The notes below the pieces were generated by a model. The model was not told the origin of the DNA. It made no database searches and saw nothing but the letters and a program-made list of their open reading frames with translations. Below are positions 1-64,000 of a DNA stretch of 64,000 bases, in pieces. The stretch comes from Acidobacteriota bacterium. GTDB lineage: Bacteria; Acidobacteriota; UBA890; WLXD01. Every line of letters begins with the position of its first letter. Position 1 is the first letter of the stretch. A program made the position numbers and the translations under genes. Where the stretch lies: positions 3,616,001 to 3,680,000 of the forward strand of contig CBDFKD010000002.1 in the NCBI GenBank assembly GCA_965248695.1, given 5' to 3'.

Positions 1-366
1 AAACTCGGCGAGGCTTGTCGCATTGGCGGTGAGCAAAATCGAGAGTCCGACCAAAGCGATACTGGCAATGATCACCTTTCGCCGGCCAACAAGGTCAGAC
101 ACCGGCGCCAGGAACATCGCTCCCGCCATCATGCCGGCGAGCGCGAAACTGAAGATCCAGCCCAGTCGATCCGGGGTGAGCTGCAACTCGGTTGCGACGG
201 GACTGGCGACAATCGCCATTGCGGTGATGTCGAAGCCGTCCAGCATGTTGAAGAACAGGCACAGGGCAACCACCAGCAGCTGCTGGTGGCTGACTTTTCC
301 GTTGTCGATTACCTCCGCGACGAAAGCCGCGCCGCTGGCCGGGCTTGCGGGGGTTGACGTACTCAT
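1..366 (-). CDS. MFS transporter, aromatic acid:H+ symporter (BenK/PcaK-like); 5' part, runs off window
   Basis: Not in the ORF track. Manual translation from ATG 366 (RBS AAGGAG) gives MSTSTP...LCLFFNMLDGFDITAM...GAMFLAPVSDLVGRRK, i.e. the DGFD motif and MFS motif A. Confidence 0.85.
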   Translation of the reverse strand, partial: MSTSTPASPASGAAFVAEVIDNGKVSHQQLLVVALCLFFNMLDGFDITAMAIVASPVATELQLTPDRLGWIFSFALAGMMAGAMFLAPVSDLVGRRKVIIASIALVGLSILLTANATSLAEF

Positions 367-530
367 TCTCCGCTCCTTGGGCTGCGACAGTGTACCTGCT
401 GGTGAGTGTGGCAGACGTCGGGCGCGGCCTGGCGGAACCTTGATTGCCGCGTCATGACATACGAATCCGGATTGTTCCCCCACGTCGCCCAGACCATACA
501 ATCGTGCCTTTCATCAGCGAGGTATTTGCC

Positions 531-1121
531 ATGGCCCACATTGCGCCGTTGCGCTTGGACGCTGTCCCCGAGTTTGTCGAGCGGTTCGAGCACTACCGCA
601 AGAGCCGCGGCTTCGTGCCCAACAGCATCCGCACGATGGCCCGGCGCCCTGCAATCGCCCGGGCTTTCATGGAACTCAATCAAGCGATTCTCTATGAGGG
701 CACGGTAGCCGAGGAGCTCAAGATGCTGGTCAGCTTGATCGCCAGCCAGGCCGCCGGCTGTCGTTACTGTCAGGCCCATATGGCCAATCTCTCGCACATC
801 TACAAGGCTTCGGAGACGAAGATCGCCGCGGTTTGGGAGTTCCAGACCAGCGAGTTGTTCAGCGATGCCGAACGGGCGGCCCTGACGCTGGCGTACAGGG
901 CTTCGATCGTGCCCAACGAAGCCGAGGCCGCCGATTTCGCTGAGCTGGGCAAGCACTTTAGCGACGATGAGATCGTCGAGATCGTCGCCTCGATTGCCTT
1001 GTTCGGCTACTTGAACCGCTGGAACGACACCATGGCCACCGAATTGGAGGATCTTCCGCAGCGGGTCGCGGAAACGATGATCGGGGGGGTCGGCTGGCAA
1101 CCCGGGAAGCACGGTGCATGA
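531..1121 (+). CDS. Carboxymuconolactone decarboxylase / AhpD-like peroxidase-related protein
   Basis: GFVPNS, ASQAAGCRYCQAH (CxxC), FSDAERAAL, YLNRWND. ATG 531 follows a GAGGT RBS. Confidence 0.85.
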   Translation: MAHIAPLRLDAVPEFVERFEHYRKSRGFVPNSIRTMARRPAIARAFMELNQAILYEGTVAEELKMLVSLIASQAAGCRYCQAHMANLSHIYKASETKIAAVWEFQTSELFSDAERAALTLAYRASIVPNEAEAADFAELGKHFSDDEIVEIVASIALFGYLNRWNDTMATELEDLPQRVAETMIGGVGWQPGKHGA

Positions 1122-1211
1122 AGCGCCTGAGCGTGACACCTGGGTGATGAGCGGCACAGCGATCAACATCAAGCAGGGCGATAGTGATGCAACAACAATC
1201 CAGGAGGAAGA

Positions 1212-1631
1212 ATGACGACTCGTGCGCTCGTGACCGCAGGCGGGATCTTGTTGCTCGCTGTCACACCCGCCGCCGCACAACAGCTCTATCCGAACATCAC
1301 TGGCGAAGTGCTAATGGAGGACGAGCGGGTCGTGGTACAGCACTTCGTCCTCGAGCCAGGAAAGTGGGAGGGAATCCACGAGCACCCAGAGTACCAGCTG
1401 GTGATCGTGTTGCAGCGGAGCGAGGAGGTCACCATGAAGTTCGGCGATGAGGTGAGGGTCGTCGAGGTGTCCGAAGAGGACCGTGAGCGCATGCGGGTGT
1501 TCTGGCGACCCGGGCCGGTGGCGCTCAGCGACGAGCACGAGAGTGGCAACACCGGTACAAGGCCACTCGAATGGATCGCCATCTCCTTCAAGTCGGACTC
1601 GATCGCCACCGAAGACAGTCCTTCTTGGTGA
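1212..1631 (+). CDS. Secreted cupin-fold protein
   Basis: Signal peptide (AAA-QQ); LEPGKWEGIHEHP and HESGNTGTRPLEWIAI cupin-like motifs; RBS AGGAGG. Confidence 0.7.
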   Translation: MTTRALVTAGGILLLAVTPAAAQQLYPNITGEVLMEDERVVVQHFVLEPGKWEGIHEHPEYQLVIVLQRSEEVTMKFGDEVRVVEVSEEDRERMRVFWRPGPVALSDEHESGNTGTRPLEWIAISFKSDSIATEDSPSW

Positions 1632-2614
1632 GTCGCGGAGCAGTTGCTCTTTCCCTCGTGCCCGTACTGGTTGCGATGGTTGCGGCCTGCCGGCAACCCA
1701 CGGAAGAACCACTTGCCACAGTCGCACCCAGCGCGGTCATCGAGGTTCGCGATGAACCTACCCAGGCAGAACTCGACAAGGACACGCAGGTTGTCATGCT
1801 GGGCACGGGCACCCCGGTACCGGATGCTTATCGCGCCGGGCCGAGTATCGCCATCATTCACAAAGGCGAGGCGTATCTGTTCGATATCGGCGCCGGAGCG
1901 ATCCAGAATGCCGTCACCGCACGCTACAGGTACGACATCCCTTCGCTATATCCGAGCCAGATCTGCTGCGTGTTCCTCACGCACATGCATAGCGATCACA
2001 CGATGGATTTTTCAGAGCTCGCCTTCACTCTGTGGTGGCGCAGAAGTGCTCCCCTATCTGCCTGGGGCCCCGTCGGCCTCGAGCAGATGACGCAAGGTAT
2101 GTACGAGATGATGGCGGCGGATACTGCCCTCAGGACCTCAGGCGTACAGCCGGTACGGAACCCGGACGCGTACCAGGTCAACGTGACGGAGATCGATGAG
2201 GGGATCGTTTTCCAGACCGGCGATCTGACGGTCGAGGCATTCGCAGTCAGTCATGGTGAGATCAAGCCGGCGTTCGGTTACCGGATCATCACCGATGACA
2301 AGACGATTGTGATTTCCGGAGACTCGGCATTCAGCGAGAAAGTGCTGGAGATGTCACGCGGCGTAGATCTGTTGTTCCACGAAGTGATCAGCGACAGCGG
2401 GCTGGCCAACACCACCGAGTTCTGGCAGAAATACCACCGGTCGGCCCACACGGTTGCCAGTGATCTGGGCAGGCTGGCGAGCGAGGCGCGGCCCGGATTG
2501 CTGGTCCTGTACCACGGCCTGTTCTACGGCGTGCCCGAAGCGACCATCGTCGATGAAGTACGGGCTACCTATGACGGCGAGGTCGTCCTTGCCGACGACC
2601 TCGCCCTGTTCTGA
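1628..2614 (+). CDS. MBL-fold metallo-hydrolase (RNase Z/AtsA arylsulfatase-like), probable lipoprotein
   Basis: LGTGTP, THMHSDH (HxHxDH), ISGDS, lipobox-like VAAC. The GTG start overlaps the upstream TGA (GTGA). Confidence 0.85.
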   Translation: MSRGAVALSLVPVLVAMVAACRQPTEEPLATVAPSAVIEVRDEPTQAELDKDTQVVMLGTGTPVPDAYRAGPSIAIIHKGEAYLFDIGAGAIQNAVTARYRYDIPSLYPSQICCVFLTHMHSDHTMDFSELAFTLWWRRSAPLSAWGPVGLEQMTQGMYEMMAADTALRTSGVQPVRNPDAYQVNVTEIDEGIVFQTGDLTVEAFAVSHGEIKPAFGYRIITDDKTIVISGDSAFSEKVLEMSRGVDLLFHEVISDSGLANTTEFWQKYHRSAHTVASDLGRLASEARPGLLVLYHGLFYGVPEATIVDEVRATYDGEVVLADDLALF

Positions 2615-2714
2615 CTGGTTTCGCTGAGCTATCAGAAATTGAGTCTGTCCTGCACGCCGTAGAACGCTACCGCCTCGTTCGCAACACAGTAGGTTTTCCT
2701 CGAGATTCCCGCCT

Positions 2715-4700
2715 TCAGGTTCGCTCGGCCCAGGGATATTGGAACTCGGGCCGGATGACGTCGGTGATCAGCTCTTGGACCGCCCGGTGCGCCTGGTCGA
2801 ACGCCGCCTGTGTGAGACAAGTCGCGGCCGCGTCGGAGTTGGCGATGGCGATCCGCCCGAACCGCTTACGGCCCAGTACCCAGGGAGCCTCGTCGTACCC
2901 CCAGTCGGGGTCGAACAGGTCATTGCCCGCTCCCGCGTACCCGTGGGGCCAGCGGTTGACGAAGATGGCCTCGATGTCCCGAGCGGGATCGAAGCCTCCC
3001 TCCCCCAGGGCACGGTCAAGCTGATCCCTGATGCCACGCTCGAACGTCTCGAACGACATGGTCAGGAGCTCCTCCCGTGCGGCACGCCACTGATCCCTTA
3101 CGGGAAGCCCCGGAGCGTCCGGTGATGCCCAGAGCCTTACGACGACCGGTTCGTCGGGCAACCGGCCGGTCTGGTATTCCCCGAAGCTGTTGCTCCAATC
3201 GTCAAGGCTGACATTTTCGAAGTACGCGCTCGGGCAATGGATGCGCGACACACCGAGCCGCTCGAACGCTCGCCAGTCGCGAACCACGACGTTGGTCGCA
3301 ACGAAGGGTCTGCGCACCGCCATATGCAGGTGTGCTTTCTGGTCCTCCGGAATCTCCGGACACAGATGCGGGATGACCGAGTTGTAGCACGCCATCACGC
3401 AGGTGCCCCCGCGCACGCGATGCGCCTGGCCATCCTGGACGTACGTGACCTCCACCGCTTTCGCCTTCGCCCGATCGCCCACGTGGTGAGCGTTCACCAC
3501 CGTGCTGTTGAGACGGATGCGCACGTCGTTTGCCGCCCGATCGAGGGTCGAATACCGGACCCGCGTCGGCACCGAATCGTTCATCGTGTGGCCTGGGAGC
3601 GAACCCGGAATCAGCCAGCGCACGAGCAGGCGGGCGACGCCAGCCATTCCGTCGGGGAAGTGCATGTCATCGAACGGATTCTCCAGTCCGGGGAAACCGT
3701 CTCTCGGCGGCGCCTCCCCGAGCCCGAGGCCCTGCAGCCCGGGCAAGCTGCTGTACCGGAAGGCGGCCCAGCCGCTCATCGTATCGATACCGGCAATGCC
3801 ATTGGCATCCGGGGCGCGGCGCTTGAAGAAGGGGATCACGTCCGGGTCGACGCCGACGACGTTCAGCAGATAGTCCTGATAGCTGATCTTGCGGAGCCGG
3901 GCGATCTTCTCCTGCACCGACAATCCGGGGAAGAAATCCTCCTGCGTCTGGTACAGCTTCGCGATGTCCTTCTGCACCCGGTCCGAGAGCGGCGTCTTCT
4001 GAAGCCATTCCGTCCACGCCTCCGGCTCGTCCGATCCGGGCTCTCCTACGACCAGCCGATCCTCACCGAACGTCTCCTCGTCGAACAGGACCGCGCTTCC
4101 CAAACCCCGCTCTCGCGCCCGTAAGCTTCGTCCCACGTTCGCACGCTTGTACACGTCCGCATCCAGACCGATGTCATGCATCAACTCCAGGCCTTCGTAC
4201 GTATAGGCTCCGGTGATATACGCCGTGCCGCCGTAGCTGATGACCTGGCGCCCGTCGACCATGCGCTCGTTCCGCTGCGCGTGCCCTCCGAAGTCGTCGT
4301 GGTTCTCCAGAATCAGGACCCTCGCCTCAGGCATCGCCTTGCGGAAGTAGTAGGCCGCCCCGAGACCGCTCAACCCGCCGCCCACCACGATCAGGTCGTA
4401 CTCTTCTCCGGTTTCCTGCGGGTCGTCCCACGCCTCGCCGTCCCGCATGCGATGAGCCACCTCGAACGAGCCCGGATGGCTGCCCCGCATCCCCGTACGT
4501 GTCGGCGGATAGTACGTCTCCTGGCTCGCAGATTGATCGACAACCGGAGATGCGGCCGGCGCCGGCCGGGCATCGCGTCCCTGCGCCCCCACATTCCCCG
4601 GCGCAAGGACCGCTCCCGTGATCGCGATGCTCGTCCCGCTCACGAAGTCGCGACGGTTGATTTCCCGGTCCATGCCCAGCTCACGATCACTCTTCTTCAT
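2715..4700 (-). CDS. spdH: Spermidine dehydrogenase-like FAD-dependent oxidoreductase, Tat-exported
   Basis: INRRDF twin-arginine motif, YYPPTRTGMRGSHPGSFEVAH, GGGLSG, ENHDDFGGHAQRNE, VNRWPHGYA, IAIANSDA: SpdH-family signatures. Confidence 0.8.
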   Translation of the reverse strand: MKKSDRELGMDREINRRDFVSGTSIAITGAVLAPGNVGAQGRDARPAPAASPVVDQSASQETYYPPTRTGMRGSHPGSFEVAHRMRDGEAWDDPQETGEEYDLIVVGGGLSGLGAAYYFRKAMPEARVLILENHDDFGGHAQRNERMVDGRQVISYGGTAYITGAYTYEGLELMHDIGLDADVYKRANVGRSLRARERGLGSAVLFDEETFGEDRLVVGEPGSDEPEAWTEWLQKTPLSDRVQKDIAKLYQTQEDFFPGLSVQEKIARLRKISYQDYLLNVVGVDPDVIPFFKRRAPDANGIAGIDTMSGWAAFRYSSLPGLQGLGLGEAPPRDGFPGLENPFDDMHFPDGMAGVARLLVRWLIPGSLPGHTMNDSVPTRVRYSTLDRAANDVRIRLNSTVVNAHHVGDRAKAKAVEVTYVQDGQAHRVRGGTCVMACYNSVIPHLCPEIPEDQKAHLHMAVRRPFVATNVVVRDWRAFERLGVSRIHCPSAYFENVSLDDWSNSFGEYQTGRLPDEPVVVRLWASPDAPGLPVRDQWRAAREELLTMSFETFERGIRDQLDRALGEGGFDPARDIEAIFVNRWPHGYAGAGNDLFDPDWGYDEAPWVLGRKRFGRIAIANSDAAATCLTQAAFDQAHRAVQELITDVIRPEFQYPWAERT

Positions 4701-4718
4701 TCCAGGTCTCCCGCTCCT

Positions 4719-6269
4719 CTAGTGTGGTCGAATCTCGTCCAGGTCGGCCGTCATCAGTAGGCCCGTGAGCTGCGTCATGGTGTGCGCCTGAGCCTCGAAC
4801 AGCTCCTTGTTGAAGCGCTCGATGCCGCTGGCTGTCGTCCAGTACAGGCCCAGGAAGCCACCGAGGCCGAAGCCGGGCAGATCGAGGCAGCCGTCGTCGC
4901 AACGGCGAGCGTATCGCCCGGCAATTCCCCACCAGCGCTGCTGCAGGCCGCCGTTGATTCCCGGACGCTCGGGCGCCGACACCTGCACGCGCTCCCACCC
5001 GTGCTCTTTGGCGGCGGCAACCGCCGCGTCGATCAGCACTTCGTTGTTGCGCGTCCACAGGTACGACTGCTCTGCCAGCCCGACGGGCTCAACCCGGCCG
5101 TCGACCTCGCGGAAGTCCATCTCGCCCATGTGCTCGATGTGCATGAGCGCCACGAGCGGCTCCAGGGCCTCCGGGTGACGAACGGGCCAGCTGACGTCGG
5201 CCGACGCTCGCTCCGCTCCCGGGTAGTAATGCCGACTGTCGAGAAAGAGCGTCAGCGTCCGCGGCCGCTGCTCTTGCGGGATGTTGGAAAAGTACTTCAC
5301 GATCGCCAGCAGCCCGAGGGCACCGTTGTCCTGCGTCACCGACGGGCCGTCAGTGTGGTTGATCATCAAGATCTGCTCGTCTTCAGGAGTGCCGTAGTCC
5401 CGACCAGGCAGATAGGCGATCGTCTGGTACGCTTCGGACTCTTGGACCGTCGCCTCCAGCCGCAGCGTCGCCGTCTTCCCTGCCTTGGCGTCCTCAAGGA
5501 CTTTGGCGCCGTCCTCGCGGCTGAGGATCACTCCGGGCGACTCGTGCAACGGCGGCACCCCGAATGTGAACAGCCCTTCGGTGCGCTCGAACGCCATGTC
5601 GTAGACGATCACATGGCCCGCAGCGCCTCCGTCGACGGCGATCTGCCACAGGCGCTGGCCCAGCTGCCAGTAGATGTCGAATGTGAAGCTGAACTCGGGC
5701 GGCACGAACTCGTACAGCTCGAAGTAGGTGTCGTCGTTGGCCCGCCACTCATAGTCGTTGAACGTGAAGCCTCGGATGTACCGGTCATCGTAGGGCGGCT
5801 GCGGATGCGGGCGGGTCGGGAACACGACGATCTTGCCCTCGACCGAGCCGGGCGGGTTGTCGTGATCGTAGTAGACCATCTCGGCGGTGATGCCCTCGGG
5901 GCCGGTGTTGCCGGAGTTGGCGGCGTAGTGGGCCACCCGTACCGGCGAGCCGTCGGAGACCAGTGACCAGTTCGTATTGTCGAACGACGTCGACCAGCGA
6001 TCGAACATCCAGCTGTTGTGGTACACGTCGACGGCACCGTACTCGACCAGCTTCTCCTCGAGGAAAGTGACGTAGTTCACCCATTCCGGGCTACCGTTCA
6101 GCGCCGGCAGGTTGTCGCTCCGCACCTTCGCCCACTCGTAGCCCTCGTCGGCAGTAACCGCCCACGCCGGATCGATGGTGGTGAACTTGCCGGCGTACGA
6201 GGTGCCCGCGCCGGTACAGGCGGGAACCGTCAGCAGCAAAGTGATCGCCGTCAATGCGCTTCGCTTCAT
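4719..6269 (-). CDS. Lipoprotein, M28-like peptidase with PA domain
   Basis: Start MKRSALTAITLLLTVPAC with RBS AGGAG; GITAEMVY...VEGKIVV (PA domain); INHTDG...QDNG and HIEHMG metal-site motifs. Confidence 0.65.
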   Translation of the reverse strand: MKRSALTAITLLLTVPACTGAGTSYAGKFTTIDPAWAVTADEGYEWAKVRSDNLPALNGSPEWVNYVTFLEEKLVEYGAVDVYHNSWMFDRWSTSFDNTNWSLVSDGSPVRVAHYAANSGNTGPEGITAEMVYYDHDNPPGSVEGKIVVFPTRPHPQPPYDDRYIRGFTFNDYEWRANDDTYFELYEFVPPEFSFTFDIYWQLGQRLWQIAVDGGAAGHVIVYDMAFERTEGLFTFGVPPLHESPGVILSREDGAKVLEDAKAGKTATLRLEATVQESEAYQTIAYLPGRDYGTPEDEQILMINHTDGPSVTQDNGALGLLAIVKYFSNIPQEQRPRTLTLFLDSRHYYPGAERASADVSWPVRHPEALEPLVALMHIEHMGEMDFREVDGRVEPVGLAEQSYLWTRNNEVLIDAAVAAAKEHGWERVQVSAPERPGINGGLQQRWWGIAGRYARRCDDGCLDLPGFGLGGFLGLYWTTASGIERFNKELFEAQAHTMTQLTGLLMTADLDEIRPH

Positions 6270-6550
6270 GCGGTGTCTCCTGATCACGGACGTCGAGATC
6301 GCTGCGGCGGTGGTCTCGGAGGGAGCGGCGTATCGATCCTCGCGCCGGGCCCCGAAGGCTAGCGCGGGCCGCATCGCGTGTCCACGTGGCAGTCGGAGAC
6401 TATTGATGCTGCGGAACAGAGGCCTGTCGGGGGTCCCTTGCCGCTTCCTTGCGGACACCATTACCCTTAGCCGCGTCTACCGAGACCCGTGGACATGTGG
6501 CATCGCGTGGGCTCCACCGCGCCGAGATACGCACTCTCGAGGAGTTGATG

Positions 6551-8128
6551 ATGAGCGACAGCGACTATGTGCCGGCAACGAACCGTGGCATCCGCACTGG
6601 TTCGACGAGTAGGTATCTCTTCGTCCTCCTACTCCTCGTCTCCTCTGCGGCGCCCGCATGGGCACAAGATCACCCGAATATCCTCTACATAGTCGTCGAC
6701 AACCAGCCCGCCTCGATCTTAGGCGCCTATGGAAACCCGGATGTCAGGACGCCCCACATCAATCGCCTGGCCAACGAAGGGATACGCCTTACTCGCGTCT
6801 TCGCCGTGCACGGCATGTGCTCTGCAACACGTGCAACGCTACTGACCGGTCTCCTGCCCTCTCAACACGGCGTTCACGACTGGCTGGACGACGGGAGGAT
6901 CGAGGAGTGGCCCGACGATTGGAACGCGATCAGCGAGTACAGGTCACTGCCGTACACGCTGAAGAATCGTGGATATCAGACGGCCTTGATCGGCAAATGG
7001 CACCTGGGTCAGCCACGTCCGCCGGATGACTGGTTCGACTATTGGGTGACGTTCAACCTCGGCCATACGGTCGACTTCTGGTCCAACGAGATCAACGACA
7101 ACACGAGCGTCTACGGACTAGAGGACCAGCACAGCGTCGATTTCTTTACCAACAAGGCAGTTACATACCTGGAGAATCACGACCCCGAGAGCCCGTTCTT
7201 CCTGCTGGTTACCCTCAACGGCCCCTACCTGAACCCACCGACGAACCTCGGGCCCGCCAGGAACCGGCACTACGCAAGCTATGCGGACAAGGAGTTCCCT
7301 TCGTTTCCTAGAAACAGGGTCAACGACAGCATCCTCGAGCAGCTGGCGCCTCCGTACACTGGCTGGTTCGCCAGCCTGGCGCGTATGAACAACGACCAGG
7401 CGTCAATGGCCAACGTCGCGTCCCAGAATACGCTGGTGGACGAAAGCGTCGGCCGTCTGCTGGCAGCGCTCGAGGAGCAGCAACTCGAAGACGACACGTT
7501 GGTCGTTTACACGAGTGATCAGGGCAACTTCTTCGGACAGCACGGCTTCTGGGGCCACACCGACAACACGTTTCCGGCGAGCCTTTACGACACGCCGATG
7601 AACGTACCGTTCATTGCTCGCTACCCAGGCACGATCGAGAGAGGGCAGGTGAGTGACCTGCTCGTGGGCCAATACGATCTCATGCCCACGATGTTGGATC
7701 TGGCCGGCTTCGGGGATGTGGAGATCGCCAACTCTCCGGGCCGGAGCTTTGCCGACCACTTGAACGGGGGTGAGATCACGGCGTGGGCCGATGCCGTGTA
7801 CATGGATCATGAGGCAACTCGTGCAATCAGGACCGATCGTTATTCGTATTGGAAACGTCTGACGGGTACAGGCGAGCACGAGCTCTACGACATCCGTGAC
7901 GATCCGGAGCAAATGAACAATCTGTATCGAGCTCCCGACTACGCAGGCGTCGTCTCGGACTTTGACATGAAGCTCACTACTTTCTTCGACACCTATTCTG
8001 ATGTCGCCTACGACCTTTGGCGTGGCGGCACCGTAAAGGGATCCACGGATTGGTCCCGTGCATTCAAGTCTCTCTACGGTGAACAGTGGGAGGCCGAGGC
8101 GAAGATCAAGCCAGCCTTTAGGGAGTAA
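6551..8128 (+). CDS. Secreted formylglycine-dependent sulfatase (S1 family)
   Basis: PNILYIVVDN, CSATRATLLTG, GKWHLG, YTSDQG, ELYDIRDDPEQMNNL; signal peptide AWA-QD. Confidence 0.9.
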   Translation: MSDSDYVPATNRGIRTGSTSRYLFVLLLLVSSAAPAWAQDHPNILYIVVDNQPASILGAYGNPDVRTPHINRLANEGIRLTRVFAVHGMCSATRATLLTGLLPSQHGVHDWLDDGRIEEWPDDWNAISEYRSLPYTLKNRGYQTALIGKWHLGQPRPPDDWFDYWVTFNLGHTVDFWSNEINDNTSVYGLEDQHSVDFFTNKAVTYLENHDPESPFFLLVTLNGPYLNPPTNLGPARNRHYASYADKEFPSFPRNRVNDSILEQLAPPYTGWFASLARMNNDQASMANVASQNTLVDESVGRLLAALEEQQLEDDTLVVYTSDQGNFFGQHGFWGHTDNTFPASLYDTPMNVPFIARYPGTIERGQVSDLLVGQYDLMPTMLDLAGFGDVEIANSPGRSFADHLNGGEITAWADAVYMDHEATRAIRTDRYSYWKRLTGTGEHELYDIRDDPEQMNNLYRAPDYAGVVSDFDMKLTTFFDTYSDVAYDLWRGGTVKGSTDWSRAFKSLYGEQWEAEAKIKPAFRE

Positions 8129-8245
8129 CCCGGCCGGGACACGGCCTTCGCCTCTACGGCTAACGAGCTAACGGGTTACGACGCTGGATGCTGTTCGAAA
8201 GGCCTTGAGCGAGGAATTCTCGCAAATGATCGACAGGTGCCCGAG

Positions 8246-9853
8246 ATGAAACGGCGCGAATTCTTGAAGGCTGCCGCTGCGGCATTCGTCGTTCCCGGGC
8301 AAGCACTGGCTCAAAGCGGGCACGACCTGGCCCTCGTCAATGGTCGAATCGTGACGATGGATGCTGCCCAACCGTACGCCGAAGCCGCGCTCGTCAGAAA
8401 CGGCAGAATCGTTGGGGTGGGCTCGAACGGCGATGTCGAACGAGAGGCGGGAGGAGTAGACCGGTTCGATGCCGAAGGGCGCGTTGTGGTGCCTGGCTTC
8501 GTCGACACCCACGTGCATTTCGAGCTGACCTGTCTTGCTCGTCAGTACCAGGTTGCATGCCACACACCCCCGCATCGCTCCCTCCGGGGGATCTTCGAGA
8601 CCTTGAGATCCAGTGCGGCCGGTACGCCGAAGGATCGGTGGATTGTTGGCCGAAGCTCTTTCAGCCTGCGCGGTAAAGTCGAAGAGGGACGGCTCGCCAA
8701 CCGGCATGAGCTGGATGCGATAACGACGGATCACCCCCTGGCGCTCTTCTCCGGGCTTCACGTAGCGATGCTGAATACGCGCGCGCTGCACGAGCTCGGG
8801 TTGTGGGATCGAGCGCAGAATCCCCCGCGGGGCGTCTATATCGATGTGGAACCGTCGGGCACACCAAGCGGTCTGGCTACCGAGGTATGGGACCTGATGC
8901 CGGCATACTCGGTCGATGAGGTGATGCTGGCGCTACGCAATCACGCAGAGGACGTCTTCGTGTCGAAAGGCACGACAACGATCGGCAACATTCCGTATTC
9001 CGCCAACGATCTTCGCGCCGATCAGGCGCTCCAGGCACGAGGTGAGTTGCCAGTACGTCTTCGTGCCTATCACCACGTTCCGCGTACCGTGTCACTGACG
9101 TCATTGCTCGACGCCGGGCTCGTGTCTGGCATGGGAGATTCCATGTTCAGGTTCGGCGGTATCAAGATCTTCATCGACGGGATCGGGTATGACGCGCTGG
9201 GCAACGTCCTTGACGATTCGAAATGGACGCGGAGTGAGCTAAATGAGTTCGTATCAGGTGCCCATGCTGCGGGTATCCAGCTCATCATGCATGCGCTTAC
9301 CACCAAAGGAATGCTGATGGCAGCGGATGCGGTGGAGGAGGCCATGCGTCGCGATGGCCGGCCGCACCGCCATCGCATCGAACACGCCGGCGGTCTGCTG
9401 GAGCGCCCGGAGGAGTTTCAGCGGCTCGCATCACTCGGCATTCTGCCCGTCGTGACACCGCACTTCTGGCAGCGCGAGGGTAATGCGGTGCCGAAATTCA
9501 AGACATTGATAGAGCGTGGCTTGCAGCCAGTGATGGTGACTGACACCACCGGCACAGTGCCTGGCTCATCCGCGCCACTTCGAAACATGGCCGCGTCGAT
9601 GGTGGAATCACAACACGGCGGTGCAGCGCCAAACACTGCCGAAACGCTGACGTTCGAGCAGGCATTGCGCATGAACACGGAATGGGCCGCTTACAGCATC
9701 TTTGAAGACCACGAAAAGGGCACGATCACGCCAGGCAAGCTGGCTGACTTCGCCGTACTCTCAGAGGATCCGGAGACCCTGGGCGGCCCCGATCTGTTCG
9801 ACATGGGTGTCGATGCGACAATCCTGGGCGGCCAGGTTGTGTATCAGTCCTGA
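8246..9853 (+). CDS. Tat-exported amidohydrolase (Amidohydro_3 / YtcJ-like)
   Basis: MKRREFLK Tat motif, PGFVDTHVH, GGIKIFIDG, RHRIEHA, KGTITPGKLADF. Confidence 0.9.
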   Translation: MKRREFLKAAAAAFVVPGQALAQSGHDLALVNGRIVTMDAAQPYAEAALVRNGRIVGVGSNGDVEREAGGVDRFDAEGRVVVPGFVDTHVHFELTCLARQYQVACHTPPHRSLRGIFETLRSSAAGTPKDRWIVGRSSFSLRGKVEEGRLANRHELDAITTDHPLALFSGLHVAMLNTRALHELGLWDRAQNPPRGVYIDVEPSGTPSGLATEVWDLMPAYSVDEVMLALRNHAEDVFVSKGTTTIGNIPYSANDLRADQALQARGELPVRLRAYHHVPRTVSLTSLLDAGLVSGMGDSMFRFGGIKIFIDGIGYDALGNVLDDSKWTRSELNEFVSGAHAAGIQLIMHALTTKGMLMAADAVEEAMRRDGRPHRHRIEHAGGLLERPEEFQRLASLGILPVVTPHFWQREGNAVPKFKTLIERGLQPVMVTDTTGTVPGSSAPLRNMAASMVESQHGGAAPNTAETLTFEQALRMNTEWAAYSIFEDHEKGTITPGKLADFAVLSEDPETLGGPDLFDMGVDATILGGQVVYQS

Positions 9854-10175
9854 GGCATTCCGAATCGCACGAGGCAAAGACCAACGCCAGCAGAGATCAG
9901 TATTCCGAGGTGGTGGCTGTTACGTCAGGGCTCTCGGTGTCATTTCGGTATCAAGGTCAACTGGCAAACCGCTCGTTTTCGATCGGCGGCGGCCTCAACG
10001 AGAGACCAACCCGTAAGTTCAAGCCACGTCAAGGGATAGCAACTATCGTCAGCGCGTCGCTTGAACACACGGTGGAAGTCCCAGGTTCGAACTGAGTCGC
10101 TGCTATACGGACGCCAGAACTAGGCGCGAAGGATCTCGGAGTACCCGCTAGCTTGACAGCACCTTTGGTCGAGCC

Positions 10176-12956
10176 CTATCGGGGAGGGCCCGCCTGCCGC
10201 AGCCTCAGCTTCGGGGCTCCTACAGGCACGAGCCCGCCGGTAGCCTTCCACTCATCTGCGTAGCGCCGCTTCGACCACGCACTCAGATCGATGGGGCCCG
10301 TGATGGAGACGCTGCGAAACTCGTCGCCGACAATGTTCGCGGGGAAATCGAGGTCGCTGGGCTCCATCTCCACCAGCGCCAGCCCGGAGCTTCCGAAGTG
10401 GAAGTTGAGCTGCTCGCCCGCCCGCAGATTCCATAGCGTCGGCACGGAGGTGTAGGGGGCCTCGTCGGGCTGCCCGACGTGAAAACGCTTCCCAAAATAC
10501 GGCAAGGCCGGCGACTCGCGGGCGCGATACTCGTGCGCCAGCAAGGGATTGTCGCCGAAGAACGGTTCCCAAGCCCACGTCGCACGGCCGACGAGGCTGA
10601 GGGCGAAATCGCAGACGGTGTCGAGATCGACGTCGGCCGACGTGGGCCCGATCGTCATGTACAGGTACATGTCTTCGTAGGAGTGCTCGGAATGTGGCAA
10701 GAAGGTCTCGTGGAACCAGCGCCCGAACAGGACGTCGAGTGCTTCGTTGAGGATGGTGATCTCGAGCACGATGCCGCCTGCATCTGAAGAGACGCGCCGC
10801 AGATCGAGGGCCCAGATCTGGATCGGGAAGTTGAACCACGGCATCGGGTCGAGGCGTTTCCATTCCTCGTATAGCCAAAGTCTCCACCGATTCTCGAGAG
10901 CTTCCTCGTTGCGCGCGTACCAGCCGCCGAACGACGCGAACTCAGCGTCCGCGATGCCCAGCACCTTCTTCGCTGCGGCGCGATCGAGCGTAATCCGCGC
11001 ATCAAGAAAGTTCTCCCACCCGTAGTAGCCCCAGTACTCCTGCAGCCGGTAGACGGCCTCACGCTCCCGCGAGCCGTAGCGCAGGTGCCCCTCGAAGAGG
11101 GCCGTACCGCCGACAACATCCGGTTCGACCCCGCCCATCAGGTTGGTGGGGAGGAAGCCGGCGCCTCGGGATCCGCCGCCGATCGTGTCGATGGTGATTT
11201 CGGAGAGGTTCCGTCCGCTCACTCGCAACCGCATGCCCGAGGCGGTTTCGGAGAACGGCTCCACATCGTCGCCCGAGAAGTACGGAGTGGTCTGGTAGGA
11301 GACGGGAAACTCAAGGCGGTTCACGCGCACGTAGTCGTTCTTTTCATACTGTTCCCAGCGGTCGGCGACCATCGGGACGTCGAGGAAGTCGTAGAAGTCG
11401 TAGCGAACGACGCGGCCACCAGGGCCAGGCAAAAGCGGCGGCGTCGGCGTCAAGGACGGAGTGGGAAACGGCGGGATGACGCGTTCGGGATCCACATCGC
11501 CGACGGGCCGGGGTCTCTCAGGCCGCTTGAACAGCGCTCTGGATGCTGCCTCGGGGACCGCACGCAGCGAGACATAGGGCTCGCCCCACGGGAGCAGACC
11601 ATCCGGATGCTCGTCGTCCGCCAAGCGCAGCCACGAAGCCGGCTGCCAGGAGCGCGACCACGAGGCGAGGTCCATCGGTCCGCGGAACGTGATGCCGCTC
11701 GAGTCGCTTTCGATCTGTCCGGGGAACTGGCTCAGCGGCGGCTCGGAAGACGCTAGGCCGAGCGTCATCCGCCCCTTCGGCGCAACGTCGGCGAACGACA
11801 GCGTGAGTGTCTCGCCCTCGCGCAGATTCCAACTCGCCGGCACGTACTCATAGCCGCGGGCGCGGGAGTAGCCCTTGTCAGCGTAGTCGATACCGGGGGA
11901 CTCGTAACTGGACTCGTCGACGTACTCGGCCGCAAGGTTGGGCACGTCGGCGAAGCTCGGCTCGAAAGCCCAGATCCCGCGGGCCCGGGTTTGGGTGAGC
12001 GCATACTCCACGAGGGTATCGAGCGCGAGGTCGGTCGCGATCGGGCCTATGGTCATCTCTAGTGTCATATCGCTGAGCGAGCTGCTCTCGAAGTTGCTGC
12101 GCAGCGCCTCTTGGAGCCATCGAGACCAGAGGATGTCGCCGGCCATCCCGACCCAGTCGAGAACCAGGACCAGCGAATCGTTCCCGGGCTGGCGAACCGC
12201 GGAGACGAAATCGACGCGCCACGTTTGGAGGGGTGTGTCGAATGCGTAGCGAACGTCGAGCCGACCCTCGCCCCCCACGTGGACGTCGCCGCCCTCGTCG
12301 TTGAGCCACCACCACCAGGCCTGTTCCAGCTCCTCCTCGTGCGACGCAAACCAGCGCTCGAAGCGTCTGAACTGGCCGTTGCTGAGGCCGAGCACCTTAC
12401 GCGCCGCGGCGCGGTCGAGCTCCAGCGTCAACACGGTCTCGCTCTCCCACCCGTGATAACCGAACCGCTGCGGGATCTTGAGCTCGTTGGCGCGCGCCCG
12501 GTCGATGAATCGCATGGTGGCGCTTAGGCGAGCGACGCCACCCGACGGCGGGTGGCCGAGTCCACCCATCAGGTCGTAGGGCAGAAACCCCGTCTTCTGC
12601 GCCGCTGGAGAACGTGTGCCGCCGATCGTATCGATGGTGACGTGCGTCAGGTCCCGCGCGACCACGTTCAGCCGCGCTGGCGCGTAGAGGGTATTGAATG
12701 CCCGGATGCCGGGGAAAAGCCGTGGCCCGTCTACATACGTGCTCTCGTGGGTGATCGGGTGCTCGAAGCTCCGGGCCCTGACGAAGCCGACCGCCTCACG
12801 CTGCCGCCAGGCGTCCTCGACAAGCGGTCCGTCGAAGAAGCCATACCACGTGTAGTCCACGCTCGGCGTGATGCGGTTGCCGGCCGTGGCTGAGGCAATC
12901 GCGGCGAGCGTTGCGGCCACGAGCGCGACGAGTGCAGCGATACGTGGGAAACGCAT
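10176..12956 (-). CDS. Large secreted hypothetical protein made of two homologous ~430-aa domains
   Basis: 926-aa ORF with signal peptide. Motifs repeated in both halves (TIDTIGG, GFLP.(D/N)LMGG, LDRAAA.KVLG, MTIGP, W..EP.F.D.P, WNLR.GE.L) around a Pro-rich linker. Confidence 0.85.
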   Translation of the reverse strand: MRFPRIAALVALVAATLAAIASATAGNRITPSVDYTWYGFFDGPLVEDAWRQREAVGFVRARSFEHPITHESTYVDGPRLFPGIRAFNTLYAPARLNVVARDLTHVTIDTIGGTRSPAAQKTGFLPYDLMGGLGHPPSGGVARLSATMRFIDRARANELKIPQRFGYHGWESETVLTLELDRAAARKVLGLSNGQFRRFERWFASHEEELEQAWWWWLNDEGGDVHVGGEGRLDVRYAFDTPLQTWRVDFVSAVRQPGNDSLVLVLDWVGMAGDILWSRWLQEALRSNFESSSLSDMTLEMTIGPIATDLALDTLVEYALTQTRARGIWAFEPSFADVPNLAAEYVDESSYESPGIDYADKGYSRARGYEYVPASWNLREGETLTLSFADVAPKGRMTLGLASSEPPLSQFPGQIESDSSGITFRGPMDLASWSRSWQPASWLRLADDEHPDGLLPWGEPYVSLRAVPEAASRALFKRPERPRPVGDVDPERVIPPFPTPSLTPTPPLLPGPGGRVVRYDFYDFLDVPMVADRWEQYEKNDYVRVNRLEFPVSYQTTPYFSGDDVEPFSETASGMRLRVSGRNLSEITIDTIGGGSRGAGFLPTNLMGGVEPDVVGGTALFEGHLRYGSREREAVYRLQEYWGYYGWENFLDARITLDRAAAKKVLGIADAEFASFGGWYARNEEALENRWRLWLYEEWKRLDPMPWFNFPIQIWALDLRRVSSDAGGIVLEITILNEALDVLFGRWFHETFLPHSEHSYEDMYLYMTIGPTSADVDLDTVCDFALSLVGRATWAWEPFFGDNPLLAHEYRARESPALPYFGKRFHVGQPDEAPYTSVPTLWNLRAGEQLNFHFGSSGLALVEMEPSDLDFPANIVGDEFRSVSITGPIDLSAWSKRRYADEWKATGGLVPVGAPKLRLRQAGPPR

Positions 12957-13006
12957 TGAAAACAGATAGTACTCTGCCGGCTATGCAACGATGGCACCGT
13001 CAACTC

Positions 13007-13143
13007 AATACGTGGTACCGGCGCACGACGGACGGCGGGGCGAAGTGGAGTGACCCGGTCCGCATGTCGGATCGCGCCGACGGCGCAGCCTACAAGAGCA
13101 AGAAGGGTTCCGATTCCCGTACGGCGACTATCTCGAGATCGCG
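13007..13143 (+). pseudogene. Fragment of BNR/Asp-box (sialidase-like) beta-propeller protein
   Basis: NTWYRRTTDGGAKWSDPVRMSD (Asp-box). A frameshift near 13107 restores KG.RFPYGDYLEIA. Confidence 0.6.
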
Positions 13144-13189
13144 CTCGGAGCTGAGGACGGGTCCTCCGTCCTCCGAGAGGGGATCGCGC

Positions 13190-13674
13190 CGCTCGGTAGC
13201 TGTCGGGCATCCCGAGACGAGCAATCGTATTGAGGATCCTGCACGCAAGTCGCACCTCCACGCGTTGGCCACCAAGGTGCGACTCCTCATGCCTCCGCCG
13301 ATGATCGTCTTGTATCGATAGATCGCGTTCTCGACCATGGCGCGCTTGCTGTAGCCGGATCGCGTGTGCCACTCGCGTCGACCGCGAGGTGCAGCTTCCG
13401 CCAGGCTCTGTGCTTCGGTGGCTTGCGTAGATGGCCGACGTGAATCCGGAGCCCCGTGCTGTCGATGAATAGGTGGATAGGTCGATCGCTAGCGACCGCA
13501 CGAAACGGGATCTCCACGTACAGCATGTCTGCGAGAGCACGCAGGAAGCCCTCGGTCTGCCGGGGCGGAAGGTGGAAGACCATGCGGATCGTGAGAGCTA
13601 CCTCGATTGCGCAACTCCAGATCGGGGACCTTGCCACGACGATGCACTGAGATCAGGACCCATGCACCAACGCC
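13190..13674 (-). mobile_element. IS5-family (IS903-like) transposase remnant, multiply deleted
   Basis: Fragments AIEVALTIRMVFHLPPRQTEGFL, IHLFIDSTGLRI, WRKLHLAVDA, YSKRAMVENAIYRYKTIIG, LGMPDSY. Terminal-like GGCGTTGGTGCAT ends at 13674. Confidence 0.8.
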
Positions 13675-13812
13675 TCCCACGGCAGTTGTCAGTGGCGTAT
13701 CGGTTGGACACCGGCAGTGGCGCTCGACGATAGTCCGGTATCCTTCGGTCTACCCAACGCTTGCTGGAGCAAACACGCTGATGCCGTGTGTTCACAAAAA
13801 GGTCTTCAAGGA

Positions 13813-14751
13813 ATGAGGATCGTCATCTACGGCGCGACCGGGTATGGCGGTCAGGAACTGCTGCGCTACCTGGCAGGACACCCGCGGTTCGAGGTCGCGG
13901 CCGTTGTGAGCAGGAGCAACACCGGTCGGTCGATCGGGGAAACGCTGCCGCAGCTCGACGGCTTCTATGGCGACCTCCGGTTCCAATCCCCGGACGAGCA
14001 GCTGCCGAGGGACGTAGACGGCGCATTTCTCGCCGTTCCGCACGGCACCGCCGCGGATCTCGTTGCTGGCCTCCCGGATAGGTTGCGCATCGTGGACCTC
14101 TCGATGGATTTCCGGAGCGAGCAAGATGGCTTCGTTTACGGTCTTACGGAAACGACCCGCGAGCAGATTCGAGGTGCGTGCCGCGTCGCCAACCCGGGCT
14201 GCTTCGCAACCGGTGCGCTGCTCGCATTGGCACCGTTGTATGGTCGCGGCACGCTCGCTGGCGACGTCGTCCTCGCACAAACGACCGGATCCTCAGGCTC
14301 CGGCGCACGCGAGAAACCGACGACTCATCACCCCGAGCGGGCTCAGGACATGCGCGCCTATAAGGTGCTCGCTCACCAGCATCTTGCCGAGATGGAAGCG
14401 CAGATCGGTGGCGGCTGCACGCTCTCGATGATCCCGCAGAGCGGCCCTTTCTCACGCGGCATCTTCACTGTCGCTCACGTACGAACGGATCTCGATATCG
14501 TCGAGCTCTATAGAGAACATTACAAGGCCGAGCCCTTCGTGCGGATGCGCGACGACACGCCGGCCCTGCGGCACGTAGTGCGCACGAACTTCTGCGACCT
14601 CACCGTGCACGTCAAGGACGGCCGCGCGGTAATCCTGTCGGCGATTGACAACCTCGGAAAGGGTATGGCGGGGCAAGCGATACAGAACATGAACCTCCTT
14701 TTTGGCCTGGAGGAAACGGAGGGGCTCCTGCTCCCGGGGACGAACCCGTGA
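13813..14751 (+). CDS. argC: N-acetyl-gamma-glutamyl-phosphate reductase
   Basis: GATGYGG, VDLSMDFR, ANPGCFAT (catalytic Cys), IDNLGKGMAGQAIQNMN. Confidence 0.92.
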   Translation: MRIVIYGATGYGGQELLRYLAGHPRFEVAAVVSRSNTGRSIGETLPQLDGFYGDLRFQSPDEQLPRDVDGAFLAVPHGTAADLVAGLPDRLRIVDLSMDFRSEQDGFVYGLTETTREQIRGACRVANPGCFATGALLALAPLYGRGTLAGDVVLAQTTGSSGSGAREKPTTHHPERAQDMRAYKVLAHQHLAEMEAQIGGGCTLSMIPQSGPFSRGIFTVAHVRTDLDIVELYREHYKAEPFVRMRDDTPALRHVVRTNFCDLTVHVKDGRAVILSAIDNLGKGMAGQAIQNMNLLFGLEETEGLLLPGTNP

Positions 14752-15890
14752 ACAGGGCCGAAGTGCTCGCTGCTGCTGAGCATTGCGAGGTCCCCGCGTA
14801 TTCTCGCGTGGACATCGTTGCCGCCCGCGGGGAAGGCGCCCGCGTCTTCGACACGAATGGCACCGGTTACCTCGATCTGTACGGCGGCCACGCCGTCGCG
14901 CTCCTCGGCCACAGCCCGGCGCCGGTAATCAAAGCTATCGTGACCCAGGCGCAAGACCTTCTGTTCTATAGCAACGTCCTTCATGTACCAGCTAGGGCGC
15001 GTGCAGCCGAACGTCTTTGTCGGCTCGCTCCTTGGGAGGACGCGAAGGTCTTCTTCGTCAACTCCGGAACCGAAGCGAACGAAACGGCGCTCAAGATCGC
15101 CCGCAAGGCGACAGGTCGCACGACGGTCGTGTCCTTCGAGGGTGGATTCCATGGCCGGACACTCGGTGCGTTGGCAGCTTGCGGTCTCGGCGACTACCGC
15201 GCGCAGGCCGAGGGCGTCATCAACGGCTATGTATCTGCCGCTTTCAACGGATCCGTCGAGGTCATCGATGACAGCGTGGCCGCCGTCCTAGTCGAACCAA
15301 TCCAGTCTATGGGCGGCATGAGAAAAATGACGCCGGAGTTCGCTCAGGCGCTGCGCGCGCGATGCAACCAGACCGGTGCCCTTCTCATCTTCGACGAGGT
15401 CCAGACAGCGCCCGCGCGGACGGGTTTCTGGTTCGCAGGTGAGGGTTGGAAAGTAACGCCCGACCTGATCACGACAGCGAAGGGCATTGCGTCGGGTTTC
15501 CCTGCAAGTGTGGTTCTGACAAGCGGGGACGTCGCGACGACGGTGCAGGCCGGCGACCAGGGAACCACCTTCGGTGGCGGGCCCCTCGCATGCGCCGCCG
15601 TTGACGCTACGCTCAGGGTACTCGTGGAACGCGACGGCCCTGCACTCGCGCGCTCGATCGAAGCGCGCGTGAGAGCCGGCTTGCCCGGAGCCGAGATCCT
15701 CGGCCGTGGGGCGCTTCTCGGCCTTCGAGTGGCGGACCGCGATGCCACGAAGATTCTACGAGAACGGTACCGTGTCCTGGCCGGTGGCTGCCCGGGCGAT
15801 CAGAGGATCGTGCGCCTGCTTCCGCCGCTCACCATTACCGAGTCAGAGCTGGAGGAAGGCATCGCGGCCCTCCAGAACGTGGCCGAGTGA
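14748..15890 (+). CDS. argD: Acetylornithine aminotransferase (class III PLP)
   Basis: NSGTEANE, FHGRT, EPIQ, FDEVQT, AKGIASG, GTTFGGGP; translationally coupled (GTGA) to argC and argB. Confidence 0.88.
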   Translation: MNRAEVLAAAEHCEVPAYSRVDIVAARGEGARVFDTNGTGYLDLYGGHAVALLGHSPAPVIKAIVTQAQDLLFYSNVLHVPARARAAERLCRLAPWEDAKVFFVNSGTEANETALKIARKATGRTTVVSFEGGFHGRTLGALAACGLGDYRAQAEGVINGYVSAAFNGSVEVIDDSVAAVLVEPIQSMGGMRKMTPEFAQALRARCNQTGALLIFDEVQTAPARTGFWFAGEGWKVTPDLITTAKGIASGFPASVVLTSGDVATTVQAGDQGTTFGGGPLACAAVDATLRVLVERDGPALARSIEARVRAGLPGAEILGRGALLGLRVADRDATKILRERYRVLAGGCPGDQRIVRLLPPLTITESELEEGIAALQNVAE

Positions 15891-16816
15891 ACGATAACGA
15901 CATATTCGTCCTCCTGCAGGCGCTGCCCTACATCCGGCAGCACAAGGGTGCGACCTTCGTATTGAAGTGCGGTGGGGAAATCGCCCGCAACGCCGAAGCG
16001 ATCGAGCATTTCGCCACAGACGTCGCGCTTTGCGCTCATGTCGGCATCCGGATGGTCGTCGTTCACGGCGGTGGGCCCCAGGCAACCGAACTCTCCCAGA
16101 AACTCGGCCACGAGCCCACGATCATCGCTGGCCGCCGCGTAACGGACGACGCCACACTCGAGATCGTCAAGATGGTCTTCGCCGGTCAGATCAACATCGA
16201 TATTCTAGGCGCGCTGCGGCGGCACGGCGTTCAGCCGGTTGGAGTAAGCGGTGTGGACGGAGATCTCATACATGCCGTACGCCGGCCCAAGACCGAGATG
16301 CACGACCCTGAGACCGGCCAGCGGAAGATCGTGGACTTCGGCCACGTCGGCGACATAACCAGCGTAAACACACGCCTCTTGGTCAGCCTTCTCGACGGAG
16401 GCTATGTACCGGTTCTCGCCTCGCTCGGCAGCGACGACCACGGCGCCATCTTCAATATCAATGCCGACACCGTCGCCGCGCGGATCGCCGTCGACATGGC
16501 GGTGGACAAGCTCATCGTTCTCACGAGCGCACCAGGCCTACTCACCGACCCCGATGACCCGAGCAGCCTCGTATCGCACATCAGCGCATCCCGCTGTGAT
16601 GAGATGCTCCGCTCCGGCGCCGTGCACGGCGGTATGGTGCCCAAGGTGGAAACGCTGGTCGCGGCCGTCCGCGGCGGTATAGCCCGTGCGCACATCCTCG
16701 ACGGCACGAGCCCCCACAGCCTACTCGTCGAGCTGTTCACCCAGCGTGGAACCGGAACGATGGTGACAACACAAGAGGAAGAGTTGCACTACATGGAGGA
16801 ACGCCCCGACCCTTAA
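15887..16816 (+). CDS. argB: Acetylglutamate kinase
   Basis: QALPYI, VLKCGG, VHGGGP, RRVTD, NINAD, GGMVPK, HILDG. Confidence 0.93.
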   Translation: MNDNDIFVLLQALPYIRQHKGATFVLKCGGEIARNAEAIEHFATDVALCAHVGIRMVVVHGGGPQATELSQKLGHEPTIIAGRRVTDDATLEIVKMVFAGQINIDILGALRRHGVQPVGVSGVDGDLIHAVRRPKTEMHDPETGQRKIVDFGHVGDITSVNTRLLVSLLDGGYVPVLASLGSDDHGAIFNINADTVAARIAVDMAVDKLIVLTSAPGLLTDPDDPSSLVSHISASRCDEMLRSGAVHGGMVPKVETLVAAVRGGIARAHILDGTSPHSLLVELFTQRGTGTMVTTQEEELHYMEERPDP

Positions 16817-17034
16817 CGGTTGGATTCCAGGTCTGCCAGAACCGGGCAGACCTCCGAGTCGCCCTCGCGGAGATGGTCGTCACACTTGCCGATGCTCGCG
16901 CTTAGATCACGCTCCACCGCGCGGAGCAAACGGAGCTTCCGGCGAACTGTCCGGCGTTTGGTAGTGAGACGGTCTCAAACGGTCGCCCAACTGTCGGAGG
17001 GATGGTCTCGCAATTCGATGAGCCCACCGATCTC

Positions 17035-17286
17035 TGCCAGCGGATCTCGCCAAGCTTCTTGAGCCGTCGGGACAGAGTCGTATGGTCGGGAATAGGGATC
17101 TCCACGTCCAGCATGTCTGCGAGAGCACGCAGGAAGCCCTCGGTCTGCCGGGGCGGAAGGTGGAAGACCATGCGGATCGTGAGAGCTGCCTCGATTGCCA
17201 TGTCCGCGTAGGTGTTGGCCGCCGGGTTTCCCGCTCGGTGGAGCCCGCCAGGAGTCGCGGGCATCGGCGGACCGGTGCATAAAAGC
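17035..17286 (-). mobile_element. Second IS5-family (IS903-like) remnant
   Basis: YADMAIEAALTIRMVFHLPPRQTEGFLRALADMLDVEIPIPDHTTLSRR. 17095-17198 matches 13507-13610 with 2 mismatches. Confidence 0.8.
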
Positions 17287-17314
17287 GTCGTGCACTTCGA
17301 ACAACGAGACCGAA

Positions 17315-17646
17315 CTATGGCTGCCAGACTCCGATCCCGTCCTCAAAGACGAAATTCGTACCAAAGGGTGCCGACAGGCGCACGACGAGATCGATGATCT
17401 CCTTTGCTAATTCGCCCTGCGCGAGACGCGGCGTGCCTCGCGTAGTTCTTCCGTCGCCATGCCAGAGAGCGTCCTTGTGGCCCATTTCGATTGGATGGAG
17501 CTTGAGCTCTACCATCCGGTGCCCCTTGAACACGGGGATCGCGACCACGCTCTCGAACCACACCGCGTTCTCCGGCAGCATGGCGTACTCGCCCTTCTGC
17601 CCCTCGGGGTCGTAGACAGCGCTGGCCAGAGCGTCGGGGTCGACGA
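17315..17646 (-). pseudogene. C-terminal fragment of CapA-family (poly-gamma-glutamate synthesis/metallophosphatase) protein, cut by IS3
   Basis: WFESVVA...ELKLHPIEMG...RGTPRLA...LSAPFGT is a typical CapA C-terminus. The frame runs up to the IS left end at 17647. Confidence 0.7.
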
Positions 17647-18906
17647 TGACCTGACCCCCGAAAACGGATCCGGATGTAATCTCACGATCTGGGTCAAGAA
17701 CGGGAGGTCAGAATGCCGAGTAAGAGGCACAGCGCCGAGCAGATCGTACGCAAGCTCCGGGAGGCTGAGGTGGAGCTGGCTCGAGGGGCGACGGTCAAGG
17801 ATGCCTGCCGCAAGCTAGCAATCACCGAGCACACCTACTACCGGTGGCGGCGAGAGTACGGCGGACTGAAGCTCAACCAGGCCAGAAAGCTCAAGCAACT
17901 GGAGAAGGAGAATGCCCGGCTCAAGAGGCTGGTGGCGGAAAAGGAACTCGACCTGTCGATCCTGAAGGAAGTGGCGGAGGGAAACTTCTGAGCCCAGCTC
18001 GGCGGCGAGAGGCGGTGGCACATGTACGGGGGCGGCTGGGCGTCTCGGAGAGGCGGGCGTGTCGGGTACTGAAACAACCACGCACGACACACCGGTACGT
18101 GCCAAGAGAGCCGCAACAGGAGCAGATTTTGACGGAGCGGATCGTGGATTTAGCCCGACAGTACGGGCGCTACGGATATCGGAGGGTGACAGCGTTGCTG
18201 CGCATGGAGGGCTGGTCCGTGAACCACAAACGAGTGCAGCGTATCTGGCGGCGCGAAGGGCTGAAAGTACCGAGAAAACAGCCCAAACGAGCACGGCTGT
18301 GGCTGAGCGATGGCTCCTGCATCCGGCTGCGCCCACAGCACCGGGATCATGTCTGGGCGTATGACTTCCTGCACCACCGGACGCACGACGGTCGGGCTAT
18401 GAGGCTGCTGACGATCGTCGATGAGTACACACGAGAAAGCCTGGCGATCCATGTAGCACGGAAGCTCAACTCTGAGGACGTGCTGGAGCAGCTCGGGAGG
18501 TTGTTCGTACACCGGGGCATACCTGAGCACATCCGGTCGGATAACGGACCAGAGTTCACCGCCGAGGCGGTTCGCGACTGGCTGGGCCGGTTGGGCGTGG
18601 GGACGCTGTTCATCGAGCCGGGCTCGCCGTGGGAGAACGGTTACGTGGAGAGCTTCAACGGCAAGCTACGCGACGAGCTGCTGGATGGAGAGATCTTCTA
18701 CACGCTCAAGGAGGCAAAGGTTCTGATCGAGAGATGGCGTCAGCACTACAACCGCATGCGACCGCACAGCTCGCTGAGCTATCGGCCGCCCGCACCCGAA
18801 GCGACGTTGTTGAAGCCGGCTGCGCTCCGCTTCGCCGGCCTCAACAACCTCTTGTCAGCACCGAGTTACTGAGATAAGACATGGTACTAACCGCGGGGTC
18901 AGGTCA
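17647..18906 (+). mobile_element. IS3-family element 'IS-A', copy 1 (1,260 bp)
   Basis: Terminal IRs TGACCTGACCCC...GGGGTCAGGTCA; orfA/orfB; no target duplication. Confidence 0.95.
17713..18872 (+). CDS. IS3 transposase OrfAB (programmed -1 frameshift)
   Basis: OrfA 17713-17991 (HTH); slippery heptamer G_GGA_AAC at 17979-17985; OrfB with WAYDF, RSDNGPEF, ENGYVESFNG (DDE). Confidence 0.92.
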
Positions 18907-19757
18907 ACCACGCGAGCTGTTAGCTCTCCTTGATCATCGAGGGCGACGTACGCTTCTAAGCTCTCGCGACTAGCGCTGGCATCTTGGAACATCGTGATGC
19001 CGAAGCGGTTCGCTAGCTGCAAGGCACGCCGGAGGCCTTCAACGCGCTCGACATGGCCGGCGTCATCCGGTAGATGCTCTTCGACAAGTCGGGCGGCCCA
19101 CTCGCGCAACATACCGGTGGGCTCACCGGTGGTGGGATCGCGCTCGATACGTCCGTTGAGTGGGTCGGGCGTGTCCTTGTCGATTCCCGCGATCTGCAAA
19201 GCCCGCGAACTGACCCATGCCTGGTGTCCGTAGTTGGGTGTGAGATAGACAGGCCTCCCAGGGGCAATCTCATCGAGTAATGACTTGTGGGGATTACCGT
19301 CTGGAAACAGCCACAAAAACCAACCACCGCCGACGATCCAGTCGTCCGCATCACCCTGCGCAGCACAGTTTCGTACTTCTTCTAGTACTTCCTCCTGAGA
19401 GTAGAGACCGTTCAGATTGCATCGGGCAAGAGCGGCGCCACCGTAGACTGGATGGACGTGGGAATCGCCGAAGCCCGGAAGCACCATCTTGCCATCGAGG
19501 TCCACAACGCGAGTCCCTGGCGCGGTCCAGCGATCCACATCCTCGTCCGACCCGACTTCGACGATGCGGCCGTCGCTTACGGCAACGGCCTGTGCCCAAG
19601 GCTGCGCCGCGTCTACCGTGTAAACGGCGCCGTTTCGTAACACGAGCTCGGCCACACCTCCGTTCTCGACGGCACCACAGGCTACACAAGTCCAGGCCCC
19701 AATCGCGAGGGAGAGAATCCGATACTGCTTCGGCAGATACCGGGCACGACCTGACAT
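18907..19757 (-). pseudogene. YtcJ-like amidohydrolase lipoprotein, 3'-truncated by IS-A
   Basis: PGFGDSHVH, GHQAWVSSRAL, EPTGMLRE. Only the N-terminal half is present; the ORF tail DLTPRLVPCLISVTRC is read-through into the IS right end. Confidence 0.85.
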
Positions 19758-19780
19758 GGTTGGCTCCCTGGACTTGATTC

Positions 19781-19918
19781 AATGTTGGGATGGTTGATGG
19801 CGGCCAGCATCTGGGCTTCCCGCTCCAGGCGGGCCAGACGTTCCGGGTTCCATGGCGCTATCAGAGGGGGGGTAAGCGCCTGAAGCCTATCGCCAGAGGT
19901 CGAGACGGTCCACGGGAG
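19781..19918 (-). pseudogene. Collapsed 5' end plus upstream region of a Ser/Thr kinase-PD40 paralog
   Basis: ATG GAA CCC GGA (MEPG) joined out of frame to PERLARLEREAQMLAAINHPNI. Upstream CTCCCGTGGACC...GCGATAGGCTTCA is shared with 54071-54108. Confidence 0.75.
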
Positions 19919-19970
19919 TTGTCAGGCCAGCCCTGGTCGCGGCCTGGTTAAACGGTCTCACCGAAGACAG

Positions 19971-20528
19971 CTATCCGGCGCCGTCTTGGGTTTTGGCGGC
20001 AACCGCCGCCGGTGTCCTCGGGCAATACGCGTCGACCGAGTCCTCTGATGATCGCGCGAACTGAATGCCCGCATCCCCTATTGGCAGTCGACTTCGGCAG
20101 CCCCTGATCCTGGCGATGATCTCGGTCGTGGAAATCTCGGGTGTGTAACCCACCGAGCGGTAAATGCCCATCGCGATCGGAGTCTTGTAGCAGAACTCTT
20201 CCATCTCGCTGGAGATGTCATCTCCGTGCAGGACCAGGTCAATATTGAGCTGTTCGATCCAGCCACGGTCGATCGTGAGTGGTGCGTCGGGTACTACTTC
20301 ATCAACGTAGCGACAGCTCTCGACCAAAGCCACACGCTCCTCCATGGAAAATATCGGGCGGCGCTTGTAACTCATCACCGTTTCATCGGCGTGAACACCC
20401 ACCAAAAGGTAGTCACCGTGTGTTCTGGTCTGTCTGAGGAAATTCACGTGGCCAACATGGAACAGATCGGCCACCACATCGACGTACACACGTATGGGTT
20501 TGTGTTCTCCTGGCTTGGGTCCATGCAT
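19971..20528 (-). CDS. Cytidylyltransferase (HxGH family; glycerol-3-P/ethanolamine-P/choline-P type)
   Basis: ADLFHVGHVNFL, LVGVHAD, YKRRPI, CRYVDEVV, HGDD, ISTTEII. Confidence 0.88.
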   Translation of the reverse strand: MHGPKPGEHKPIRVYVDVVADLFHVGHVNFLRQTRTHGDYLLVGVHADETVMSYKRRPIFSMEERVALVESCRYVDEVVPDAPLTIDRGWIEQLNIDLVLHGDDISSEMEEFCYKTPIAMGIYRSVGYTPEISTTEIIARIRGCRSRLPIGDAGIQFARSSEDSVDAYCPRTPAAVAAKTQDGAG

Positions 20529-20546
20529 TCTTGATCGAGTCCCTGG

Positions 20547-21458
20547 TTAGACCAGTTCAGGAATCAGGGCGTCCGCTCTGCCCGAGGGATTCTGAGGATC
20601 CGGCTTGTAGGCGTAATCAACACCAGGTGCGAGATGCTCAACATAGAGGATCTCCTTGTGATCTCCATATTGGACGGTGACAACGTACTCGGCTTCCTCC
20701 GGCAGACTGAAATAGACATAGCCATCTGTATTCGTTCTTGACTTGTCCAGCCCTGTCAGGACAGTCGTGGCGACTAACATGACCTCGGCCCCCCCGACCG
20801 GACGACCCTTGAGATCGAGGACCTTCAGACTGCCAGTGTGCCGTTGGGGTTCAAGCTTGTTGGCCAGGCCTACGGTCCCATCGGAGCTAGCCGGAAGAGT
20901 GTCTTCGGCCATGAGATCCAGAACTTCCTGTTCGAACTCGCCCATTCTTTTTGGAATCATCCATTCCGGACCGTACTTGAGCGCAAGGTACTCCTCGGAC
21001 GGATTCGGCACCAAGAAGTTCACGCCAAGGAAATCGATCTCTTTCAGGTCCGTATGCAGGCTTACCGGGATACGAACGACCGGCCACTGATAAATGCTGT
21101 CGTCAATGATTCGATAGCAGGTCCAGTCTATCTGGGTCCCGGATTTCGTCAGATTAACGCTCAGATTCAGTTCGTTCTCTGTGATTATTGCGTCGAAACC
21201 GTGCTCCCTGAACACGACCGCTGCGTTACGTACATGTTCCTCGGTGAGGCCGTAGAGGCCGATCACCGAACCGATGTCCAAGTCATCGTCCCATTCGATG
21301 AATGCGTTATCCCTCACAGCGCCCAAACATGTCCCATGGCGCAAGAAGAAAACCAGTCCGAGTTGATCTAGGATCTGCTTCGCTTCCTTCAACAGCGCTT
21401 CTGCAGTGGTCATGTCCATTGGCTTGAAAACTGTGGGCTGTATTGGGGTATGCGTCAT
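20547..21458 (-). CDS. LicD-family phosphotransferase with extra C-terminal beta-sandwich domain
   Basis: GTCLGAVRDNAFIEWDDDLDIG and YLALKYGPEW LicD motifs. C-terminal VLDLKGRPVGGAEV...TNTDGYVYF resembles carboxypeptidase-regulatory-like domains. Confidence 0.82.
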   Translation of the reverse strand: MTHTPIQPTVFKPMDMTTAEALLKEAKQILDQLGLVFFLRHGTCLGAVRDNAFIEWDDDLDIGSVIGLYGLTEEHVRNAAVVFREHGFDAIITENELNLSVNLTKSGTQIDWTCYRIIDDSIYQWPVVRIPVSLHTDLKEIDFLGVNFLVPNPSEEYLALKYGPEWMIPKRMGEFEQEVLDLMAEDTLPASSDGTVGLANKLEPQRHTGSLKVLDLKGRPVGGAEVMLVATTVLTGLDKSRTNTDGYVYFSLPEEAEYVVTVQYGDHKEILYVEHLAPGVDYAYKPDPQNPSGRADALIPELV

Positions 21459-21713
21459 AGCGAATCAGTTCACCCTTAAGCAGAGGCGGGGGCCAAGAGC
21501 ACGGCTTCGTAGACCCACTTCCCGCGGAGCGACAGTTGGCGTCTTTGGCAGCGCACCCGATCATTTGGATTCTACGGCCTTGGCGCAACTAGCATCGCAC
21601 CAGAGTAGGCGGTCGCGGTACGCTGCGAGCGGTCGAACGAGCAACATGGCTTAGTCGATCTCCGCCCCGGAAGGCGGACGCGTCTCGACGTGGCCGCACC
21701 GCCGACGAGCGCG

Positions 21714-22097
21714 CTACGGATCCGTGGGCACGAGCCGCTCCAGCTCCTCGAACCAGTTGGTAATCAGCGTAACGTCGCCTCCTCCTCCCTGGCTCTCGCC
21801 CGTGCGTGGGAACATCACGAAGCGCTGACCGTCGCTCGTTACGTCGTAGTCCGCGTAGTCATCTCGGCCAACGAAGATCCCGGCGAGCCCACCCAAGAAA
21901 GGGCCCTCGAAGAGTTGCTCCGCGCGTCCGTAGCTGAAGTCGTCCTCATCGGTCTCGACCGCGACCACCATGATTCCCGTATCGGTCCGGTAGAACAGCT
22001 CTCGACCGTCGGCTGACCATCTGGGCTGGCTTCCGCCGTTGCTGGAGACCTGCCACTTGCGAGATCCTGGCGGGTAGGGGCGGACGTAGACTTCACT
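21714..22097 (-). pseudogene. C-terminal fragment of Ser/Thr kinase-PD40 (TolB-like propeller) protein
   Basis: EVYVRPYP...WQVSSNGGSQPRWSADGRELFYR...YDVTSDGQRFVM...NWFEELERLVPTDP*. It continues only ~8 codons (DSLESGR) beyond the IS256. Confidence 0.85.
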
Positions 22098-23501
22098 GAG
22101 ATATAACCGGAAGTTGTGGATGGGAGGAAAAAGAAAGGCGGCGTAACCTTCGCTGGGATCATCAACAACCAGCAGCCGGCTGTGGAGGCCGGGAAGGAGA
22201 CGCCACCCGTGCTCAAGATTATCGGTGGATCGGACGCGGAGGAAGGACAGCTGACACTGGACGTCGATGAGCTCGCCCGGCAGGGCGCGCTGCAGATGCT
22301 GGCAACAGCACTGGAGTGGGAGGTTCAGGAGTATATCCAGAGCCACGCCGGGCAACTGGATGAAGCCGGCCGTCGGCAAGTGGTACGCAACGGTCGGGCT
22401 CGCGCACGCAAGATCACGTTGGGGTGCGGGACGGTGCAAGTAGCCGCGCCACGGGTCAACGACAAGCGGCTCGACGAGCAGGGACTGAGGCAGCGGTTCA
22501 GCAGTCGGATCCTGCCGCCCTACATGCGGCGCTCGCCGAAGGTGGCGGAGGTGCTGCCGGTGCTGTACCTGCGGGGCCTGTCGACGGGCGACTTCAAGGA
22601 GGCGCTGCCGATCTTACTGGGACAGGAAGCCAGCGGGCTGTCGGCATCGGCGATCTGCCGGCTGACGAACGCCTGGAGCACGGAGTACGAGGCATTCCGG
22701 AAGCTGGATCTGTCCACCAAGCAGTACGTATACGTGTGGGCGGACGGTGTGCACTTCAACATTCGACTCGAGGATGATCGGCTGTGCACGCTGGTGATCC
22801 TGGGCGTTTTGCCGGACGGAACCAAGGAGCTCATCGCGGTCGAGGACGGGTATCGAGAGAGCACCGAGAGCTGGGCGTTCGTGCTCCGGGAGCTGAAGCG
22901 TCGAGGCATGCGGGCGCCGCTCGTGGCAGTGGGTGATGGGGCGCTGGGGTTCTGGGCGGCGGTGCGGGATGTATGGCCCCAGACTCGAGAGCAACGATGC
23001 TGGGTGCATCGGCTTGGCAACGTGCTCGACAAGCTACCGAGGCGGCTGCAGGCCAAAGCCAAGCGCGCGCTGCACGAGATCATCGGTGCGCCAACGCGCG
23101 AGGATGCTCAGGAGGGCATGGCGCGGTTCGCAGCCGACTACGGCGCCAAGTACTCCAAGGCCGTGGCGTCGTTGCAACGCGACTCCGACAAGCTGCTGAC
23201 GTTCTACGACTTCCCCGCCGACCACTGGGTTCATCTGCGCACGGCCAACCCGATCGAGTCGGCGTTCGCCACCGTACGCCTGAGACAACGCGTCACCAAG
23301 GGCGCCGGCTCACGCACCAAGGCGCTGACGATGGCATTCAAGCTCCTGGAGATGGCACAGCAACGATGGCGCCGCATCAACGCTCCTCACCTCACTGCCC
23401 TCGTACTCGAGGGCGCCACATTCGTCGATGGAGTTCACCTGATCGCTAGCGAAGACGCCGCCTGAACAAATCCACCGATCCACAACATTTGCAAATAACT
23501 C
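22098..23501 (+). mobile_element. IS256-family element with 9-bp target duplication
   Basis: Imperfect IRs GAGATATAACCGGAAGTTGTGGAT / GAGTTATTTGCAAATGTTGTGGAT; TSD GACTTCACT at 22089-22097 and 23502-23510. Confidence 0.93.
22209..23465 (+). CDS. IS256 (mutator) transposase
   Basis: YLRGLSTGDF, YVWADGVH, VGDGALGFW, QRCWVH, LRTANPIES; GTG start after AAGGAG. Confidence 0.92.
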   Translation: MLKIIGGSDAEEGQLTLDVDELARQGALQMLATALEWEVQEYIQSHAGQLDEAGRRQVVRNGRARARKITLGCGTVQVAAPRVNDKRLDEQGLRQRFSSRILPPYMRRSPKVAEVLPVLYLRGLSTGDFKEALPILLGQEASGLSASAICRLTNAWSTEYEAFRKLDLSTKQYVYVWADGVHFNIRLEDDRLCTLVILGVLPDGTKELIAVEDGYRESTESWAFVLRELKRRGMRAPLVAVGDGALGFWAAVRDVWPQTREQRCWVHRLGNVLDKLPRRLQAKAKRALHEIIGAPTREDAQEGMARFAADYGAKYSKAVASLQRDSDKLLTFYDFPADHWVHLRTANPIESAFATVRLRQRVTKGAGSRTKALTMAFKLLEMAQQRWRRINAPHLTALVLEGATFVDGVHLIASEDAA

Positions 23502-23890
23502 GACTTCACTGCGTCCCGACTCCAAGGAGTCGTGAGTCCCAGAAACCGCATCAGCGTCGCTGACGACACCCTCAGTCCCTGTGCGGCGAGATGGTTCGTG
23601 AACGGCGTCGGCTCGGGACCTCGTGCCGACAAGCTGAGGATGTCGCACTTTTTGGCGCACTACGACAGGTATCGTTGAAAGTCGATAAGCGCTGAAATCG
23701 TTGACCTTTCGTCTTTCCGGGTGAGATGTGACATCCATAGCTGAATCGCGAAAGCAGCCGAAATCCGTGGGAACTCTTCTTGTCAACCAACTGCGAGGGC
23801 GGCAGGTAGGATCCTTCCAGGCTCGGAGGATTCTGAGCTCAAGCCGACCAAGCCGTGTACATCTCGTCGAATCACCCGGGGAGAATACCT

Positions 23891-23931
23891 ATGACCCTTC
23901 AGGACTGGGGAGCCGTGAGCCAGATTGTCGG
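23891..23931 (+). pseudogene. N-terminal stub of a membrane-anchored hypothetical protein cut by IS-B
   Basis: GGGGAG RBS then MTLQDWGAVSQIV, ending exactly at the IS left end. Confidence 0.45.
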
Positions 23932-25202
23932 TGACCTGCCCCCCAATAATCGGGCCAGTCTGAGAGTTAGGATTTGAGGCTCTCAGGATGGCTCGGGAAG
24001 GGGGAAGAATGGCGCGGAAGCGGTACACTGTAGAGTAGATCATCGCCAAGCTCAGGGAGGCAGAGATCGAGCTAGCGAAAGGGGCCAAGACACCGGAGGC
24101 ATGCCGCAAGCTGGGAATCAGCGAGAACACGTATTACCGGTGGCGCAAGGAGTACGGTGGACTGAGGGTGGATCAGGCACGGCGACTCAAGGAGCTGGAG
24201 CGGGAAAACGGCCGGCTCAAGAAGTTGCTGGCGGAGACGATGCTCGACAACGCCATCCTCAAAGAGGTTTCGTCGGGAAACTTCTGAGCCCGGCACGACG
24301 GAGCCGGGCAGTGCACCACGCACAGCAGTCGTTGGGTGTGTCCGAGAGGCGAGCCTGCAGAGTACTGGGCCAGGTGCGCTCGACGCAGCAGTATCGGCCC
24401 AAGGTGCCGCAGGAGGAGAAGGCACTGGTGGAGCGGATGACCCAGCTGGCGACGCAGTACGGGCGCTATGGGTACCGGCGGATCACGGCGCTGTTGGTAC
24501 GTGAGGGGTGGCGAGTGAATCACAAGAGGGTCGAACGGTTATGGCGTCGTGAGGGGCTGAAGGTACCGAAAAAGCAGCCCAAGCGCGGACGCTGGTGGCG
24601 CAATGATGGATCGTGCGTGCGGCTGCGGCCGGAGAGGAAAGATCACGTCTGGGCCTATGACTTCGTGCACGAACGAACTCACGACGGGCGAGCGTTTCGT
24701 CTACTGACGATCGTGGATGAGTACACGAGAGAGTGCTTGGCAATCGATGTAGCACGCAGGCTCAACTCCGAGAACGTGCTGGAGCGACTCGCTGAGCTGT
24801 TCGTGAACCGGGGTGTTGCCGATCACATCCGCTCCGACAACGGACCGGAGTTCACTTCTCGGGCAGTGCGTGAATGGCTCGAGCGAATCGGTGTGAAGAC
24901 GCTGTTCATTGAGCCCGGATCGCCATGGGAAAACGGCTATGTGGAGAGCTTCAACGGCAAGCTCCGAGACGAGCTGCTGAACGGCGAGATCTTCTACACG
25001 CTCAAGGAGGCGCAGTGCTTGGTGCACCGCTGGCGCCGCCAGTACAACCAGGTGCGGCCCCATAGCTCGTTGGGCTATCGACCGCCTGCACCCGAAGCGA
25101 CGTTGTTGCAGCCGGCTACGCTCCGCTTCGCCAGCTCCAACAATCTCTTGCCAGTACCGATTCTATGAGTTACGAAGTGGCCCAAACACTTGGGGCAGGT
25201 CA
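23932..25202 (+). mobile_element. IS3-family element 'IS-B' (related to but distinct from IS-A)
   Basis: IRs TGACCTGCCCC...GGGGCAGGTCA; orfA/orfB; slippery GGGAAAC at 24275-24281. Confidence 0.93.
24009..25168 (+). pseudogene. IS-B transposase OrfAB with premature TAG in orfA
   Basis: MARKRYTVE*IIAKLREAE: TAG at 24036-24038 where IS-A has CAG (EQIV). OrfB DDE region is intact. Confidence 0.85.
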
Positions 25203-25322
25203 CGCCTGCACCCGAAGCGACGTTGTTGCAGCCGGCTACGCTCCGCTTCGCCAGCTCCAACAATCTCTTGCCAGTACCGATTCTATGAGTTACGAAGTGG
25301 CGCAAACACTTGGGGCAGGTCA
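25083..25322. repeat. Tandem 120-bp duplication of the IS-B right end
   Basis: 25083-25202 is repeated at 25203-25322 with one mismatch; both copies end in GGGGCAGGTCA. Confidence 0.95.
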
Positions 25323-25551
25323 GCCTGGGCCTCGCGCTCGAAGCGGCGCAATACCAGGGCCGCCTTTTCAGGGCTTTTCTTGTCCACCGCGTCGTCACGA
25401 ATCAGCTTGATCGCCGCGGGCCGTGCCAGTAGGTTGTGCTCGCCGAGCCAGACCTCACCCATGCCGCCCTGACCGATTCTGCGCTTGAGCACGTACCTGA
25501 GAGTGATCCGGGTGGTACGTGCGAGCGCCAGGTACTGGTCAATCACGTAGG
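25323..25551 (-). repeat. 229-bp copy of an internal part of the kinase gene at 62947-63175
   Basis: Direct repeat with one mismatch (GAGTGAT/GAGCGAT); encodes YVIDQYLALARTTRI.LRYVLKRRIGQGGMGEVW...FEREAQA. Confidence 0.95.
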
Positions 25552-25855
25552 GGAGGATGTCGATCTCGTCTGGCCGGATCAGTTTCCGGCTCTGACGGAT
25601 ATTGAAGCCGATGATCAGGGTCGGCTGTTCGTCTTTCCGTACGTCGTCGAAACCGACGCTACCGAGTTCCCGGTCGACGTGTACACCGCCGACGGCGATC
25701 TGATCGCCAACGGCATGCTGCCGTTCCAGGGCTGGGATGCCCACCGGGGTGAGCACGTTTACCGCGTCGAACAGCGCGCCGGCAGGACCGTTATCGTTCG
25801 CTACCGCCTGCAGCTGCCATCCACCACCGGCGCGGCAATCTCCGCCGGACAGTAG
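25552..25855 (+). pseudogene. C-terminal fragment of a six-bladed beta-propeller-like protein
   Basis: FPALTDIEADDQGRLFV...VDVYTADG...IVRYRL. The 5' part is replaced by the kinase-derived repeat. Confidence 0.6.
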
Positions 25856-25882
25856 CGCCGCCGCCCCAGGCGCGCTGACGCG

Positions 25883-27211
25883 CTAGCGGTAGCCCTCGTA
25901 GTAGTCCGCACCCAGATGGGTGATCTGGTCCTCGCCCTTCATGTAGCGCAACGTGTTCTTCAGCTTCATCTGCTGGATGAAGATGTCGTGCTCCGGGTAT
26001 AGCTCGGGCAGCGTCATCGGCGCCTTGAAGTAGAACGACAGCCACTCCTGGATCCCCGAGAATCCGGCGCGCTTGGCGAGGTCGAGGAACAGCGCCAGAT
26101 CGAGAACGATCGGTGCCGCCAGAATGCTGTCGCGGCAGAGGAAATCGATCTTGATCTGCATCGGGTAGCCGAGCCACCCGAAGATATCGATGTTGTCCCA
26201 CCCCTCCTTGTTGTCGCCCCGCGGCGGATAGTAGTTGATCCGCACCTTGTGGTAGATGTCGCTGTACAGGTCGGGGTAGACGTCGGGCTGCAGGATGTAC
26301 TCGAGGGCGCCGAGCTTGCTCTCTTCCTTGGTCTTGAACGAGTCCGGGTCGTCGAGCACCTCGCCGTCGCGATTGCCGAGAATGTTGGTCGAGAACCAAC
26401 CGCTGACACCAAGTAGGCGAGACTTGAGGCCGGGGGCAAGGATGGTCTTCATCAACGTCTGACCGGTCTTGAAGTCCTTGCCGGCGATCGGACTCTGCGT
26501 CTGCTTGGACAGCTCCAGCAGCGCCGGGATGTCGATGTTGAGGTTGGGGGCGCCGTTGGCGTAAGGGATGCCCATCTTCAGTGTCGCGTAGGCGTAGACC
26601 ATGCTCGGCGGGATGGCATCGTCGTCGTTCTTGAGGCCTTCCTCGAAGCTCTCCAGCGATTGGTGCACGGCGCTGGGCTCGAGAAAGACCTCGGTGCTGG
26701 CGCACCAGATGATCACCACCCGCTCGACACCGGTTGCGTCCTTGAACGCCTGGATGTCGGCCATGATCTGTTGCGCATAGTCCCAGCGGGTACCCCCGGA
26801 CTTCACCCAGGTGCCCGTCAGCGCCTTGACATAGCGCTGGTCGAATACGGCTTTCATCGGCTGCAGCGCCTCGAGCTCGTCGCGCACCCTTTCCAGGTCT
26901 TCCTTGTTGAGGGCGCCAGCGTTCATGGCAGCTTCGTAGGCGTTGTCCTCGAAGATATCCCAGCCGCCGAAGTACAGATCGTCGAGCTCGGCCAGGCCGA
27001 CGAACTCCTTGATGGTCGGCACCCGGCCCTCGGTTCGCTTGCCGAGACGGATCGTTCCCATCTGCGACAGCGAGCCCACCGGCTTCGCTAAACCCTTGCG
27101 GACCGCGAGGACGCCGGCAATGAAGGTAGTCGAAACCGCGCCGACTCCGACGGTCAAGATACCGAGACCGCCTTGCGGCGGCGCCAACTCCACCTGGGGT
27201 AGTTCCTGCAT
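25883..27211 (-). CDS. ino1: myo-inositol-1-phosphate synthase
   Basis: GVGAVSTT, FGGWDI, YANGAPN, GKDFKTGQT, WFSTNILGNRDG, YYPPRGDNKEGWD, CRDSILAAP. Confidence 0.95.
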   Translation of the reverse strand: MQELPQVELAPPQGGLGILTVGVGAVSTTFIAGVLAVRKGLAKPVGSLSQMGTIRLGKRTEGRVPTIKEFVGLAELDDLYFGGWDIFEDNAYEAAMNAGALNKEDLERVRDELEALQPMKAVFDQRYVKALTGTWVKSGGTRWDYAQQIMADIQAFKDATGVERVVIIWCASTEVFLEPSAVHQSLESFEEGLKNDDDAIPPSMVYAYATLKMGIPYANGAPNLNIDIPALLELSKQTQSPIAGKDFKTGQTLMKTILAPGLKSRLLGVSGWFSTNILGNRDGEVLDDPDSFKTKEESKLGALEYILQPDVYPDLYSDIYHKVRINYYPPRGDNKEGWDNIDIFGWLGYPMQIKIDFLCRDSILAAPIVLDLALFLDLAKRAGFSGIQEWLSFYFKAPMTLPELYPEHDIFIQQMKLKNTLRYMKGEDQITHLGADYYEGYR

Positions 27212-27402
27212 CACCTCGGATCCTTGTGAGGACACGCACGGTCCCCCGCCAGAGTGCGTGGGCAACGTCGCCACAGGGTACGTTAAGCGGGGGGGCCGCA
27301 CTAGCGCCGTTGGCGGCTGCTACAGGCCAGAAAACGGACGATTTCCGCTGCAGGGTTGGCAGCCACTTGGCGCCGGCGCTTGCGGCACCAAAGGAGGCCA
27401 AG

Positions 27403-27900
27403 ATGCGTCGCGCGCTTTCGCTCGGGATGATGGTGAGTCTGCTAGCTACGGCCGGGCTCGCGCTGGTGGCGGCAGCGCCGGAGGGCCGGCCTGATCGCTT
27501 GCCCCCACGCGCTCCGCAGGAGGGCGAACCTGCTGCCGCGCCCGCCGATGCGTTCGCCGTCATCGAGGCCCAGTTGCAGGCGTTCAACGCCCACGACGTC
27601 GACGCCATGGTGGCCAACCTTGCCGAGGATTTCGCCTGGTTCGCGGTCGACCCTGACATGACCCGCGTGGAGCTGCGCGGTCGCGAGGAGTTCCGCCGTT
27701 CGATGGTGCCGTACTTCGCGACGGTGCCCGGCGCCAGAGCCGAGATCGAGGAGCGCGTCAGCGTCGGCCGCTTCGCTGCGGTTCGGGAGCGCGCGTTCTG
27801 GATGGCCGGTGGCGGCGAGGTCTCGCAGGCGTCGCTTGCAGTCTACGAGATCGGGGACGGGCTCATCCGGCGGGTCTGGTACTACCCGGTGGAACAATGA
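27403..27900 (+). CDS. Secreted SnoaL/NTF2-like protein
   Basis: Signal peptide; QLQAFNAHDVDAM, LRGREE, AVYEIGDGLIRRVWY; RBS AAGGAGG. Confidence 0.8.
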   Translation: MRRALSLGMMVSLLATAGLALVAAAPEGRPDRLPPRAPQEGEPAAAPADAFAVIEAQLQAFNAHDVDAMVANLAEDFAWFAVDPDMTRVELRGREEFRRSMVPYFATVPGARAEIEERVSVGRFAAVRERAFWMAGGGEVSQASLAVYEIGDGLIRRVWYYPVEQ

Positions 27901-27960
27901 TCGGCGCCCGACGACGCTGAGGTACAATCCTGCCGAGGCGTAACCCGCGTCCCCAGCGCG

Positions 27961-28893
27961 GTGCCTCTGCCCCTGGCCTCACGCCCCACGCCCGCCCAGG
28001 AAGTTGCTGCTTTGGAATCGACGAGCTCCCGTGCGGATGCGAAGGCGGAACCCCGGCAGTCTTTCACTGCACCGATCCTCGGAGCCCTGGCGGGACTCTG
28101 GCGCACTGCCAAGCACCTGATCAAGCGTCCGTTCTACGCCCTCTACGAACGCCGTCTCGGGGCCGAGGCGCACACCTGGACGTTGCCCCGTCACATCGGC
28201 ATCATCATGGACGGCAACCGCCGCTTTGCCCGCGACTTCGGCCGCCGCCAGGTGTTGTTCGGCCACGCGCGCGGCGCCGAGAAGCTGCGCGAGGTGCTGC
28301 GATGGTGCCAAGAGCTCGGCATCCCCGTAGTGACTGTCTGGAGCTTCTCGCTCGACAACTTCCACCGCGCGGAACCCGAAGTGGCCGATTTGCTCCAGCT
28401 GTTCGAGGATCGAACGCGCGAGCTCATCGACAGCCCTGATGTTCACGAGAGCGAGATCCGCGTGCGCTACATCGGCAAGACGGAGCTGCTGCCGGACAGC
28501 TTGCAGAAGGCCATCGGGCAGGTCGAACACGCGACGCGCGACTACGACCGCTTCAAGCTCAACATCGCTATGGCCTATGGTGGTCGCCAGGAGATTACCG
28601 AGGCGTTTCGCGCCTACCTTCGTGACCACGCGGCCCGGGGTGGTGACCTCGCCAAGATGGCCGACGAGTTCGACGACACGTCGATCGAGCCACACCTGTA
28701 CACCTCGGGTCAGCCGGAGCCGGACCTGATTCTGCGCACCAGCGGCGAGGTGCGGCTCAGCGGCTTCCTGCTGTGGCAAAGCGCCTACTCGGAGTTCTAC
28801 TTCTCTGATACCCACTGGCCGGCGTTCCGGCGCATCGACCTGTACCGCGCGCTACGCGCCTACAATCAACGTCAGCGGCGGCTGGGTCGTTGA
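27961..28893 (+). CDS. uppS: cis-prenyltransferase (polyprenyl diphosphate synthase)
   Basis: HIGIIMDGNRR, FSLDNFHR, AYGGRQEI, DLILRTSGEVRLSGFLLWQSAYSE. Start uncertain. Confidence 0.9.
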   Translation: MPLPLASRPTPAQEVAALESTSSRADAKAEPRQSFTAPILGALAGLWRTAKHLIKRPFYALYERRLGAEAHTWTLPRHIGIIMDGNRRFARDFGRRQVLFGHARGAEKLREVLRWCQELGIPVVTVWSFSLDNFHRAEPEVADLLQLFEDRTRELIDSPDVHESEIRVRYIGKTELLPDSLQKAIGQVEHATRDYDRFKLNIAMAYGGRQEITEAFRAYLRDHAARGGDLAKMADEFDDTSIEPHLYTSGQPEPDLILRTSGEVRLSGFLLWQSAYSEFYFSDTHWPAFRRIDLYRALRAYNQRQRRLGR

Positions 28894-28906
28894 GAGAGCT
28901 AGCTGA

Positions 28907-30439
28907 TTGACCGAGGGTGTCTCGCAACCGGCCGCCAGAGGTTCGCGCCTGGATCGCTTCCTACGGCTGTTCACCGACGTACGTCCCGGTGAAGGGCTGA
29001 CGGCCGTACTGTTGGCGGTCAACGTGGCGCTCGTCCTTGGTGCCTACTACGTCATCCGTCCGCTGCGTGAGAGTTTTCTGCTGGCGGAGTACTCACCCGA
29101 GGTCAAGAGCTACTTGCAGGTGGCCAACGTTCTCGCGCTCGCGGTGATCGTCCCGCTGTACGGCAAGCTGACCGACCGCTTTCCGCGCCGCCGACTGATC
29201 AACGTCGTGACGTATGTCTTCGTCGCGCTGCTCGGCGTGTTCTTCCTGATGGGAGTCGCCGGTCTGCCGCTGGGTATCGTCTTCTTCGTGTACGGCAGCA
29301 TCTTCGCGGTCATGGTGGTGACGCAGTTCTGGTCGTTCGCCAACGATATCTACACGCGTGAAGAAGGTGAGCGGCTGTTTCCCATCGTTGCGTTCGGCGC
29401 CTCGCTCGGAGCCGCAGTGGGGGCGACCTTTGTCGGTCAGTTGATCGAGCCGTTCGGCCTCTACGTTCCGATGTTGCTGTCGGGTGGGGTACTGCTGGCT
29501 CAGTTGCAGATCACCAACTACGTCGACAATCGCGAGCGCGCGTTGCGCGAGGCACACCTGCCCGATATCAAGACCACCGCCACGATCGCCGCCAGCGGTC
29601 TGTTCAAGGCACCCACCACCATCGAGGAGCTCGAGGAGCTGGCCGAGCAGGAGCGCCTGATCTTCGAAGCTCGCCAGAAGGGTGAGCCGGTGCCGGAGCC
29701 GGAGGCCTCCAGCGGCGAGTCGGCGTTTGCGCTGGTGCTGCGGACCCGCTACCTGCTTCTTATCGCGGTGTTGATCATGTTCCTCAACTGGGTCAACACG
29801 AACGGTGAGTACATCCTCGGTCGGTTCGTTGTCGACGCCGCGGCTCAAGCTGTTGCGGAGGGCACGACGACGCTCACTCAGGGGGAGTTCATCGGGCGTT
29901 TCTACGCCAACTTTTACGCTGTGATGAACATCGTCGGGCTCCTGATTCAGCTGTTCGTTACCTCACGCGTGGTCAAATACTTGGGGGTGCACATCGGCGT
30001 GATGATGCTGCCCCTGTTGGCGTTCGGCGCCTACGGCCTGATCGCGCTCTTCCCGGTGCTGACCGCGGTTCGTTGGGCCAAGACGGCGGAGAACGCCACC
30101 GACTACTCGCTCAACAACGCCGTGCGTCAGATGCTGTTCTTGCCGACGACGCGTGAGCAGAAGTACAAGGCCAAGCAGGTGAGCGATTCCTTCTTCCATC
30201 GTGCTGGAGACGTTCTGAGCGCCGCGACGGTGTTCATTGGCACTACCGTCCTCGCCCTGACCACTTCCGGGCTGGCATTCTTCAATATGGCGCTGGTGGT
30301 CATCTGGCTGGTCGTGGCGGTCGCGGTCGGAAGGGAGTATCGCGAGCTCGTTCGCTCGGGTCGTCCACCGCGGCCGCGGGGAGGGCGGCGAGCGGCGCAC
30401 CCGTTCGAAGACATCGCCGTGGACGGCTCGGCCTCATAG
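28907..30439 (+). CDS. NTP/NDP exchange transporter (TLC / Npt1-like)
   Basis: YYVIRPLRE, QFWSFANDIY, ENATDYSLNN, LFLPTTREQKYKAK; about 12 hydrophobic segments. Confidence 0.85.
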   Translation: MTEGVSQPAARGSRLDRFLRLFTDVRPGEGLTAVLLAVNVALVLGAYYVIRPLRESFLLAEYSPEVKSYLQVANVLALAVIVPLYGKLTDRFPRRRLINVVTYVFVALLGVFFLMGVAGLPLGIVFFVYGSIFAVMVVTQFWSFANDIYTREEGERLFPIVAFGASLGAAVGATFVGQLIEPFGLYVPMLLSGGVLLAQLQITNYVDNRERALREAHLPDIKTTATIAASGLFKAPTTIEELEELAEQERLIFEARQKGEPVPEPEASSGESAFALVLRTRYLLLIAVLIMFLNWVNTNGEYILGRFVVDAAAQAVAEGTTTLTQGEFIGRFYANFYAVMNIVGLLIQLFVTSRVVKYLGVHIGVMMLPLLAFGAYGLIALFPVLTAVRWAKTAENATDYSLNNAVRQMLFLPTTREQKYKAKQVSDSFFHRAGDVLSAATVFIGTTVLALTTSGLAFFNMALVVIWLVVAVAVGREYRELVRSGRPPRPRGGRRAAHPFEDIAVDGSAS

Positions 30440-30455
30440 CTCGGATCGGTGAACC

Positions 30456-31782
30456 TCATTCGTCTGACAGTCGGCCGACCGCGCGGCGTACCCAAAACAG
30501 CTGTCCGAGTTGTCCGACGGTGAACGCCGCGTAGGTGACGTAGATCCCGGGCACGCTGCCGCCGATCACCCCGAGCACAAGGCCGGCGGTCGAGATCGAC
30601 ATGAAGACGGCCATCGATTCGGTGATCGGCCGGGTCTTGCGCCGGTGCACCAGGATGCCCACGTAGCGGTTTTGCAGCACGCCCGCGGCCGGGAGCAATA
30701 CCGCGATTTTCAGCCCGTTGGTGGCCAACAGCGCGAGTTCGGGCGTCAAGCCGGCGAAGCGCAAGAATAGGACGTCGGCCAGCGGCGTGAACGCCAGCAG
30801 CGAAAGGCCCAGGCTGATGGCTACCAGCACGCCGGTGAACCTCCGCAGCGCCGCTTCCGCGTCCGGCCGATCCAACAGCGCGACCACCACCTCTTTGAAC
30901 GCGATGCCCGGACTACGCAGCAAGAACATGGTTCCGGTGACCACGGGCCATGCCGCCAGCGACGAGAGTGGCAAGGGCATGCGGCTTACCGCGGCGCTAC
31001 CGACTGGCTGCATGATCAAGGCCAGCAAGGAGGTGAGCGCCAGTGGTACGTAGAATCGCAGTAGCTCACCGAGCTCGATGCCTTCTCCGGAGAGGGGACT
31101 CGAGGTCGAAGTGCTGCTCGAGAATCGGCGCTACGCGCCAGCGCACGAACAGGGCCTCGGCGACAACTCCTGCGAGCACGGCGCTGGATCCCAGCGCTAC
31201 CCCTGACGGGGTGAGCTCTGGAGCACTTCGATACAGCCACAGCCCGGCGCCCAATACGACAACGTTGGCCGCGAGTCGCAACAGGGTTCCGACACCAACC
31301 GCTCGCGAGGCGCCGAAGCGGATCAGGATTCCCTGATTGAAGCGACGATAGACGATCGTCCAGGTCCAAGGCAGCGCGATGAGTAGTCCCAGTCGGGCGG
31401 GCTCGATGACGGCCTCGGGCACGGCGATCAGTCGCGTTACCACGAAGTCGTAGAGCGGCGTGGTTGCCAGCACCAGCTGCAGCAACGTCAGCCCGGCGCT
31501 CAGTCGGTGCATGAAGTTGCGCAGCGACAGATAGCTGGCGCCGTCGCGCGACAGGGCCGTGGACGCGGCCAGCAGCATGATGATCGGCGACTCGACCAGC
31601 AGCAGCAACGCCATGACCACACCGCCGTATGCCGCCAGTTGGATCTCGGGGTCCGGCAGGCGCGCCAGAGCGGCGCTGACCACCGGCATCTCGAGCGCCA
31701 TGAACATCCAGCTCAGGGCCAGTGGCCACCAGGTGGTGGCGATTTGCCGACCGGTCAGACCGGTTCGCGTACGGGACATCAC
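30456..31782 (-). pseudogene. MATE/ANKH-like membrane protein, frameshifted
   Basis: Two ORFs (WWPLALSW...ESPIIMLL; FYVPLALTSLL...LAAWPVV) join via a single frameshift near 31090. Confidence 0.75.
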
Positions 31783-31795
31783 TCGTAGAGCTCGG

Positions 31796-32971
31796 TCAGG
31801 ATGGTGGGATCGATACAGCGCGGGCCAGATAATCGGCCATTGCCATGCCGCGAGCCGTCGGATGGACGCTCCGGCCGCGCACGCGAACCAGCTGCTCGTG
31901 GACGAAGCGCTCGAACGTCCCCTCGTTCGGCGTCCACACGTCTACGCCCCAGCGTTTCTGCACTGCGTCGCAATCGAGTCCGGCGCTCGCCCGCAGCCCC
32001 AGCATCACTGCCTCCAGCGCCAGCTCGTCGCGACGTAACCGCTCAGACCCGTGGACGGGAGGGTCGCCACGATCGAGTGCGCCCTCCCAGTCGTTGAGCT
32101 GTCGCAGGTTCCACCATCGGCTCCGCCCACCGCTGAACGAGTGTGCCGACGGGCCCAGTCCGAGGTAGGGGGAATGGTGCCAGTACTTACGGTTGTGGTG
32201 TGACTCGTAGCGTGGTGCCCGTGAGAAGTTCGACACCTCATAAGCGCGGTAGCCGGCGGCCGCGAGCCGTTCGTGAGCCTGCAGATAGAGCTCTGCCTGG
32301 TCCGGCGCGGCAAGCTCATGCAGCTCGCCGCGCCGCCGGCGCCGGTACAGCGGCGTGCCCTTGTGAATGGTGAGCTGGTAGCACGACACGTGGTGCGGCT
32401 GCAGCGCGATGACGCGCTCCAGGTTGGCGCGCCAGGTGCTGGCGCGCTGATCAGGTAGTCCGAAGATCAGGTCGACGGAGACGGATTCGAAGCCCGCGTC
32501 GAGCGCCGTCTCGACGCTGCGCGTCGATTCCGCCGCCGAATGGCTCCGACCGAGAAAGGCGAGCTCGTCGTCGTCGAACGACTGCGTCCCCAGGCTGATC
32601 GTGTGGAAACCGAGATCGCGCCAAACCGCCGCCGACTCGCCGCTCACGTCCTCGGGGTTGGCCTCGATCGTATGGACCGCGTCGTCGCGCACGGGCAGGC
32701 GAACGCTGGCTCCTTCGAGCACCTGCGCCAGTTGCTCGGGTTGCAGGCAGGAGGGTGTTCCGCCACCCACGTAGACGGAGTCGATCACCCGGTCCCACTC
32801 GCCGTAGTGCTCCATCTCGTCGAGCAAGTGCGCGACGAAGCGCTGGCGCCGTAAGGCACTGCCAGTGCGCACGGCGAAATCGCAGTACGGGCATACGCGA
32901 GCGCAAAAAGGAACGTGTAGATAGAGGCCTGCCCCAGCGAGCGGTGCGGCTTCGACATGCTTGTCGGGCAT
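31796..32971 (-). CDS. hemW: Radical SAM heme chaperone HemW (HemN-like)
   Basis: LYLHVPFCARVCPYCDF, GGGTPS, EANPED, YEVSNF, HNRKYW (HemW HNxxYW motif). Confidence 0.88.
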   Translation of the reverse strand: MPDKHVEAAPLAGAGLYLHVPFCARVCPYCDFAVRTGSALRRQRFVAHLLDEMEHYGEWDRVIDSVYVGGGTPSCLQPEQLAQVLEGASVRLPVRDDAVHTIEANPEDVSGESAAVWRDLGFHTISLGTQSFDDDELAFLGRSHSAAESTRSVETALDAGFESVSVDLIFGLPDQRASTWRANLERVIALQPHHVSCYQLTIHKGTPLYRRRRRGELHELAAPDQAELYLQAHERLAAAGYRAYEVSNFSRAPRYESHHNRKYWHHSPYLGLGPSAHSFSGGRSRWWNLRQLNDWEGALDRGDPPVHGSERLRRDELALEAVMLGLRASAGLDCDAVQKRWGVDVWTPNEGTFERFVHEQLVRVRGRSVHPTARGMAMADYLARAVSIPPS

Positions 32972-33087
32972 GCGCTGCGGGCCTCCAACCCGCCGACGGG
33001 CCGACGCAGGCATGGGCGGGACGATCGTCCCGTTGGTTGGCCCCCAGCGCCCCACGATGCCGCCTGAGCGTGTTGTAGCATGCCAGC

Positions 33088-35185
33088 ATGGAGGAGGGGC
33101 GCAGCGTTCCGCGGTCGCATCTCGATGAGCTCAACGAGGCGCAGCGACGCGCGGTTCTGTACGGGCTGGATGGCGATCTGCGCTCGGTGGCGCCGTTGCT
33201 GATCATTGCCGGGGCCGGCTCCGGAAAAACCCTCACGCTGGCGCATCGAGTCGCCGAGCTGATCCTCGGCGGGGCGGACCCGCGCCGGGTGCTGTTGCTG
33301 ACCTTCAGCCGTCGGGCGGCGCAGGAGATGCGGCGGCGCGCCGAGCGCATCGTGGTCTCGGCGGTGCGCACCGCGGCGGTCGGGGGAAGTCCGACGCGCG
33401 CCACCGCCACATCGCTCCGCTGGGCCGGAACGTTCCATTCGGTGGCCAATCGCTTGCTGCGCCGGTTCGGCCCGGCGGTCGGGTTGTCTGAATCGTTCAC
33501 CGTCATGGACCGTTCCGACTCGGAGGACCTGCTCAACCTGGTGCGCAATCAGCTCGGCATGTCCGATCGGGCGAAGCGGTTTCCACGCAAGGGCACCTGC
33601 ATGGCGGTGTACTCGCGCACGGTGAACAGCGAACAGGGTCTGGACGAGGTGCTCCGGCGTAACTTCCCGTGGTGTGCCGAGTAGGAGGAGTCGCTGCGCG
33701 CACTCTTCCGCGCCTATGTGGAGCTCAAGCAGGAGCGCGCCATCCTCGATTACGATGACCTGCTGCTGTACTGGGCTCACATGATGGAGGAGCCGGAGCT
33801 CGCGGCGCACGTCGGCGAGCTGTTCGACCACGTGCTGGTCGACGAGTACCAGGACACCAACAGCCTGCAGGCGCGGATACTCTTGGCGCTGTGCTCACGC
33901 GGAGACGGCATCACCGTGGTTGGCGACGATGCGCAGTCCATCTACGCTTTTCGCGCCGCCACGGTGCGCAACATCCTCGATTTTCCGGCCAGCTTCGAGC
34001 CACCGGCCAAGGTCATTTCCCTCGAACAGAACTATCGATCCACGCAGCCGATTCTCGAGGCTGCCAACACGGTGATCGCGCAGGCGAGCGAACGCTTCAC
34101 CAAGGAGCTGTTCTCGGCCAAGGCTTCCGATCAGCGACCGCGCCTGGTGGCCGTCGAGGACGAGAACGCCCAGGCTCAGTACGTCGTCGAAGAGGTCCTG
34201 GCCACTCGCGAGGCGGGCGTGGCGCTCAAGCGCCAGGCGGTGCTGTTCCGGACGGCGCACCACAGTGACCTTCTCGAGGTCGAATTGGCGCGCCGCAACA
34301 TTCCGTTCGTCAAGTACGGCGGCCTCAAGTTTCTCGAGGCGGCGCATGTGAAGGACCTGCTCGCCGTGCTGCGCTGGGCGCAGAATACGCGCGATAGCCC
34401 GGCGGCGTTCCGCGCCTTGCAGCTGCTGTCGGGAGTCGGTCCGGGCACGGCCCAACGGGTCATCGAGTATCTCGACGAGCGCAGCGGTGATTGGGAGGCG
34501 CTGCGCGAATGTCCGGTGCCGGCCGCCGCCCGCCAGGAGTTCTCGGGGCTTCTCGATCTGCTCACCGGGCTGGCCGGCGGCACCGCGCAGTGGCCGGGGG
34601 ACGTCGGCCGCGCCCGTGCGTGGTACGAACCGTATCTGGAGACTCTCTACGAGGCCCCGGTGGTGCGGGCCGGTGATCTCGAGCAGCTGGAACACGTGGC
34701 CGGCCACTATCCGAACCGAGAACGGTTCCTCACCGAGCTCATCATCGATCCGCCGCAGGCGAGCGGCGACCACGCTGGTCCACCGCATCTGGATGAGGAC
34801 TACCTGATTCTGTCGACCATCCATTCCGCCAAGGGACAGGAGTGGGACAGCGTCCATGTGCTCAACGTCGTCGACGGCTGCATCCCGTCGGACATGTCAA
34901 CCGGTACCACCGAAGAGATCGACGAGGAGCGCCGACTGCTCTACGTCGCCATGACGCGGGCCGAGCGCGAGCTGCACCTCATCCATCCGCTGCGCTTCTA
35001 CGTGACGCAGCAACGCAGACTCGGCGGCCGACATGTGTACGCGCCCATCAGCAGGTTCCTGCCCGTGGATGCGCGCCACTGCTTCGAGCGCATCGTTCCG
35101 CGAGATCCGACGGACGACGGCGAGGTGGCCGCCGGGGGCGGGGTTGGTGGCCGACGTCGGCGCGAAGCTGCGCGAGATGTGGTGA
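33088..35185 (+). pseudogene. UvrD/REP-family ATP-dependent helicase with in-frame TAG and a C-terminal frameshift
   Basis: AGAGSGKT, LVDEYQDTN, VGDDAQSIY, LEQNYRST, STIHSAKGQEW, EERRLLYVAMTRA. TAG at 33682-33684. A family-like end DVGAKLREMW* (stop 35185) lies in another frame after G-runs at ~35133-35144. Confidence 0.8.
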
Positions 35186-35384
35186 CGCGCCGCTGACGGC
35201 ACGGCCGACTGTCACGTAGCCGACGTTATCCGTCCCACACGGCGAACAACCTTGGCGCTCGGCGGCAGTAACCCCTCGGCTGGGGGTGGCGAAGAACAAG
35301 TCGAGCGTCGTCGGCGCTCGGCCTCGCGACCGACAGCGTCTGTCGAGAGGGCTACCCACTCGAGCTCCCCAGGAAGGGTCTTTG

Positions 35385-36005
35385 ATGCGCAAGCTTCTCG
35401 TCCTCACCGTCTTGCTCAGTCTGATCGCCGCGCCGGCTATCGGCTTCGCCGCCGCCGGGCTCGACGCCCGCACGTGGGATGTCGATGTTGCCCACACGGA
35501 CGTCGGCTTCAAGGTGCGCCACTTCTTCACCCCGATCAGCGGATCGTTCACCGACTACGAGATCGACCTGGCGTTCGACGCCGACGAGCCCGCCAACAGC
35601 CACGTCGAGGCGACGATCGCCGTGGCCTCCGTCAGCACCGGAAACGAACGCCGCGACAACCACCTGCGCTCGGGTGACTGGTTCGAGGCCGACGAGTATC
35701 CGTACATCACCTTCAGCAGCAAGTCGGTCCGGTCCGTCAGCGGCGGCAGCCTGGTTGCGAGCGGCACGCTCACGATCAAGGGCGTCGCGCGCCAGGTCGA
35801 GCTACCGATCAAGCTGCTCGGCGTACAGCCCATTCCGGAGCCCATGCGCGACATGATGGGAGGCATCACCGAGGCCGCCAGCTTCCAGGCCAGCCTGACC
35901 ATCGACCGCAACGACTTCGGCGTGGGTGTTGGATCCTGGGCCGAAACGGCGATCGTCGGTGGCGACGTTCAGATCGATCTGCTGGTGGAGGCGAACCACC
36001 GCTAG
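35385..36005 (+). CDS. YceI-family polyisoprenoid-binding protein
   Basis: Signal peptide; WDVDVAHTDVGFKVRH, RRDNHLRS.DWF, GTLTIKG, IDRNDFG. Confidence 0.9.
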   Translation: MRKLLVLTVLLSLIAAPAIGFAAAGLDARTWDVDVAHTDVGFKVRHFFTPISGSFTDYEIDLAFDADEPANSHVEATIAVASVSTGNERRDNHLRSGDWFEADEYPYITFSSKSVRSVSGGSLVASGTLTIKGVARQVELPIKLLGVQPIPEPMRDMMGGITEAASFQASLTIDRNDFGVGVGSWAETAIVGGDVQIDLLVEANHR

Positions 36006-36018
36006 GTGGCGTTTACGA

Positions 36019-39003
36019 TCACTGCGCCCGCCTCTCGCTGGCCGCTTCCAAGTTGCGGATCAGTCGCGCCACCTGGCGACGCTCCCTCCCGTGGGCCAGC
36101 GTGAGTGCGCGGCGCGCATATGGCAGGGCCGGCTCCGGCTCACCGAGGCGGCTGTAGAGCCCGGCCACCGTCCAGTGTCCCAGCGGTTGCGCCGGGATCG
36201 TCGCGGTCAGTCGGAAGGCCGCCTCGAGCGCGAGCTCGAACAAGCCGGCCTCGATGAAGTGCTCCACCAGCGCAGCGTGGACTTGCTCCGGCGCAATGGT
36301 ACCGGCATCGGCGCCGAGCTCGGCAAGAGCGGCCGGGTCGTCCATCAGGTCGGTGCCGAGCAACGGACGCACCCAGAGGTACGTCTGCCCCTGAGTCGGG
36401 TCTAGGGTGAGCGAGCGCCCGAATCGCCAGCGCGCCGGATCGAGCCTTCCCTGCAGTACGCTCAGGCGCCCCCATTCGGCGAAGTAGCGCGCCGACTGTG
36501 GACGCCGACCAAGGGCATTGCGATAGTGGCGGTCGGCGCGTTCTAGCCTCATCGCTCGCCTTACCGGGTCGGCCTCTGCCTCTCCCCACTGGATGTAGAG
36601 GCGCGCCAGGTTGGCGTGTTCCGTCCCGCCTGCCTGCTCGGACCGGAGCGCCTGTCGCAGCTGCGCCGCGGCGCGGCCGAAGCGTTTGTCGCGCGTCGCT
36701 TCCGGGGCGAGGGCTGCCCAATCCGATTGCACGGTGGCAAGCCCCACCCGGTAGGCGATCTCGTCCGGTCGCGACGCCAGCGCCTCTTGGTACAGTTGCG
36801 CCGAGGTGGCGAAGCGTTCCGCGCGCCGCGTGGAGTCGGCCTGTGCCGCCAGGATGTCTGCCCGCACCGCGATGATATGGGGCGTCCTCGGAAGGAGGAT
36901 GCCGAGTGCGGCGATCAGCGCCACGGCCGCAGCGGTGCGAGCCCGTGACCGGCCAACGTGCCTTGGCCAGGTGCCGTGCTTCAGGTCAGTCGTGGCCCCG
37001 ACGCTGGCGCGCGCCCGCGACCTGGAGAGCATCACGCCCATGCCCACCGCCGTCGCCAGCATCCAGGCCTGGTAGCCGTCGAACAGGCCCCCGATCGTCG
37101 AGCTGGCGGCGACATCGGCGCCGCGCCCGCGCAGGGCGGCGGCGGTGGCCAGCTGTAGGCGGTGGAAAACGATGGCCGGCGTCGCCGCCAGCGCGCTGGC
37201 GACCAAGAATCGCACCCAGTGGCCGCCTCGATGGACGGTGCTCGTACGCCCGACCGACGACAGGGCCGCGCCGCACAGCCACGTCGCCTGCAGGACGACC
37301 GCTACCGTCATCCACGGGCCGGGCCCCGGAGCCCACAGTCCGTACGCCAGTGTCGCCAGCATCGCCCCGGTCAAGAGCCCGTCGACCTCGCTGCTGCCTG
37401 AGTCGCGCGCGGTACTGTCCCCGACCCAAGTACCATATCGGACAGCAACAAGGGCCCCTGCGAGCACCCAGAAGCACGTTTGGGTGGCCGTTACAGCGAT
37501 GCCGAATTGCGTTTCGACCAGATGCGCAACTACCGCTGCGGTCAGCAAGAGCGCCAAGCGTCGCGACCGAACCGGCTGGTGGGGGAGCGTGTCGGTGTTT
37601 CCCTCGGAGCGCAGGAGCAGATAGGCCACGGCGCCAATAATCATGCCCGGGACCACGCCGACAGCACCGACCGCCCAGCTGCTGGAAGCCGCGAGAGCGG
37701 CGATCGCTCCCAGCGTTGCACCGGTCACAAGCGCGCCGATGAATCGCCGCGTCGATCCGGGCTCGATCAGCAGTCCCGCGGCGCGTAGGCCGATGCTGAG
37801 GAGCGCCGCCACGGTCAGCAGGTAGCAGCCGACACCCAGCAAGCCCCGCGTGAGAAGGATCTCGAGCACCTGGTTGTGCGCCCGGTCGGGCAGTGATTCC
37901 CAGCTCTCGACGCGCTCCAGCCCTGCCGGGTAGGAGTGCTCCAGAGCCAGCCATGTGGTTTCTGGGCCGAACCCCACCAGCCAACGCCAAGCCGTTCGCC
38001 TGACGTCGGCCACGGATGGATCGGTCATCGCCCGTGGCACGGTGTTCCAGATCAGCAGACGCACACGGTTGGCGTCACGCTCCGGGTTGAGCACCGTCGC
38101 CACGTCGATCACCGAGTCGTCGCCCGTTGCCCGATCCACGGTGACGCTGAGCCAGGCGAATCCGGCGACGACGACAACCACCGCCAGCACGCTCCGGCGT
38201 CGCCTCCAGCGGCCGATGGCGGGCCGCGCCGATGCCGGATCGGCACGCCGCATGGCGAGTGCGCCAGCGACGAGCACCGTGACGCCAAATAGAAGCCCGA
38301 TCAGTGCCGCTGAGCCTTGTGACGTCAGCAGCGCGGCGAGTTGGAGAACGATGACGGCCGCCGGTACTGCGGCCCGTTGCAGCCGCGGCGACCGGATCAG
38401 GCCGGCCACGCCGGCACGGCCCTCGCTGCGGTCAGCGTGCGATGCCTCCACAATGAAGTCAGCGGTCACGAACAGCGGCAGCAGCAGGAAGGCGGCGAGG
38501 AACGTCGGGTTGCCGAAGGTGGCGTTGACCTGCAGCGGCTCGTTGCCTGTCGGAATCACGACGCCGGCGCGTTGAGCCAGCGCCAGCACGCAGATCGGGA
38601 CGCTGCAGGTGGCCAGCGCGAGGCGCAGCCGTCGCCACTGTGCCACATGCCGAAGGCGGGCGGCGAGCGTGGCGAACAGCGCCAGGTAGGCGATATCCAG
38701 CAGCGCTCCTTGTCCCCGAGCATACGATCCTGACCAGCTCAGATCAGGAGCGATGGAGCTCGCGGTGCTGAGCGCGACGGACGCTGTCCAAGCCAGGAAG
38801 ATGGACACCCCGATCGCAGCGGCGCGGGGTACACCGACGCTGGCCCGCCTCGTGTACACCCGCAGCGCTGCCCAGCAGCCCAGCATCAGGAGCACGTACG
38901 TGCGGGCCATGGCTGCCTTGTCGGGCTCGAAGCTGGTGCGCGAGTAGGGGTTGAGGAACAGGGCTGTGGCGACCACTGCACCGAGCCACGCCGCTTCAAT
39001 CAA
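36019..39003 (-). CDS. O-antigen-ligase (Wzy_C/WaaL/O-OTase-like) membrane protein with C-terminal TPRs
   Basis: SFEPDKA, ATFGNPTFLAAFL, VRLLIW, GFGPET, DRAHNQVLE; many TM segments; TPR-like helical C-terminus. Start uncertain. Confidence 0.82.
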   Translation of the reverse strand: MIEAAWLGAVVATALFLNPYSRTSFEPDKAAMARTYVLLMLGCWAALRVYTRRASVGVPRAAAIGVSIFLAWTASVALSTASSIAPDLSWSGSYARGQGALLDIAYLALFATLAARLRHVAQWRRLRLALATCSVPICVLALAQRAGVVIPTGNEPLQVNATFGNPTFLAAFLLLPLFVTADFIVEASHADRSEGRAGVAGLIRSPRLQRAAVPAAVIVLQLAALLTSQGSAALIGLLFGVTVLVAGALAMRRADPASARPAIGRWRRRRSVLAVVVVVAGFAWLSVTVDRATGDDSVIDVATVLNPERDANRVRLLIWNTVPRAMTDPSVADVRRTAWRWLVGFGPETTWLALEHSYPAGLERVESWESLPDRAHNQVLEILLTRGLLGVGCYLLTVAALLSIGLRAAGLLIEPGSTRRFIGALVTGATLGAIAALAASSSWAVGAVGVVPGMIIGAVAYLLLRSEGNTDTLPHQPVRSRRLALLLTAAVVAHLVETQFGIAVTATQTCFWVLAGALVAVRYGTWVGDSTARDSGSSEVDGLLTGAMLATLAYGLWAPGPGPWMTVAVVLQATWLCGAALSSVGRTSTVHRGGHWVRFLVASALAATPAIVFHRLQLATAAALRGRGADVAASSTIGGLFDGYQAWMLATAVGMGVMLSRSRARASVGATTDLKHGTWPRHVGRSRARTAAAVALIAALGILLPRTPHIIAVRADILAAQADSTRRAERFATSAQLYQEALASRPDEIAYRVGLATVQSDWAALAPEATRDKRFGRAAAQLRQALRSEQAGGTEHANLARLYIQWGEAEADPVRRAMRLERADRHYRNALGRRPQSARYFAEWGRLSVLQGRLDPARWRFGRSLTLDPTQGQTYLWVRPLLGTDLMDDPAALAELGADAGTIAPEQVHAALVEHFIEAGLFELALEAAFRLTATIPAQPLGHWTVAGLYSRLGEPEPALPYARRALTLAHGRERRQVARLIRNLEAASERRAQ

Positions 39004-39127
39004 TCCGGAAAGCAGACTGCCCAGTTGGATGCCCGACAGGGACCCGGTGGGAGAGCGTTGTTTGCTGTGTAAATCGCGTGATAGCTTCAGGAGTGTCTCG
39101 AACCGCAGGCTGGGGGAGCGGATCTAC

Positions 39128-39649
39128 ATGAGGATGGGCAGCCGCACTATGTTACCGGCGCTCGTTGCCGTGTACCTGGTGGTGAGCTTTGCGGCGCCAT
39201 CAGGCGTCGCCGCGGTGCAGCAGTGGGTACGGGTGCTCTATACCGCCACCTACCACAACGACGCCGGCGGAGAGCTCTTCCTCCCCGGCGGCACGCTGGA
39301 TCCGGCCGACCTGCTGGATGGTGTGGGCGCCAACACGAAGCTCGTGGTGGGCGCCTTCGTCTCGCTCACGCGTCCCGGTGCGGTCACCGGCACTGTGTTG
39401 CAGATCAGCAATGGGGTAGAGGTCGCCGCGAGCGTCGCCGGAAAGAAAAAGCCGAAGGTGGTGGCCAAGCTGAAGGGCAACCTAGTGCAGGGCGTGATAG
39501 ATCTCAGGAAAACCGTGCCGGCGAAGAAGCTGATCGACAAGGGCATGGTGACCTTCGATATGACCACCAGTGGTCCCGAGGTGGCGGCCTACAACGCTGA
39601 CGTCAGCTACTACATCGAGCTTGCCTCGTTGGCTCGGTCGCGGCGCTGA
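39128..39649 (+). CDS. Secreted hypothetical protein
   Basis: Signal-peptide-like N-terminus, beta-rich Lys-containing mature part, strongly GC3-biased codons. Confidence 0.65.
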   Translation: MRMGSRTMLPALVAVYLVVSFAAPSGVAAVQQWVRVLYTATYHNDAGGELFLPGGTLDPADLLDGVGANTKLVVGAFVSLTRPGAVTGTVLQISNGVEVAASVAGKKKPKVVAKLKGNLVQGVIDLRKTVPAKKLIDKGMVTFDMTTSGPEVAAYNADVSYYIELASLARSRR

Positions 39650-39688
39650 GGCACGGACCACGGTCGTCCGGCGCACGTAGGCGTCGCA

Positions 39689-40840
39689 TCATCGGTCAGT
39701 CATTTCCTCGTAGAGCCCCACGAGCATGTCCACCGCATCGTCGACGGTTGCTTCTCGCCGGGCCCACTCGCGCGCCCGTTGGCCGCGGCGCCGAAGCAGG
39801 TTGCGGTCCCGCAACACTCGAAGCAACACGGCAGTGATTGCCGCCGCGTCGTGGCTGTCACTGATCTCGGTGCCGTCGATCTCGGGCAACAGGCCCACGG
39901 GTGTCCCGACAATGGCGCATCCGCAGGCTGCGGCCTCGACGGCGGTTACCGACTGACTCTCGAAATACGACGTCACCGCGACGACGTCCGCTTGCCGGTA
40001 GACTGCCGGCATGTGGTGATGCTCGACCGCTCCGTGGAACTGTACGGCCGCCCCGAGCCCCATGCTCCGCGCCGCCGTCCGGAGCTGGCCGTCGAGCTCA
40101 CCGTCGCCGACCAGGTGAAGCCGTGCCTGCGGTAGTTGCCGACGGACCGCCGAGAAACAATCGAGCAGCACGTCGTGCCCCTTCACCGGTATCAACGATC
40201 CGACGGCGAGCAGCGACGGTTCACCGTCGAGTCGCGGCGCCTCGCCGAGCGCGCCCTCGGGAGTGAACTTGCGGGTGTCTACCCCGAGCCGCAGACGATG
40301 CCAGCTCGATGCCCGGTGTCCGCGCTGCCGGCCGATGCTACGCAAGCTCTCTGATCCCACGGTGACCGCGCCGGCGCGTCGCAAGGCTACCGCGGTCGCC
40401 CAGCGGTTGAACCGCGACAGCTGACCGCCGTACCGCAACCTCGGCAGGTCGGCGAGCTCCCCGCCGAGAAGGGAGACCAACGGGCGTTGACCCGTGCCGG
40501 TGCAGGCAGCGGTAGCCACCAGTCCGGGCTCGTGCGCCCAGAGCGCGTGTACTCCGTCGAGGCGGCCGGAACGCAGGTGCGCTCCCACCGCACACGTGGC
40601 GCGGCAGAGCATCGGCAATCGTCGCCAGCCGCGCGCCTCGGCGCCGCCAAACGGTACAACGGGCACACCGAAGACCAGGTAGTTGGACGAAGTGTATGGG
40701 TATCGCAGGGCGAACACGGTGGGATCGACATGCTCGCGGAGCCCCACTACCAGGTCACGCAGCGCCGGAATCCACCAGTCCTGCTCGTCGGCGGCGAAGC
40801 CCGGCACGACGAGACCGATTCGCAGCCGTCGATCGGTCAT
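39689..40840 (-). CDS. Glycosyltransferase family 4
   Basis: VGSLIPVKG, LVGDG, YRQAD, ESQSVTAVE (EX7E). Confidence 0.88.
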   Translation of the reverse strand: MTDRRLRIGLVVPGFAADEQDWWIPALRDLVVGLREHVDPTVFALRYPYTSSNYLVFGVPVVPFGGAEARGWRRLPMLCRATCAVGAHLRSGRLDGVHALWAHEPGLVATAACTGTGQRPLVSLLGGELADLPRLRYGGQLSRFNRWATAVALRRAGAVTVGSESLRSIGRQRGHRASSWHRLRLGVDTRKFTPEGALGEAPRLDGEPSLLAVGSLIPVKGHDVLLDCFSAVRRQLPQARLHLVGDGELDGQLRTAARSMGLGAAVQFHGAVEHHHMPAVYRQADVVAVTSYFESQSVTAVEAAACGCAIVGTPVGLLPEIDGTEISDSHDAAAITAVLLRVLRDRNLLRRRGQRAREWARREATVDDAVDMLVGLYEEMTDR

Positions 40841-42115
40841 CCCGGCGCCGCTTGCAACCGTTGCCAGACGGGGTTGGTGTCCCAGCTGCCGTTATCCCTG
40901 GCGACCGCGGCGATCCGCGCGCGTACGGCTCGCGGGTCTCCGATGAGCCACTTGGGCGTGTCGTCGACTCGCGCGTTGGCCGGGCCGAGCTCCAGAACGG
41001 CGGAAAGCTCGGGATCGGCAAGCGTCGGCCGGCCGCCGTTCAGAACCAGCGCCAGATCGGCAGAGTGTGCCCGCAGCAAAGCGTTGCCGGCGTCCGCGGA
41101 GGGGTCGTGATCGTCGCCGCCGGGCGGCGCAGGCTGGGCCGTGTCCAGGCGTGTAGCGAAGACGGTGAGATCGGCCGGACCGCCCTGCTGGATCCGACCG
41201 CAGCCGGCCTCGAGGCCCAGCATTGCCGCCGGTTCGGTGGTGACCATCCTCAGCAGGCGACCGCCGCTCACTGCACCGGTGCCGTGCGCCACGCGGAGCT
41301 CGTCGAGCAGGCCGGGCCGAGCCGCTGATGGTCGAGTCGGTGCCGAGCGCGACCCGGACACCGGCAGGCAAAGCCTCGACATCGACGGTCTGGTCGAACA
41401 GGAACAGGTTGGACGCGGGGCACCACACCAGTCCGACGCCCAGCTGTGCGAGCCGTAGCCACTGCGGCGGGGTGATCGCCACCCCGTGCACCAGGACGGT
41501 GTCGTTGCCGAGCACACCCATCGCTTCGAGCTCGTCGATCTCATCGCGAGTGCGCGCATCGGCGCCCTCGGCGGCGTGCATCACGAACGGCCCCGCGCCG
41601 CTGCCGTAGGCATCGCGAGGATCGCCGCCGAATCCCAGCGAGTGCGCCCAGCGGTAGGGATGAACGACGCCTATCGGGAAGTCGTTGCCGAAGATACGGC
41701 GGTGATAGGTGTCGTGATGCATCACCGTGGTGACGCCCGAGACGATGTTCTTGTATGCCCCCCAGGCAAGACGGTCCGGCAGGCTGACGCGACGCAGGTC
41801 GCCGATCGGCGCCTCGTCGGGTCGATACACGTCGTCGGCCCAGGCGTAGAAGCTGGGGTAGGGCGGTGTGCCGAGGCGCGGGAGAAAGTCGAGCTCCAGG
41901 TGATCGTGGGCGTTGATCAAACCGGGATAGGCGCGGTGACCGTCGAGTTGGAGCACCTGCTCTCCCGTAGCCCTCGGTAGCCCGACGCCGATCTCGGCGA
42001 TGCGCCCCGCCGCCAGGCGCAGGTCGCCGTGGAAAGTGTCGCCGTCGCTGTAGCATTCCAGGTTCCGCAACAGCAGCGAGGGAGGCTTGCGTCGCCGTCG
42101 TAGGCGCTCGAGCAT
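40837..42115 (-). pseudogene. Amidohydrolase/deaminase-family protein, frameshifted
   Basis: PGLINAHDH, HAAEG, VLVHGV, WCPASN, ALGTDS. A frameshift at ~41315 restores GLLDELRVA...GRIQQGGPADL. Confidence 0.8.
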
Positions 42116-42125
42116 CGACCATTCC

Positions 42126-43322
42126 ATGAGGATCTGTACCGTTCAGCCGTACTGTCCGCCGGATGCCGATCCGGCGCCGTCAGATTACCTCGCTCGATAC
42201 CCGCTGCTGCGGTACTTGCCTCGGGAGCTGGTCGGACTCGGCCACCACGTCGACGTGGTTGTGGAGCATATGCGCGATGCGCGTCACGACGAGCACAGTG
42301 TCAGCTACCACATGGTCGCGGAGCGTCATGCGGCAGCGATGGTGGGCAGTGCTCTGGCACGGATGGCCGGAATGCCGTCGGCGCACTGGGTTCCTGCCCG
42401 CTCGACCATCGCGCGGGTGGTGCAGTTGCGACCCGATGTGGTTCATGTCCACGGCATGGTTCCGCACGTCAACCTGGTGCTGCTGGAGCGGACGCTGAGG
42501 CGCCACGGAATTCCGTGGGTAGCGCAGCACCACGGCGGCCAGCCAGCGCGCCGCTGGTGGGCGCGGCGGTTGCAGAAACGCTGGATGGGAGCACCGTCGG
42601 CGCTCGTGTTCACTTCCCGAGAGCACGCTCGGCCCTACGTCGATGCCGACCTGTTGCCGGATGGTCTGGGGAGGGTCGTCGAGGTAGTCGAGACCTCGAG
42701 CGCGCTGCGTCGACAGGATCCCCAGTCCGCCCGGCAGCGCACGGGATTCGACGGCGAACCGGTGCTGTTGTCGGTGGCGAGGCTGCATCCGGTCAAGGAT
42801 CCGCTGACCATGCTCCGCGGCGTCGAGGTGATCCTCGACGCGTTGCCGAGCGCTCAGCTGCACTGTGTCTATCGGAGCGCTGAGTTGCTCCAAGAGGTCG
42901 CCGACTTCCTGCAAGCAAGGCCCCGCATGGCGGCGCGTACGACGCTGCACGGAGAGGCGGCCACGGCGCAGATGGAGGCGATCTACAGCAGCGCTGATTT
43001 CCTCGTTCAGGCCAGCCAACGAGAGTTCAGCGGCTGTGCCGTGCTCGAGGCGATGTCGTGCAGCGTGATCCCGGTGATCAGCGACATTCCGGCTTCCCGC
43101 GCCATCCTCGGTGACGATCTGGACCGGCTGCTGTTCGAGGTCGGAGACTCGGTAGCGCTGGCGCGGCAGCTACTGGCCGTATGGGCGGAGGGTGCCGTAG
43201 AGGTCGCCCGACGGGTGACCGAGCGGTTCGACGACCATCTCAGCTTTGCGGCTATGGCGAAACGGCTGGCGGCGCTGTACGCGTGCATCCTCAGTCAGCG
43301 ACGTTCCAGCTCCAGCAAGTAG
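42126..43322 (+). CDS. Glycosyltransferase family 4 (opposite strand to the rest of the cluster)
   Basis: PDVVHVHG, VARLHPVKD, REFSGCAVLEAMSC (EX7E), SDIP. Confidence 0.88.
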   Translation: MRICTVQPYCPPDADPAPSDYLARYPLLRYLPRELVGLGHHVDVVVEHMRDARHDEHSVSYHMVAERHAAAMVGSALARMAGMPSAHWVPARSTIARVVQLRPDVVHVHGMVPHVNLVLLERTLRRHGIPWVAQHHGGQPARRWWARRLQKRWMGAPSALVFTSREHARPYVDADLLPDGLGRVVEVVETSSALRRQDPQSARQRTGFDGEPVLLSVARLHPVKDPLTMLRGVEVILDALPSAQLHCVYRSAELLQEVADFLQARPRMAARTTLHGEAATAQMEAIYSSADFLVQASQREFSGCAVLEAMSCSVIPVISDIPASRAILGDDLDRLLFEVGDSVALARQLLAVWAEGAVEVARRVTERFDDHLSFAAMAKRLAALYACILSQRRSSSSK

Positions 43323-44134
43323 TGGTCGCTCAGCCAGCTAGCCGGGGGCAGGTGTGCGATGCGGTCCTCCCAGCGGCGCAGACGGTCAAACAGGATCCGG
43401 TGCCGATCGACGAGGTACGCCAGCTGCGACGGCGGTAGCAGCACTCCGATGGCGCGGGCACCGATGGGCCGAAACCAGGGCTCCAGCTCACGCCGTAGGC
43501 GCCGCTGGGTGGGGTAGTCGAGGGCCAGCGGGCGACCCCCGACGACCGCCCGCGTGCGCCCACGCAACCTCCGGCAGGCGCTCGGCAAGCGGCCACGGAG
43601 CGCGAACGAAGCGATCTCCCAGGCGCAGACTGGCCCCATCACCACCACCGTGAGGCGGGCGCCGGGGCGCAGCACGCCGGCGACGGCGGCGGCAAGGGTG
43701 GGGCGCGAGGCGACGCAGTTGAGGGCGCCGAAGTTCGACAAGCAGCCGTCGAACAGCTCGTGGTCGGCGGAGTCGTGGCCCACCAGCGCGTCACGCAGGT
43801 CTGGGGCGCTCGCATCGAGATCGATTCGCTGTAGACGGACGCTGTCGGCGACACCGGCACTGTGCAGCTTGCGCGCTGCCTCCGACAGCATCGCTTCGGA
43901 GCCGTCCAGCCCCACCACGCGCACGCCGCGCTGCGCCAGCCAGAGGGCGTCCTCGCCAGTGCCGCAGCCTAGCTCGACGACTCGATCACCGGCGGTGTAC
44001 CGGTGCAGCCGGCGATGCACCGCCTGACGCAACCAGCGTCCGAGCGTTCGGTGGCTGAACGTTCGATCGTAGTCGGCGGCGATGGCGTCGAAGGCGGCGG
44101 CAGCCGCATCAATCGAGGCCGGCGCCAGCGTCAT
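43295..44134 (-). CDS. Class I SAM-dependent methyltransferase
   Basis: FDAIAADYD, VELGCGTGED, LDGSEAML, SNFGALNC, LRPGA. Confidence 0.9.
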   Translation of the reverse strand: MTLAPASIDAAAAAFDAIAADYDRTFSHRTLGRWLRQAVHRRLHRYTAGDRVVELGCGTGEDALWLAQRGVRVVGLDGSEAMLSEAARKLHSAGVADSVRLQRIDLDASAPDLRDALVGHDSADHELFDGCLSNFGALNCVASRPTLAAAVAGVLRPGARLTVVVMGPVCAWEIASFALRGRLPSACRRLRGRTRAVVGGRPLALDYPTQRRLRRELEPWFRPIGARAIGVLLPPSQLAYLVDRHRILFDRLRRWEDRIAHLPPASWLSDHYLLELERR

Positions 44135-45591
44135 GGTGTCGGGTCGCCCTGACGCTGGTGGCGTAGCAGGCGCATGCCGAGACGGCCTGCGTGGGCGTTG
44201 ACGGTGGCCCGGGCGAGTCGCCGATAGTCGCGCCGTCCGCTCTCCTGCATGCGGGCGCGCTCGAGCTCGTTGACCATCCAGCGGTTGGCGAAGCGATAGA
44301 ACCGGTCGGAGTGCCTACCGCGTACCGAGATGTCGCGGTCGGTGCCGTGCGCCCAGGAGCGCGGGGGAATCAGCCGATCCTCGACCCGCTGATAGTAGCC
44401 GGTGCCCTTGATCGGATAGGCAACCGTGGTGACGAAACGGTTTGGCCGCGCGCGTTTCAGGAACGCGACGGTCGCCTCTATGTCCGCCAGATCCTCGCCG
44501 TCGTAGCCCAGCATGATGAACAGCCCGGCCTCGATTCCGTGTTGCTGGAGCTCGCGGACGATCTGCTCGACCCTCTGCGCGTCGGTCTGACGTTGCATGG
44601 CGTCGAGAACCCGCTGCGACCCGCTCTCGGCGCCGACCCACAAGCGCTTGCAGCCCATCGATGCAAGCCGTTCGATGGTCCGGGTATCGAGGCGATCCTC
44701 GCGCGAGATGGTCTCGAACGGGATGCGCAGCCCACGACGCTCGAGCTCGTCGCCATACTCGTGCAACCAGCGATGGTTGATGGTGAACACATCATCTGCG
44801 TACCAGACCTGGTCGGGCCGATAACGGCTCACGATCTGTTCGAGCTCGTCGGCGACGCGGCCTGCCGACCGCCGCCGGTGGGAGAAACCGAACACGCTGT
44901 GGCTGCACCAGTTGCACTTGTAAGGGCAGCCGCGAGCGGTGATCAGCGACACCGATCCGGCACCGTGGTGTTGTCGCCAGACGTCGACGTAGCGGTCGAT
45001 ATCGATCGCCTCGCGGTCCGGGTCGGGAAGCGTGTCCAGGTCGCTGATCTGAGAGCGAGGCCGCGTGCGAATCAGCTCCAAGGTGCCGGTACTCGCCGCC
45101 GTCGCGTCCTCTGCGTCCAACATGTGGTTGGCGGCGCTACTCGGGCGGCAGATGATCCCGTCGATGGCGCCAAGATCGGACACCCCGTGCTGTAGAAGGT
45201 GCGGTACCAGCTCGGCCATGGTGAGCTCGCCCTCCCCTTCGACGACGATGTCGGCACCGGCGCTCAGGTACTCGTCCGCGTAGCCCGACGGCTCCGGTCC
45301 ACCAACCACGATCATGGCGCCGATCTCGCGACAGTCGGCGATCGTGCGCAGGGCGCCGCTGCGCGTCATCAGGTTGACGTAGATCCCGACGACGGCGGGG
45401 CGCGTGCGGCGCAGGTAGTCGCGAAAATCGCCCCGGGTGCTGAACGTGGTGTCGAAGACGGCGACATCGGTGCCGCATGCCTTCAGGTGAGCGCAGATGT
45501 AGAGCAGCCCCAGCGGTGGATACGGGCGCATGATCTGCTGCTCGTGGGTATCCTCGGCGAGGAAATAGGCGTGGGTGAGGAGTAGGTCCAT
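44131..45591 (-). CDS. Cobalamin-binding radical SAM protein (class B type)
   Basis: PYPPLGLLY B12-domain start, GGPEP, GEGE, TARGCPYKCNWC (CX3CX2C), GAESGSQ. Confidence 0.92.
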   Translation of the reverse strand: MDLLLTHAYFLAEDTHEQQIMRPYPPLGLLYICAHLKACGTDVAVFDTTFSTRGDFRDYLRRTRPAVVGIYVNLMTRSGALRTIADCREIGAMIVVGGPEPSGYADEYLSAGADIVVEGEGELTMAELVPHLLQHGVSDLGAIDGIICRPSSAANHMLDAEDATAASTGTLELIRTRPRSQISDLDTLPDPDREAIDIDRYVDVWRQHHGAGSVSLITARGCPYKCNWCSHSVFGFSHRRRSAGRVADELEQIVSRYRPDQVWYADDVFTINHRWLHEYGDELERRGLRIPFETISREDRLDTRTIERLASMGCKRLWVGAESGSQRVLDAMQRQTDAQRVEQIVRELQQHGIEAGLFIMLGYDGEDLADIEATVAFLKRARPNRFVTTVAYPIKGTGYYQRVEDRLIPPRSWAHGTDRDISVRGRHSDRFYRFANRWMVNELERARMQESGRRDYRRLARATVNAHAGRLGMRLLRHQRQGDPTP

Positions 45592-45593
45592 GG

Positions 45594-45911
45594 TCAGGAC
45601 AGCTGCGGTGAAGGCGCTAGATGCTCGATCACGAGCTTCTCCACCGGTAGGGCGAAGAAGTCGTGCCGGCAGCGCCAGCGGGCCAGTTGAGCGAGCGGTC
45701 GCTTGAGCAACCGATCCGGGCCGCCGGCAAAGCGGTTGTAGAACTTGAAGCGCTCGACATGACGGAACATCTCCGCGCTCACCCACGGTCCCGCCGAGCC
45801 GATGCGCACCGCGTAACGGTCCGAATCGAGTGCCGAGCCGACGGCCAGCAGGCCGAGCGGCATGGTGTAGAAGACCGACTGCGGATTGTAGAGAACGACT
45901 TTGCGACGCAT
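45594..45911 (-). pseudogene. Third cobalamin-binding radical SAM gene with a large in-frame internal deletion
   Basis: B12-domain N-terminus (KVVLYNP...MPLGLLAVGS) fused at ~45800 to a C-terminal segment; no CX3CX2C. Confidence 0.75.
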
Positions 45912-45916
45912 CCGCC

Positions 45917-47518
45917 TCAAACTCCAGAGGCCGGGGTAGCGGCCTTGTCGCGACCCCGAGGGCTGGTTGCGGCGGGTCGGTCGCGACGTTGAGGAGTAGG
46001 GTTGGCGGCCTCGTCGCGATCGAGGGGCGGTGGCGCCAGGCGCGAGCTCGGCACCGAACGCTGCAGTCGCGTCAGCCGCGCGCTCTCGACCGGCAGGCGC
46101 AGCGAGTGCGCCACGGCGACGGCGACGTTGCGTAGACGGCGCAGTGGGGTCGAGGATGCCCCGCGTAGCCGGCCGCTGGCCGCCGCGGTCGCCCGGTTGC
46201 GGCGGAACTCGAGCTGCACGACGCGGTGTAGCTGGCGGTAGAACGCAGCGCTGTAGGTTCCGGCGTAGAGCATTGCCAGGTCGTCGGAGTCGACCCAGTT
46301 GTGTTGCTCACCGAGCTGATCGCGGACGCGGTCGTGGAACTTCGTTCCCGGCAACGGGTACGAGACGGAGATGCCGATCTCGTCCGGTGCGCAGCGTTGC
46401 ACCAGCTGCCGGGTCTGGTTGATCTGATCCCGTGTCTCACCCGGGTAGCCGAACTGCAGGAACAGTCCCACACGCACGCCTGCCTGTCGGAGCCTGTCGC
46501 TCGCCTGCTCGATCTGCTCCACCGTGGTGCCCTTTTCCATCGCGTCGAGAATCTCCTGGGCACCCGACTCGGCGCCGATCCAGACCGTGTCGCAGCCGGA
46601 GCGGTGTAGCGCATCGATCTCGCCCCTGCGCAGCAGCAGGTCGGCGCGGCTGAGGCACTTGTACGGCACCCGGACTCCGGCGGCTGCCAGGCAGTCGGCG
46701 AACTGCGCCACCCATCCCGGCTGCAGTCCCATGATGTCGTCGGCGAAGTCGATGTGCTCGACGCCGTGGCGCTCAACCACCTCTGCCATCTCGTCGACGA
46801 CGTGCTGCGGGCTGCGGCTATGGTAGGCCTGTCCCCAGATGGGCTTGGCGCACCAGTTGCAATGAAACGGACAGCCGCGCGTCGTGGCCAGGTTGAGCGA
46901 GAAGGCGCCGTGTCGATCACGCCAGATCGCCGCGTAGCGTTGCATGTCGACCAGGTCTCGGGCCGGGGTCGGCAGGGTATCGAGGTCGGTCAGCAACGAC
47001 CGACCACCGGTGTCGCAGAGGACTCCGTCCACCGACAGATAGCGCAGGCCGGCGATCGACTCGGGCGTCACGCTGCTCCGTCCGGTGCGGGCGGCCAGCA
47101 GGTCGACCAGGGTCGCCTCGCCCTCGCCGATGAGGACGTAGTCTGCCCCCTGCTCGAGGTACTGACGCGAGTGGTCGGTAGCATCGGAGCCGCACACGAT
47201 GATCTCGCAGTGCCGCGCCTTCGCCATCGCGATCATGCGGAAGGCGGCCTCGCGCATGCGCAACAGGCACATCTTCGACAGGTAGTTGAAGTTGTCCTCG
47301 AACAGAACGGCGAAGCGCGGTCGGGACTGTAGTAGCGCCGTGTCCCATTCGTCCTCCGACTCGGCCAGCATGGCGTCGAACAGCTGCACCGAATGACCCT
47401 GCTGACGCACGCAGGCCGCAGCCCAGAGCGATCCGAGCGGCGGGTACGGGCGCATGGCGCGATGTAGCTTGGGGTCGAAGCGCAGGTAGTACGACTGTCC
47501 GAACAGAACGACGCTCAC
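45917..47518 (-). CDS. Cobalamin-binding radical SAM protein (class B type)
   Basis: PYPPLGSL, IGEGE, TTRGCPFHCNWC, FADDI, GAESGAQ, SYPLPGT. Confidence 0.92.
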   Translation of the reverse strand: MSVVLFGQSYYLRFDPKLHRAMRPYPPLGSLWAAACVRQQGHSVQLFDAMLAESEDEWDTALLQSRPRFAVLFEDNFNYLSKMCLLRMREAAFRMIAMAKARHCEIIVCGSDATDHSRQYLEQGADYVLIGEGEATLVDLLAARTGRSSVTPESIAGLRYLSVDGVLCDTGGRSLLTDLDTLPTPARDLVDMQRYAAIWRDRHGAFSLNLATTRGCPFHCNWCAKPIWGQAYHSRSPQHVVDEMAEVVERHGVEHIDFADDIMGLQPGWVAQFADCLAAAGVRVPYKCLSRADLLLRRGEIDALHRSGCDTVWIGAESGAQEILDAMEKGTTVEQIEQASDRLRQAGVRVGLFLQFGYPGETRDQINQTRQLVQRCAPDEIGISVSYPLPGTKFHDRVRDQLGEQHNWVDSDDLAMLYAGTYSAAFYRQLHRVVQLEFRRNRATAAASGRLRGASSTPLRRLRNVAVAVAHSLRLPVESARLTRLQRSVPSSRLAPPPLDRDEAANPTPQRRDRPAATSPRGRDKAATPASGV

Positions 47519-48696
47519 CGGTCGACTCCGTAGCGTGTCTCGAACTGCTGCTCATACAACTGCGGCGGGCGCTCGCTGTGTGCCGGCTCGGCTCCGGCGC
47601 TGACGCTGCCACCAGGGAACAGGCGTTCGACCGCGGCGAGCGCATTCCTCTCGCCGACAACGGCCGCCAGCCGCGCCGCGAGCCGCGTCCGGACGATGGA
47701 TCTGTAGCCGCCGCCGACCACGAGCTGACGGTCGCGTCGGTAGGTGTGGCGAAGCTGTTGCAGCGTCACACCGCGTGGCCGTAGTCGTAGCGCGTAGTAG
47801 CGCAGCAATGTGCTGTATGCGGCACGATCAATCGCCCCCCCGATGCGGCCACCGAACAGGCGCTCGATGCCGGCAGCCAGGCGACTCTGGCTGCTGCAGT
47901 ACGGCTCGGTGGCGCCATCGCTGACGTCAGTTTCGGCGCGGGCGCTGGCTCGGCTGTCGGCATCCGCCCTGTCGCCGAGCCCCGCCCGGGGCCGGTTTTC
48001 GGCCGCGCGTGCATTGGGAAGTAGCTCATCCAGCCAGGTGTTGGCAGCGACGAACTCGTCGTAGACGGCTTCGCCGGCAAGCGGCACCGACTGGACGATC
48101 TCGTGAGCCGTGTAGAGATCACGCTCCTCGAGAGACAGGCTCGCCTGCGACAGGAAGAAGTTGGGGCACACCCGCTGGCGTGCGAAGCGCGGCAACCGGC
48201 GCAACAGCATCGCCGCCACCTGAACCCACCAAAGCCGGCCGGGGGCGGCGATGCAGAAGATGTCGATGTCACCGTCTCCGTCGGTGTTGTCGACCGCCAG
48301 CGAGCCACAGACGGCGACCATGCGAACGAACGGATATCGTCTTAGCGCGGCGGCATACTGGCGGGCGACCGCCCAGCGGGGCGCGCTCGCCCGTAGGCGC
48401 GCTAGCCGAGTCTCGACCGTGTGCTGGCGTCCGCTCAGGCAGATGTATTCGCCGCACCGTTCGAGGTGATCCCCGGTCAACCGGTCGATCGCCACGGCCA
48501 CCGCGCTCTGGTCAGCCGCTGCGCCAGCCAGATAGCGATGCACCTCTGGCTCGGTGAGCGGGTAGTCGAACAAGTCGGCGTAGGTGATGGTCGCCATCAC
48601 GTCGCGTTCGATGGCCGCCAGCCGGCCTGCAGAAGATGCAGCGAAGCGGTTAGCAGCGGCGGTGTCGGTCGCAGGGATGACGACGCGCGAGCTCAC
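47515..48696 (-). CDS. Pol-beta-superfamily nucleotidyltransferase-like protein
   Basis: PFVRMVAVCGSLA...DGDIDIF (GS-x-DxD), CPNFFL, DLYTAHE; N-terminal YADLFDYPLT. Confidence 0.75.
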   Translation of the reverse strand: MSSRVVIPATDTAAANRFAASSAGRLAAIERDVMATITYADLFDYPLTEPEVHRYLAGAAADQSAVAVAIDRLTGDHLERCGEYICLSGRQHTVETRLARLRASAPRWAVARQYAAALRRYPFVRMVAVCGSLAVDNTDGDGDIDIFCIAAPGRLWWVQVAAMLLRRLPRFARQRVCPNFFLSQASLSLEERDLYTAHEIVQSVPLAGEAVYDEFVAANTWLDELLPNARAAENRPRAGLGDRADADSRASARAETDVSDGATEPYCSSQSRLAAGIERLFGGRIGGAIDRAAYSTLLRYYALRLRPRGVTLQQLRHTYRRDRQLVVGGGYRSIVRTRLAARLAAVVGERNALAAVERLFPGGSVSAGAEPAHSERPPQLYEQQFETRYGVDR

Positions 48697-49787
48697 AGGA
48701 CCTCACCGTAGGCTTCAAGCGTCTCGTCGACCATCCGTTTCGCCGCGTAGGTCGTGCGCGCGCGGTGCGCTGCGGCCGTTCCCATACGCTGCCTGAGCGC
48801 AGCATTTGCCAACAACGTGCCGAGCCCCTCGACGAGCGCATCCCGATCATCGGGGGCGACCACCAGTCCGGTAATCCCATGGGCGTTCACCTCGCTCGTG
48901 CCGGTGTTCAGCTCGGTGCTCACCACCGGCGTGCCGGCGGCCATCGCCTCGACCAGGGTTATGCCGAAGGCCTCGCTGCGCAGCGTTGACGGGAGCACGA
49001 CGACGTCGGCGCGTGCGTAGTAGCCGGGCAACGCTTCGTCGGTGACCTGATCGAGGATGCGGATGCGGTCGCGCGCCGGAGAGCGCTCGATCTGCCGCTC
49101 CAGCCGGCGACGTTCGGGGCCGTCGCCCACCAGCAGCAGGCCGGCCGCGAGATGCTCCATGGCGTCGACCAGAACGGCCAGTCCCTTGTAGTGGCGGAAC
49201 CGCCCGACGAAGAGAATGATCGGCCCCTCTATGCCACTCGGCGCGCTGCCACCATTTTCCGCGCTGGCGAACCTCTCGATATCAACGCCCAGCGGCACGA
49301 CCCGGCACTTGTCCCTGACCCGACCCAGCGTCCGTGAGCTCCGCAGGTATGAGTTGCTGGTCGCGAGCACGCACCCGACATTGCGCAGGAATCGCCGTCG
49401 CAGCGGCCCGAGGAGCTTTGCCCAGGCGCGCTGCCGAACGACGTCGCTGCGGTAGGTAACGACGCAGGGGCGTCCACCACCAACCGTAAGCTCACCGAGC
49501 TCGGCCACCGGGTAGGGCATGTGCACATGCACCAGGTCGGCGCGCTCGCGTCGCAGCTGTCGTACCAGCCGCAGGCTGATGGGCGTCGAGGCGATCTCTC
49601 CGAGTCGGCCGGCGCGCACCACTCGGACACCGTGCTCGTTTCGTACCGACGTGCGCCAGTTGGGCGAGGTCGTTAGCACCGTGACCTCGAGGCCGCGCCG
49701 CGCCTGCTCCTCGGCCAGCAGGCGTACGTGACCCTCGACGCCGCCGATCACCGGAGGGTAGTCCTTGTAAACGTGGAGTATGCGCAC
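48693..49787 (-). CDS. Glycosyltransferase family 4; its first 10 codons lie in the left att repeat of an inserted element
   Basis: MRILHVYKDYPPVIGG, FVGRFRHYKG, SEAFGITLVEAM. Confidence 0.9.
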   Translation of the reverse strand: MRILHVYKDYPPVIGGVEGHVRLLAEEQARRGLEVTVLTTSPNWRTSVRNEHGVRVVRAGRLGEIASTPISLRLVRQLRRERADLVHVHMPYPVAELGELTVGGGRPCVVTYRSDVVRQRAWAKLLGPLRRRFLRNVGCVLATSNSYLRSSRTLGRVRDKCRVVPLGVDIERFASAENGGSAPSGIEGPIILFVGRFRHYKGLAVLVDAMEHLAAGLLLVGDGPERRRLERQIERSPARDRIRILDQVTDEALPGYYARADVVVLPSTLRSEAFGITLVEAMAAGTPVVSTELNTGTSEVNAHGITGLVVAPDDRDALVEGLGTLLANAALRQRMGTAAAHRARTTYAAKRMVDETLEAYGEVL

Positions 49788-49912
49788 CGGTTGATTTTAG
49801 GGGGTCGAGGTGCGCGAAAGTGAGGGGTTTTGAGCCTTTCTTGGCACCAACTTGGCACCAGCTCACATCCGGCGACAAGACGGGAGGTGCCGGGTGAGCA
49901 GGAGGGTGGCTG

Positions 49913-50035
49913 GTGAGAGCCGGCGATCTGTGGGCGACGCCGCAGTGGTTGTTCGACCGCTTGGACGTGGTGTTGAGCTTCGAGCTCGACGCTGCCGCCG
50001 ACGAAACGAACGCCAAGTGCGAGGCGTATCACCCG
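49913..50035 (+). pseudogene. Fragment of phage-type DNA N6-adenine methyltransferase
   Basis: DLWATPQWLFDRLD...FELDAAADETNAKC matches the N-terminus of the phage N6-adenine MTase family; the catalytic NPPY part is absent. Confidence 0.7.
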
Positions 50036-50591
50036 GAACCTCCGAGCTTTTTCCGTGAGCGGCCGCCGTGGTGGTCGCCGCAGCCATCCTTGCCAACCGC
50101 GGCTCCACAAGTAGCGACTCGGATTGAAGCTCACGCCCAGCACCCGGATAGCCCACCTCGATGGCGCGTAGCCGAGGTGGCCGAGGTGGAGCCGCGCGAA
50201 GTCTAGGCGCATAGTCCGGTGGGGAAAGCGCGGCGTCGTTGTATCCTCCAACCGTCTCGCCTCGATCGGGTACTTGGAGGCGATGCGGAGCATGCAGGAG
50301 GGAGGACGGCCATGATCAAGAAGTTGCTCGCGATCTTGCGCAGCGTCGGTAGGGTGTTCGTGGACTACGCGAAGAGCACCTGAAAGTGACTGGCGCGTTG
50401 CCGCGCTCCGTCCGACGCAGTGCTGAAGCCGTCAGTCACGCTGCGGCCGAGCACGACTAGTTCTTCCGATCGGATCAGCCCTCGGCGCGCATCCGCGCCA
50501 CCTCGGCCTCGGCAGCGATGTTTCCGCCCCTACAACGCCTTGTCTCTCATCTCTTAGACTGGAAAGGTTCATTGCTATTTCGACAACTGTG

Positions 50592-50621
50592 CTTGACATT
50601 TCTTATGTCAAGTTCTATTGT
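50592..50621 (+). promoter_or_regulatory. Sigma70 promoter overlapped by a palindromic operator
   Basis: TTGACA (50593-50598)-17 bp-TATTGT (50616-50621); perfect IR CTTGACAT-N5-ATGTCAAG (50592-50612). Confidence 0.8.
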
Positions 50622-50644
50622 CCTGTCGTCAAGGAGATAAGACT

Positions 50645-51082
50645 ATGGAAGAAACGATGTTGAGACGGGTTTGGAGATTCTACAGTGGGGGCGGGCTCAC
50701 CGAGCGCGATCGCCGGAGCTCGCGGAAGGTGAACCTCTGGGCCCTGGTGTGGATGTCGTGCTGGGTGGGGGTGGGCCTGCTGATCAGCAGAGAGCTCGTG
50801 CCCCCCGGCGCGGCCTCCTATGCTGCGGTGCTTGTTACGACCGCGCTCGGGGTGGGGACTCTCCTGGCCTACGTCAAGTTCCTGCGCGAGGCCGAAGAGC
50901 TAGAGCGCAAGATCCAGCTCGATGCTCTGGCGCTGGGTTTCGGCGTCGGCCTCGTCGCGATCGTCTTGTGGTCAATGCTCGCGGAACTCGGAGCCGTTGA
51001 GGGCGACCCCGCGCATCTCCTATTCTTCATGATGTTCCCATACTGCCTGGGCCTCTGGCTCGGGTTCCGGCGCTACAGTTGA
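50645..51082 (+). CDS. Four-TM membrane protein
   Basis: RBS AAGGAG; hydrophobic segments; EELERKIQLDALA motif typical of XRE-associated membrane proteins. Confidence 0.8.
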   Translation: MEETMLRRVWRFYSGGGLTERDRRSSRKVNLWALVWMSCWVGVGLLISRELVPPGAASYAAVLVTTALGVGTLLAYVKFLREAEELERKIQLDALALGFGVGLVAIVLWSMLAELGAVEGDPAHLLFFMMFPYCLGLWLGFRRYS

Positions 51083-51276
51083 AGAACCGACTCAAGGTGC
51101 TCCGCGCCGAGCGCGACTGGACCCAGGAGCGGCTGGCCCAGGAGCTCGAGGTCTCGCGGCAGACCGTCAACGCCGTCGAGACCGGGCGCTACGACCCGAG
51201 CCTTCCCCTGGCGTTTAAGATCGCCAAGCTCTTCGGCCAGCCGATCGAGGCAGTCTTCCACCCCGACGGCCACTAG
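51079..51276 (+). CDS. XRE/Cro-family HTH transcriptional regulator
   Basis: MKNRLKVLRAERDWTQERLA...VSRQTVNAVETGRYDPSLPLAFKIAKLF; coupled start (TTGA). Confidence 0.92.
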   Translation: MKNRLKVLRAERDWTQERLAQELEVSRQTVNAVETGRYDPSLPLAFKIAKLFGQPIEAVFHPDGH

Positions 51277-51500
51277 AGATGGGAAAAGACCGCGAAATGA
51301 AGGCTCTCGTCTATCCCGATATATTCATGTCCTGCTCGCCGACTCCGCTCTGGACACGACAGATCCCGCGCCCCCTTCTGCCCCCATGCGGATCGTCCAC
51401 CGACTCCAGGAAGTCACCAAATTGGCACCAAAACTCCAAACGGGCCAAGCGTGGCAGAGGCTAGCGCGTAGTCCCTGTACACATGCAGCACTCGCATCGG

Positions 51501-52636
51501 TCAGGCCACCTGTGACCTGGGAGGCGCGATCTCGCGGTAGATGTCGACCGTCGCCGCGGCGGTGCGGTCCCAGTCGAGCTCGGCGGCGCGAGCGAGGCCG
51601 GCGCGGATTCGATCGGCGCGCCCCGAGCCGTCGTCCAGCAGCTGCCGCAGGGCGGCCGCGATCGAGCCGACGTTTAGCGGATCGAAATGGATTGCCGCCG
51701 TGTCGGTGAGCTCAAGCAGACTTGCCGTTGCCGAGCAGGCTACCGGGGCGCCGCATGCCATCGCCTCGAGCACCGGAAACGCGAATCCTTCCTCTATGGA
51801 TGGGTGCACATACCCGGCGGCGCCGGAATAGAGCGCCGGCAGGATCTCGTCCGCGACTCGACCGAGAACCCGGATATTTCGGAGACGCGCGCCGGTTGCG
51901 GCAGAGCGGATCGAGCGCCCATCGCGGTGCCTCGGCCCCGCCAGCACCAGGTGCGTCGCCCGCGGCGTGTCACCGGTCGCCCAGGCATCGACCAGACGCG
52001 CCAGGTTCTTGTGGGGCCGATCGCTACCCACGTGCAAGATGTACCGCGCGGGGAGGCGTAGATCGGCGAGAACTTCGCGGCTGGTTTCCGTATCCACTGG
52101 CCGGAATCCGGCGCCGGGAGCGCCAGGCGTCACACGGATCGGCGTCGTGGTGCGTGGAAACGCCGCCCGGATCTGTGCCCCGGCTGCCGCCGAGAGCGTC
52201 GCGACGGCGTCGGCGCGCGCGCCAGGGCCAGCCGTACGAGCTGTCGAAAGGCCGCCCGGCGCGGCGTTGACAGGCCGCCGTCCCGACGTAGCGGTATCAG
52301 GTCGTAGAGGTTCACGATCATGGGGCAGGGGAGGCGCATTGGCGCCAGCACGTACGGTGCGTGGAACACGTCGAGGCCCAGGCGGCGCGCCTGCCGTGGC
52401 AGCTCCAGCTGTTCAGCCACCGAGCGCACGCGTGCCCTTACCGGAACCGGAGACAGGGCTGAAGCGTGCCCATCGCACGCAAGTTGTGTGAACGGCAGGT
52501 CGGCGCGGTGGAACGCGTACACGCGCTCAATGCCCGGCTGTCGCGTCAGCGCCGGAATCAAGTTGGCGATGTAGCGTCCGATCCCGGGATAGCGCGGGTC
52601 GACGAAGCGCGCGTCGATGCCGACGCGAAGCGTCAT
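51501..52636 (-). pseudogene. Glycosyltransferase family 4, frameshifted in a (GC)5 tract
   Basis: GIDARF...GIGRY, DVFHAPY, VGSDRPHKN, EEGFAFPVLEAMAC. Removing one GC at 52213-52222 joins the two ORFs. Confidence 0.82.
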
Positions 52637-52804
52637 CGCGCCCTGCCTCGCGTCCCCGCGGGCGGCGGCAGCGCTGCCGACCGGCCGGGGACTGAAAGCC
52701 CGGGTGCCGAAGACCAGCCGTGGCGTGCCTGAGTCTCGACCATGCGGCCAAGCCTAACAGGATCGTTGCACCGGTCTCAGGGGCCTCCCTGCTACGCTGT
52801 GGGC

Positions 52805-53743
52805 GTGCCTGCACAGCCGGTATTCCGACTCATCTGTCCGCGTTGTGGCGACCTTCTCCAGGCGCCGGTTGGAGAGACGCGGCGGTGCCCGCGAGAGAAT
52901 CGAGAGTGGCGCGCCGAGGCGGGTATTTGGCGCCTGCTCACCGACGCCGATCGCGCTCGTCACCAGTCCTTTCTGCGGCAGTACGAGCGCGTCCGCGAGA
53001 CCGAGGGCTGGGGCAGCGACGATCCCGCCTTCTATCGTGCCTTGCCGTTCGAGGATCGCTCCGGAAGGTACCCGGACGTATGGCGGATCCGAGCCCAGAG
53101 CTACCGTGCGCTCCACCGCCGCATCCTGCGGCGTATGGTCCGAGCGCATGGCCCTGAGTTACGGATTGTCGACCTGGGCGCCGGCAACGGCTGGCTCAGC
53201 CACCGGCTTGCCAACGCCGGACACCGAGTCGCCGCCCTCGACGTCAACACCGACGATCGCGATGGCCTCGGTGCGCTGGCCCGCTACGCCGAGCCGGGCA
53301 CCATCCTCAGCATCGAGGCCGGATTCGAGCATCTTCCGGTCGCCGACGACGAGGCCGATCTGCTGATCTTCAACGGTAGCTTCCATTACTCGGCCGACTA
53401 TCGAGCGACGCTTTCAGAGGCCCTGCGGGTGCTGCGTCTGGGTGGCAGAATCGTCCTGATGGACACGCCGTACTACCAGCGTGACGACGACGGCGCCCAG
53501 ATGCTCCAGGAGCAGCGTGAGGCAAGGCGCTCTGCCGGCGACGGCGCGGATTGGTTCACCGGCAAGGGGTTCCTGACCCCGGTTCGCCTGTCCGCCATCT
53601 GCTCCAGCCTGGACCTGGGAGCCCGAGTCATCAGGCCCCCAGCCGCCTGGCGAGCCGCTGTGGCCACGCTCAAGGCGCGAGCACTACGCCGTCGTGCCCG
53701 CGCCGCGTTTCCGCTCATCGAGCTGGCGCCGAAGCGCGCTTGA
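52805..53743 (+). CDS. Class I SAM-dependent methyltransferase with N-terminal Zn-ribbon-like segment
   Basis: LICPRC...CPRE, VDLGAGNGW, FNGSFHY, RVLRLGG. Confidence 0.85.
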   Translation: MPAQPVFRLICPRCGDLLQAPVGETRRCPRENREWRAEAGIWRLLTDADRARHQSFLRQYERVRETEGWGSDDPAFYRALPFEDRSGRYPDVWRIRAQSYRALHRRILRRMVRAHGPELRIVDLGAGNGWLSHRLANAGHRVAALDVNTDDRDGLGALARYAEPGTILSIEAGFEHLPVADDEADLLIFNGSFHYSADYRATLSEALRVLRLGGRIVLMDTPYYQRDDDGAQMLQEQREARRSAGDGADWFTGKGFLTPVRLSAICSSLDLGARVIRPPAAWRAAVATLKARALRRRARAAFPLIELAPKRA

Positions 53744-53782
53744 CGGCCTGTAGACCCTGTCGTACCGTCTCTTTTCTCTGGA

Positions 53783-53856
<74 letters not shown>

Positions 53857-53861
53857 CTCCG

Positions 53862-53915
53862 GTAAGTCCCGGTGGCTCAGCAACTTACATCCCCGTGCTG
53901 GCCACCGGGATTTAC
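53862..53915 (+). terminator. Long stem-loop immediately after tRNA-fMet
   Basis: GTAAGTCCCGGTGGC...GCCACCGGGATTTAC. The second copy near 59068-59122 varies only at G-C/G-U positions in the stem. Confidence 0.6.
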
Positions 53916-54138
53916 TGCGTCTGGCCCGAAATGCCACCTACATGCCGCGATTCGGCTCCTCTCGGGAACGGGCCCCGTTCCCTGCTTCACGGGAAGGCCA
54001 GCGTCATTCATTCGTACAGGGACCTGCCGATGGATCGGTAGCGTCGTAGCTCAGTCTCACGAAACGGCTTCTCCCGTGGACCCTCGCGTGCCCCAGCGAT
54101 AGGCTTCACGCGCCCACCCCACCCCGGCTGGCAGCGCT

Positions 54139-56285
54139 ATGGAACCCGGCACCCGATTAGGCCAGTACGAGATCCTCGACCGCCTCGGTGCAGGCGGAAT
54201 GGGCGAGGTATACCGCGCACGCGACACTAAGCTGAAGCGCGACGTGGCCCTCAAGCTCCTGCCCGAGGATTTGGCCACCGATTCCAAGCGGCTGGCGCGC
54301 CTGGAGCGCGAAGCCCAGATGCTCGCCGCCGTCAGCCACCCCGGTATCGCCACGATCCACAACCTCGATGATGCAGACGGGGTGCGATTCCTAGTTCTAG
54401 AGGTGGTTGAAGGACCCACCCTGGCAGAGCGACTCGAGGAAGGGCCGCTGTCGGTCGAGGCATCGCTCGAGGTAGGTCAGCAGATAGCCAAGGCGCTAGA
54501 GGTAGCCCACGAGCGGGGCATTATTCACCGCGACCTGAAGCCGGCGAACATCAAGTTCACCCGAGAAGGCCGGGTCAAGGTGCTGGACTTCGGTTTGGCC
54601 AAGGAGTTCGAGCACGCCGAGGGCGCGGACTTCACCGCAGCGGCCACGGAAGTCTCCGGCCTGACTATCCCCGGCACCCAGGTGGGTACAGCGCCGTACA
54701 TGAGCCCGGAGCAGGTTCGCGGCCAGAGCCTCGACAAACGCACCGATATCTGGGCCTTCGGCTGCGTTCTCTACGAGATGTTGACGGGCAGTAGAGCATT
54801 CAGCGCCGAGACGGTGCAGGACACGTTCAGTGCTGTGCTGGAGCATGAGCCCGCCTGGGAGGCACTGCCCAGCTCTACGCCGCTGACGATCAGCCTTCTG
54901 CTGCGTCGATGCCTACAGAAGGACCCCGAGCGCCGGCTCCATGACATCGCGGACGCTCGCATAGAGATTGAAGAGGCACCTTCGCTCGCCTCGGTGATGA
55001 TGCCGGGCGCTGCCGATCCATCGGCCCCGACCTCGTCCTGGCGCTGGATGGTCCCCTGGGCAGTCGCGGCGCTTGCCGTTGCCACCTTGATCATCCGTCC
55101 GCTTCTGCCGTCGACGACTGACACCGAAGTCAGCTCGCCAACCTACCTGGTGTTGGATGTGGAGCCGGGTCTCCGCCTATCGGGCCAGCATTACGTGGAG
55201 GATTTTGCGAACGAGGGTGCTCTACGGCCCACCCGGACAGCAATGGCCATTTCCCCGGACGGGCAGGATGTCGTCTATTGCGCCACCGACGGTGAACGGA
55301 ACTACCAGCTGTATCGTCGGCAGCTATCAGCGCCAACCGCTGTGCCGATGCCCGGTACCGAGGGTGGCTGCAACCCGTTCTTTTCGCCCGACGGAAGAGC
55401 GGTCGGGTTCTTTGTGCTCAAAGAACCGGGCTCGTTCGCGGTCGATCTGAAGGTCATCTCGGTCGAGGGTGGACAACCCCGTACCCTCGTTGAGGACGCC
55501 AGCAGCGGCTACGCAACCGGGGCAAGCTGGGGGTCTGAGGGAACCATCGTCTTTGCCGACAACGAGCAGTTATATCGCGTGCCTGCGGCGGGAGGATCCA
55601 AGCAGCCAACCGCGCAGCCCGACAACGAGAATGGTGAACAAACCTATAGCTTCCCACAACTGTTGCCGGGCGAGCAGGCGCTGGTCTTTAGCGTTTCCAA
55701 GCGCTTTAACGCCAGGGATTCCAGGGGAATCGTCGTCCTGTCGCTCAACAGTGGCGATCGAAAGACCTTGCTGACGAACGGCACGGATGCTCGCTACGTT
55801 TCGACCGGGCACCTTGTCTTCGTGAGAGAGGCAACGCTCATGGTGGTCCCGTTCGATCTGCAGCGCCTCGAGGTGGCCGGTGAGCCGATTCGTGTCCTCG
55901 AGAATGTCATGCAGGACCGCGGATTCGGTATCGGCGGTGCGGATACAGGTGCCGCGCAGTTCGCTGTATCCGACTCCGGGACGCTCGTGTACGTCCCCGG
56001 TGGAGTGGGCCTGAGCTCGGTCTCGATGGCCGTTGTGGATCAGCGCGGCAACGCACGGGACCTGGATGCGCTCCCCCCCGGCGGGAGCGGTCGGGTCTCG
56101 CCAGACGGCACGCAGCTTCTCTTCAGTGACGTATACACCAGCCAGGAGCAGGCCAATCTTTGGATGTATGACATCGAGCGCGCAACGTCCCGGGTCTTGG
56201 TCTCGGATCTGTGGGATGAGGACCCCATCTGGAGTCCCGACGGAACAAGAATCGCGTATAGCTCCAGGCAAGGGAGGGAGGGCAC
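54139..56285 (+). pseudogene. Ser/Thr protein kinase with TM helix and PD40/TolB-like propeller, 3'-truncated by IS-A
   Basis: GAGGMGEVY, VALK, HRDLKPAN, DFG, YMSPE, repeated (F/I/W)SPDG; ORF tail is IS read-through. Confidence 0.88.
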
Positions 56286-56548
56286 TGACCTGACCCCGCG
56301 GTTAGTACCATGTCTTATCTCAGTAACTCGGTGCTGACAAGAGGTTGTTGAGGCCGGCGAAGCGGAGCGCAGCCGGCTTCAACAACGTCGCTTCGGGTGC
56401 GGGCGGCCGATAGCTCAGCGAGCTGTGCGGTCGCATGCGGTTGTAGTGCTGACGCCATCTCTCGATCAGAACCTTTGCCTCCTTGAGCGTGTAGAAGATC
56501 TCTCCATCCAGCAGCTCGTCGCGTAGCTTGCCGTTGAAGCTCTCCACG

Positions 56549-57914
56549 TGGAGTTGATCCGCTTCCGTGGACACCTTATGGCTAACGCCAAAGGAGTCTG
56601 CGATGCGAAGAACACGACCGCCTTATCCGCCGGAGTTTCGTCGGCAGATCGTCGAGCTAGCGCGGGCAGGACGCAGCGTGCAGGAGCTCGCCGAGGAGTT
56701 CGAGCCCTCGTACTGGACGATCCGTACATGGATCAAGCAGGCGGATCGAGATGACGGGCTTAGCGCGGCTGGCCTGAGTAGCCAGGACAAGGAAGAACTA
56801 CGGCGGCTACGCCGGGAAAACCGCCAGTTGAAGACGGAGCGGGAGATCCTGGCAAAAGCCGCGGCCTGGTTCGCTCGGGAGACCGGCGCAGTACCCAAGA
56901 AGTCTTCGGGTTCGTGAGAGCTCACCAGGCCTGCTATCCGATCGCCACGATGTGCCGAGTGCTGGAGGTCTCCACCAGCGGCTACTACGCGTGGCGACAA
57001 CGCCCTAGCAGTATGCGAGCACGACAGGATGCACAGCTGCGTGAGCAGATCGAGACGATCCATCGACTTAGCCGTGCGACCTATGGCGTGCCTCGGGTAC
57101 ACGCGGAACTGGCCGCCGACGGCGTTCGGGTGGGGCGCAAACGCGTGGCACGGCTGATGAGCCAGGCGGGGCTGGAGGGTGTCAGCCGCCGCCGTCGGCT
57201 GCGCACGACGCGCCGCAGTACTGACGCGCAGCCGGTGCCCGATCTGGTGAAACGTGACTTCGCGGTCGGTGCACCCGATCGCCTGTGGGTTGCCGACATC
57301 ACGTACGTCTCTACGTGGTCGGGGTTCTTGTACCTGGCGGTGGTGATGGATGCCTTCAGCCGGCGGGTGGTGGGCTGGTCGATGGCCAACCACCTGCGTA
57401 CCGAACTGGTGCTTGAGGCGCTCAACATGGCGATCTGGCAACGCCGACCTGAGAGCGTGATCCACCACTCTGATCAGGGCACGCAATACACCTCGATCGC
57501 CTTCGGCCACCGCTGCAAGCAGCTCGGTGTACGTCCCTCGACCGGATCAGCTCGCGACTGCTACGACAACGCCATGGCCGAGAGCTTCTTCGCGACGCTA
57601 GAGACGGAGCTGCTATGGCGGCAGAGCTTCAAGAGCCAGGTCGAAGCCCGCATGGCCGTGTTCGAGTTCATCGAGGGGTTCTACAACCCACGACGGCGCC
57701 ACTCGGCGCTCGGAAACCAATCCCCAATCGCCTACGAGAGGAGCTACTCCGAGACCCCGTCACCGGCTGTGGAAACTGCCGTACCCATGCAGATCGCGCC
57801 GCGATCCGCACCGCCACTTGGAAGCCGCTCTGCGGCTCCCACGAGTTCCCACAGCACTACGACTACGGCCTCAAATCCAAGCGTTCAACTGTCCACCGAA
57901 ACGGGGTAACTCCA
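56549..57914 (+). mobile_element. IS3-family element 'IS-C'
   Basis: IRs TGGAGTTGATCCGCTTCCGTGGACA / TGGAGTTACCCCGTTTCGGTGGACA. Confidence 0.92.
56603..57909 (+). CDS. IS-C transposase OrfA (56603-56917) + OrfB (56914-57909)
   Basis: YPPEFRRQIV, EREILAKAAAWFA (A-AAA-G shift motif), WVADITY, HHSDQG, DNAMAESFF. Confidence 0.9.
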
Positions 57915-58068
57915 ACCCAACCGTCGCCCCTCGAGCCAGCTCCACCTCAGCCTCCCGGAGCTTGCGTACGATCTGCTCGGCGCTGTGCCTCTTACTCGGC
58001 ATTCTGACCTCCCGTTCTTGACCCAGATCGTGAGATTACATCCGGATCCGTTTTCGGGGGTCAGGTCA

Positions 58069-58786
58069 GTATGACGAGGCCAAGGAGTTTCTGCGCACAG
58101 CAAACGTCGTGTCATCGGAGGACTTCGGTGTCGGTATTACCGGGATCAAGCGACTGGTGCTCGAGCGCGACGGCATGCGCGCGCGCGGAGCGTTTCACGA
58201 GATCGACAACGTGACGAGCAACTCCCGAGTGAACGGGCGCATGTTCCGTCGCTTCTACGACAGCTACAAGAACGAGTGCGCCGCCTACGAGCTAGCGCGC
58301 CTGTTCGAGCTCGACAACGTGCCGCCTACCGTGTGCCGCAGGGTCAACAACATCGACGGCAGCGTGCAGCTCTGGATGGAGGAAACGCGCAGCGAGACCG
58401 AGCGAATCGAGGCGGGATTGCGCCCGCCGGTGATAAACGCGTGGCTACGCCAGATCCAGGCCATGCGACTGTTCGACAGCTTGATCTTTAACGACGACCG
58501 GCTCCCAGGCAACTACCTCTACGACACCGATTGGAAGCTCTGGATGATCGATCACTCACGCGCATTCCAGATGCGCAGGGAGCTGCGGTACGGCGATGAA
58601 TTCGTCTGGTGCACTCGGCGCATGTGGCAGCTGCTCAACGAGGTAACCGATGACCAGATCCGCGCGGCGATCGACACCCATCTCGCTCCGGAGCAGCTGG
58701 GCGCGCTCCTGGCGCGGCGGGGACTGCTCGTTGAGCACATCCAGAAGATGATCGACGAGCGTGGCGAGGCCACCGTAATCCAGTAG
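58069..58786 (+). pseudogene. Atypical (PI3/PI4-kinase-like) kinase domain, 5'-truncated by IS-A
   Basis: DSYKNECAAYELAR, VPPTV, GSVQLW, FDSLIFNDDRLPGN, WMIDHSRAF; frame open back to the IS end. Confidence 0.7.
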
Positions 58787-58817
58787 CGATCAGGCTCGCT
58801 TGCCACCCCGCCGTCGG

Positions 58818-58868
58818 ATCATCAACTGGTTCGACGAGCTGAAGCGGCTCGTGCCGACGGAGCCGTTG
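58818..58868 (+). repeat. Orphan kinase-PD40 C-terminal tail (IINWFDELKRLVPTEP)
   Basis: Nucleotide and peptide similarity to 21714-21765 and 62126-62175. Confidence 0.75.
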
Positions 58869-58914
58869 TGCCCTCGGCTGAGTCTCGCGAGCCTACTTGA
58901 ATCACGCTTCTTCG

Positions 58915-59174
58915 CTGGGTGCCACCCTGGGTGCAACTCTGTGCAAGTCGTGGCACCTGCACAGAGTTGCATGGCCCATAAACGTTGGGGTTATTGGGGT
59001 TACAAGACCCCCCAACAAAACTCATAACCCGAAGGTCACAGGTTCAAATCCTGCCGCCGCTACTCCGGTAAGTCCCGGTGGCTCAGCAACTTACATTCCC
59101 CGTGCTGGTCACCGGGACTTACTACGTCTGGCCGAAATGCCACGTGCATGCCGCGGTTCGGCCCCTCTCGGGAA
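58915..59174 (+). repeat. att-like site: arm-type repeats plus duplicated tRNA-fMet 3' half and downstream hairpin
   Basis: 59021-59174 repeats 53815-53968 starting at the anticodon loop CTCATAA. Upstream are a CTGGGTGC(C/A)AC direct pair (58915, 58927) and a perfect 14-bp IR (58932-58971). Confidence 0.85.
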
Positions 59175-59237
59175 TGGACGGCCACCTCACCTTGGTGACA
59201 ACACCGGTGCGCTGTGGGGAGATTGGCAGGGTTCTAT

Positions 59238-60497
59238 TGACCTGACCCCCGAAAACGGATCCGGATGTAATCTCACGATCTGGGTCAAGAACGGGAGGTC
59301 AGAATGCCGAGTAAGAGGCACAGCGCCGAGCAGATCGTACGCAAGCTCCGGGAGGCTGAGGTGGAGCTGGCTCGAGGGGCGACGGTCAAGGATGCCTGCC
59401 GCAAGCTAGCAATCACCGAGCACACCTACTACCGGTGGCGGCGAGAGTACGGCGGACTGAAGCTCAACCAGGCCAGAAAGCTCAAGCAACTGGAGAAGGA
59501 GAATGCCCGGCTCAAGAGGCTGGTGGCGGAAAAGGAACTCGACCTGTCGATCCTGAAGGAAGTGGCGGAGGGAAACTTCTGAGCCCAGCTCGGCGGCGAG
59601 AGGCGGTGGCACATGTACGGGGGCGGCTGGGCGTCTCGGAGAGGCGGGCGTGTCGGGTACTGAAACAACCACGCACGACACACCGGTACGTGCCAAGAGA
59701 GCCGCAACAGGAGCAGATTTTGACGGAGCGGATCGTGGATTTAGCCCGACAGTACGGGCGCTACGGATATCGGAGGGTGACAGCGTTGCTGCGCATGGAG
59801 GGCTGGTCCGTGAACCACAAACGAGTGCAGCGTATCTGGCGGCGCGAAGGGCTGAAAGTACCGAGAAAACAGCCCAAACGAGCACGGCTGTGGCTGAGCG
59901 ATGGCTCCTGCATCCGGCTGCGCCCACAGCACCGGGATCATGTCTGGGCGTATGACTTCCTGCACCACCGGACGCACGACGGTCGGGCTATGAGGCTGCT
60001 GACGATCGTCGATGAGTACACACGAGAAAGCCTGGCGATCCATGTAGCACGGAAGCTCAACTCTGAGGACGTGCTGGAGCAGCTCGGGAGGTTGTTCGTA
60101 CACCGGGGCATACCTGAGCACATCCGGTCGGATAACGGACCAGAGTTCACCGCCGAGGCGGTTCGCGACTGGCTGGGCCGGTTGGGCGTGGGGACGCTGT
60201 TCATCGAGCCGGGCTCGCCGTGGGAGAACGGTTACGTGGAGAGCTTCAACGGCAAGCTACGCGACGAGCTGCTGGATGGAGAGATCTTCTACACGCTCAA
60301 GGAGGCAAAGGTTCTGATCGAGAGATGGCGTCAGCACTACAACCGCATGCGACCGCACAGCTCGCTGAGCTATCGGCCGCCCGCACCCGAAGCGACGTTG
60401 TTGAAGCCGGCTGCGCTCCGCTTCGCCGGCCTCAACAACCTCTTGTCAGCACCGAGTTACTGAGATAAGACATGGTACTAACCGCGGGGTCAGGTCA
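59238..60497 (+). mobile_element. IS-A copy 3, with 4-bp target duplication CTAT
   Basis: Same IRs and identical translated ORFs to copy 1; CTAT at 59234-59237 and 60498-60501. Confidence 0.95.
59304..60463 (+). CDS. IS3 transposase OrfAB (programmed -1 frameshift)
   Basis: OrfA 59304-59582 and OrfB identical in translation to 17713-18872. Confidence 0.92.
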
Positions 60498-60503
60498 CTA
60501 TGC

Positions 60504-60550
60504 GCTGATTCGTAATCAGCAGGTCCGCGGTTCGAATCCGCGCGCCGGCT
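60504..60550 (+). pseudogene. 3' half of tRNA-Thr(CGT), att-like remnant
   Basis: GCTGA-TTCGTAA-TCAGC anticodon arm, CGCGG-TTCGAAT-CCGCG T arm, CGCCGGCT acceptor 3' strand; no D arm or 5' strand. Confidence 0.8.
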
Positions 60551-60845
60551 CTTTAATTTTGCGGATGACCGAGATCCAGAGTCACGCAGGAGTCATGCCC
60601 GGGTCGGTCTGGGGTCACGAGCTCGCCATCCCACATCCCCGCCGGAAGCCGCATCGTGCCACCCCACGTGGCCGCTGATTCGAGCGGCCGCGAGACGACC
60701 CCCGCCGACCGAGAACCGTGGCTCTGCGTCGTCTGCGGCTACATGAGATGGTGCGTCGTCGCGACATCCGACGACACCGGAACACAGGCCGACGAAGGGT
60801 CAGGCCTCTTGCCTAGGCCGCATGACTGAGTCTATCCGAGGGGCG

Positions 60846-61606
60846 GGTACTAACCGCGGGGTCAGGTCACTATGGGTACCGGCGGATCACGGCGCTGTTG
60901 GTACGTGAGGGGTGGCGAGTGAATCACAAGAGGGTCGAACGGTTATGGCGTCGTGAGGGGCTGAAGGTACCGAAAAAGCAGCCCAAGCGCGGACGCTGGT
61001 GGCGCAATGATGGATCGTGCGTGCGGCTGCGGCCGGAGAGGAAAGATCACGTCTGGGCCTATGACTTCGTGCACGAACGAACTCACGACGGGCGAGCGTT
61101 TCGTCTACTGACGATCGTGGATGAGTACACGAGAGAGTGCTTGGCAATCGATGTAGCACGCAGGCTCAACTCCGAGAACGTGCTGGAGCGACTCGCTGAG
61201 CTGTTCGTGAACCGGGGTGTTGCCGATCACATCCGCTCCGACAACGGACCGGAGTTCACTTCTCGGGCAGTGCGTGAATGGCTCGAGCGAATCGGTGTGA
61301 AGACGCTGTTCATTGAGCCCGGATCGCCATGGGAAAACGGCTATGTGGAGAGCTTCAACGGCAAGCTCCGAGACGAGCTGCTGAACGGCGAGATCTTCTA
61401 CACGCTCAAGGAGGCGCAGTGCTTGGTGCACCGCTGGCGCCGCCAGTACAACCAGGTGCGGCCCCATAGCTCGTTGGGCTATCGACCGCCTGCACCCGAA
61501 GCGACGTTGTTGCAGCCGGCTACGCTCCGCTTCGCCAGCTCCAACAATCTCTTGCCAGTACCGATTCTATGAGTTACGAAGTGGCCCAAACACTTGGGGC
61601 AGGTCA
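60846..61606 (+). mobile_element. 24-bp IS-A right-end stub joined to the 3' part of IS-B (partial orfB)
   Basis: GGTACTAACCGCGGGGTCAGGTCA, then sequence matching IS-B from CTATGGGTACC through to GGGGCAGGTCA. Confidence 0.9.
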
Positions 61607-61666
61607 CCTTCCTGAGAGCTTCAAATCCTAACTCTCAATCTGGCCCGATTATTGGGGGGCAGGTCA
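61607..61666 (-). mobile_element. 60-bp left-end stub of an IS-B-like element (inverted)
   Basis: Reverse complement TGACCTGCCCCCCAATAATCGGGCCAGATTGAGAGTTAGG, a few mismatches to 23932-23991. Confidence 0.85.
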
Positions 61667-61737
61667 GCTAGCTTTGCTTCTGGAGGCTGCTGAGGTGGCT
61701 GGGGTAGAGCATCGGAAGCGGCAGCACGGCGCCCGTT

Positions 61738-62112
61738 TCATCGTTGGCGGTCGCGGCGCCAAATCCAGCCGTAGATCCCGAGGTTGAGCGCGATCACCAG
61801 CACCCCCAGACCGATTTGGATTTCTCGCGTCAGGCCAGCGGGGTAGAGCACAGGTATCAGATAGTGCTCGATGAAGCTCCCTTCGTATCCGTGCAGGCCG
61901 GCTTGCCGGCGCCACTGGTTCTCCAGCGGCGTGAGGGGACAGATCCAGCCGCCGAGCGAGATGAGAGCACCCCACACAGCACACGGGACATGTGCCCAGG
62001 CGAAGCGGCGCCACCGGAGAACCAGGAGGCCTCCAGCCACCACGATCGTCACGAAGCCGAGGTGGATCAGAACGGTGAGGTCGGCAAGAAGACCGTAGAA
62101 GGAGGCGTCCAT
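61738..62112 (-). CDS. DUF2784-family membrane protein
   Basis: LLADLTVLIHLGF, AWAHVP, WICPLTPLEN, FIEHYL.PVLYP. Confidence 0.85.
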   Translation of the reverse strand: MDASFYGLLADLTVLIHLGFVTIVVAGGLLVLRWRRFAWAHVPCAVWGALISLGGWICPLTPLENQWRRQAGLHGYEGSFIEHYLIPVLYPAGLTREIQIGLGVLVIALNLGIYGWIWRRDRQR

Positions 62113-62125
62113 GCAGTTGCGCGCG

Positions 62126-62204
62126 CTACGGGTCCGTCGGCACGAGCCGGTTCAGCTCGTCGAACCAGTTGGTGACCAGAACCATGTTGCGGATCCCCTG
62201 ATCG
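62126..62204 (-). repeat. Orphan kinase-PD40 C-terminal tail; possible 19-aa mini-ORF MVLVTNWFDELNRLVPTDP
   Basis: Fills the gap between the kinase stop and DUF2784; ATG at 62185 preceded by AGGGGA; stop TAG 62128-62126. Confidence 0.7.
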
Positions 62205-63761
62205 TCAGATCGCGGCGGGTGGCAGATGGAGTTTCCACCAGTCGGCCGCTCGACGGGCGTTCCATCGCGGCTCGGGGCAGCAGGCCACCAGAGCTTCCGC
62301 CAACTCCGCGGCGCTCCGGTAGCGGGCGTCCGGATCCTTCTCCAGGCACCTGAGAATGACGCGCTCGAGCCCGGCAGGAATCTCAGTCTCGAGCCTGTCG
62401 GACGGTGGCACCGGCGAGGTCTTCACGTGATCCACCAGTACGCCGAACGGCGGGCCGTCGAACACCGGCGTTCCGGTCAACAAGTAATAGCCGACGCAGG
62501 CCAGAGCATAGATATCGGCACGGCCGTCCGCCTCGACGCCGTTGAGCACCAGTTCCGGAGCCATGTAGCCAGGGGTCCCTTTGATCTCCCCTTTGAGTGT
62601 GAGTTCAGTTGGTTCCTCTGCGCCAGGCGCCGGCAGCGTTGCGCCCGTCACGAGTCCGAAATCGAGCACCTTGACGAAGTCGTGGGCCGTTCCGAGCCGG
62701 CAGGTAAAGATGTTGGCGGGCTTGATATCTCGATGCGTCATGCCCCGGCCGTGCGCCTCGGCCAACGACTGGCAGGCCTGCTCGAGGAGGTAAATGACGC
62801 GCTCCGCAGCAACAGGTCCGTGCTGCTTGACCAGGTTACTCAGGTCGACGCCGTCGAGATACTCCATCGCGTAATAGAAGGTGCCATCGCCGGCGACGCC
62901 GAAGTCGTATACCTCAACCGTGTGGATCGAGCGTAGGCGAGCCGTGGCCTGGGCCTCGCGCTCGAAGCGGCGCAATACCAGGGCCGCCTTTTCAGGGCTT
63001 TTCTTGTCCACCGCGTCGTCACGAATCAGCTTGATCGCCGCGGGCCGTGCCAGTAGGTTGTGCTCGCCGAGCCAGACCTCACCCATGCCGCCCTGACCGA
63101 TTCTGCGCTTGAGCACGTACCTGAGAGCGATCCGGGTGGTACGTGCGAGCGCCAGGTACTGGTCAATCACGTAGGCAGCCAGGATGGCTAGCACCGCGGC
63201 AACCGCCAATACGATTACCGACTCTGCAACTCGGCCTGGCACAGCGACCTCGCGTAGCCCCGCCGCGCGTTGCGGGCTCGATAGCCACAGGAGCGTCACC
63301 AACGCAGCCGGCGTCAACGCCAGGCCGCCAATCACTCGAGCGTCACGCGGCCATTGGTTGGGTACCGCCGTTCCATACGTGACCATGAGCAGCACGAACT
63401 GCATGAGGGCGAGGTTCCATCGGGACGCCAGCCCTTGAGCGTCGCCGACTGCCAGCAGTTGATCGAACGTCGCGTAGGCGGTCCAAGCCAGGTACGCGGT
63501 CAGCGTGGCGAACACCGCGCGCTCAATCCAGCGGAGTTCATCAACGGAGGGATCGTCCCGGACGAAAAGTGCTGCGACGGCGGCACCAAGAACGAGCACT
63601 ACGAGAAAGAGTCCTGCGGCGCCGCGCGTCGAGCCCGTGGTCAGACCCCAGAGCAGGAAACCCGCCGTGCCCGCCAGCATCAGCGCGCTCACGGTGCCCA
63701 AGAGCATCCGCAGCGGCACCACGTTGGCCAGTTCCTTCGCCTCGTCGCCCAGACCGGGCAA
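62205..63761 (-). CDS. Ser/Thr protein kinase with N-terminal multi-TM domain
   Basis: GQGGMGEVW, AAIK, HRDIKPAN, VLDFG, GTPGYMAPE. Start uncertain: an in-frame ATG at 63884 is separated by a TGA at 63777-63779. Confidence 0.88.
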   Translation of the reverse strand: MPGLGDEAKELANVVPLRMLLGTVSALMLAGTAGFLLWGLTTGSTRGAAGLFLVVLVLGAAVAALFVRDDPSVDELRWIERAVFATLTAYLAWTAYATFDQLLAVGDAQGLASRWNLALMQFVLLMVTYGTAVPNQWPRDARVIGGLALTPAALVTLLWLSSPQRAAGLREVAVPGRVAESVIVLAVAAVLAILAAYVIDQYLALARTTRIALRYVLKRRIGQGGMGEVWLGEHNLLARPAAIKLIRDDAVDKKSPEKAALVLRRFEREAQATARLRSIHTVEVYDFGVAGDGTFYYAMEYLDGVDLSNLVKQHGPVAAERVIYLLEQACQSLAEAHGRGMTHRDIKPANIFTCRLGTAHDFVKVLDFGLVTGATLPAPGAEEPTELTLKGEIKGTPGYMAPELVLNGVEADGRADIYALACVGYYLLTGTPVFDGPPFGVLVDHVKTSPVPPSDRLETEIPAGLERVILRCLEKDPDARYRSAAELAEALVACCPEPRWNARRAADWWKLHLPPAAI

Positions 63762-64000
63762 CAGTCCCGTCTCGGGTCAGAACCAGCACCTACCGTCAGC
63801 CGCGCCCGCGTCGAACGGATCGCTGTCGCCGAGCACGGGAGACCCTATCGGGCCGGTGATGCCTTCATTCTGGGAGTCGCTCATGCGTGCAAGAGTGTCA
63901 CCGCTGTCGGCGGCGCGAAAGCGGCCACGCGCTGGCCGTGGCCGGTGGTCTCATGGCGGCGCGCTGGTACGCCCATACTGCGCCGCGAGCGAGATCGAAG

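Follow-up and report, generated by a model that had tools for sequence, protein, structure and literature searches.

The window, a 64-kb stretch of DNA, comes from the genome of a soil bacterium of the Acidobacteriota (G000). It contains an insert in the first ten codons of a GT4 (sugar-transferase) gene, and the operon is read from the minus strand. The first GT4 gene, upstream in the operon, lies at 51501..52636. It encodes the Glyco_transf_4 and Glycos_transf_1 halves recognized by Pfam, in two ORFs (52636-52130 and 52133-51501). Alignment with the relative G003 traces the split to 2 additional bp (GC) at about 52221-52222. The stop codon of this gene, TGA (51503-51501), is followed by CCG and then by ATGCGAGTGCTGCATGTGTACAGGGACTAC at 51497-51468. 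The latter, on the bacterial side of attL, is the displaced native 5' end of the second GT4 gene and matches the native start in G003 at 28/30 positions. The reading frame of this stub is 27 codons long and ends at a stop at about 51414.

The body of the second GT4 gene (48693..49757, minus strand) was delimited from ORF calls, Pfam, and comparison with relatives. It is opened by GTGCGCATACTCCACGTTTACAAGGACTAC at 49787-49758 on the minus strand, a recoded 5' end supplied by the element. This segment has a GTG start and contains the right core copy, TACAAGGACTAC (49758-49769). The stub and the recoded start share 22 of 30 nt and encode MRVLHVYRDY and MRILHVYKDY, respectively, and 1,710 bp separate the two starts. 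With the supplied start, the GT4 ORF is intact at 364 aa, and it is intact in occupied and empty genomes alike. The target core falls within the YK(D)YPPV motif of the GT4 N terminus, which is conserved in the nine genomes compared. Both insert junctions are assembled alike in Logan contigs, since these span 49300-50494 and 50492-51900 with 0 differences from the window; the sample may be the window's own source and not an independent one.

Two B12-radical-SAM enzymes and one methyltransferase are encoded downstream of the second GT4 gene. Both sugar transferases are generic GT4 proteins that fall under every NCBIfam cut-off. The first-pass annotation had assigned the operon a possible role in surface-glycan or receptor synthesis, and these genes do not bear it out.

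A direct core repeat is present at both ends of the insert, inside the 30-nt repeat formed by the stub and the recoded start. The sequence TACARGGACTAC occurs exactly twice in the window, at 51468-51479 and 49758-49769 (0 expected from 100 shuffles). The left core copy, in the stub, is TACAGGGACTAC (51468..51479, minus strand), and it carries an A>G change. A pair of short motifs flanks each core copy. The left arm, TTGGTGCCAA-T-TTGGTGAC, lies at 51411..51431 on the minus strand; it was found by motif search and has related loci elsewhere (L025 and L030). The right arm, at 49841..49861 on the minus strand, contains two TTGGTGCCAA-type sites 11 bp apart (CTGGTGCCAA-G-TTGGTGCCAA) and is identical in a second genome, G004. 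The sequence common to both arms, TGGTGCCAANTTGGTG, is likewise found exactly twice in the window (49845-49860 and 51415-51430, both minus strand; 0 expected). The shared core and the 11-bp-spaced pairs at both junctions had been picked out from the window by eye of a model, and both hold.

The arm sequence GGTGCCAANTTGGTG has three exact matches in the 5.9-Mb genome, two in the window and one outside. The third match falls in a truncated tyrosine integrase, in its 3' end. A paired right-arm-like site lies 139 nt away from it, and this attP-like layout can be aligned with both junctions of the window. In the related loci L025 and L030, the arm motif lies in the final codons of a tyrosine integrase. 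The attP-like site of L025 was compared with G002, G003, and G004, which lack a counterpart of the region beyond about L025:8840. The arm motif is absent from G001, G002, G003, and G007 and occurs once in G004, at attR. The paired TTGGTGCCAA motifs evidently belong to the element, and they may bind protein.

Between the right arm and the new start is a conserved box, GACCCCCTAAAATCAACC (49789..49806, minus strand), in which a -10-like TAAAAT (49799-49794) ends 6 nt before the GTG. G000 and G004 agree at 18/18 positions of the box. No promoter was called before the new GTG start by a sigma-70 consensus scan. The TAAAAT box may act as the promoter of GT4, which would give a near-leaderless mRNA. 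The uncoupling and rewiring of the operon proposed in the first-pass annotation are putative, and no RNA run was listed as containing the locus.

The site is empty in two genomes of the same genus, G003 and G002. In both, the matches to the upstream GT and to the GT4 body abut. They overlap by 35 bp in G003 and by 29 bp in G002, which is the duplicated segment. The junctions read as the left side of the window's attL joined to the right side of its attR, so that the empty-site comparison gave the left flank plus the right flank, as expected of an insertion. No kilobase-scale insert is present in G008 and G014. Across the order, the GT4 5' region was found in 9 of 26 genomes. Seven of these nine lack the arm DNA, which precedes GT4 in G000 and G004 only.

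G004 contains a different insert at the same GT4 codons. It measures about 7.2 kb (7,193 bp from start to start). Its cargo includes a YHYH/FN3 protein, a hybrid histidine kinase, and small ORFs. Its stub is 26/27 identical to the native start in G002. The right ends of the two inserts are identical at 68 of 80 positions (85%), with 27/27 in the arm block, 18/18 in the box, and 23/34 in the spacer. The recoded starts are identical at 26 of 30 positions; all four differences are synonymous and the same ten residues are encoded. G004 has no left arm, and past its core only about 15 nt of weak resemblance follow. The two inserts have in common only this right end of roughly 110 nt. Together with the empty sites in G003 and G002, the right end in G004 confirms that an insertion at the first codons of GT4 brought a recoded replacement 5' end.

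The empty sites also rule out that the stub derives from a deleted GT paralogue, since relatives have the two gene parts without the insert. Paralogues of GT4 are frequent, and these genomes have several weak GT4 matches elsewhere. The stub as a paralogue remnant, or an insert brought by transposition or illegitimate recombination next to a coincidental repeat, is nevertheless a highly improbable origin. In G003 and G002, the empty site lines up with the stub plus the body, and the same recoded copy is found at the same codons in the second insert. The window insert contains neither a transposase nor terminal inverted repeats. The 30-nt repeat is imperfect and yet preserves the codons, unlike a target-site duplication. 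A transposon or insertion sequence was rejected on the same grounds.

The two occupied genomes are not sisters, as judged from GT4 identity, which is 84.3% between G000 and G003, 91.9% between G004 and G002, and about 74% across the pairs. Against the native start in G003, the stub in G000 has 2 differences in 30 sites, whereas four-fold sites in the gene match at only 70.4% (binomial P = 0.0024). Against the native start in G002, the stub in G004 has 1 difference in 27 sites, and four-fold sites match at 83.4% (P = 0.047). Both stubs have thus changed far less than neutral positions in the gene beside them, so that each insertion dates from after its pair of genomes split. With the occupied genomes in separate pairs and almost no change in the stubs, the GT4 start was probably hit by site-specific insertion at least twice.

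The alternative is that an element entered only once, long ago, in the ancestor of the genus, was then excised precisely on the way to G003 and G002, and decayed along separate paths in G000 and G004. In line with such an age, G000 and G004 have different third positions at 4 of 10 codons of the recoded start. The right-end spacer is 68% identical, which is not significantly above the 49.7% of the host four-fold sites (Fisher P = 0.06). By that measure alone, the data are compatible with a single old insertion that was later lost twice by precise excision. This history would require the two excisions to be independent, and the low divergence of the stubs from the sister genomes' native starts argues against it. 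We consider it improbable and retain at least two insertions.

The interior of the window insert contains fragments and small cargo genes. An ORF on the plus strand (49913-50206) begins with an N-terminal fragment of a Dam-type DNA N6-adenine methyltransferase (49913..50035, plus strand; Pfam PF05869, residues 3-41, E 1.3e-8). It also matches the PHROG DNA methyltransferase family phrog_111 (E 2.3e-11). A copy of the 3' end of a chromosomal gene (125 bp) lies at 50397..50521. It is 95% identical to G000:C2:1370878-1371000, in a 324-aa gene, and short-read contigs break at it. This copy evidently marks internal scrambling of the insert. A 154-aa membrane-like protein with no family match is encoded at 50618-51082 on the plus strand. 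The feature was entered as 50591..51082, as a promoter-like site ahead of the ORF overlaps a palindrome with a 9-bp stem (50591-50621). The last cargo gene encodes a small HTH_3 (XRE-type) regulator (51079..51276, plus strand; Pfam PF01381, E 1.3e-14), which also matches PHROG repressor families. Rfam returned a single chance snoRNA-like match on the insert, far under threshold.

No virion, lysis, or replication genes were found in the window insert. The methyltransferase fragment and the HTH regulator are its only matches to phage families, and an intact prophage was rejected. The methyltransferase had been described as a phage fragment; Pfam and PHROG uphold the fragment, and a phage nature of the element is not supported, as structural genes are missing.

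The integrase is lost, as had been proposed. None of the insert ORFs encodes a Phage_integrase domain by Pfam. Eight related integrases, used as tblastn queries, had no significant match in either insert, that of the window or that of G004. The left arm motif is the only integrase trace in the inserts.

Larger collections were searched for an intact form. The exact arm 19-mer had 0 matches in IMG/VR, and the integrase fragment of L030 had no relative there. A 21-mer of the box plus the start had 0 matches in IMG/VR and 0 in JGI metagenomes. The arm, gap, and back-translated start, used as a pattern, had 0 matches in both. A 27-mer allowed up to 3 mismatches was found only in G000 and G004 among 401 genomes of the phylum. 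The full-length elements with an integrase that the first-pass annotation had anticipated at GT4 5' ends did not turn up in IMG/VR, JGI metagenomes, or the 401 phylum genomes, and neither did an intact element or an attP with a GT mimic. The excision joint 49758/51468 was not found in contigs of four runs from one sample, and contigs drop rare forms. Two apparent skips in these contigs have sides of 21-23 nt and lie away from the att sites.

The inserts could be still-mobile miniature elements, made of att ends and variable cargo, that are moved by a helper integrase and never had an integrase of their own. In favor of this, an integrase is missing from each of the two different inserts at this site, which have only the roughly 110-nt right end in common, and the window insert retains arm motifs on both sides. 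Several observations argue against this. G004 has lost the left arm. The gene fragments in the window interior, namely the methyltransferase N terminus and the 125-bp host gene end, are typical of decay. An intact integrase with the arm motif is absent from G000 and G004; the candidates, L025 and L030, are both truncated. The missing excision joint adds weak evidence. We think that miniature elements are an unlikely explanation and prefer decay. The first-pass annotation took the att sites to look usable in trans, which would be doubtful given that no cognate integrase was found in the collections searched, that the core in the stub carries the A>G change, and that the left arm is gone in G004.

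The insert might also be an active switch, in which reversible excision couples and uncouples the GT4 and radical-SAM genes from the upstream promoter. The precedent is SpyCI, a phage-like chromosomal island of Streptococcus pyogenes. According to two reports (PMC3430984, PMC4689407), it is a site-specific tyrosine-integrase island at the 5' end of mutL. It cuts mutL, the second gene of its operon, off from the upstream gene and the promoter. The position at the 5' end of an operon's second gene is the same here. The window insert encodes no integrase or excisionase, the contigs contain no excision joint, and the core copy in the stub carries the A>G change. Such a switch is very doubtful at this locus.

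Taken as a whole, the 1,710 bp are best explained, with good confidence, as a decayed tyrosine-integrase-type element inside GT4 that supplied its own start and whose integrase has since been deleted. The element would have recombined with the chromosome inside GT4 codons 7-10, at the core TACAAGGACTAC. Its attachment site would have borne its own first ten codons, with a GTG start, synonymous recoding, and V3I, preceded by about 80 nt of element DNA. Integration would have pushed the native start aside as a dead 27-codon stub beside the upstream GT. The GT4 ORF would have been kept intact behind the right end of the element. The paired TTGGTGCCAA motifs would have served as arm or accessory sites to the left and right of the core, and a tyrosine integrase presumably catalyzed the reaction. 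In relatives this integrase ends inside the left arm motif. Its gene would have been deleted later and the interior turned into the present patchwork, so that the insert would now be fixed.

The arm motif was also found outside the phylum. The exact 19-mer of the arm pair occurs at 23 loci of other phyla where it is not explained as conserved coding sequence. In 4 of the 23, a full tRNA lies no more than 150 nt away, and fragments of the tRNA-Lys anticodon arm lie near it in 4 of the 23. A strict T-loop regular expression matched 5/23. In Nitrospira-type loci, a tRNA-Lys(CTT) fragment beginning in the anticodon loop lies some 125 nt from the motif. Tyrosine recombinase ORFs end beside the 19-mer in L046 and L066. 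The arm-adjacent integrases of different phyla are only remotely alike (BLASTP E 0.004). An HMM of the G000 integrases did not match any ORF of 31 cross-phylum loci. No partial tRNA was found near the arms in 17 cross-phylum loci at E <= 0.01 (Rfam). A full-text literature search with the 10-mer motif gave nothing on integrases among the matches listed. The recoded start mimic is closest to the native start of another genus (26/30 to G005).

A broader reading would make the TTGGTGCCAA pairs part of one cross-phylum integrase/att system that normally uses tRNA anticodon loops (tRNA-Lys in the Nitrospira type). The acidobacterial branch would have been retargeted by a captured gene-start mimic. 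The mimic and the TAAAAT box would then drive the second half of the operon separately and nearly leaderless, and the integrase-less inserts would still be substrates for a helper integrase. We regard this as speculative and on balance unlikely.

Williams is said to have described, in 2002, tRNA-targeting genomic islands with a crossover in the anticodon loop. Islands of this kind (Islander/TIGER type) resemble the present case in the paired TTGGTGCCAA motifs at about one helical turn and in the logic of restoring the target. They differ in that the target is a tRNA and not the first codons of a protein gene, and integrases next to the motif in other phyla bear only a remote similarity to those of G000. 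In Escherichia coli, phage 21 and e14 integrate at the 3' end of icd and carry a replacement gene end. They too have a diverged, function-preserving copy of the gene end, an intact gene, and a displaced fragment at the other junction. The 3' end is replaced there and the 5' end here. Because the 5' end is replaced, the element must also bring a start codon and expression signals.

The TIGER/Islander database places 43.4% of 1.75 million islands in protein-coding sequences (PMC12424338), and protein targets are therefore common. The closest analogue is SpyCI at mutL, and the present insert is of a known kind, the target-restoring integrative elements, at a new target. Both target the 5' end of an operon's second gene. 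SpyCIM5, in the same accounts (PMC3430984, PMC4689407), is decayed, with its integrase deleted, and fixed, and its downstream expression is rescued by an island-borne promoter; the insert described here has likewise lost its integrase and is probably fixed. The host and target are Streptococcus and mutL there and Acidobacteriota and a GT4 gene here. Ten recoded codons and a new start are supplied here. No integrase-bearing member of the present kind was found in the collections searched.

Many islands lie in coding sequences, and SpyCI offers a direct analogue. This locus is therefore of value as a new case and a lead and not as a new mechanism. It is a sequence-level case, from a poorly studied soil phylum, of a 5'-end-targeting element that keeps a protein gene intact through a recoded start. 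The defined attB, in the conserved YKDYPPV-coding GT4 core, and the arm motif could aid island mapping and integrase mining in Acidobacteriota, Nitrospira, and other phyla. It also illustrates how such insertions may break translational coupling inside an operon.

The upstream glycosyltransferase (GT) ends with a TGA stop at 51503-51501 on the minus strand. It is followed by CCG and then by the native start of the GT4 gene, ATGCGAGTGCTGCATGTGTACAGGGACTAC (51497-51468). The GT4 body begins 1,710 bp beyond this native start, at 49787-49758 on the same strand, with GTGCGCATACTCCACGTTTACAAGGACTAC. The two 30-mers share 22 of 30 positions and encode MRVLHVYRDY (the stub) and MRILHVYKDY (the GT4 body). 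The stub reading frame reaches a stop after 27 codons. The recoded start opens an uninterrupted reading frame for a 364-aa GT4 protein, in which both a Glyco_transf_4 and a Glycos_transf_1 domain are recognised. The sequence thus bears out the orphaned native start and recoded GT4 start described in the first-pass annotation. It also contains the shared core and arm-like pairs proposed for both junctions (arms at 51411-51431 and 49841-49861). Within the 64-kb window the 12-mer TACARGGACTAC is found only at the two junctions, once at each and on the same strand, and so is the 16-mer TGGTGCCAANTTGGTG; 100 shuffles gave an expectation of 0 copies for both. A direct core repeat (51468-51479 and 49758-49769), one mark of an integrative element, is therefore present at both ends. 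In the stub, the core copy differs by an A>G change. Both junctions were spanned with 0 differences by short-read contigs from a sample that may be the window's own source.

We searched 41 related genomes with window positions 48700-52640 as the query. The empty site predicted for relatives was retrieved from two genomes of the same genus, with left and right flanks joined. The upstream-GT and GT4-body matches abut with a 35-bp overlap in G003 and overlap by 29 bp in G002. Both junctions read from the stop through 4-5 nt into ATGCG(A/G)GTGCTGCACGTGTACAAGGA(C/T)TACCCCCCGGTG, a sequence equal to the stub side of the window followed by its gene side. The GT4 5' region was found in 9 of 26 genomes across the order, and arm DNA preceded GT4 only in the window's genome and in G004, a third same-genus genome. 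No kilobase-scale insert was found at the GT-GT junction of two further relatives (G008 and G014). The larger element expected at the same site in a relative was retrieved from G004. It is a different insert at the same GT4 codons and measures 7,193 bp start to start. Both an empty site and reuse of that site, as in integrative elements, were therefore found. The empty sites and the second insert rule out the alternative in which relatives have no empty site and the stub derives from a deleted paralogue.

The G004 stub (ATGCGGGTTCTGCACGTGTACAAGGAT) is identical to the native start of G002 at 26 of 27 positions. The right ends of the G004 and window inserts have 68 of 80 nt in common. The arm block (27/27 nt) and the 18-nt box GACCCCCTAAAATCAACC (18/18) are identical, and a 34-nt spacer holds 11 of the 12 differences. 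The recoded starts are identical at 26 of 30 positions, and all four differences are synonymous. Past the ~110-nt common right end the two inserts are unrelated. The G004 insert encodes a YHYH/FN3 protein, small ORFs, an HTH protein and a hybrid histidine kinase. It lacks the left arm. It also contains three 78-nt direct repeats (76-94% identical; L016 3886-3963, 5738-5815 and 6535-6612), each preceding a 27-nt repeat, with copies spaced through the 7.2 kb.

The GT4 bodies are 84.3% identical between the window's genome and G003, 91.9% between G004 and G002, and ~74% between the pairs. Each occupied genome is therefore sister to an empty one. Between the window stub and the G003 native start 2 of 30 sites differ, whereas four-fold sites of the flanking gene are only 70.4% identical between the two genomes (binomial P = 0.0024). 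For the G004 stub and the G002 native start the figures are 1 of 27 and 83.4% (P = 0.047). A stub that had been useless since before the pair split should have drifted more, so these comparisons make it more likely that related elements inserted twice, independently, as site specificity implies. The opposite view, in which one ancient insertion was later excised precisely in two lines, is less likely, although the right-end spacer does not speak against it, being 68% identical between the inserts against 49.7% at host four-fold sites (Fisher P = 0.06).

The core region, YK(D)YPPV, is conserved in 9 of 9 GT4 genes compared. The element recombined inside GT4 codons 7-10. From its side of the site came a GTG start with ten codons preserving the enzyme's N-terminal strand, and the native start remained as a dead stub. 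We regard each of these steps as established. The recoded start differs from the native start of G003 by one residue (V3I). The native GT4 start of G005, from another genus of the family (L072, G005:C5 ~89928-90014), is GTG initiated with Ile at codon 3. The recoded start is identical to it at 26 of 30 positions, compared with 24 of 30 for G003, and is nearer to it than to the native starts of its present hosts. This hints that the gene-start mimic may have been captured from a G005-like host.

The native start lies 3-5 nt past the upstream GT stop, behind an AGGTGG in the end of that gene. The recoded start has no coupling to that stop or to AGGTGG. The 18-nt box, perfectly conserved between both inserts, includes a TAAAAT ending 6 nt before the GTG, and this would put the transcription start at or beside the start codon. 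A generic sigma-70 scan called no promoter before the GTG. Within the insert the scan detected no terminator on the minus strand, so read-through across it is possible and the uncoupling of the operon is only putative.

The interior of the window insert is a patchwork. It contains the methyltransferase fragment noted in the first pass, an N-terminus at 49913-50035 on the plus strand (Pfam Dam, E 1.3e-8; PHROG DNA methyltransferase, E 2.3e-11). Apart from this fragment, nothing in the insert points to a phage, and its proposed phage nature found no support. A further 125-bp segment duplicates, at 95% identity, the 3' end of a gene that lies 2.3 Mb away on the chromosome. A membrane-like protein and an XRE-type regulator form a self-contained pair on the opposite strand, behind a promoter-like site, TTGACA-17-TATTGT (50591-50621), embedded in a palindrome with a 9-bp stem. 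The palindrome is probably the operator of the HTH regulator itself. A 40-50-nt stretch at 50122-50172 matches several places in G002, G003, G004 and G007 (another genus) at 84-93% identity, and also G000:C2:5715504 in the window's own genome. ARAGORN found no tRNA in this stretch. An integrase domain is absent from every ORF of the insert, and a tblastn search using eight related integrases found no integrase remains in it. The left arm is its sole integrase-side remnant. With a patchwork interior and no integrase, the insert would be immobile on its own.

The arm motif GGTGCCAANTTGGTG has three exact matches in the 5.9-Mb genome; besides the two window copies there is one at C2:5554114. It has 0 matches in G001, G002, G003 and G007 and one in G004, at the right end. 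Among these genomes it is confined to the occupied ones and therefore travels with the insert; the arms follow the sequence pattern of an integrative element. At C2:5554114 the match falls within the final codons (...DVTNLAPE...) of a gene for a tyrosine recombinase, which an IS3 element has truncated. This attP-like arrangement (G000:C2:5553970-5555510; L025 9970-11510; L021) has a paired TTGGGGCCAA-A-TTGGGGCCAA site 139 nt from TGGTGCCAAGTTGGTGAC in the integrase 3' end. The order is right arm, core region, left arm and integrase 3' end, and the locus aligns with both window junctions. Its spacing and order match the expected product of joining the two junctions. The region has no counterpart in G002-G004. 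A second truncated integrase has a tail 71% identical, likewise with the arm motif in its last codons. No intact integrase with the motif was found in the window's genome or G004. Near-identical 376-aa tyrosine integrases are present in two genera (G000:C2:2774659, L039; several in G007:C1 and G007:C2, L028, L031 and L034), which suggests a recently shared multi-copy element.

A scan for the exact arm-pair 19-mer GGTGCCAAGTTGGTGCCAA, with one genome per species, retrieved 31 loci (L041-L071). Seven have one common conserved coding context and look coincidental, and another is a right end of the G004 type. That leaves 23, in records of Nitrospira-type, acidobacterial, verrucomicrobial, myxobacterial, actinobacterial and alphaproteobacterial origin, which cover at least six phyla. 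tRNA genes or tRNA-Lys(CTT) anticodon-loop fragments often lie ~70-135 nt from the 19-mer. Full tRNA genes are within 150 nt of the arms at 4 of these 23 loci, and exact 17-18-nt matches to the tRNA-Lys(CTT) anticodon arm occur at 4. A T-loop-like motif lies within 260 nt at 5 of the 23, compared with 1 of 938 control windows. Rfam called no partial tRNAs at E <= 0.01 in 17 of the cross-phylum loci, which counts against such an association. Tyrosine-recombinase ORFs end beside the arms at L046 (Pfam E 1.4e-7) and L066 (partial, under the Pfam cut-off). Also on the negative side, the L046 integrase is only remotely similar to those of the window's genome, and the integrases beside arms are only remotely related to one another. 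The motif is conserved between phyla while the adjoining integrases diverge. These contexts clearly link it to integrative elements; it may be bound by the arm domain of an integrase, by an excisionase or by another factor. A full-text literature search with the arm-motif 10-mer gave nothing relevant among the matches listed.

Both GTs are generic GT4 enzymes, under every NCBIfam cut-off. Downstream of GT4 are a 393-aa protein without a family, two B12-binding radical-SAM enzymes and a methyltransferase. The surface-glycan or receptor role proposed for the GTs is unsupported and, with generic GTs and these neighbours, is a guess. In the upstream GT4 gene (51501-52636, minus strand), a (GC)n run (52221-52222) is two bases longer than in the intact G003 counterpart, which breaks the reading frame into two ORFs. 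The gene may be a pseudogene or a slippage variant, or the assembly may be wrong here. About 5 kb away from the insert, 56914-57909 encodes an IS3-family transposase (rve, HTH_21). The tRNA-Met gene at 53783-53857 has a syntenic counterpart in G004.

The evidence supports a site-specific element with the first GT4 codons as its target and a recoded start as its replacement for them. It does not support the extensions to a phage, a receptor operon, trans-usable sites and a living family. The core repeat, empty site, arm pattern and site reuse were all found and the integrase is missing, so we class the insert as a remnant whose mode of action is, or was, that of an integrative element. Contigs from four runs of one sample, which can drop rare forms, showed no excision joint. 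At icd, phage 21 and e14 replace the end of a protein gene with an element-borne diverged copy. The closest analogue is SpyCI, a group of phage-like chromosomal islands of Streptococcus pyogenes that integrate by site-specific recombination at the 5' end of mutL, the second gene of an operon, and so part it from the upstream gene and promoter. Papers on SpyCI describe a decayed member with its integrase deleted that is fixed, and an island-borne promoter that rescues mutL (PMC3430984; PMC4689407). TIGER/Islander placed 43.4% of ~1.75 million mapped islands in protein-coding sequences (PMC12424338). This kind of element is already known, and the present case adds another member.
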